32,000 bases of DNA from Hwangdonia seohaensis. Lineage in GTDB: Bacteria > Bacteroidota > Bacteroidia > Flavobacteriales > Flavobacteriaceae. The stretch covers positions 356,856 to 388,855 of the forward strand of contig NZ_JAVSCK010000003.1 of NCBI RefSeq assembly GCF_031932625.1, read 5' to 3'. Each line of letters begins with the position of its first letter. Position 1 is the stretch's first letter. Below, piece after piece: positions 1 through 32,000 of the stretch. Below the pieces are notes generated by a model. That model was not told where the DNA came from and did no database searches. It saw nothing but the letters and a program-made list of their open reading frames with translations. Position numbers and translations under genes: made by a program.

Positions 1-1
1 G

Positions 2-3000
2 CGAAGTGTTCAAGACTACTATGTAAAATATGCTTTGTCTTCGGCAAGTGGGGTTTCCGAGGTCGCTTCAATTGGTGGCTATGTTCAGGAATATCAAATT
101 GATGTGAACCCAGAACTCATGCGCCAATACAATATTGGATTGAACCAAGTTGTAAAAGCTGTAAAGGAAAGTAATAAGGACATTGGTGCACAAACCTTGG
201 AAATCAATAAAGCGGAATATTTAGTACGCGGTTTGGGCTATGTGAAATCCATTTCAGATATTGAAAATGCTGTGGTGACTTCAGAAGATTTCACGGCAAT
301 CAAAATTAAGGATATTGCTAAAGTAGCTTTAGGGCCTGCAGCTCGAAGAGGCATATTGGATAAAGAAGGTGCAGAAGTTGTTGGAGGTGTAGTTGTGGCG
401 CGTTATGGTGCCAATCCGATGGAAGTGATTAACAACGTTAAAGAAAAAATCAGTGAATTAAGCACTGGATTGCCGTCTAAAATACTAAAGGACGGAAGAA
501 CATCACAACTAACCGTAGTACCTTTTTATGATCGTTCCGAACTCATTCAAGAAACCTTAGGCACCTTAAATGAAGCCTTAACTTTAGAGGTTTTAATTAC
601 CATTTTGGTGATTATCATTATGGTATTCAATCTTCGGGCATCCATTTTAATTTCCGGCCTATTACCCGTCGCCGTATTAATGGTATTTATCGCCATGAAA
701 CTCTTTAATGTTGATGCTAATATCGTGGCGCTTTCTGGAATTGCGATTGCTATTGGAACCATGGTGGATGTTGGGGTCATACTTTCAGAAAACATCATCA
801 GGCATTTGGATGAGGACGATGGAAAAGAATCTATAAATACAGTGGTGTACAACGCTACCGCTGAAGTATCTGGAGCTATCGTAACCGCAGTAATGACCAC
901 CATTATCAGTTTCATCCCTGTGTTTACCATGATTGGTGCCGAAGGCAAATTATTCCGGCCATTGGCCTTTACCAAAACCTTTGCGTTAACCGCTTCCATT
1001 TTGGTGGCCTTGTTTTTGATTCCACCCTTTGCTGCGTTTTTATTCCGAAGAAAAAGCATTAAAAAAAGTTTCAGTTATATTTTAAATGCGGCTTTGGTTT
1101 TAGCAGGATTAATAGGTCTTTTTTATGGCTATTGGTTAGGCATTATTCTGATGGCTTTTGGTGTTACCGGCGTTTTAAAAGGTCAAGAGATAGTTAACGC
1201 AAAACGAGCAAATCTTATAAATATCATAATTTCTGCAACTGCCATTGTATTTCTTTTAGCGGAATATTGGCGACCATTGGGTGTTGATAAAAGTATTTTC
1301 TGGAACCTCATTTTTGTTGGGGTCATTTGCTTCGGATTGTTAGGTGTATTTGCCTTATTCATAAAGTTTTATACGCGAATTTTAAGATGGTGTTTAAATA
1401 ACAAGTTGTTGTTTCTATCTGTACCAACAGCCATTGTGATTGCCGGTTTTTTCATCATGAAAAACACAGGTAAGGAGTTCATGCCATCGCTAAATGAAGG
1501 TTCATTTTTATTGATGCCGACCTCGATGCCACATTCTGGAGTTGAAGAAAACAAACGGGTTTTACAACAATTGGATATGGCAGTTGCCAGTATTCCTGAA
1601 ATTGAAACCGTTGTGGGTAAAGCAGGTAGAACCGAATCGGCTTTAGACCCTGCGCCTCTCTCAATGTACGAGAATATTATTCAGTATAAACCAGAATATA
1701 TGCTGAATGAAAAGAGAGAACGTCAACGCTATAAAGTAAATGATGATGGTGAATATGTATTAAAAAACGGAATGTCATTGCGAGCGGAACAAAGTGAAGC
1801 GTGGCAATCTGTTAATGTCAAAGAACAACTAATAGAAGATAACGACGGAGAATTCTACCGCAACTGGCGACCGGAAATTAAATCACCTGATGATATTTGG
1901 GACGAAATCGTAAAAGTTACCAAATTACCAGGAGTAACCTCGGCACCAAAACTACAACCTATTGAAACGCGACTGGTGATGCTTCAAACAGGCATGCGCG
2001 CTCCTATGGGAATCAAAGTAAAAGGTCAAGATTTAAAGCAAATTGAAGCCTTTGGAGTCCAATTGGAAGATATACTAAAGCATGCCGAAGGAGTTAAACA
2101 AGAAGCTGTTTTTGCAGACCGAATTGTTGGGAAACCGTATCTGTTAATTGATATCGATAGAGAGAAAATTGCCAGATATGGCATCACGATTGAAGAGGTT
2201 CAAAATGTACTAAAGGTTGCCATAGGTGGTATGGTGCTCACGCAAACCGTTGAAGGTAGGGAGCGTTATGGCGTTCGTGTGCGATACCCAAGGGAGTTAC
2301 GAGGAGATCCTTCCGATTTAAAACAAATTTATATTCCAGTTGAAAAAGGCAGTCCGGTGCCGTTAAGCGAATTGGCAAGTATTCGTTATGAACAAGGGCC
2401 ACAGGTGATTAAAAGTGAAGACACCTTTTTAGTGGGTTATGTGCTTTTTGATAAATTGGATGATTTTGCAGAAGTAACCGTTGTTGAAAACGCACAAGCT
2501 TTGATACAAAGTAAAATAGATTCCGGTGAACTCATCGTGCCAAAAGGCATTAATTACCAATTTACAGGAACTTATGAAAATCAAATAAGGGCCGAAAAAA
2601 CCTTATCGGTAGTTGTGCCATTGGCATTGGCCATTATCTTTTTGATTCTTTACTTCCAATTCCGTTCCGTAACCACGTCTTTAATGGTGTTTACAGGAAT
2701 TGCCGTGGCTTTTGCGGGTGGGTTTTTAATGATTTGGCTTTACGGTCAAGGTTGGTTTTTAAACTTCAATTTCTTTGGCGAAAATATGCGAGACCTCTTT
2801 CAAATGCATCCTATTAATTTAAGTGTGGCCGTATGGGTTGGGTTTATTGCACTCTTCGGAATCGCAACCGATGATGGTGTGGTTATGGCAACCTACTTAA
2901 CGCAAACCTTCCGTAGAAATACACCCGAAAACAAGAAGGAAATTAGAGCATCCATTGTCGAAGCTGGAGAAAAACGAATCAGACCGTGTTTGATGACAAC

Positions 3001-3178
3001 AGCAACCACCATTTTAGCTTTATTGCCCATTTTAACATCTACAGGACGCGGAAGCGACATTATGATTCCTATGGCAATCCCAAGTTTTGGAGGCATGCTT
3101 ATCGCGTTAATTACCTTGTTTGTAGTCCCGGTTTTATATAGCTGGAGAGCGGAGTTAAAAGTTAAAAGTGAGAAGTGA
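2..3178 (+). CDS. cusA: CusA/CzcA-family heavy-metal efflux RND inner-membrane pump, 5'-truncated by the window edge
   Basis: The reading frame is open from nt 2, and the TTG at 35 is only an ORF-caller start. The translation aligns by eye along its length with E. coli CusA (VASIGGYVQEYQIDVNP, GIAIAIGTMVDVGV, GKLFRPLAFTKTF, GEFMPSLNEG). Methionines sit at the three positions that form the CusA Cu(I)/Ag(I) site (LLMPTS, APLSMYE, RLVMLQTG). The 12-TM RND architecture is present, with extra hydrophobic inserts. Confidence 0.9.
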   Translation, partial: RSVQDYYVKYALSSASGVSEVASIGGYVQEYQIDVNPELMRQYNIGLNQVVKAVKESNKDIGAQTLEINKAEYLVRGLGYVKSISDIENAVVTSEDFTAIKIKDIAKVALGPAARRGILDKEGAEVVGGVVVARYGANPMEVINNVKEKISELSTGLPSKILKDGRTSQLTVVPFYDRSELIQETLGTLNEALTLEVLITILVIIIMVFNLRASILISGLLPVAVLMVFIAMKLFNVDANIVALSGIAIAIGTMVDVGVILSENIIRHLDEDDGKESINTVVYNATAEVSGAIVTAVMTTIISFIPVFTMIGAEGKLFRPLAFTKTFALTASILVALFLIPPFAAFLFRRKSIKKSFSYILNAALVLAGLIGLFYGYWLGIILMAFGVTGVLKGQEIVNAKRANLINIIISATAIVFLLAEYWRPLGVDKSIFWNLIFVGVICFGLLGVFALFIKFYTRILRWCLNNKLLFLSVPTAIVIAGFFIMKNTGKEFMPSLNEGSFLLMPTSMPHSGVEENKRVLQQLDMAVASIPEIETVVGKAGRTESALDPAPLSMYENIIQYKPEYMLNEKRERQRYKVNDDGEYVLKNGMSLRAEQSEAWQSVNVKEQLIEDNDGEFYRNWRPEIKSPDDIWDEIVKVTKLPGVTSAPKLQPIETRLVMLQTGMRAPMGIKVKGQDLKQIEAFGVQLEDILKHAEGVKQEAVFADRIVGKPYLLIDIDREKIARYGITIEEVQNVLKVAIGGMVLTQTVEGRERYGVRVRYPRELRGDPSDLKQIYIPVEKGSPVPLSELASIRYEQGPQVIKSEDTFLVGYVLFDKLDDFAEVTVVENAQALIQSKIDSGELIVPKGINYQFTGTYENQIRAEKTLSVVVPLALAIIFLILYFQFRSVTTSLMVFTGIAVAFAGGFLMIWLYGQGWFLNFNFFGENMRDLFQMHPINLSVAVWVGFIALFGIATDDGVVMATYLTQTFRRNTPENKKEIRASIVEAGEKRIRPCLMTTATTILALLPILTSTGRGSDIMIPMAIPSFGGMLIALITLFVVPVLYSWRAELKVKSEK

Positions 3179-3240
3179 GAAGTGAAAAGTGAAGAATGAA
3201 CAGTTAAAAGTGAAGAGTAAAAAACTAAAAGTTTAAAGTT
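3154..3240. repeat. Tandem array of about 12 degenerate 7-bp units (consensus GTGAAAA/GTTAAAA) spanning the cusA stop codon and the whole cusA to four-helix-bundle spacer
   Basis: Read directly: gttaaaa gttaaaa gtgagaa gtgagaa gtgaaaa gtgaaga atgaaca gttaaaa gtgaaga gtaaaaa actaaaa gtttaaa, then gtt and the ATG at 3241. The first units encode the CusA C-terminus ELKVKSEK. Confidence 0.85.
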
Positions 3241-3600
3241 ATGAGTAAAAGTATTTTAAAAGATAAAAGTTATGCCTTTGCAATTATGGTCGTAAAACTG
3301 TCTCAGATTTTAGTTTCTGAAAAAAGAGAATTTGTATTAAGTAAGCAGTTTTTGAGAAGTGGAACCGCAGTTGGCGCATTAATTAGAGAGGCTGAATTTG
3401 CTCAAAGCAAGAAGGATTTTGTAAACAAAATGAGTATTGCACTTAAAGAAGCTAATGAAACATTGTATTGGTTGGATTTGTTGAAAGATACTGGCTATAT
3501 AAATGAAGAAGAGCATCAATTACATTTTGTTTTAAATAAGGAATTAGTTGCCATGTTAGTAAGCTCTATTAAAACAACAAAATCAAATATTCAAAAATGA
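3241..3600 (+). CDS. Four-helix-bundle protein (23S rRNA intervening-sequence protein / Avd-like family)
   Basis: 119 aa. Its size and motifs (KSYAFAIMVVKL, QFLRSGTAVGALIREAEFAQSKKDF, ALKEANETLYWLDLL) match my recollection of the TIGR02436/PF05635-type family. It is inserted between two efflux genes. Confidence 0.75.
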   Translation: MSKSILKDKSYAFAIMVVKLSQILVSEKREFVLSKQFLRSGTAVGALIREAEFAQSKKDFVNKMSIALKEANETLYWLDLLKDTGYINEEEHQLHFVLNKELVAMLVSSIKTTKSNIQK

Positions 3601-3659
3601 AACAGTTTATATACACATTAAAAGCAGTTGATTTTAGTTTTCTAGACATTATATTTCGT

Positions 3660-4871
3660 ATGAAAACTGTTTTGATTTTTAGTTTTTCACTTTTCACTTT
3701 TCACTCTATGAGTGCTCAAGAATTGGAAACATTGATAAACGAAGCTTTAGAGAACAATCCTGAAATTCAAAAGTTCGATTTTCAGCATCAAATTGCGTCC
3801 GAAAAAGTAAACGAAGTGAACAGTTTACCAAATACCGAATTTAACTTTGGCGTTATGGCTGTAAAACCTGAAATGGATATGCCAATGGAACGTTTTCGAG
3901 TTTCCGTTATGCAAATGTTACCTTGGTTTGGCACCATAACGGCACGAGAAAATTATGCGACTTCGATGGCCGATGCACAGTACATTGAAATAACGATAGC
4001 GAAACGAAAATTGGTGCTTTCGGTGTCGCAACTTTATTACCAACTGTATGAAATTAAATCCAAACAAGACGTTTTGGACAAAAACATTGCACTCTTACAA
4101 TCTTACGAACAGCTTGCCCTCACTTCGTTAGAAGTAGGTAAAGCATCAGCCGTAGATGTTTTACGATTACAGATCAGACAAAATGAATTGCAACAAGAGA
4201 AAGAGGTATTAGTTCAGCAATATAACGGGATACAAGCAGCATTGAATGGTTTGTTGAATCGTGATTATGATGTTAAGGTATCTGTGGTTTCTGCTATGGT
4301 AATTCCAGAAGACGATAATTTTTACAGTTATGAAAGTTTGGAAGTAAACCCAGAGTTGCTCAAATTTGATAAATTGTATCAATCGGTAGAGCAGTCCGAA
4401 TTGTTAAACCAAAAAGAAAGTGGCCCGATGATAGGTTTTGGCGTGGAATATATCAACCAAGAAAACAGCCCAATGATTACCAGTTCGTATAAAGATATGG
4501 TGATGCCCATGTTGTCGGTTTCCATACCTATTTTCAATAAAAAGTATAGCTCTCAAACCAAACAAAACGAATTGCGTAAACAGGAAATCCAATCGCAAAA
4601 AGAACAACGATTTAATATGTTGAAATCGGAACTGTCAAAAGCCATTTCGCAGCGAAATCAGTCGCGAATTAAGTTTGTTACCCAAGAGAAAAACCTAAAA
4701 CAAGCCAAAGATGCCGAAACCATTTTAATTAAAAGTTACGAAACCGGAACGATTGATTTTAATGATGTTTTGGATATTCAGGAATTGCAATTAAAATTCC
4801 AAATGAATCAAGTAGAGTCGGTTAAAAACTATTATGTGCAATCGACAGTAATTAATTATTTAAGCAATTAA
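3660..4871 (+). CDS. TolC-family outer-membrane efflux protein (CusC-like)
   Basis: The signal peptide MKTVLIFSFSLFTFHSMSAQ begins at the ATG at 3660, so the ORF-track start at 3597 would bury it. The protein shows the two-repeat coiled-coil/beta-barrel OEP pattern and sits in an operon with cusA. Confidence 0.8.
   Translation: MKTVLIFSFSLFTFHSMSAQELETLINEALENNPEIQKFDFQHQIASEKVNEVNSLPNTEFNFGVMAVKPEMDMPMERFRVSVMQMLPWFGTITARENYATSMADAQYIEITIAKRKLVLSVSQLYYQLYEIKSKQDVLDKNIALLQSYEQLALTSLEVGKASAVDVLRLQIRQNELQQEKEVLVQQYNGIQAALNGLLNRDYDVKVSVVSAMVIPEDDNFYSYESLEVNPELLKFDKLYQSVEQSELLNQKESGPMIGFGVEYINQENSPMITSSYKDMVMPMLSVSIPIFNKKYSSQTKQNELRKQEIQSQKEQRFNMLKSELSKAISQRNQSRIKFVTQEKNLKQAKDAETILIKSYETGTIDFNDVLDIQELQLKFQMNQVESVKNYYVQSTVINYLSN
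3670..3704. repeat. Inverted copy of the heptamer array (5 units TTTTNNN, the last 3 being perfect TTTTCAC)
   Basis: ttttgat ttttagt ttttcac ttttcac ttttcac. This is the reverse complement of the GTGAAAA units at 3154-3240. It lies inside the signal-peptide codons (FSFSLFTFHS) of the downstream OMP gene. Confidence 0.8.
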
Positions 4872-4872
4872 T

Positions 4873-7599
4873 ATGACACACACATATCACATACACGGAA
4901 TGACCTGCAACGGTTGTCGCAGTCACGTTGAAGACATACTTTCAAAAGTGGAAGGTGTTTCAGAAGCAACCGTCAATTTAGAAAAGGCTGAAGCCACTAT
5001 TGAAATGGAATCACATATTCCTATAGAAACATTTCAAGAGGCTTTGAAAAAGGATGGAGATACCTATACTATTCGCATTCAGAATGATGAGATTCCTGCT
5101 TCCGTAGGAATAAAATATCACGTACATGGCATGACCTGCAACGGTTGTCGCAGTCACGTTGAAGACATACTTTCAAAAGTAAAAGGTGTTTCAGAAGCAA
5201 CGGTCAATTTAGAAAAAGAAGAAGCTACGATTGAAATGGTATCACCTATTCCTATAGAAACGTTTCAAGATGCTTTGAAAAAGGATGGAGGAAGTTATAG
5301 TATTCATAAACTTGGAGAAAAGCCAGTGCAAAAAGAAAAAGTAGAAAAACCTAAAGGTAAAGGCACAGGCACTTTTTATTGCCCCATGCATTGCGAAGGC
5401 GATAAAACCTATGATAAAGCTGGCGATTGTCCGGTTTGTGGAATGGATTTGGTTGAGGAACAAAATTTATCTTCAACCCATTCCGAGCAATGGACCTGTC
5501 CTATGCATCCTGAAGTTGTGAAAGATGCAGCAGGTGCTTGCCCTATTTGCGGGATGGATTTAGTGCCCATGCAAGCAGATTTGTCTTCTGAAGAGAAAAC
5601 CTATAAAAAGCTGTTGAAGAAATTCTGGATTGCATCGATATTCACATTGCCGATTTTCATCATTGCCATGAGCGAAATGCTGACTAACAATCCATTATTT
5701 GAAATCATGCATCAAAAAAACTGGAATTGGATTCAGTTTGTATTGTCCATTCCCGTAGTTTTTTATGCCACTTGGATGTTTTTTGAACGTGCCTACAGAA
5801 GTATCAAAACCTGGAACTTAAACATGTTTACACTTATTGGGATTGGCGCAGGTGTAGCGTGGTTATTTAGTGTGTTCGGCATGTTTTTTCCAGATATTTT
5901 TCCAGAGCAATTCCTATCCGAATCCGGAGCAGTTCATGTTTATTTTGAAGCAGCAACGGTGATTTTAACATTGGTGCTTTTAGGGCAACTTTTGGAGGCG
6001 CGAGCACATAGTAAAACCAATTCGGCGGTAAAAGAATTATTAAAATTAGCACCAAATAAGGCTACAAAAATTGTAGATGGTGAAGATGTGGAAGTCAGTA
6101 TCGATAACATTGAATTAGGAGATATTCTAAAAGTAAAACCAGGCGATAAAATTCCTGTAGATGGCTCGATAACCGAAGGTGAAACCACCATTGATGAATC
6201 CGTGATTACAGGAGAACCGATTCCCGTAAACAAGTCGGTTGATGATAAAGTAAGCAGCGGAACTATAAACGGAAATCAAGTGTTCTTGATGAAAGCCGAA
6301 AAGGTTGGGAGCGATACCTTGTTGTCCCAAATTATCCACATGGTGAATGATGCCAGTAGAAGTCGCGCACCTATTCAGAATTTAGCCGATAAAGTATCTG
6401 GGTATTTTGTGCCTGCTGTGGTCATTATTTCGGTAATAACCTTTGCGGTTTGGGCCATTTGGGGACCAGAACCCGTTTATGTGTATGCTTTTGTAAATGC
6501 CATTGCGGTGTTAATTATTGCCTGTCCATGCGCGCTAGGATTGGCAACACCTATGTCAGTTATGGTCGGTGTTGGTAAAGGTGCTCAAAATGGTGTGCTG
6601 ATTAAAAACGCCGAAGCCCTCGAAAAAATGGATAAGGTAGATACCTTAATCATCGATAAAACAGGAACCATTACCGAAGGAAAACCAACGGTAGAAAAAG
6701 TGGGTGCCTTTGATTCTAATTTAACCGAAGCTGAGGTCCTGCAATATATCGTTTCGTTAAACAGCAATTCTGAACATCCACTGGCCGAAGCCACCGTTAA
6801 ATATGGAAAAGAACAAAAAGCGGAAGTCTTAAAATCCGAAGGATTTAGTGCCGTAACAGGAAAAGGGGTTGAAGGGAAAGTAAACGGTAAAAGCGTAGCA
6901 TTGGGAAATCCGGAAATGATGGATTATGCAAAAGCTGAAATTTTTACTGACATGGAAGACGAAGCAAAAACCTATCAAAAACAAGGCAAAACGGTTTCAT
7001 TTTTAGCAATAGACAAAGCTGTTGTTGGTTATGTGGTTATTGGCGATAAAATAAAGGCAACAAGCGCCAAAGCCATTAAAGAACTTCAAAACAAAGGTAT
7101 CGATGTTATTATGTTAACAGGCGATAACCATAACACCGCGCAAGCAGTTGCTACAGAGTTAAATCTTGCCGATTTTAAAGCCAGCATGTTACCAGAAGAC
7201 AAGCTCAAAGAAGTGGAAAAACTGCAAAAACAAGGCAAGGTTGTGGCAATGGCTGGAGATGGCATTAACGATGCACCGGCATTGGCGAAAAGTGATGTCG
7301 GCATCGCCATGGGAACGGGAACCGATGTAGCCATTGAAAGCGCTATGATAACTTTGGTTAAAGGCGATTTACACGGCATAGTAAAAGCCAAAAACCTAAG
7401 TCATGGTGTGATGAAAAACATCAAACAAAATCTGTTTTTCGCCATGATCTACAATACTTTAGGCGTACCCGTAGCGGCAGGCGTGTTATTTCCGGTTTTC
7501 GGAATATTGTTGTCACCAATGATTGCAGCATTAGCTATGAGTTTTAGCTCGGTATCGGTTATTGCAAATGCATTGCGATTAAGAACGATTAATATATAA
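4873..7599 (+). CDS. copA: Copper/silver-translocating P1B-type ATPase with 2 HMA domains and 2 CPMH...CPxCGMDL metal-binding modules
   Basis: Two [12 protein letters not shown] HMA motifs are present. The core motifs are TGEP (actuator), CPC in TM6, DKTGTIT, SEHPLA and GDGINDAP. The YN (IYNTLGVP) and MSFSS motifs are typical of Cu(I) pumps. Confidence 0.93.
   Translation: [908 protein letters not shown]
4885..5290 (+). repeat. Intragenic tandem duplication: two copies of about 175 bp (4885-5059 and 5116-5290), offset 231 bp, each encoding one HMA domain
   Basis: Hand alignment gives about 15 mismatches in about 175 nt. It includes a 50-nt identical run (atgacctgcaacggttgtcgcagtcacgttgaagacatactttcaaaagt). 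Confidence 0.9.
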
Positions 7600-7652
7600 C
7601 TATTTCATAAGAACCAATAAATAATATAAAGTCGTAAAAACTAGCAACAAAT

Positions 7653-8390
7653 ATGGTAAATAGACATACAGCATTAAAAATAAGAAAAACCCATCGCTAT
7701 TTGGGTCTGTTTTTAGGGATTCAATTCTTAATATGGACGATTAGTGGACTCTATTTCAGCTGGACCGATATTGACGAGATTCACGGTGATCATTTTAAAA
7801 AAGAAAAACCGCTACAAACGGCTTTCTCTAATTTAATTGGTACCGCTCAATTGGAAACCAATCAAGCTATTGCATCTTTGGAATTATTGGAAATTGCTGG
7901 CGAACCTTATTATTGGATAAATGATGAACAACTATATCACGCTAATTCAGGTGCTAAAAAAGAAGGAATTACCGAAAAAGAAGCCATTACAGTTGCAGAG
8001 CGTTATATGTTGTCTGATTTGGAAGTAGAAAATATTAAAAAAATTGAGAGTGTAAGTGCACACCATGAATACCGAGGAAAACCGTTGCCTGCTTATGAGA
8101 TTTCATATAAAACCGATGAAAACCTTAAAGCTTATGTCGCTCTAAATAACGGCGCTTTCCAAACCGTAAGACATAGAGATTGGCGATGGTTCGATTTTTT
8201 ATGGATGACGCATACCATGGACTATAAAGGACGAGATAATTTCAATACGCTTGTTCTAAGAGCATTTTCCGTATTAGGATTGATTACCGTTTTAAGTGGT
8301 TTTTTATTGTGGTTTACCAGTTCGCCATCAATTAGAAGATTTAATAAAAAAAGCAAAAAAACAACCTCTGAAGCGTTGAAAAACAAATGA
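7653..8390 (+). CDS. PepSY-associated TM-helix protein
   Basis: The N-terminus RKTHRYLGLFLGIQFLIWTISGLYFSW and the C-terminal TM segment (FSVLGLITVLSGFLLWF) flank a soluble PepSY-like segment. The call is a family-level recollection only. Confidence 0.55.
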   Translation: MVNRHTALKIRKTHRYLGLFLGIQFLIWTISGLYFSWTDIDEIHGDHFKKEKPLQTAFSNLIGTAQLETNQAIASLELLEIAGEPYYWINDEQLYHANSGAKKEGITEKEAITVAERYMLSDLEVENIKKIESVSAHHEYRGKPLPAYEISYKTDENLKAYVALNNGAFQTVRHRDWRWFDFLWMTHTMDYKGRDNFNTLVLRAFSVLGLITVLSGFLLWFTSSPSIRRFNKKSKKTTSEALKNK

Positions 8391-8414
8391 AAATAATATT
8401 AAAATAAATAGAAA

Positions 8415-10193
8415 ATGAAAAATAACAAAGTATTCATTTACGTTGGTTTACTTGCCATAGGCATCCTTTTAGGCTGGTTGTTTTTTGGCGGTTCTTCCCA
8501 TACAGAAACCAAACATGATCACGATGCAGTTGCAGAAACCAATCAAATGTGGACCTGCTCCATGCACCCACAAATCATGCAACCCGAACCCGGTGATTGC
8601 CCCATTTGCGGTATGGATTTAATTCCGGCCGAAGCTGGTGCAGATGGATTGTTGGCCGACCAATTTAAGCTCACAGAAAACGCCATGGCATTGGCAAACA
8701 TACAAACCACAATTGTCGGTAATAGTGAAACTCAAGCTAATGCCATTAAATTATCCGGAAAGATTGTTGAAAACGAAGAAGCTAATGCCGTACAAGTGAG
8801 TTATTTCTCCGGACGAATAGAACGCCTTAATGTAAATTTTACAGGTGAAGACGTGCGTAAGGGACAACTTTTGGCTACCATTTATTCACCCGAATTATAT
8901 GCGGCACAACAAGAATTGATTACAGCATCGGCATTAAGAGAAACGCAGCCTGCCTTATACAAAGCCGTTCGAAACAAATTAAAATTATGGAAGCTTTCTG
9001 AAAATCAAATCAATCAAATTGAAACCTCTGGTAAAGTACAAGAAAACGTACCTGTGTATGCCACGGTTTCGGGCACCGTTTCAGAAAAATTAGCAGAAGA
9101 AGGCGATTATGTGAAACAAGGTCAACCATTGCTCAAAATTGCCAATTTAAAAACGGTTTGGGCCAATTTTGATGTGTACGAAAATCAAATCGATTTATTT
9201 AAAAAGGGACAAGAGGTAGCCATTATTACAAAGGCCTATCCGAATAAAAAATTCACGGGAAAAGTAGATTTTATTGAGCCAACCTTGAACACAAAAACAC
9301 GAACTGTAACCTTGCGTGTGGTATTGAATAATCAAAAAGATTTATTCAAACCAGGCATGTTTGTTGAAGGCAACATAAAAGGAGTTTCTTCCGGTAAGAA
9401 TGACGTGTTAACTGTTCCAGCAACTGCGGTTTTATGGACAGGAGAACGTTCTGTGGTGTATTTAAAAACCAATCTAGACCAACCCGTTTTTGAAATGCGT
9501 GAGATTACGATAGGCCATAAAATGGGTGCAGATTATGAGGTTTTAGAAGGATTGGAGCAAGGCGATGAAATTGTATCCCATGGTACTTTTACAATTGATG
9601 CAGCCGCACAGTTGCAAGGAAAAAAGTCTATGATGAATAAAGATGCTGACAAAGTTATGAAGGGTCACGAAGGACACCAGGGAATGTCGGAGTCAGCTTC
9701 GGAAGATACCAAAAACCATTTCAATTTGAATGAAAGGGTAAGCGTTTCAAAGGTCTTTCAAAATCAACTGAAAACTGTTTTCAACGATTATATTCAATTA
9801 AAAGATGCTCTAGTTGAAGATGATTCAAAAAAAGTAAAAGCGGCATCCAGAGAACTCATGGAAAACTTATCTAAAGTGGATATGGCACTGCTAAAAGATG
9901 ATGAGACGCATCATCACTGGATGGCCTTGGAACAAGAGATAAAGACAGCAGCAACGTTTATTTCAAACACCTCTAAAATTGAAGCACAGCGAACTTCTTT
10001 TAAAAATCTATCGTTACAATTAACCAATGCGATTGAGGTATTTGGTATCAATGAAAAGGTGTATCATCAATTTTGTCCTATGGTAGATAACAACAAAGGC
10101 GGCTATTGGTTGAGTAAAGAAGAAAAAGTTTTTAATCCGTATTTTGGAGATGCCATGTTAACTTGTGGCGAAGTAAAACAAGTCATAGAATAA
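8415..10193 (+). CDS. cusB: Efflux RND periplasmic adaptor (CusB-like) with an N-terminal CxMHP...CPxCGMDL module and a C-terminal DUF3347-like domain
   Basis: It has an N-terminal TM anchor and the module WTCSMHPQIMQPEPGDCPICGMDLIP. The HlyD/MFP core motifs include YSPELYAAQQEL, the lipoyl-like GDYVKQGQPLLKI, and a beta-barrel. A His/Met-rich linker (MKGHEGHQGMSES) follows, and the tail is HQFCPM...LTCGEV. Confidence 0.85.
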   Translation: MKNNKVFIYVGLLAIGILLGWLFFGGSSHTETKHDHDAVAETNQMWTCSMHPQIMQPEPGDCPICGMDLIPAEAGADGLLADQFKLTENAMALANIQTTIVGNSETQANAIKLSGKIVENEEANAVQVSYFSGRIERLNVNFTGEDVRKGQLLATIYSPELYAAQQELITASALRETQPALYKAVRNKLKLWKLSENQINQIETSGKVQENVPVYATVSGTVSEKLAEEGDYVKQGQPLLKIANLKTVWANFDVYENQIDLFKKGQEVAIITKAYPNKKFTGKVDFIEPTLNTKTRTVTLRVVLNNQKDLFKPGMFVEGNIKGVSSGKNDVLTVPATAVLWTGERSVVYLKTNLDQPVFEMREITIGHKMGADYEVLEGLEQGDEIVSHGTFTIDAAAQLQGKKSMMNKDADKVMKGHEGHQGMSESASEDTKNHFNLNERVSVSKVFQNQLKTVFNDYIQLKDALVEDDSKKVKAASRELMENLSKVDMALLKDDETHHHWMALEQEIKTAATFISNTSKIEAQRTSFKNLSLQLTNAIEVFGINEKVYHQFCPMVDNNKGGYWLSKEEKVFNPYFGDAMLTCGEVKQVIE

Positions 10194-10227
10194 ATAAAGA
10201 CTAATAATAACAATTAAATAATTAAAA

Positions 10228-10653
10228 ATGAAAAAAGTAATTTTAAGTGTCGCTGTAATTGCGGCTATGGGTTTAACAAGTTGTAAAAACGAAGCGAAAC
10301 AAACTACCGAAACAACGACGACCGAGGTGTCTAGCGAAATTGCTATGACCGACCTATCTTTTGGTGTAAGAGGGAATTGTGGGATGTGTAAAAAAACCAT
10401 TGAAAAGGCAGCCAATGGCGTTGCAGGTGTTGCAAAAGCGACTTGGGATGTGGATAAAAAGAAAATAGATGTTTCTTTTGATGACACCAAAACAGACGCC
10501 ATGGCAATTCATAAAGCCATTGCAGCTTCAGGTTACGATACCGAGAAAGCAACTGGCGATTTAGCGGCCTATGACAACTTACCAGGCTGCTGCAAATACG
10601 ATCACGATATGATGATGAATCAGTCGGGTGACATAAAAGCAGAAGTACACTAA
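10228..10653 (+). CDS. Heavy-metal-associated (HMA-like) domain lipoprotein, probable periplasmic Cu chaperone
   Basis: The lipobox is GLTSC. The HMA-like fold has a shifted CxxC (GNCGMCKKTIE), and the C-terminus carries CC and MMM (GCCKYDHDMMMNQ). Confidence 0.7.
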   Translation: MKKVILSVAVIAAMGLTSCKNEAKQTTETTTTEVSSEIAMTDLSFGVRGNCGMCKKTIEKAANGVAGVAKATWDVDKKKIDVSFDDTKTDAMAIHKAIAASGYDTEKATGDLAAYDNLPGCCKYDHDMMMNQSGDIKAEVH

Positions 10654-10677
10654 GAAAAATAATTAGTAGTAAAAAAA

Positions 10678-10740
10678 ACACTATCCTTTTACAGCCTGTT
10701 ATTAAACCTATATGCTTTAAGGATAGTGTCTTTTATTTTA
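10678..10740. terminator. Possible bidirectional rho-independent terminator between convergent genes
   Basis: An 11-bp perfect stem, acactatcctt (10678-10688) with aaggatagtgt (10719-10729), is preceded by an A-run and followed by cttttatttt. The 30-nt loop is unusually large, which lowers confidence. Confidence 0.45.
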
Positions 10741-10779
10741 TTACTAAAAATATTCAGTCAATATCATTAAAAAAAACCT

Positions 10780-13700
10780 TTACTGGGCGTTTAAATTGTA
10801 AACAACCAGAGCGTCGTTATTAATTGTAACGAGGATCGACTTGGTGTTTTTTTGTTGTATGGTTGATAAATCTTTTACCATACCTTTTATGGCAATTCCA
10901 CTTTCTAAGGCCGAAATGGGTTTAAAGTGGTTTTTACCGTTATTGATTAGCAACAGGCCGTAACTGGCATCGTTTCTTGTGGTTTCAATTTCAGATTGAT
11001 ACATATTGCCAGCAACCAAAATATCCTTTAATCCATCGTTGTTAAAATCATCAATTAAAATATCGTTAATAGAAGATACTTGGGCTTGGTTTGGTAATGC
11101 CATCGTATTAAACTGTCCATTGCCTAAATTTTCCAAATATACAGAAGCAAAGGTGCTTGCTTTTAAATGTAAGGCTTCCTCTAGTTTTTCTTTTCCGTAA
11201 ACATCGATTAGTTTAGCAGAACCAAAATCGTTATATGTTGGAAATTTTTTCTTTATAAATGGCATCTGATTTGATGAACATTCACGTCCGCGAAGCGGAA
11301 ATAAATCTTGGTTATTATAATAGCCTAAAACAATATCGTTAGTGCCATTATCGTCAAAATCTGTTGAAAACACTTCAAATGGCTCTTTTACTGAAGCTTT
11401 GTATTTATAGTTTAAACCGAGGTTCCCAACAATATAATCGGTGTCGCCGTCATTATCAAAATCGGCGCCTTTTATGCTATTCCACCATCCACTTGAATTA
11501 GGAAGCATATTTTCTTGCCGTATAAAATTACCGTTTTCATTTTTAAAAAAACTAATTTCCATCCATTCGCCAACCACTATTAGATCGGTTTGATTGTCGT
11601 TATCAAAATCGGTCCAAATAGCATCGGTTACCATGCCTATATTTGATAATTTAGGCGCTTTTTGTTGCGTAACATCTTTAAATTTTCCGTTGTCGTTTTC
11701 TAACAAATAACTTGTGTCGGAAAACGGATAGGTTTGTGCTTTTAGGCGACTTCCAATAAATAAATCCAAATCGCCATCCTTATCAAAATCAAAAGGTTTT
11801 ACACAGCTTCCGCTTGAATACATTTTAGGAAGATTCGTGTTGGATTTCTTAAAGTTACCATTTGTATTTATGTAAAGTCGGTCTTGATACATGCTGCTAT
11901 TCGCCTGCCATTCGTTGCCACCGCTGACGACGTACAAATCTAAATCGCCATCGTTGTCGGCATCAAAAAAAATCGCATTTACATCTTCATAACTTTTATC
12001 AATGTCCCAAGTTTCAGCATTGGAAACACTAAACATCTCATCTTTATTTTGAATGTACAGAGTCCCGGAATGCCCTTTTGAACCTCCAATATAAAAATCG
12101 TCTAAACCGTCATTATTGATATCTGCAACGACTACGGCTGGTCCAAATTGCGACATTTTATGGGGCAAAAGACTTTCGTTGATAAAATCGTTATGGTCGT
12201 TTTCGATGTGTTTATGTTTTAATTTTAAACGATTAGTAACATCGGTGAACAAAGTTGTATTTGGGGCTTTGTTAAATTTACCAAGGGGTTTGGCATCATT
12301 ATAATTTATTGTTAATCGCTGATTTGCTGAAACATCTTTAAGAGTTTGAAACTTATTATCTGGCCAAATAACGGTGATGCTTTCAACAGATTTTAATTGG
12401 TTTAAACCAAAATGCAACATCGGTTCTACGGCCGATTGATACCCACGCGTGGGATAATTTTCTAAATATTGAGTGCCGCTTTTTGTTTTAGCTTCTACGC
12501 GAACACCAATACCAAAAGGGTTTTTCGGATTTCCTTTAAATTGAAATTGCAGATAGTTTTTATTGGAATTGTTCTTTAGAATGGTAGCCGGTTCATCAAT
12601 ATTATTAACTACCAAATCCAAATCGCCATCGTTATCTAAATCGGCATAAGCGGCGCCATTTGAAAACGTTGCATTTGTAATGCCCCAATCTGCAGAGGTT
12701 TTGTTAAAAGTTAAATCGCCATTGTTTTTAAAAAAGTAATTACGTGTTTTCCTTTGTGGTGTTTGCTTCACTAATTCTTCAATAACGGCAGCCATTTTTT
12801 CATTGTTTTTCTGGGCTTCCTCTAAACGCTTTAGCTTGTGGTTTCTAAAATCGTTATTCCTAAAATCTCTTTTTAATCCGTTGGAAACGAACAAATCTTT
12901 ATGGCCGTCGTTATCGAAATCTGCAAAAAGCGGACTCCAGCTCCAATCGGTATTCGAGACTCCAGAGAGTTGCGCAATCTCGCTAAAATTTTGGTCGCCC
13001 AAATTCATTTGCAAGGCGTTAAACATATATTGGTAATGAAACCCATTGTTAACGGCATGGTTAAAAATTTCCGGATTCATGCCGCTCATACTGGTTTTAA
13101 TACCGTAATTATCTTCGGCAACCATATCTAACGACATAATATCCAAAAGGCCATCATTATTAAAATCCGCAATATCGGTGCCCATTGAAAAATTTGGAAT
13201 GTGTTTTAAAGACGATTTTAAACTTTCGGTAAAAGTACCATCGCCATTTTTATAGTATAAATAATCGTGTTCTATATAATCGTTTGCAACGTAAATATCC
13301 GGCCACCCATCTTGATTTAAATCGCCAACCGATACGCCCAAACCAAAACCTAAGGGATTGCCAATTATGCCGGATTGTTTTGATATATCTACAAATTTAC
13401 CGTTGTCGTTTCGGTATAATTTATCGCCCACAAATTCATCTTCTTTATTCTTGAAGTTTTCAGGATTGTTTGTGTTTATTGGCGAAACATTATGGTTAAG
13501 CAAAAACATATCCAAATCACCATCTTTATCGAAATCAAAGAAAGAAGCTTGCGTGCTATAACCCGAAAAATTTAATCCGTATTGAGTTGCGCTTTCTGTA
13601 AAAGTTCCGTTTTTATTATTTATAAACAATTCGTTTTGCCTGTTTTTTGCCTTTCCTTTTCCAGATTTACACACGTAAATATCCAGCCAACCATCGGCAT

Positions 13701-14103
13701 TTATATCTACCATGGTAACACCTGTTGTCCATCCGAAAGAGCCTTTAACTTTAGCCTTTTCCGTTACATCTTCAAACTTAAAATCGCCTTTGTTTAAGTA
13801 AAGTTTGTTGTCTTTTAAGTTGGATGTAAAATAAATATCGGATAAGCCATCATTGTTTATATCGCCAACCGCAACGCCGCCACCATTATAGAAATACTCG
13901 TAAACCATACTATTCATAGCGCTGCTTTCGGGTATGTCGTTAATGAAATTCACGCCACTTTCATGGGCTGGTAGCTCTGAAAACAAGGTTGAATGATGGG
14001 CTTCTGTTTGGCGTGTTTCTTTATTTGAATCCTTTTTACATGAAAAGTTAAACATGCTTAAAAAAACAATAACCAACGTGATATAGTGATGGGGTTTAAT
14101 CAT
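10780..14103 (-). CDS. FG-GAP/VCBS-repeat lipoprotein with a central ASPIC/UnbV domain (CRTAC1-like family)
   Basis: There are many DxNxDGxxD(I/L)(Y/F) FG-GAP/Ca-binding repeats. The UnbV/ASPIC-like segment is GIGVRVEAKTKSGTQYLENYPTRGYQSAVEPMLHFGL...VIWPD. I prefer the ATG at 14103 (MIKPHHYITLVIVFLSMFNFSC, lipobox) to the GTG at 14139, which lies inside a hairpin. Confidence 0.8.
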   Translation of the reverse strand: MIKPHHYITLVIVFLSMFNFSCKKDSNKETRQTEAHHSTLFSELPAHESGVNFINDIPESSAMNSMVYEYFYNGGGVAVGDINNDGLSDIYFTSNLKDNKLYLNKGDFKFEDVTEKAKVKGSFGWTTGVTMVDINADGWLDIYVCKSGKGKAKNRQNELFINNKNGTFTESATQYGLNFSGYSTQASFFDFDKDGDLDMFLLNHNVSPINTNNPENFKNKEDEFVGDKLYRNDNGKFVDISKQSGIIGNPLGFGLGVSVGDLNQDGWPDIYVANDYIEHDYLYYKNGDGTFTESLKSSLKHIPNFSMGTDIADFNNDGLLDIMSLDMVAEDNYGIKTSMSGMNPEIFNHAVNNGFHYQYMFNALQMNLGDQNFSEIAQLSGVSNTDWSWSPLFADFDNDGHKDLFVSNGLKRDFRNNDFRNHKLKRLEEAQKNNEKMAAVIEELVKQTPQRKTRNYFFKNNGDLTFNKTSADWGITNATFSNGAAYADLDNDGDLDLVVNNIDEPATILKNNSNKNYLQFQFKGNPKNPFGIGVRVEAKTKSGTQYLENYPTRGYQSAVEPMLHFGLNQLKSVESITVIWPDNKFQTLKDVSANQRLTINYNDAKPLGKFNKAPNTTLFTDVTNRLKLKHKHIENDHNDFINESLLPHKMSQFGPAVVVADINNDGLDDFYIGGSKGHSGTLYIQNKDEMFSVSNAETWDIDKSYEDVNAIFFDADNDGDLDLYVVSGGNEWQANSSMYQDRLYINTNGNFKKSNTNLPKMYSSGSCVKPFDFDKDGDLDLFIGSRLKAQTYPFSDTSYLLENDNGKFKDVTQQKAPKLSNIGMVTDAIWTDFDNDNQTDLIVVGEWMEISFFKNENGNFIRQENMLPNSSGWWNSIKGADFDNDGDTDYIVGNLGLNYKYKASVKEPFEVFSTDFDDNGTNDIVLGYYNNQDLFPLRGRECSSNQMPFIKKKFPTYNDFGSAKLIDVYGKEKLEEALHLKASTFASVYLENLGNGQFNTMALPNQAQVSSINDILIDDFNNDGLKDILVAGNMYQSEIETTRNDASYGLLLINNGKNHFKPISALESGIAIKGMVKDLSTIQQKNTKSILVTINNDALVVYNLNAQ

Positions 14104-14136
14104 TAAAATGAATTTGATAAATGTAAAAGTAAGAAA

Positions 14137-14164
14137 CACCTAGAAATAAGTTTATTCCTAGGTG
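14137..14164 (-). terminator. Intra-operon hairpin (terminator/attenuator or mRNA-stabilising element) between susD and the FG-GAP gene
   Basis: The minus strand reads cacctaggaat-aaactt-atttctaggtg. That is an 11-bp stem with one G-U pair and a 6-nt loop, followed by tttcttactttt. It lies 47 nt after the susD stop and 34 nt before the ATG at 14103. Confidence 0.5.
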
Positions 14165-14210
14165 CATCCAATTAAGAAACTAATCTAAAACTAACTCTTC
14201 TTCTTAAGTT

Positions 14211-15731
14211 TTACCACCCTGGATTTGGATCCAAATTGGTATTTATATTTATTTCTTGCAGCGGAATTGGGAACACAATATGCTTGTCTTGAAAATTCTC
14301 TGCAAAAGGTTTGTTGTGATTTTCCAAAGTGGTTTTAATAGATTCTGTTGCAGTGCTTCCGCGTTGCCATCGGTATAAATCGAACCAACGTATGCCAAAT
14401 TCCATGGCCAATTCAACGGGACGTTCATGATGACGGATTTGCGTGCGCAATTCATCTTTTGTCATTGTGCCCAAAGCTTCTGCGCCACCACGTTGCCTCA
14501 CAATGTTAACCTGGTCTATGGCCAATGGTGTTTTGTCGTTTTCGTTTAAGGCTTCGGCATACATGAGCAGCACATCGGCATAACGGATTACAGAGATATT
14601 AGTCCCGTTATAGAAATTTTCATCGGCATTAAACGCATACTTTTTAAAGTATTTAGGATGGTTTAAATCTGCTGCAACACTGGCATAGGTTTCATTTTGA
14701 CCGGAATCCCTACTGTACATTTCTGAGTTGGGGTCGTCAAAGAAAATACTTTCGTAAACCCGATTGCTAATATCGCCACCCGCATCTAAATCTGTTTTCA
14801 TTTCGTCAACCAACCATTGTGATGGGTAAAACAATTCCCAGCCACCAAAGGCATAAGGAGATACCTGAAAGTTGAAAACCTGACGCTCGTCATTTCCGTT
14901 AGAGCGGTCTCCTGAAAATTGAATTTCAAAAACACTTTCACTTCCGTTTTCAGCTAATCCGTTAAAGTTATCGGCATAATTTGGTAGTAATGCATAGCCC
15001 ATACCCGTAACTTCTTCCAACTTTGTTTCGGCTGGACCCCATTTTTCTTGAAATAAATAGACTTTGCCCAACAATGCTTTTGCAGCCCCTTGTGTGGCTC
15101 TACCTTTCCATTCTGATGGATAGCTTGTTGGTAAATCTGCTTCAGCTTCACTTAAATCTGTTTCTATTTGTGCCCAAACGGCAGAAGGTGCAGCTTGACT
15201 TGGAAATAAGTTTTCCAATTCGCCACTAAATGTGGTAACAAGCGGTACATTTTCAAAACCTGTTACCAACCAAAAATAGTAGTAGGCTCTTAAAAATTTG
15301 GCTTCGGCAACCAATCCTTTTTTAGTATCGGCAGAAAGCGCTTCCATTTCGGGCACTTGCTGTAATATTTGATTGGCGCGACCAATACCGGCGTAACTTG
15401 CTTGCCAGACATTGTATGGACCGCTTTCTTCGGTTGTGTTGGAAAAACTTGCTAAAGAACGCCCGTAAGTTTCGGCTGTATTATTGGTTACATCGTCTGC
15501 TCTGTATGCCATAGACGTGTAAATTTCTTCAAAAAACGCCCATTTGCTTCCGCTTGCACTTTGCATGGCACCATAGGCGGCCGTTAGGGCTTGCATGGCA
15601 TGAGCTTCGGTTTGCCAAAAACTCTCTTCAGTTAATACTTCTTTATTTTCAACATTAATAAAATCATCGCTACATGAATTTAAAAACCCGATAAAGCATA
15701 CTGTTATAATTATATATTTTAATTTTTTCAT
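14211..15731 (-). CDS. susD: SusD/RagB-family nutrient-binding outer-membrane lipoprotein
   Basis: The lipobox is LNSC, followed by SDDF. Typical SusD motifs are present (FLRAYYYFWLV, IRYADVLLMYAEALNE, ELAMEFGIRWFDLYRW), and the gene sits immediately downstream of susC. Confidence 0.9.
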   Translation of the reverse strand: MKKLKYIIITVCFIGFLNSCSDDFINVENKEVLTEESFWQTEAHAMQALTAAYGAMQSASGSKWAFFEEIYTSMAYRADDVTNNTAETYGRSLASFSNTTEESGPYNVWQASYAGIGRANQILQQVPEMEALSADTKKGLVAEAKFLRAYYYFWLVTGFENVPLVTTFSGELENLFPSQAAPSAVWAQIETDLSEAEADLPTSYPSEWKGRATQGAAKALLGKVYLFQEKWGPAETKLEEVTGMGYALLPNYADNFNGLAENGSESVFEIQFSGDRSNGNDERQVFNFQVSPYAFGGWELFYPSQWLVDEMKTDLDAGGDISNRVYESIFFDDPNSEMYSRDSGQNETYASVAADLNHPKYFKKYAFNADENFYNGTNISVIRYADVLLMYAEALNENDKTPLAIDQVNIVRQRGGAEALGTMTKDELRTQIRHHERPVELAMEFGIRWFDLYRWQRGSTATESIKTTLENHNKPFAENFQDKHIVFPIPLQEININTNLDPNPGW

Positions 15732-15747
15732 TGTTCTTTTTTTTAAT

Positions 15748-18700
15748 TTATAGTGAAAGATTTACTCCTAAAATAAACGACTTTGTTAAAGGGTAAAAAC
15801 CTCTATCTACACCTCTTGTAAATGTGCCTCCATTTGCAAGTCCTGGGTCGAAGCCCGAATAATCTGTAATGGTAAACAAATTATTGGCTGTTACATAAAT
15901 TCTAGCATTGGAAATGGCCAGTTTAGAAGTTACAGATTCTGGAAAAGTATAACCAATTTGAATGTTTTTCAATCTTAAATAAGAACCATCTTCTAAGAAA
16001 TAACTCGAAGGGCGAATATTATTGTTGGGGTCGCCAAATGCATTTCTTGGAATACCGCTTCCCGTGTTTTGAGGTGTCCAAGCATTCAATAAATCTGATG
16101 ACATATTGTTTCTGTCGGTTCTGTACAACCACATTTTTACACCGTTGTAAATTTTGTTGCCCTGCGTTCCTTGAAAAAACACACTGGCATCAAAGTTTTT
16201 ATATCGGGCATTAAAATTCAATCCGTATTCAAAATCTGGAAGGCCACTGCCCATGTACTTTTTATCTTCATCACCTAAAGAACCATTGCCACTAATATCC
16301 GTAAACCTTAGGTCACCGGGAACAGCATCTGGCTGAACGCCATGGGCATCGATTTCTGCTTGTGTTTGAAAAATCCCATCGGCTTCAAATAAATAAAACC
16401 GTCCTATTTCCCCACCAACTTCGGTTCTTGTGGTTGGAAAGTTGTTAAACTCAATAAAGCCATCAGTAAAAGACTCATTGGCAACACCCAATTTTGTAAC
16501 TTTATTTTTTGAGCTACTTATGTTTGCTGAAACATCAAAAGTGAAATCTTTATCGGAATCGCTATTATAAGTCAGCGATAAGCCCCAACCTTTGTTTTCT
16601 AAATTTCCGCCGTTTGTTAATGGAAATGACGTTATTCCTGACGATGCTGGAATTGGTACAGACACTAACATATCGGTTGTTTTAGAAATAAAATAATCAA
16701 AAGTAGCTTTAATACTATTATTTAAAAGTCCTAAATCTACCCCAATGTTTGTTGTTGCGGTTTCTTCCCATTGAATATCTGGAGTTGGCAACGAATTGGC
16801 AATGGCTCCAACCAATACATTTTGACTAACACCTTCGCCAAAAGGATAGTTTAACTGCTGTCCGCCAGAACCTATTCGAGCTAAAAACAAATGCTCGCCA
16901 ATAAGTTGATTCCCTAAAGTACCGTAGCTAAATCTAGGTTTTATTTGGCTAAATAAATCGGATTCAAAAAATTCTTCATTGTGCAATGCCCAACCTAAAG
17001 ACAGAGAGTAAAATGTACCGTATTTATTATCTGGTCCAAATCGAGATGAACCATCGCGCCTTACACTGGTTTGTAAATAGTATTTTTTACTGAAATCGTA
17101 ATTGATACGTCCAAAATAAGATTGCAATGTATTTGTTGAATTAAAACCATAAGCAGACTCGTCGCCAATACCAGCACTCAAAGCTTGAAGTTGGTCTGAA
17201 GCCAATGTGTTGTTTGAGCCACCAACCGATCTAAATTGGCTTTTTTCCCTTGATACACCCAATAAAACATCGACGTCGTGATTGCCAAATTTTTTACGAT
17301 AGTTTAAGGTGTTGTTTAGGGTCCATTCGTTGGTTCTCGACCTTGATTCATCTAACAACGGATTGTCGTTGGTTGACTGTGGTCCAAAATTATAGGTAGG
17401 CAAGAAAAATGAAAAATGCGTATTCTCAACATTTGCTCCGTATTGGAACTGATAATTTAAGCCTTCAACAATTTCTAAAGTAGCTGAAATGTTAAACTGC
17501 ATATAATCATCTTGATCTGCTCTGTCGGTAATGCTGCCTTCACCTATTGGGTTGCCAGAACCTAATCCGGTGGCAGGAGTGGCAAAACCGTTTAAAGAAC
17601 TCGCATCATAAATGGCTTTATGCGGTAATTGCGAATAGATATCTAAAAATGGTGAAAAACTGGCGTTTCCGCCTCCAATGGGTTCAAAAATACCCCGTGT
17701 GTTTTCTCTGGTATAACTTAAGCCCGGAGAAATTTTCAGCCTGTCGTTTAGGAGTTTGAAATCCATATTAAGACGTGTATTCAATCTATCAAAGCCAGTG
17801 TTTATAACCGTTCCGGAATTATCAAAATAACCCGCAGAAAAGTTGTAATTCATTTTTTCTGTTCCGCCAGATATTCCAATATCATGTTTTTGTTCAAAGG
17901 CATTGCCTATATATTCGCCAACCCAATCCGAATCGGCATATTGCGCGCCATTTGTTAAATAAGGTGCCGGTGTAACTCCTACATTATTATAAGCTTCCAG
18001 TTTGATTTGATCGTGTTGAGCTTTGTTTGCCACACTTACATTATCGCTTACCGAATGTGTGCTTATGTAAGAATTGATAGTCACTTTAGGTTCTCCCGTT
18101 TTACCTCTTTTTGTAGTGATAATTACAACGCCGTTTGATGCCCTTGAGCCATAAATTGTAGCTGCCGATGCATCTTTTAGCACACTTATATTAGCAATAT
18201 CTGCTGGATTGATATATGATAAATCTCCAGGAATACCATCTATAACGAATAACGGATTGTTGTTGCCAATGGTGCCTAAGCCCCTAATGCGTATAACCGG
18301 ATTGCTTCCCGGTGCACCGGAAGCCGAAGACACGTTAACGCCCGCAGCCTGTCCTTGCAACGAGGTTGCGACATTGGCCGTCGGGATTTTTTGAATCTCA
18401 GCTACATTAACAGAGGTGATGGCAGCGGTTACTTCTTCCCGTTTTTGGGTGCCGTAACCTACCAAAACGACTTCGTCTAAACTTTCTGCGCTTTCCTCTA
18501 AGGAGACGTTAATGGTGGTTTGGTTTCTAACGGTAATTTCTTTGGTTAAAAACCCCAAGAAGCTGTAAACCAATACGGTTTGCTTGTTTGGCACTTCAAT
18601 AGAATAGTTGCCTTCAAAATCGGATTGTGTCCCGATACTTTGGTCGCTTTTAAGAGTAACTGTTGCTCCGGGAAGTGGTATTCCTGCGCTGTCTGTAATG

Positions 18701-18825
18701 GTTCCGTTTACTTCAATGCTTTGCGAAAAAGCTTTGGTGGTAAACCCAAACGCCGTAAATACAAAAAGAAGTAAAAGCATTCTACTTAAAGTACGGTTTT
18801 TGTTTTTTGATTGTTTTTTTTTCAT
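15748..18825 (-). CDS. susC: SusC/RagA-family TonB-dependent outer-membrane transporter
   Basis: It has a signal peptide, a carboxypeptidase-regulatory-like N-domain (VNGTITDSAGIPLPGATVTLK), a TonB box/plug (DEVVLVGYGTQKRE) and a C-terminal barrel ending in ...GVNLSL. There is no N-terminal STN/anti-sigma signalling domain. Confidence 0.92.
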   Translation of the reverse strand: MKKKQSKNKNRTLSRMLLLLFVFTAFGFTTKAFSQSIEVNGTITDSAGIPLPGATVTLKSDQSIGTQSDFEGNYSIEVPNKQTVLVYSFLGFLTKEITVRNQTTINVSLEESAESLDEVVLVGYGTQKREEVTAAITSVNVAEIQKIPTANVATSLQGQAAGVNVSSASGAPGSNPVIRIRGLGTIGNNNPLFVIDGIPGDLSYINPADIANISVLKDASAATIYGSRASNGVVIITTKRGKTGEPKVTINSYISTHSVSDNVSVANKAQHDQIKLEAYNNVGVTPAPYLTNGAQYADSDWVGEYIGNAFEQKHDIGISGGTEKMNYNFSAGYFDNSGTVINTGFDRLNTRLNMDFKLLNDRLKISPGLSYTRENTRGIFEPIGGGNASFSPFLDIYSQLPHKAIYDASSLNGFATPATGLGSGNPIGEGSITDRADQDDYMQFNISATLEIVEGLNYQFQYGANVENTHFSFFLPTYNFGPQSTNDNPLLDESRSRTNEWTLNNTLNYRKKFGNHDVDVLLGVSREKSQFRSVGGSNNTLASDQLQALSAGIGDESAYGFNSTNTLQSYFGRINYDFSKKYYLQTSVRRDGSSRFGPDNKYGTFYSLSLGWALHNEEFFESDLFSQIKPRFSYGTLGNQLIGEHLFLARIGSGGQQLNYPFGEGVSQNVLVGAIANSLPTPDIQWEETATTNIGVDLGLLNNSIKATFDYFISKTTDMLVSVPIPASSGITSFPLTNGGNLENKGWGLSLTYNSDSDKDFTFDVSANISSSKNKVTKLGVANESFTDGFIEFNNFPTTRTEVGGEIGRFYLFEADGIFQTQAEIDAHGVQPDAVPGDLRFTDISGNGSLGDEDKKYMGSGLPDFEYGLNFNARYKNFDASVFFQGTQGNKIYNGVKMWLYRTDRNNMSSDLLNAWTPQNTGSGIPRNAFGDPNNNIRPSSYFLEDGSYLRLKNIQIGYTFPESVTSKLAISNARIYVTANNLFTITDYSGFDPGLANGGTFTRGVDRGFYPLTKSFILGVNLSL

Positions 18826-18921
18826 ACTAGATTAGATTATTTGTTAGTCAGAACTCAGCCTATAAGTCTGTGCACGAGTTTATGTAGAATCAAATATTGT
18901 GATATTTTCAAATAAAACCTC

Positions 18922-18945
18922 AAAAATCACCTTTACTTGACCTTT
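18922..18945 (-). promoter_or_regulatory. 24-nt candidate operator upstream of susC (copy A)
   Basis: In the susC direction it reads AAAGGTCAAGTAAAGGTGATTTTT, identical to 20893-20916. It ends 96 nt before the susC ATG. Internally it is a direct repeat AAAGGT(C/G)A with 11-bp spacing. Confidence 0.6.
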
Positions 18946-19088
18946 ACAATGCGTTAAATACCTTTGTTAAAGTGGGTTTAATGCGAAGTGGCCGTAAGGG
19001 GAAATTAAAAAAGAAAAGCGTTTTGTTTAGCAACAAGAATTTATGCCATCAAAAAGATAAATGACTTGTATTGAGTTAAAAGATGGGT

Positions 19089-20783
19089 TTAAATGTTTTC
19101 TAGAAAATCAACGAGATTGTCTTTTTTTTCCAATCCCATTTTTTTTCTTAATCGGTGTCTGCCTATTTCTACAGAGTTTAAAGAGATGTTATTGATGTTT
19201 GCTATTTCTTTCGAGCTTAATTTAAGCTTAACTTGTACGGCCAGCTGTATATCCTTTGTGGTTAAGTGCGGGTATTTTTCTTTAATTCTGAATAAAAAAT
19301 CGCTTTGTAGGGTTTCTACGTTGGTATGGAATCTTTGTATGTCTTCATTAAAATCAAACTTAAAAGTATATTCTTTTATCAGCTTGTTAATGTCTTTTTT
19401 CAATTGATTTATATCGGTAAAATCTAAACTTTTAAACGACTTTGTAAGGTCTTTATATATGGATGTTCTTTGGGAAATGAATAAAGCCAAATTGGTTAGT
19501 TCCTTCATGCGGAATTCTAATTTGTGCTCCAGATTTTCCCGCAATAAAGACTGTGTTCTAAGCTTTTCTTTTGATAGTTTATGGTTTTGCAGGTAAATCG
19601 CTTTTTTCTTTTTTATATTGTTGTAAAGTGATGCGATAACAAGAATGGCAATAATTACCGATAATATAGAGCCTATAAGTATCGCCTTTCTCTTTTGTGC
19701 TTCTAAATCTCTTTGTTTTTCCAGTAATTTTATTTCCGACGCTCTTCGTTCATCTTCAAAAAGAATCCTCATTTCAGCTAATTTCTCACTTTTATTGCTT
19801 GAAAAAATTTCTGAGCTTCCTTCGGCATATTTTTTATAGTAATTAAAGGCCTCTTTGTAATTTTGCTTTGCGAGATAATAGTCAGACATAACCCTGTCGT
19901 TTTCCAAAATAAATTCCTTGTTGTCAATTATGTTTTCAATAATGGATCTCGATTCTTTTAAAAGCGCATAGCATTTATCAAAATTTCCGAGCTTTAAATT
20001 TACTATTGAAAGCTCATTTAAAATATGGACCTTGTTTTGGTCGTCCTTGATTTGATTAGTGATTTCCAATGAAGATTCTAAAAATTCCTTGGCGTAATCA
20101 AGCTTGTTGATTTTACGATAGCAAACACCCATGTTTTTCATGGTTTCGGCAATTCTATCTTTGTTGTTAAACTCCCTTTTTAACTCCAAAGATTTCTTGA
20201 AAAAAGTCAATGCCAAATTGCAGTCTCCTTTGCGCTCATGGATTAGTCCAATACTGTTGTAACTATAGGCAATGCGCTGTTTGTCGCCTATTTTTTCGTG
20301 TATTTTTAAAGTTTCCGTGTGGTATTCGAGAGCTTTATCAAAGTATCCGATGTCGAAATACAACCAGCCAAGGGTTCGTAGTGTAAAGGCTAAATCGTAA
20401 TCATTCTCAATGTTTTTTCTAATTTCCAACGACTGTAATCCCAGTTGCAAAGCTTTATCATAAAAATCATTAAACAAATAACCTTGACAAAGATTAATAA
20501 GTGCCAACCCTTCTTGTTTTTTATCATTAAATTCCCGGGACAATTGTAAAGCTTCATTCGCATAATCTATAGTTTTGTTGGGGTTTATAGACCAGTAAAT
20601 TTCGGCAACTCTATTTAATAAAGGCATTTTATCGCGACCAGTTGAATAAGGTAAAATGGTTAACAAGCTATCCAATTCCATTTGGGAGTCGCTTGGGTTT
20701 TCGTCCCAAATATTGGTTTGTGATTGCACGGTACAACTTATAAATACGAGTATATAAAGGATGGGTTTTATCAGTTTTTTCAT
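19089..20783 (-). CDS. Membrane-anchored one-component regulator: signal peptide, periplasmic TPR array, single TM, cytoplasmic LuxR/GerE-type HTH
   Basis: The N-terminal signal or lipobox is ILVFISC. There are multiple TPR-like repeats (A..Y....G.....A...). The hydrophobic segment is AILIGSILSVIIAILVIASLY, followed by KKKK. The C-terminus is LTTKDIQLAVQVKLKLSSKEIANINNISLNSVEIGRHRLRKKMGL. Confidence 0.75.
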   Translation of the reverse strand: MKKLIKPILYILVFISCTVQSQTNIWDENPSDSQMELDSLLTILPYSTGRDKMPLLNRVAEIYWSINPNKTIDYANEALQLSREFNDKKQEGLALINLCQGYLFNDFYDKALQLGLQSLEIRKNIENDYDLAFTLRTLGWLYFDIGYFDKALEYHTETLKIHEKIGDKQRIAYSYNSIGLIHERKGDCNLALTFFKKSLELKREFNNKDRIAETMKNMGVCYRKINKLDYAKEFLESSLEITNQIKDDQNKVHILNELSIVNLKLGNFDKCYALLKESRSIIENIIDNKEFILENDRVMSDYYLAKQNYKEAFNYYKKYAEGSSEIFSSNKSEKLAEMRILFEDERRASEIKLLEKQRDLEAQKRKAILIGSILSVIIAILVIASLYNNIKKKKAIYLQNHKLSKEKLRTQSLLRENLEHKLEFRMKELTNLALFISQRTSIYKDLTKSFKSLDFTDINQLKKDINKLIKEYTFKFDFNEDIQRFHTNVETLQSDFLFRIKEKYPHLTTKDIQLAVQVKLKLSSKEIANINNISLNSVEIGRHRLRKKMGLEKKDNLVDFLENI

Positions 20784-20892
20784 GAGTCGATATTTATAAA
20801 TTATTTAGAAACGCGCATAGGGCCATTGGCAGATACATGATTTACAAATATCGATATTATTAATTAATAAAGTTTTCAAAAAATCCAAAATG

Positions 20893-20916
20893 AAAGGTCA
20901 AGTAAAGGTGATTTTT
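20893..20916 (+). promoter_or_regulatory. 24-nt candidate operator upstream of the GH63 operon (copy B)
   Basis: AAAGGTCAAGTAAAGGTGATTTTT ends 88 nt before the ATG at 21005. It has the same orientation relative to its gene as copy A. It also lies 109 nt upstream of the divergent regulator gene. Confidence 0.6.
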
Positions 20917-21004
20917 CAATTATTAAATAAAAATAATCGAAATTTGTTGTGATTTGATTTTCGATAAACAGTGATGATTTTAAACCAGCAACATCCACAT
21001 TAAA

Positions 21005-23023
21005 ATGCATTTAAACAAAGTTGTTAAATATATAGGTGTTTTAGTATTGCTAGTAATTTTTAGTTGTAACAACACCAAAGAGCCAATAAAAACCGATACC
21101 AAAAATAGTTTTCTAAACTTTAGTGAAAATATTTTGGATTACCGCATAACACCAAAAGACTCCGTGGATAAATCTGGTTTGATGTTTTCGGACCAAGGTG
21201 CTTGGTTTGGGTATGGTTTGCATAAAGAACCGAATGAGTCCATTGGCTTTTCAGGGCCTTTTTTAATGACGCAGCAGAATGGTGTTTGGTTAACTACATC
21301 GTTTGTAAATGCTATGATTAAGGTTGACAATAACTTTGAATCGTTAAATGATGGTAGGGCGTATAGTTATTCAAGTCACTTGGAAAAAAATTATTCAAGT
21401 GATAAAATTCAGGTTAGTGAAAAATTGGTTTTTAAAAACGGACATACTGCTTTATTACAAACCAAAATAAAAAATATAGGCGATAAAAATATCAAATTGG
21501 AACTTTTATGGGGACATTCTCCTATTTTGATTTCTGGAATTTCTTTGTCTCAAAAGAATACCACCATCAAAATTAATTCTACAAAATCTAATGCCATTGG
21601 GTATTTAACTTTTCCGAAAGATGCGCAAGTTGACTTAGTGGATAGCTTGCAATACAAAGCAAAGAGCAATTTAAATCTCAAACCCAACGAAACAAAAGAA
21701 GTCGTAATTTCACAAACTTTCATTTTTCCCGAATATTCTTGGGAAGAAGAAAAAAGACAAATTCAAAACATAAATTTTGATGCCGTGTTGGACGCTCGAA
21801 AACAAGAAAAAAACAAGCAGCTAAAATCTATTATTGAAAACAGAAAACCACAATTTGAACATGATAAGTATGCCGAAGTTTTGGCTAAATCGCATTTAAC
21901 ACTACAAAATAATTGGCGAATTCCGGCTGGAGAACTTAAGCACGAAGGCTTGTTCCCAAGCTATCACTACAAATGGTTTAACGGATTTTGGTCGTGGGAT
22001 TCTTGGAAACACGCTGTAGGTTTATCGTATTACGATACCAGTTTGGCAAAAAACCAAATGCGGGCCATGTTCGATTTTCAGAGTGAAGACGGCTTTATAG
22101 TCGATTGTATTTTTCGAGACACTATTATTGAGCCACATAATTATCGCGATACCAAACCGCCACTTGCTGCTTGGGCAGTCGTTAAAATTTATGAAAAAGA
22201 CAAAGATGTTGAATTTGTAAAAGAATTCTACCCGAAGTTAAAATTATATCACAATTGGTGGTACAATAAACGCGACCACGACCAAGATGGATTGTGTGAA
22301 TACGGTTCAACCGATGGGACTTTAATTGCCGCTAAATGGGAAAGCGGGATGGATAATGCCATTCGTTTCGACGATTCTAAAATTTTAAAAAATAGCGAAG
22401 GTGCTTATTCCCTAAACCAAGAAAGTGTCGATTTAAACGCATATTTGTATGCTGAAAAACTATATTTAAGCCAATTGGCTAAAGTGATAAATAATTTAGA
22501 TGACACTAAAAAATATAAAGCTGAAGCTGAACAATTAAAAGATAAAATACAACACCAATTTTATGATAAGGAAGACGGTTGGTTTTACGATACGAATTTA
22601 GAAGGCAGTACTTTTATTAAAGGTGAAGGTAGCGAAGGCTGGACCGCACTTTGGGCAAACGCCGCAACTCAAGAACAAGCCAATGCCGTAAAAAATAAAA
22701 TGATGGATTCTGAAAAATTTTACACTAAAGTGCCCTTTCAAACCATGAGTGCCGATCACGAAAGATTCGACCCGCTAGAAGGCTATTGGCGAGGCCCGAA
22801 CTGGTTAGATCAAGCTTATTTTGGTGTAAAAGGCTTGCGTAATTATGGGTTCCATGCCGAGGCAGACCAAGCCACCATTCAAATAATTAAAGGTGCGGAA
22901 GGCATGTTAGGAAAAGGACAATCCATTCGAGAAAATTATCACCCATTAACGGGAGAAGGCCTAAACGCCCAAAATTTTAGTTGGAGTGCCGCCCACCTTA
23001 TTATGTTATTACAAAACAATTAA
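21005..23023 (+). CDS. GH63-family (alpha/alpha)6-barrel alpha-glucosidase, YgjK-like, lipoprotein
   Basis: The lipobox is VIFSC. The C-terminal 400 aa align by eye with my recollection of E. coli YgjK: FNGFWSWDSWKHAV, TKPPLAAWAVVKIY, YPKLKLYHNWWYNKRDHDQDGLCEYG, AKWESGMDNA, NQESVDLNAYLY, YWRGPNWLDQAYFGVKGLRNYG, IRENYHPLTGEGLNAQNFSWSAAHLIMLL. Confidence 0.8.
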   Translation: MHLNKVVKYIGVLVLLVIFSCNNTKEPIKTDTKNSFLNFSENILDYRITPKDSVDKSGLMFSDQGAWFGYGLHKEPNESIGFSGPFLMTQQNGVWLTTSFVNAMIKVDNNFESLNDGRAYSYSSHLEKNYSSDKIQVSEKLVFKNGHTALLQTKIKNIGDKNIKLELLWGHSPILISGISLSQKNTTIKINSTKSNAIGYLTFPKDAQVDLVDSLQYKAKSNLNLKPNETKEVVISQTFIFPEYSWEEEKRQIQNINFDAVLDARKQEKNKQLKSIIENRKPQFEHDKYAEVLAKSHLTLQNNWRIPAGELKHEGLFPSYHYKWFNGFWSWDSWKHAVGLSYYDTSLAKNQMRAMFDFQSEDGFIVDCIFRDTIIEPHNYRDTKPPLAAWAVVKIYEKDKDVEFVKEFYPKLKLYHNWWYNKRDHDQDGLCEYGSTDGTLIAAKWESGMDNAIRFDDSKILKNSEGAYSLNQESVDLNAYLYAEKLYLSQLAKVINNLDDTKKYKAEAEQLKDKIQHQFYDKEDGWFYDTNLEGSTFIKGEGSEGWTALWANAATQEQANAVKNKMMDSEKFYTKVPFQTMSADHERFDPLEGYWRGPNWLDQAYFGVKGLRNYGFHAEADQATIQIIKGAEGMLGKGQSIRENYHPLTGEGLNAQNFSWSAAHLIMLLQNN

Positions 23024-29207
<6,184 letters not shown>

Positions 29208-29308
29208 TAATAGGGTTGATGAAGTGGGTGTTTAGAGGTATGTTAATTTGATTTGAATAGTAAGATGTCATCAAACTTTGTTTGAAATTCGTTTTTTTAT
29301 TGAGAAAT

Positions 29309-29465
29309 GAGGCTGTTTAAAAAAGTCTAATTCTATGTCATATTGATTACTTCGACGGCGCTCAGCACAGGCTTTGTCGAAATATTTTAACTTATTTATA
29401 AGCAAGATAGGTTTCGACAGGCTAAACCTGACAAGCTAAATTAAAAAGACTTTTTAGGCAGCCTC
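29309..29465. repeat. Nested-palindrome element of about 157 bp (REP/MITE-like or structured RNA), possibly doubling as the terminator of the GH2 operon
   Basis: The terminal inverted arms are gaggctgtttaaaaaagtct (29309-29328) and agactttttaggcagcctc (29447-29465), followed by ttttt. The inner palindromes are ttcgac...gtcgaa, tgtcgaaa/tttcgaca and ggttt...aaacc. Confidence 0.5.
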
Positions 29466-29499
29466 TTTTTAAATATTAAATCGAAATTGATTTTATTAA

Positions 29500-30738
29500 T
29501 TATTTAATTTCCAATCCTTTTAAATAAACTTTCTCAATTTGATGGTTTCCAAATGAATAGGGTATAAATCCATAAGAATTAATGGGTTTTGTAAGAATGA
29601 TATTCGCCAATTTCCCTTTGGTAATAGAACCCACTTGTTTTCCCAATCCCATGGCATAAGCTCCATTTACAGTGGCGGCATTTAAGGCTTCTTCGGGTGT
29701 CATTTTCATTTTGATGCAAGCCGTGGAAATCACAAAATTCATGTTTCCCGATGGTGTCGAACCCGGGTTGTAATCGGTTGCCAAGGCCAGTGGTAAACCG
29801 GCATCAATCATTTTTCTGGCCGGAGTGTACGGAATGCTTAAAAAATAGGAGCAACTTGGTAAAGCTACCGGCATGGTTTTGGTGTTTTTTAAGGCCTCAA
29901 TGTCTTCATCCCGCATTTCCTCTAAATGATCAACCGATAAGGCTTTGTACTTTACACCAACTTGCACGCCACCAATGGCGGTAAATTGATTAACGTGAAT
30001 TTTAGGAATGAGCCCGAGTTTTTTTCCGGCTTCCAAAATAAGCGCGGTGTCTTCCACGGAAAAATATCCGGTTTCGCAAAAAATATCGACGTATTCCGCG
30101 AGGTTTTCCGAAGCAATTATAGGCATTACATCGTCTATAAGCATTTGTAAATAGCCTCTTTTATTGTTTTTATAATTTAAAGGAACCGCATGAGCACCTA
30201 AAAAAGTGGCTTTTATTTCAATAGGATAATTTTCTTTTAAGCGTTTAATAACACGGAGCATTTTTAATTCGGCATCGGCAGTTAAACCGTAACCCGATTT
30301 AATTTCAACGGCACCAGTGCCCAATTGCATCACTTCTTCCAAACGGGTTTTGCTTTGATTATATAAATCATCTTCAGAGGTTTCCTGAAGTTTTTTAGCT
30401 GAATTTAAAATGCCGCCACCGTTATTGGCAATGTCTTCGTAGGATAGTCCGTTGATTCTATCCACAAATTCACCTTCTCGATTACCGGCATAAACAATAT
30501 GGGTGTGCGAGTCGCACCACGAGGGTAAAATCATTTTTCCTGTGGCATCAACTATCATATCGAATTCTGAATTGGGACACGCATCCATTTTTCCATAATC
30601 TGAAATCAATCCGTTTTCAACTACTAAAAAAGCGTTTTTAATGGTTGGTAAAATCTTCATGGCAGCACCAGAAACAAAGTCAATTTGTTGGTCGCGTACT
30701 TGAATGAGTTCTTTAATATTTTTAAAAAGTGTGGTCAT
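29500..30738 (-). CDS. hutI: Imidazolonepropionase
   Basis: 412 aa. The metal-binding motif is WCDSHTHIVYAGNREGEF, followed by KATFLGAH, SVDHLE and ALATDYNPGS. The ATG overlaps the hutU stop by 1 nt (TAATG). Confidence 0.9.
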   Translation of the reverse strand: MTTLFKNIKELIQVRDQQIDFVSGAAMKILPTIKNAFLVVENGLISDYGKMDACPNSEFDMIVDATGKMILPSWCDSHTHIVYAGNREGEFVDRINGLSYEDIANNGGGILNSAKKLQETSEDDLYNQSKTRLEEVMQLGTGAVEIKSGYGLTADAELKMLRVIKRLKENYPIEIKATFLGAHAVPLNYKNNKRGYLQMLIDDVMPIIASENLAEYVDIFCETGYFSVEDTALILEAGKKLGLIPKIHVNQFTAIGGVQVGVKYKALSVDHLEEMRDEDIEALKNTKTMPVALPSCSYFLSIPYTPARKMIDAGLPLALATDYNPGSTPSGNMNFVISTACIKMKMTPEEALNAATVNGAYAMGLGKQVGSITKGKLANIILTKPINSYGFIPYSFGNHQIEKVYLKGLEIK

Positions 30739-32000
30739 TAAAATAAGTTTTTTAAAATATTTTCTTCAACTAAATTGGGAATCGTGACTTTTAAATTGGG
30801 AGTCCGTTCCATTTCGCGTTTTATGGCGAATAAAGCCTCTTCGTTTCGTGCCCAACTTCGGCGTGCAATACCATTGTTTACATCGTAAAAAAGCATGCTT
30901 TTTAACCGTGCTTCAGCTTCTGGCGTGCCATCTAATAATAAACCGAAACCACCATTAATAACCTCGCCCCAACCTACGCCACCACCATTGTGAATGGACA
31001 CCCAAGTAGCGCCTCTAAAGCTATCGCCAATAACATTGTGGATGGCCATGTCTGCGGTAAATTTACTGCCATCGTAAATATTTGAGGTTTCCCTAAACGG
31101 CGAATCGGTGCCGCTAACGTCGTGATGGTCGCGCCCTAAAACCACGGGGCCAATATCGCCTTTTGCAATGGCATCGTTAAACGCTTTGGCAATTATTGTG
31201 CGTCCTTCGGCATCGGCATATAAAATACGTGCTTGCGAACCGACCACCATGTTGTTTTGCTTCGCGTTTTTTATCCATGTGATGTTGTCCTGCATTTGTA
31301 ATTGAATTTCTTCTGGGGAATGTTCCATGATTTCCTGTAAAACCTTAGCAGCAATAGCATCGGTTTTATCTAAATCTTCGGATTTTCCCGAAGTGCAAAC
31401 CCAACGGAAAGGTCCGAAACCATAATCGAAACACATAGGCCCTAAAATATCCTGCACGTAGGATGCGTATTTAAAATCGATACCGTTTTCTGCCATTACA
31501 TCGGCACCGGCTCTGGAGGATTCCAATAAAAAAGCATTCCCATAATCGAAGAAATACGTGCCTTTTGTAGTGTGATTATTTATTGATGCTGCATGTCTTC
31601 GCAACGTTGTTTGTACTTTTTCTTTAAATAATTCTGGGTTTTCACGAATTAATCGGTTTGATGCTTCATAAGAAATATCAGCAGGATAATAACCACCGGT
31701 CCATGGAATGTGCAACGAAGTTTGATCGGATCCCACATGCACGAAAATATCCTCTTCATCAAAGCGCTCCCAAACATCAACAATGTTGCCAATATAGGCT
31801 ATTGAAACGATTTCATTATTTTCTTGAGCCTGTTTTACTCGGGTAACTAAATCGCCCATATCATCAATAAGTACATCCACCCAACCTTGTTCATGTCGTT
31901 TGGTGGCCGCTTTCGGGTTCACTTCGGCACAAACGGTTATGCAACCTGCAATGTTTCCCGCTTTTGGTTGTGCGCCACTCATACCACCCAATCCGGCAGT
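30738..32000 (-). CDS. hutU: Urocanate hydratase, N-terminus beyond the window edge
   Basis: The frame is open to nt 32000. The visible part starts within GGMSGAQPKAGNIAG and continues colinear with HutU (WVCTSG, GRDHHDVSGTDSPFRETSNI, ATWVSIHNGGGVGWG). Confidence 0.9.
   Translation of the reverse strand, partial: TAGLGGMSGAQPKAGNIAGCITVCAEVNPKAATKRHEQGWVDVLIDDMGDLVTRVKQAQENNEIVSIAYIGNIVDVWERFDEEDIFVHVGSDQTSLHIPWTGGYYPADISYEASNRLIRENPELFKEKVQTTLRRHAASINNHTTKGTYFFDYGNAFLLESSRAGADVMAENGIDFKYASYVQDILGPMCFDYGFGPFRWVCTSGKSEDLDKTDAIAAKVLQEIMEHSPEEIQLQMQDNITWIKNAKQNNMVVGSQARILYADAEGRTIIAKAFNDAIAKGDIGPVVLGRDHHDVSGTDSPFRETSNIYDGSKFTADMAIHNVIGDSFRGATWVSIHNGGGVGWGEVINGGFGLLLDGTPEAEARLKSMLFYDVNNGIARRSWARNEEALFAIKREMERTPNLKVTIPNLVEENILKNLF

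What the first reader, a model, noticed from the sequence alone, without database searches (positions are those of the whole stretch)
3154..3704. Avd/IVS-like four-helix-bundle mini-gene framed by inverted 7-bp repeat arrays that have become coding sequence of both neighbours
Seen: the left array has about 12 heptamers (GTGAAAA-type, 3154-3240). The right array has 5 inverted heptamers (TTTTCAC-type, 3670-3704). Together they flank the 360-nt ORF. The left array supplies the last codons and stop of cusA (ELKVKSEK*). The right array supplies the hydrophobic core of the CusC-like signal peptide (FSFSLFTFHS), just after its ATG at 3660. As RNA, gugagaagugaaaagugaaga (3175-3195) can pair with uuuucacuuuucacuuuucac (3684-3704) over about 21 positions if G-U pairs are allowed. 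The 7-nt periodicity permits several registers. Established: this protein family was first noted inside 23S rRNA intervening sequences, which are stem-loops excised by RNase III, and it is related to DGR Avd proteins. Inference, option one: a mobile mini-cassette inserted into the cusA-cusC junction. Inference, option two: the long-range stem is an RNase III processing or translational-occlusion device. It would uncouple cusA from cusC expression and mask the cusC initiation region. No reverse transcriptase or DGR template is nearby.
Basis: partly seen in the sequence, partly recalled or inferred. Interest (0 to 1): 0.6.

Follow-up and report, generated by a model that had tools for sequence, protein, structure and literature searches.

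The report
Heptamer-armed four-helix-bundle gene cassette
A small conserved gene of the family first seen inside ribosomal-RNA intervening sequences sits between a metal-efflux pump gene and its outer-membrane partner, bracketed by mirror-image runs of a 7-base repeat that now encode the pump's tail and the partner's secretion signal. The same gene-plus-repeat module recurs across bacterial phyla and is patchily present at this very junction.

Summary
A 14-unit GTGAAAA-type array (3153-3252) and an inverted TTTTCAC-type array (3668-3705) bracket a PF05635/TIGR02436 four-helix-bundle gene (3241-3600). The left array encodes the last codons and stop of cusA. The right array encodes the hydrophobic core of the TolC-like protein's signal peptide.

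This is not a local oddity:
- All 5 such genes in this genome have copy-specific flanking inverted repeats, as do 64% of 74 copies in relatives (2% in mismatched controls) and 15 of 18 plasmid copies from other phyla.
- The flanks show 7/14/21-nt periodicity.
- A true 23S rRNA IVS copy (Azospirillum) has the same build, and so does the published Coxiella IVS, which RNase III cleaves.
- The genes lie in sense orientation between co-directional neighbours (84/87 upstream, 86/87 downstream), and the G-rich arm is 5' in 65 of 67 cassettes.
- dN/dS is about 0.1.

Among 121 cusA-OMP junctions, 11 carry a cassette, scattered like random labels on the OMP tree. Three of these hold a different subfamily whose own arms sit beside remnants of the window-type array.

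RNase III processing is inferred, not shown. A cut in the stem here would sever the OMP start, and arm mismatches show no wobble bias.

This scan has reported the same cassette class many times on other DNA.

The parts
2..3178 (+). 3' part of a CusA/CzcA-family RND pump gene; its last 8 codons (ELKVKSEK) and its TGA stop (3176-3178) lie in the left heptamer array
   Evidence: PF00873 and TIGR00914 matches; sequence; alignment with the empty site of G001 loses identity after 3155
3153..3252 (+). Left (5', G-containing) heptamer array, about 14 units of GTGAAAA/GTTAAAA/GTGAGAA/ACTAAAA type; it runs from the cusA tail into the first codons of the four-helix-bundle gene
   Evidence: TRF period 7, 14.4 copies; orthologues have 3 to 22 such units
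3167..3206 (+). Segment of the left array predicted to pair with the right array; it includes the 14-nt perfect complement at 3180-3193
   Evidence: MFE fold; arms-only duplex -42.6 kcal/mol against -20.8 +/- 3.3 for shuffles
3241..3600 (+). Four-helix-bundle protein gene (PF05635 / TIGR02436, 119 aa); it belongs to a clade with SGTA(V/I)GAL in place of the family's SGTSIGAN motif
   Evidence: PDB 2RLD E = 2.5e-34; dN/dS 0.07-0.17 against orthologues; motif
3597..4871 (+). TolC/OEP-family outer-membrane factor gene; the ATG at 3597 overlaps the four-helix-bundle stop (ATGA); an in-frame alternative ATG lies at 3660; the mature part starts near 3712
   Evidence: ORF list; PF02321; G165 has only the first start; identity with the empty-site orthologue resumes at about 3712
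3668..3705 (+). Right (3', C-containing) heptamer array: TTTTGAT, TTTTAGT, then TTTTCAC x3; translated as the hydrophobic core (LIFSFSLFTFH) of the OMP signal peptide
   Evidence: TRF 3684-3705, 100%; sequence; the same array lies in the signal peptides of orthologues

Best explanation
What it is (about 0.85). This is an IVS-type cassette: a PF05635 four-helix-bundle gene enclosed by inverted, microsatellite-like heptamer arrays. It has the same build as the ORF-bearing intervening sequences of 23S rRNA, but it lies in sense orientation inside a protein-coding operon. It occupies the formerly overlapping cusA-stop/OMP-start junction. The module is an old resident of one lineage of this junction and is scattered on the OMP tree, which points to repeated loss, gain or recombinational exchange. 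Its arms have been taken over as coding sequence: the cusA tail with its stop, and the OMP signal-peptide core. The OMP start now overlaps the stop of the cassette gene.

How it most likely works (about 0.4, inferred).
- The cassette has no transcription of its own and rides the operon transcript.
- In that RNA the G-rich 5' array and the C/U-rich 3' array pair, in any of several registers, into a long stem with the gene in the loop.
- As in the Coxiella IVS and the H. influenzae hmw leader, that stem is a substrate for RNase III.
- At most loci a cut would release the cassette mRNA and separate the flanking cistrons.
- At this locus the 3' arm lies inside the OMP message. Stem formation or cleavage would therefore lower OMP expression unless ribosomes coming from cusA and the cassette gene keep the stem open.

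The protein is under purifying selection, so it does something for the cassette or the host. What it does is not shown.
For: Identity.

Inverted arms around every copy in the genome: scores 32-61 against 21.9 +/- 3.3. The four intact copies rank in the top 0.7% of 3021 ORFs.

Relatives: 64% of 74 copies score >= 32, against 2% of mismatched up/down pairs.

Periodicity: lag 7/14/21 self-match is 0.39/0.36/0.35 in both flanks, against 0.26 inside genes and 0.31 for all gene flanks.

Other phyla: 15 of 18 plasmid copies have inverted heptamer arms. One of these is a true 23S rRNA IVS in Azospirillum.

Published precedents:
- The Coxiella IVS has a 28-bp stem, strain-variable tandem GACAGAT units and a mapped RNase III cut at the first unit (PMC4990558).
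- The hmw (ATCTTTC)n hairpin is processed by RNase III (PMC12721329).

RNase III is present in this genome.

Links to transcription: neighbours are co-oriented in 84/87 (upstream) and 86/87 (downstream), with a median of 54 nt from the upstream stop. The 5' arm has G > C in 65 of 67 cassettes.

The protein is constrained: dN/dS 0.07-0.17.

History:
- Empty and filled junctions.
- 11 changes on the tree for 11 filled tips; shuffled labels give 10.7.
- A second subfamily with its own arms sits beside remnants of the window-type array: on both sides in G143, upstream only in G055.
- Arms resemble each other more as the proteins do, even at different loci.
Against:
- Arm mismatches are G-U 78 against A-C 84, so nothing shows selection on pairing specifically in the sense RNA.
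- The whole 581-nt fold is not more stable than shuffles (z = -1.3).
- The reversed right arm pairs almost as well as the real one (-39.9 vs -42.6).
- A cut inside the stem would separate the OMP start (3597 or 3660) from its body.
- Array lengths on the two sides are very unequal in orthologues (3-22 units on the left), more than a stem needs.
- Two cyanobacterial copies have direct, not inverted, arrays.
- About a third of the copies in relatives show no significant inverted repeat.
- No transposase, no target duplication and no near-identical copies at different sites were seen.
Confidence: 0.55

Rival explanations
1. Protein-repeat recognition. The ring-forming (pentameric) four-helix-bundle protein binds its own heptamer array, one unit per subunit, as single-stranded RNA or DNA. 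The arrays would then be its operator or substrate, for autoregulation, protection or propagation of the cassette. The stem would be secondary.
For: - Each protein subfamily keeps its own repeat class. At different loci, arm similarity rises with protein identity: 17% of pairs at 60-75% identity share arms, against 0% below 50%.
- The G-containing strand is 5' on the coding strand in 65 of 67 cassettes.
- The right array here has 5 units.
- The nearest solved relative, 2RLD, crystallised with five chains. Homopentameric toroids are reported for the family (PMC4990558).
- The protein is under purifying selection.
- Two copies with direct rather than inverted arrays still keep arrays on both sides.
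Against: - No binding data exist.
- Co-inheritance of arms and gene is equally expected from simple descent of a unit.
- The same GACAGAT-type unit occurs with distant proteins: this genome's C5 copy, the Azospirillum IVS and Coxiella. The Azospirillum protein is not close to the C5-type proteins.
- Array length varies from 3 to more than 20 units.
Confidence: 0.2
2. DNA-level element. The inverted arrays act as hairpin or cruciform ends of a mobile or recombining DNA module, through template switching or recombination at repeats. RNA pairing would be a by-product.
For: - Mismatches are symmetric between G-U and A-C types, as expected for DNA complementarity.
- Presence at this junction is scattered on the tree, and a second cassette sits beside remnants of an older array.
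- Gene-less adjacent inverted heptamer arrays exist in this genome.
- Inverted heptamer pairs without a named gene are reported in Xanthomonas (PMC4692102).
Against: - Arms are not conserved between copies, so no sequence-specific transposase fits.
- No target duplication is seen at the filled/empty boundary.
- No near-identical copies occur within a genome.
- The strong polarity (G-rich arm 5') and the sense orientation in operons are not explained by a symmetric DNA element.
Confidence: 0.15
3. Contingency repeats. The arrays are simple-sequence repeats kept because slippage switches the neighbours. One unit more or less in the right array frameshifts the OMP, and changes in the left array alter the cusA tail.
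For: - The unit length is not a multiple of three, and the right array lies inside the OMP reading frame.
- Unit numbers differ widely among orthologues.
- This genome has about 39 other heptamer arrays, 37 of them intergenic.
- Heptamer repeats drive phase variation in H. influenzae (PMC12721329).
Against: - There are only three perfect units here.
- All orthologues keep the OMP frame open.
- This does not explain why the arrays come in inverted pairs around one gene family across phyla.
- The left array carries a stop in reach of every frame, so cusA is buffered rather than switched.
Confidence: 0.08
4. Chance low-complexity sequence in an AT-rich genome, with no relation between the two arrays or to the gene.
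For: - The genome has 36% G+C.
- Pairing energy is largely compositional.
- Heptamer arrays are common in its spacers.
Against: - The score of 61 is ten standard deviations above the controls.
- The pattern repeats at 5 of 5 copies here, in relatives and in other phyla, with copy-specific complementarity.
Confidence: 0.02

Closest known systems
ORF-bearing intervening sequences (IVS) of 23S rRNA (Coxiella burnetii helix 45, Leptospira and others; Warrier et al. 2016, PMC4990558)
   Same: - A gene of the same protein family lies in sense orientation in the loop of a stem made by terminal inverted repeats.
- Tandem heptamers (GACAGAT, variable number) sit in the 5' arm.
- The size is about 430-550 nt.
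- An rRNA copy with heptamer arms was also seen here (Azospirillum, L132).
   Different: - The window's cassette lies between two protein-coding genes, not in rRNA.
- Its arms are translated as parts of both neighbours.
- The protein is under purifying selection here, whereas the Coxiella ORF is reported as decaying and probably untranslated.
- RNase III cleavage is shown there and only inferred here.
H. influenzae hmw1A 5'-UTR heptamer hairpin (Rapun-Araiz et al. 2025, PMC12721329)
   Same: A transcribed heptamer array forms one arm of a long mRNA hairpin with a complementary purine/pyrimidine-biased arm. That hairpin is cut by RNase III and affects expression of the downstream secreted protein. 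The repeat number is variable.
   Different: There is no enclosed gene there, and the hairpin lies in a leader rather than between cistrons. The repeat serves phase variation of an adhesin.
Heptanucleotide simple-sequence repeats: cyanobacterial STRR-type arrays, TAACTGA arrays (PMC4679880), inverted GGGAATC pairs of Xanthomonas and GGGGAYT of Nostoc (PMC4692102), Geobacter heptanucleotide elements (PMC2700814)
   Same: Arrays have the same period, are mostly intergenic, often abut start or stop codons, and sometimes occur in convergent pairs. The cyanobacterial plasmid copies examined here carry exactly such arrays.
   Different: Those reports name no associated gene family. Here the arrays bracket PF05635 genes.
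DGR accessory protein Avd
   Same: A homologous four-helix-bundle fold and pentameric ring (PMC10053308).
   Different: No reverse transcriptase is present anywhere in this genome, and no template or variable repeats were seen.
MITEs / REP elements
   Same: Small, bounded by inverted repeats, intergenic, and patchy among relatives.
   Different: The arms differ from copy to copy, a conserved gene is enclosed, and no target duplication or cognate transposase was found.

Membership tests
PF05635 / TIGR02436 four-helix-bundle (23S rRNA IVS protein) family | Profile match above the curated cut-off over the full length, about 110-130 aa | tested here: met
   PF05635 86.4 bits (cut-off 33.8), TIGR02436 97.5 bits (cut-off 24), 119 aa
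PF05635 / TIGR02436 four-helix-bundle (23S rRNA IVS protein) family | Sequence relation to a solved four-helix-bundle ring protein | tested here: met
   PDB 2RLD, E = 2.5e-34, residues 2-116; the entry holds five chains. No fold was predicted here.
PF05635 / TIGR02436 four-helix-bundle (23S rRNA IVS protein) family | Conserved motif with near-invariant S and N (GxxRxxxSxxxNxxE, as quoted in PMC3936711) | tested here: not met
   The window protein and all 7 orthologues at this junction have A and L at those two positions (SGTA[VI]GAL); sister groups keep S and N. This is a clade-specific change, not decay (dN/dS about 0.1). Family membership rests on the profile match.
ORF-bearing 23S rRNA intervening sequence | Inserted in a 23S rRNA helix | tested here: not met
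   It lies between cusA and an OMP gene; there is no Rfam match in 2900-4000
ORF-bearing 23S rRNA intervening sequence | Terminal inverted repeats that can form a stem enclosing a sense-oriented PF05635 ORF, with tandem heptamers in the arm | tested here: met
   compare PMC4990558
ORF-bearing 23S rRNA intervening sequence | Excision from the transcript by RNase III | not testable with these tools
Heptamer-armed PF05635 operon cassette (a class seen repeatedly by this scan; not found in print) | PF05635 gene, copy-specific inverted period-7 arrays, sense orientation between co-directional genes, G-containing arm on the 5' side | tested here: met
DGR (Avd with reverse transcriptase) | Reverse transcriptase gene and template/variable repeat pair nearby | tested here: not met
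   No PF00078 match in the whole genome
Transposon-like element (IS / MITE) | Terminal repeats shared among copies, target-site duplication, cognate transposase | tested here: not met
   The five copies in the genome have different arms; no duplication is seen at the filled/empty boundary; no transposase is encoded in the cassette
Phase-variable simple-sequence repeat (contingency locus) | Repeat-number variation within populations that switches a reading frame or promoter | not testable with these tools
   Only between-genus variation was seen (3-22 units); no read data were available

The most novel reading that the evidence does not exclude
PF05635 proteins and heptamer arrays form one system. 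The pentameric ring protein would recognise its own 7-nt repeat and take part in making, maintaining or moving the armed cassette. Decayed or gene-less arms of such cassettes would then be a major source of the long-unexplained heptanucleotide repeats (STRR/LSSR) of bacterial genomes, and of new protein tails and signal peptides.
Probability: 0.15. Interest if true: 0.9.

Novelty: new variant of a known kind. Interest (0 to 1): 0.6.

Why it matters
- Function of an orphan family. PF05635 proteins are widespread and have no known function outside DGRs. Heptanucleotide repeats are likewise a common, unexplained feature of many bacterial genomes. A consistent physical link between the two, across Bacteroidota, Cyanobacteriota, Gemmatimonadota and proteobacterial rRNA, gives both puzzles a testable handle.
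- rRNA intervening sequences. The link suggests they are one special landing site of a general operon-dwelling cassette.
- A natural experiment. The cusA-OMP junction is empty, filled, or filled by a second cassette type in different relatives, and the distribution is scattered on the tree.
- New coding sequence. The repeat arms have become a pump's C-terminal tail and a secretion signal, which shows how such elements can create coding sequence.
- Regulation. If the stem is processed, it would also be a previously unrecognised control point inside a metal-efflux operon.

Tried and rejected
- Cross-phylum scan. The search for related loci on genome contigs with a 20-sequence alignment failed for lack of a conserved stretch. 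Cross-phylum copies were taken from the plasmid collection instead.
- Discarded measure. RNAduplex energy over 150-nt flanks did not discriminate: controls averaged -40 kcal/mol. An ungapped pairing score was used instead.
- Wobble test. A G-U against A-C test for selection on sense-RNA pairing came out neutral (78 vs 84).
- Heptamer relics in empty junctions. The aggregate lag-7 signal is weak (0.37 against about 0.33, similar to lags 6 and 12). Only some spacer-type junctions show clear gene-less arrays.
- Shared unit across phyla. I asked whether the GACAGAT-type unit shared by this genome's C5 copy, the Azospirillum IVS and Coxiella reflects close protein kinship. It does not.
- Single origin with vertical descent on the OMP tree. 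Rejected, because the filled tips are as scattered as shuffled labels.
- Known RNA families. None were found in 2900-4000.
- DGR reading. Rejected, because the genome has no reverse transcriptase.
Full report
**1. What is in the window**

Bases 2-3178 encode the 3' part of a CusA/CzcA-type RND pump. Bases 3241-3600 encode a 119-aa protein that matches PF05635 (86.4 bits) and TIGR02436 (97.5 bits). Bases 3597-4871 encode a TolC/OEP-family outer-membrane factor, and a copper P-type ATPase follows.

Tandem Repeats Finder reports a period-7 array at 3153-3252 (14.4 copies, 72% matches). It also reports a perfect TTTTCAC x3 at 3684-3705, preceded by two degenerate units.

cusA ends ...YSWRAELKVKSEK, with its TGA at 3176-3178 inside the left array. 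The right array is read as ...LIFSFSLFTFH..., the hydrophobic core of the OMP signal peptide.

The OMP frame is open from the ATG at 3597, which overlaps the stop of the small gene (ATGA).

**2. Pairing of the two arrays**

The MFE fold of 3140-3720 contains the long-range stem, about 3167-3195 with 3682-3711. The whole fold is no more stable than shuffles (z = -1.3).

The arms alone give -42.6 kcal/mol, against -20.8 +/- 3.3 for shuffled arms. A 14-nt perfect complement lies at 3180-3193 and 3686-3699. However, the reversed right arm gives -39.9, so the energy is largely compositional.

An ungapped pairing score (G-C 3, A-T 2, G-T 1, mismatch -4) gives 61. Controls give 21.9 +/- 3.3 (maximum 34) for 600 random placements of the same geometry, and 22.3 +/- 3.8 for 3021 ORFs of this genome. 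No Rfam family matches the region.

**3.

The genome (3.75 Mb, 36% G+C) has five TIGR02436 genes. Each is flanked by its own inverted repeat, mostly with 7- or 14-nt periodicity and with different units. Unit types include GTTAAGY, AAAATTC, GATGACN paired with CTGTCAT, and GTTGGAA/GCACGAA.

Their scores are 32-61. The four intact copies score 61, 41, 37 and 36. Only 27 of 3021 ORFs reach 35.

**4. Relatives**

For 74 copies from 25 genomes of the same family and order:
- The mean score is 37.1, and 64% reach 32.
- Pairing the upstream flank of one copy with the downstream flank of another gives 21.9 +/- 3.8, and only 2% reach 32.
- Self-match of the 100 nt on either side peaks at lags 7, 14 and 21 (0.39-0.40, 0.36, 0.35). 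Inside the genes and in distal flanks it is about 0.26. The average for all gene flanks of this genome is 0.30-0.31, with a 95th percentile of 0.40-0.41.

Heptamer arrays are not exclusive to these genes. The genome has about 39 arrays of four or more units, 37 of them intergenic, and most are far from a four-helix-bundle gene.

**5. Other phyla**

A tblastn search of the plasmid collection found 47 records, mostly cyanobacterial. I examined 18 copies.
- Fifteen have inverted arrays. Units include TAGGGAG/CTCCCTA, GGGTGTA/TACACCC, AGGTGAC/GTCACCT and GGGAACA/TGTTCCC, with scores of 36-93.
- Two have direct arrays on both sides (Pseudanabaena, Oscillatoria).
- One has none.

These arrays are G+C-richer, and no matched control was run for that set.

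Several copies lie inside cas operons: between cas6 and cas4, and between cmr2 and cmr3. This fits an earlier remark that such genes occur in cas loci (PMC3936711).

One copy (Azospirillum lipoferum, L132) lies in a 23S rRNA gene, with (GANGACA)n and (TGTCNTC)n arms and a score of 77.

**6. What is in print**
- The Coxiella burnetii IVS carries an ORF of this family in a 28-bp stem. Two or three tandem GACAGAT units lie upstream of the ORF, and their number differs between strains. RNase III cuts at the first unit, and the excised RNA is labile (PMC4990558).
- In H. influenzae, a transcribed (ATCTTTC)n array forms a long hairpin with a G-rich arm. RNase III processes the hairpin, and the hairpin is needed for changes in repeat number (PMC12721329).
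- Heptamer arrays without a named gene are described in Beggiatoaceae, cyanobacteria and Bacteroidetes (PMC4679880). They are also described as convergent pairs in Xanthomonas (PMC4692102) and in Geobacter (PMC2700814).
- I found no paper linking the arrays to PF05635 genes outside the Coxiella case.
- Earlier agents of this scan reached the same class-level reading many times on other DNA, including arms that donate signal peptides.

**7. Features that bear on mechanism**
- Orientation. The upstream neighbour is co-oriented in 84 of 87 copies and the downstream neighbour in 86 of 87. The median distance from the upstream stop to the ATG is 54 nt. The cassettes therefore sit in sense orientation inside transcription units.
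- Polarity. In 65 of 67 informative cassettes the 5' arm has more G than C, and its mean purine content is 0.67. A symmetric DNA element would not need this polarity.
- Selection on the protein. dN/dS is 0.07-0.17 for orthologous pairs.
- Wobble test. Inside the best-paired segments, G-T/T-G mismatches (78) are no more frequent than A-C/C-A mismatches (84). There is thus no sign of selection on pairing specifically in the sense RNA.
- Array length. Orthologues at this junction have 3 to 22 left units, as expected of slippage-prone repeats.
- Enzymes. RNase III is encoded in the genome. No reverse transcriptase is, which excludes a DGR role.

**8. History of this junction**

In the same-genus genome G001, cusA (96% identical tail) ends ...AEFQLKRTVK and its stop overlaps the OMP start (ATGA). 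The OMP there is 90-92% identical to the window's. There is no small gene and no GTGAAAA or TTTTCAC array.

Identity between the two genomes is lost after 3155 and resumes at about 3712. About 556 nt in the window stand against about 98 nt in G001. No target duplication is seen, and the OMP N-terminus is rebuilt.

The closest relatives of the window's protein (65-85% identity) come from eight other genera and lie at the same cusA 3' end. They have the same repeat class and the same array in the OMP signal peptide. All of them share A and L at two positions where the family almost always has S and N. This speaks for a single origin.

A survey of 121 distinct cusA-OMP junctions of the family gave:
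- 95 tight junctions;
- 15 with a 125-211-nt spacer, several carrying gene-less GAGAATA-type and TTCTTTG-type arrays;
- 8 with this cassette;
- 3 with a different four-helix-bundle subfamily that has its own GGAAGCT/AGCTTCC-type arms. In G143 these arms lie between remnants of the GTGAAAA and TTTTCAC arrays. In G055 only the upstream GTGAAAA-type remnant is kept. In G239 the upstream side is cut off by the contig end.

I built an OMP tree (IQ-TREE, quick search, LG+G4) and counted changes by parsimony. The 11 filled tips need 11 changes. Shuffled labels need 10.7 on average, with a minimum of 9. Three filled tips have an unfilled sister within 0.11-0.24 substitutions per site.

This means repeated loss, gain or recombinational exchange. 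The tree cannot tell which.

Across loci, arm similarity rises with protein identity even where the flanking genes differ. A second orthologous group, after a YggS-like gene, carries the same repeat class with about 60% identical proteins. Arms and gene therefore descend together as one unit.

**9. Reading**

The identity of the element is well supported: it is an IVS-type, heptamer-armed four-helix-bundle cassette in an operon.

The most likely mode of action is that the arms pair in the operon transcript and the stem is seen by RNase III. This rests on two experimental precedents, on the sense orientation and on the polarity.

It is weakened by the neutral wobble test and by the geometry at this locus. 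The 3' arm lies 70 nt inside the OMP reading frame, so a cut would remove the OMP start. At this junction the stem is more plausibly a brake on OMP expression that translation from upstream relieves, or simply a tolerated legacy. I put the RNA-stem/RNase III mechanism at about 0.4.

The rivals are binding of the arrays by the ring protein (0.2), a DNA-level hairpin element (0.15), a contingency repeat (0.08) and chance (0.02).

**10. Verdict**

The processing idea remains an inference.

Relative to print, this is a new variant of a known kind: ORF-bearing rRNA intervening sequences. Within this scan it is one more member of a class already seen many times. This report adds:
- a 121-junction survey showing scattered presence, plus a second cassette type beside remnants of the first;
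- the 65:2 polarity of the arms and the near-universal sense orientation;
- the neutral wobble test;
- the clade-specific change of two near-invariant residues.

Noticed in passing
G000:C3:629307-629618, G000:C4:183029-183343, G000:C3:204714-205091, G000:C5:363739-364125, G000:C1:493966-494340: By eye, these other small genes (104-129 aa) look like GIY-YIG, GxxExxY/PD-(D/E)XK and DUF559-type nucleases; no profile search was run on them. They rank among the highest flanking inverted-repeat scores in the genome (77, 39, 53, 47, 40), but their arms are ordinary rather than heptamer-periodic. They may be a sister class of stem-enclosed small-gene cassettes.
   Followed up: partly
G000:C3:85413-85498: Two adjacent arrays, (AAAGTTC)n and its complement-like (TGAACTT/TGAATCT)n, form a gene-less heptamer hairpin in a spacer.
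   Followed up: no
G000:C2:786440-786930: A 99-aa ORF (unsearched) is flanked on both sides by direct arrays: GAGAATA x5 plus TTTTAAC x4 upstream, and TGAATAA x7 plus the same TTTTAAC unit x5 downstream.
   Followed up: partly
G000:C3:225620-225725 and G000:C4:231418-231554: Long, nearly perfect heptamer arrays (TTACTCA x15, TCATAAC x20) abut gene ends and are not near any four-helix-bundle gene.
   Followed up: no
G000:C2:117742-118065 (L005): This four-helix-bundle copy has an in-frame TGA, but its 14-nt-period arms are intact. The orthologue in the same-genus genome (L055) is intact.
   Followed up: partly
L144 (G143) and L222 (G055), cusA-OMP junctions: A different four-helix-bundle subfamily (45-48% identical to L071/L023) has its own GGAAGCT/AGCTTCC-type arms. 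In G143 it sits between remnants of the GTGAAAA and TTTTCAC arrays. In G055 only the upstream GTGAAAA-type remnant remains. This looks like a nested insertion or a gene replacement.
   Followed up: partly
window 3346-3393 (residues 36-51 of the small protein): All eight proteins of the cusA-junction clade have A and L where the family is nearly invariant for S and N (SGTA[VI]GAL against SGTSIGAN in sister groups).
   Followed up: partly
L125 (Pseudanabaena plasmid) and L134 (Oscillatoria plasmid): These copies have long arrays of the same orientation on both sides: (AAAAGCT)n with (AAAAGCC)n, and G-rich GGGAGAG-type arrays. They are exceptions to the inverted layout.
   Followed up: no
L124, L125 (between cas6 and cas4), L136 (between cmr2 and cmr3): Cyanobacterial plasmid copies sit inside CRISPR-Cas operons.
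   Followed up: no
L145, L199, L212, L223 (spacer-type cusA-OMP junctions): These junctions lack a small gene but have a purine-rich GAGAATA-type tract after cusA and a (TTCTTTG)n-type array inside the OMP signal peptide. They could be leftover arms.
   Followed up: partly
window 4871-4896: A 13-nt unit (ATATCACACACAC) occurs twice at the OMP-stop/copA-start junction.
   Followed up: no
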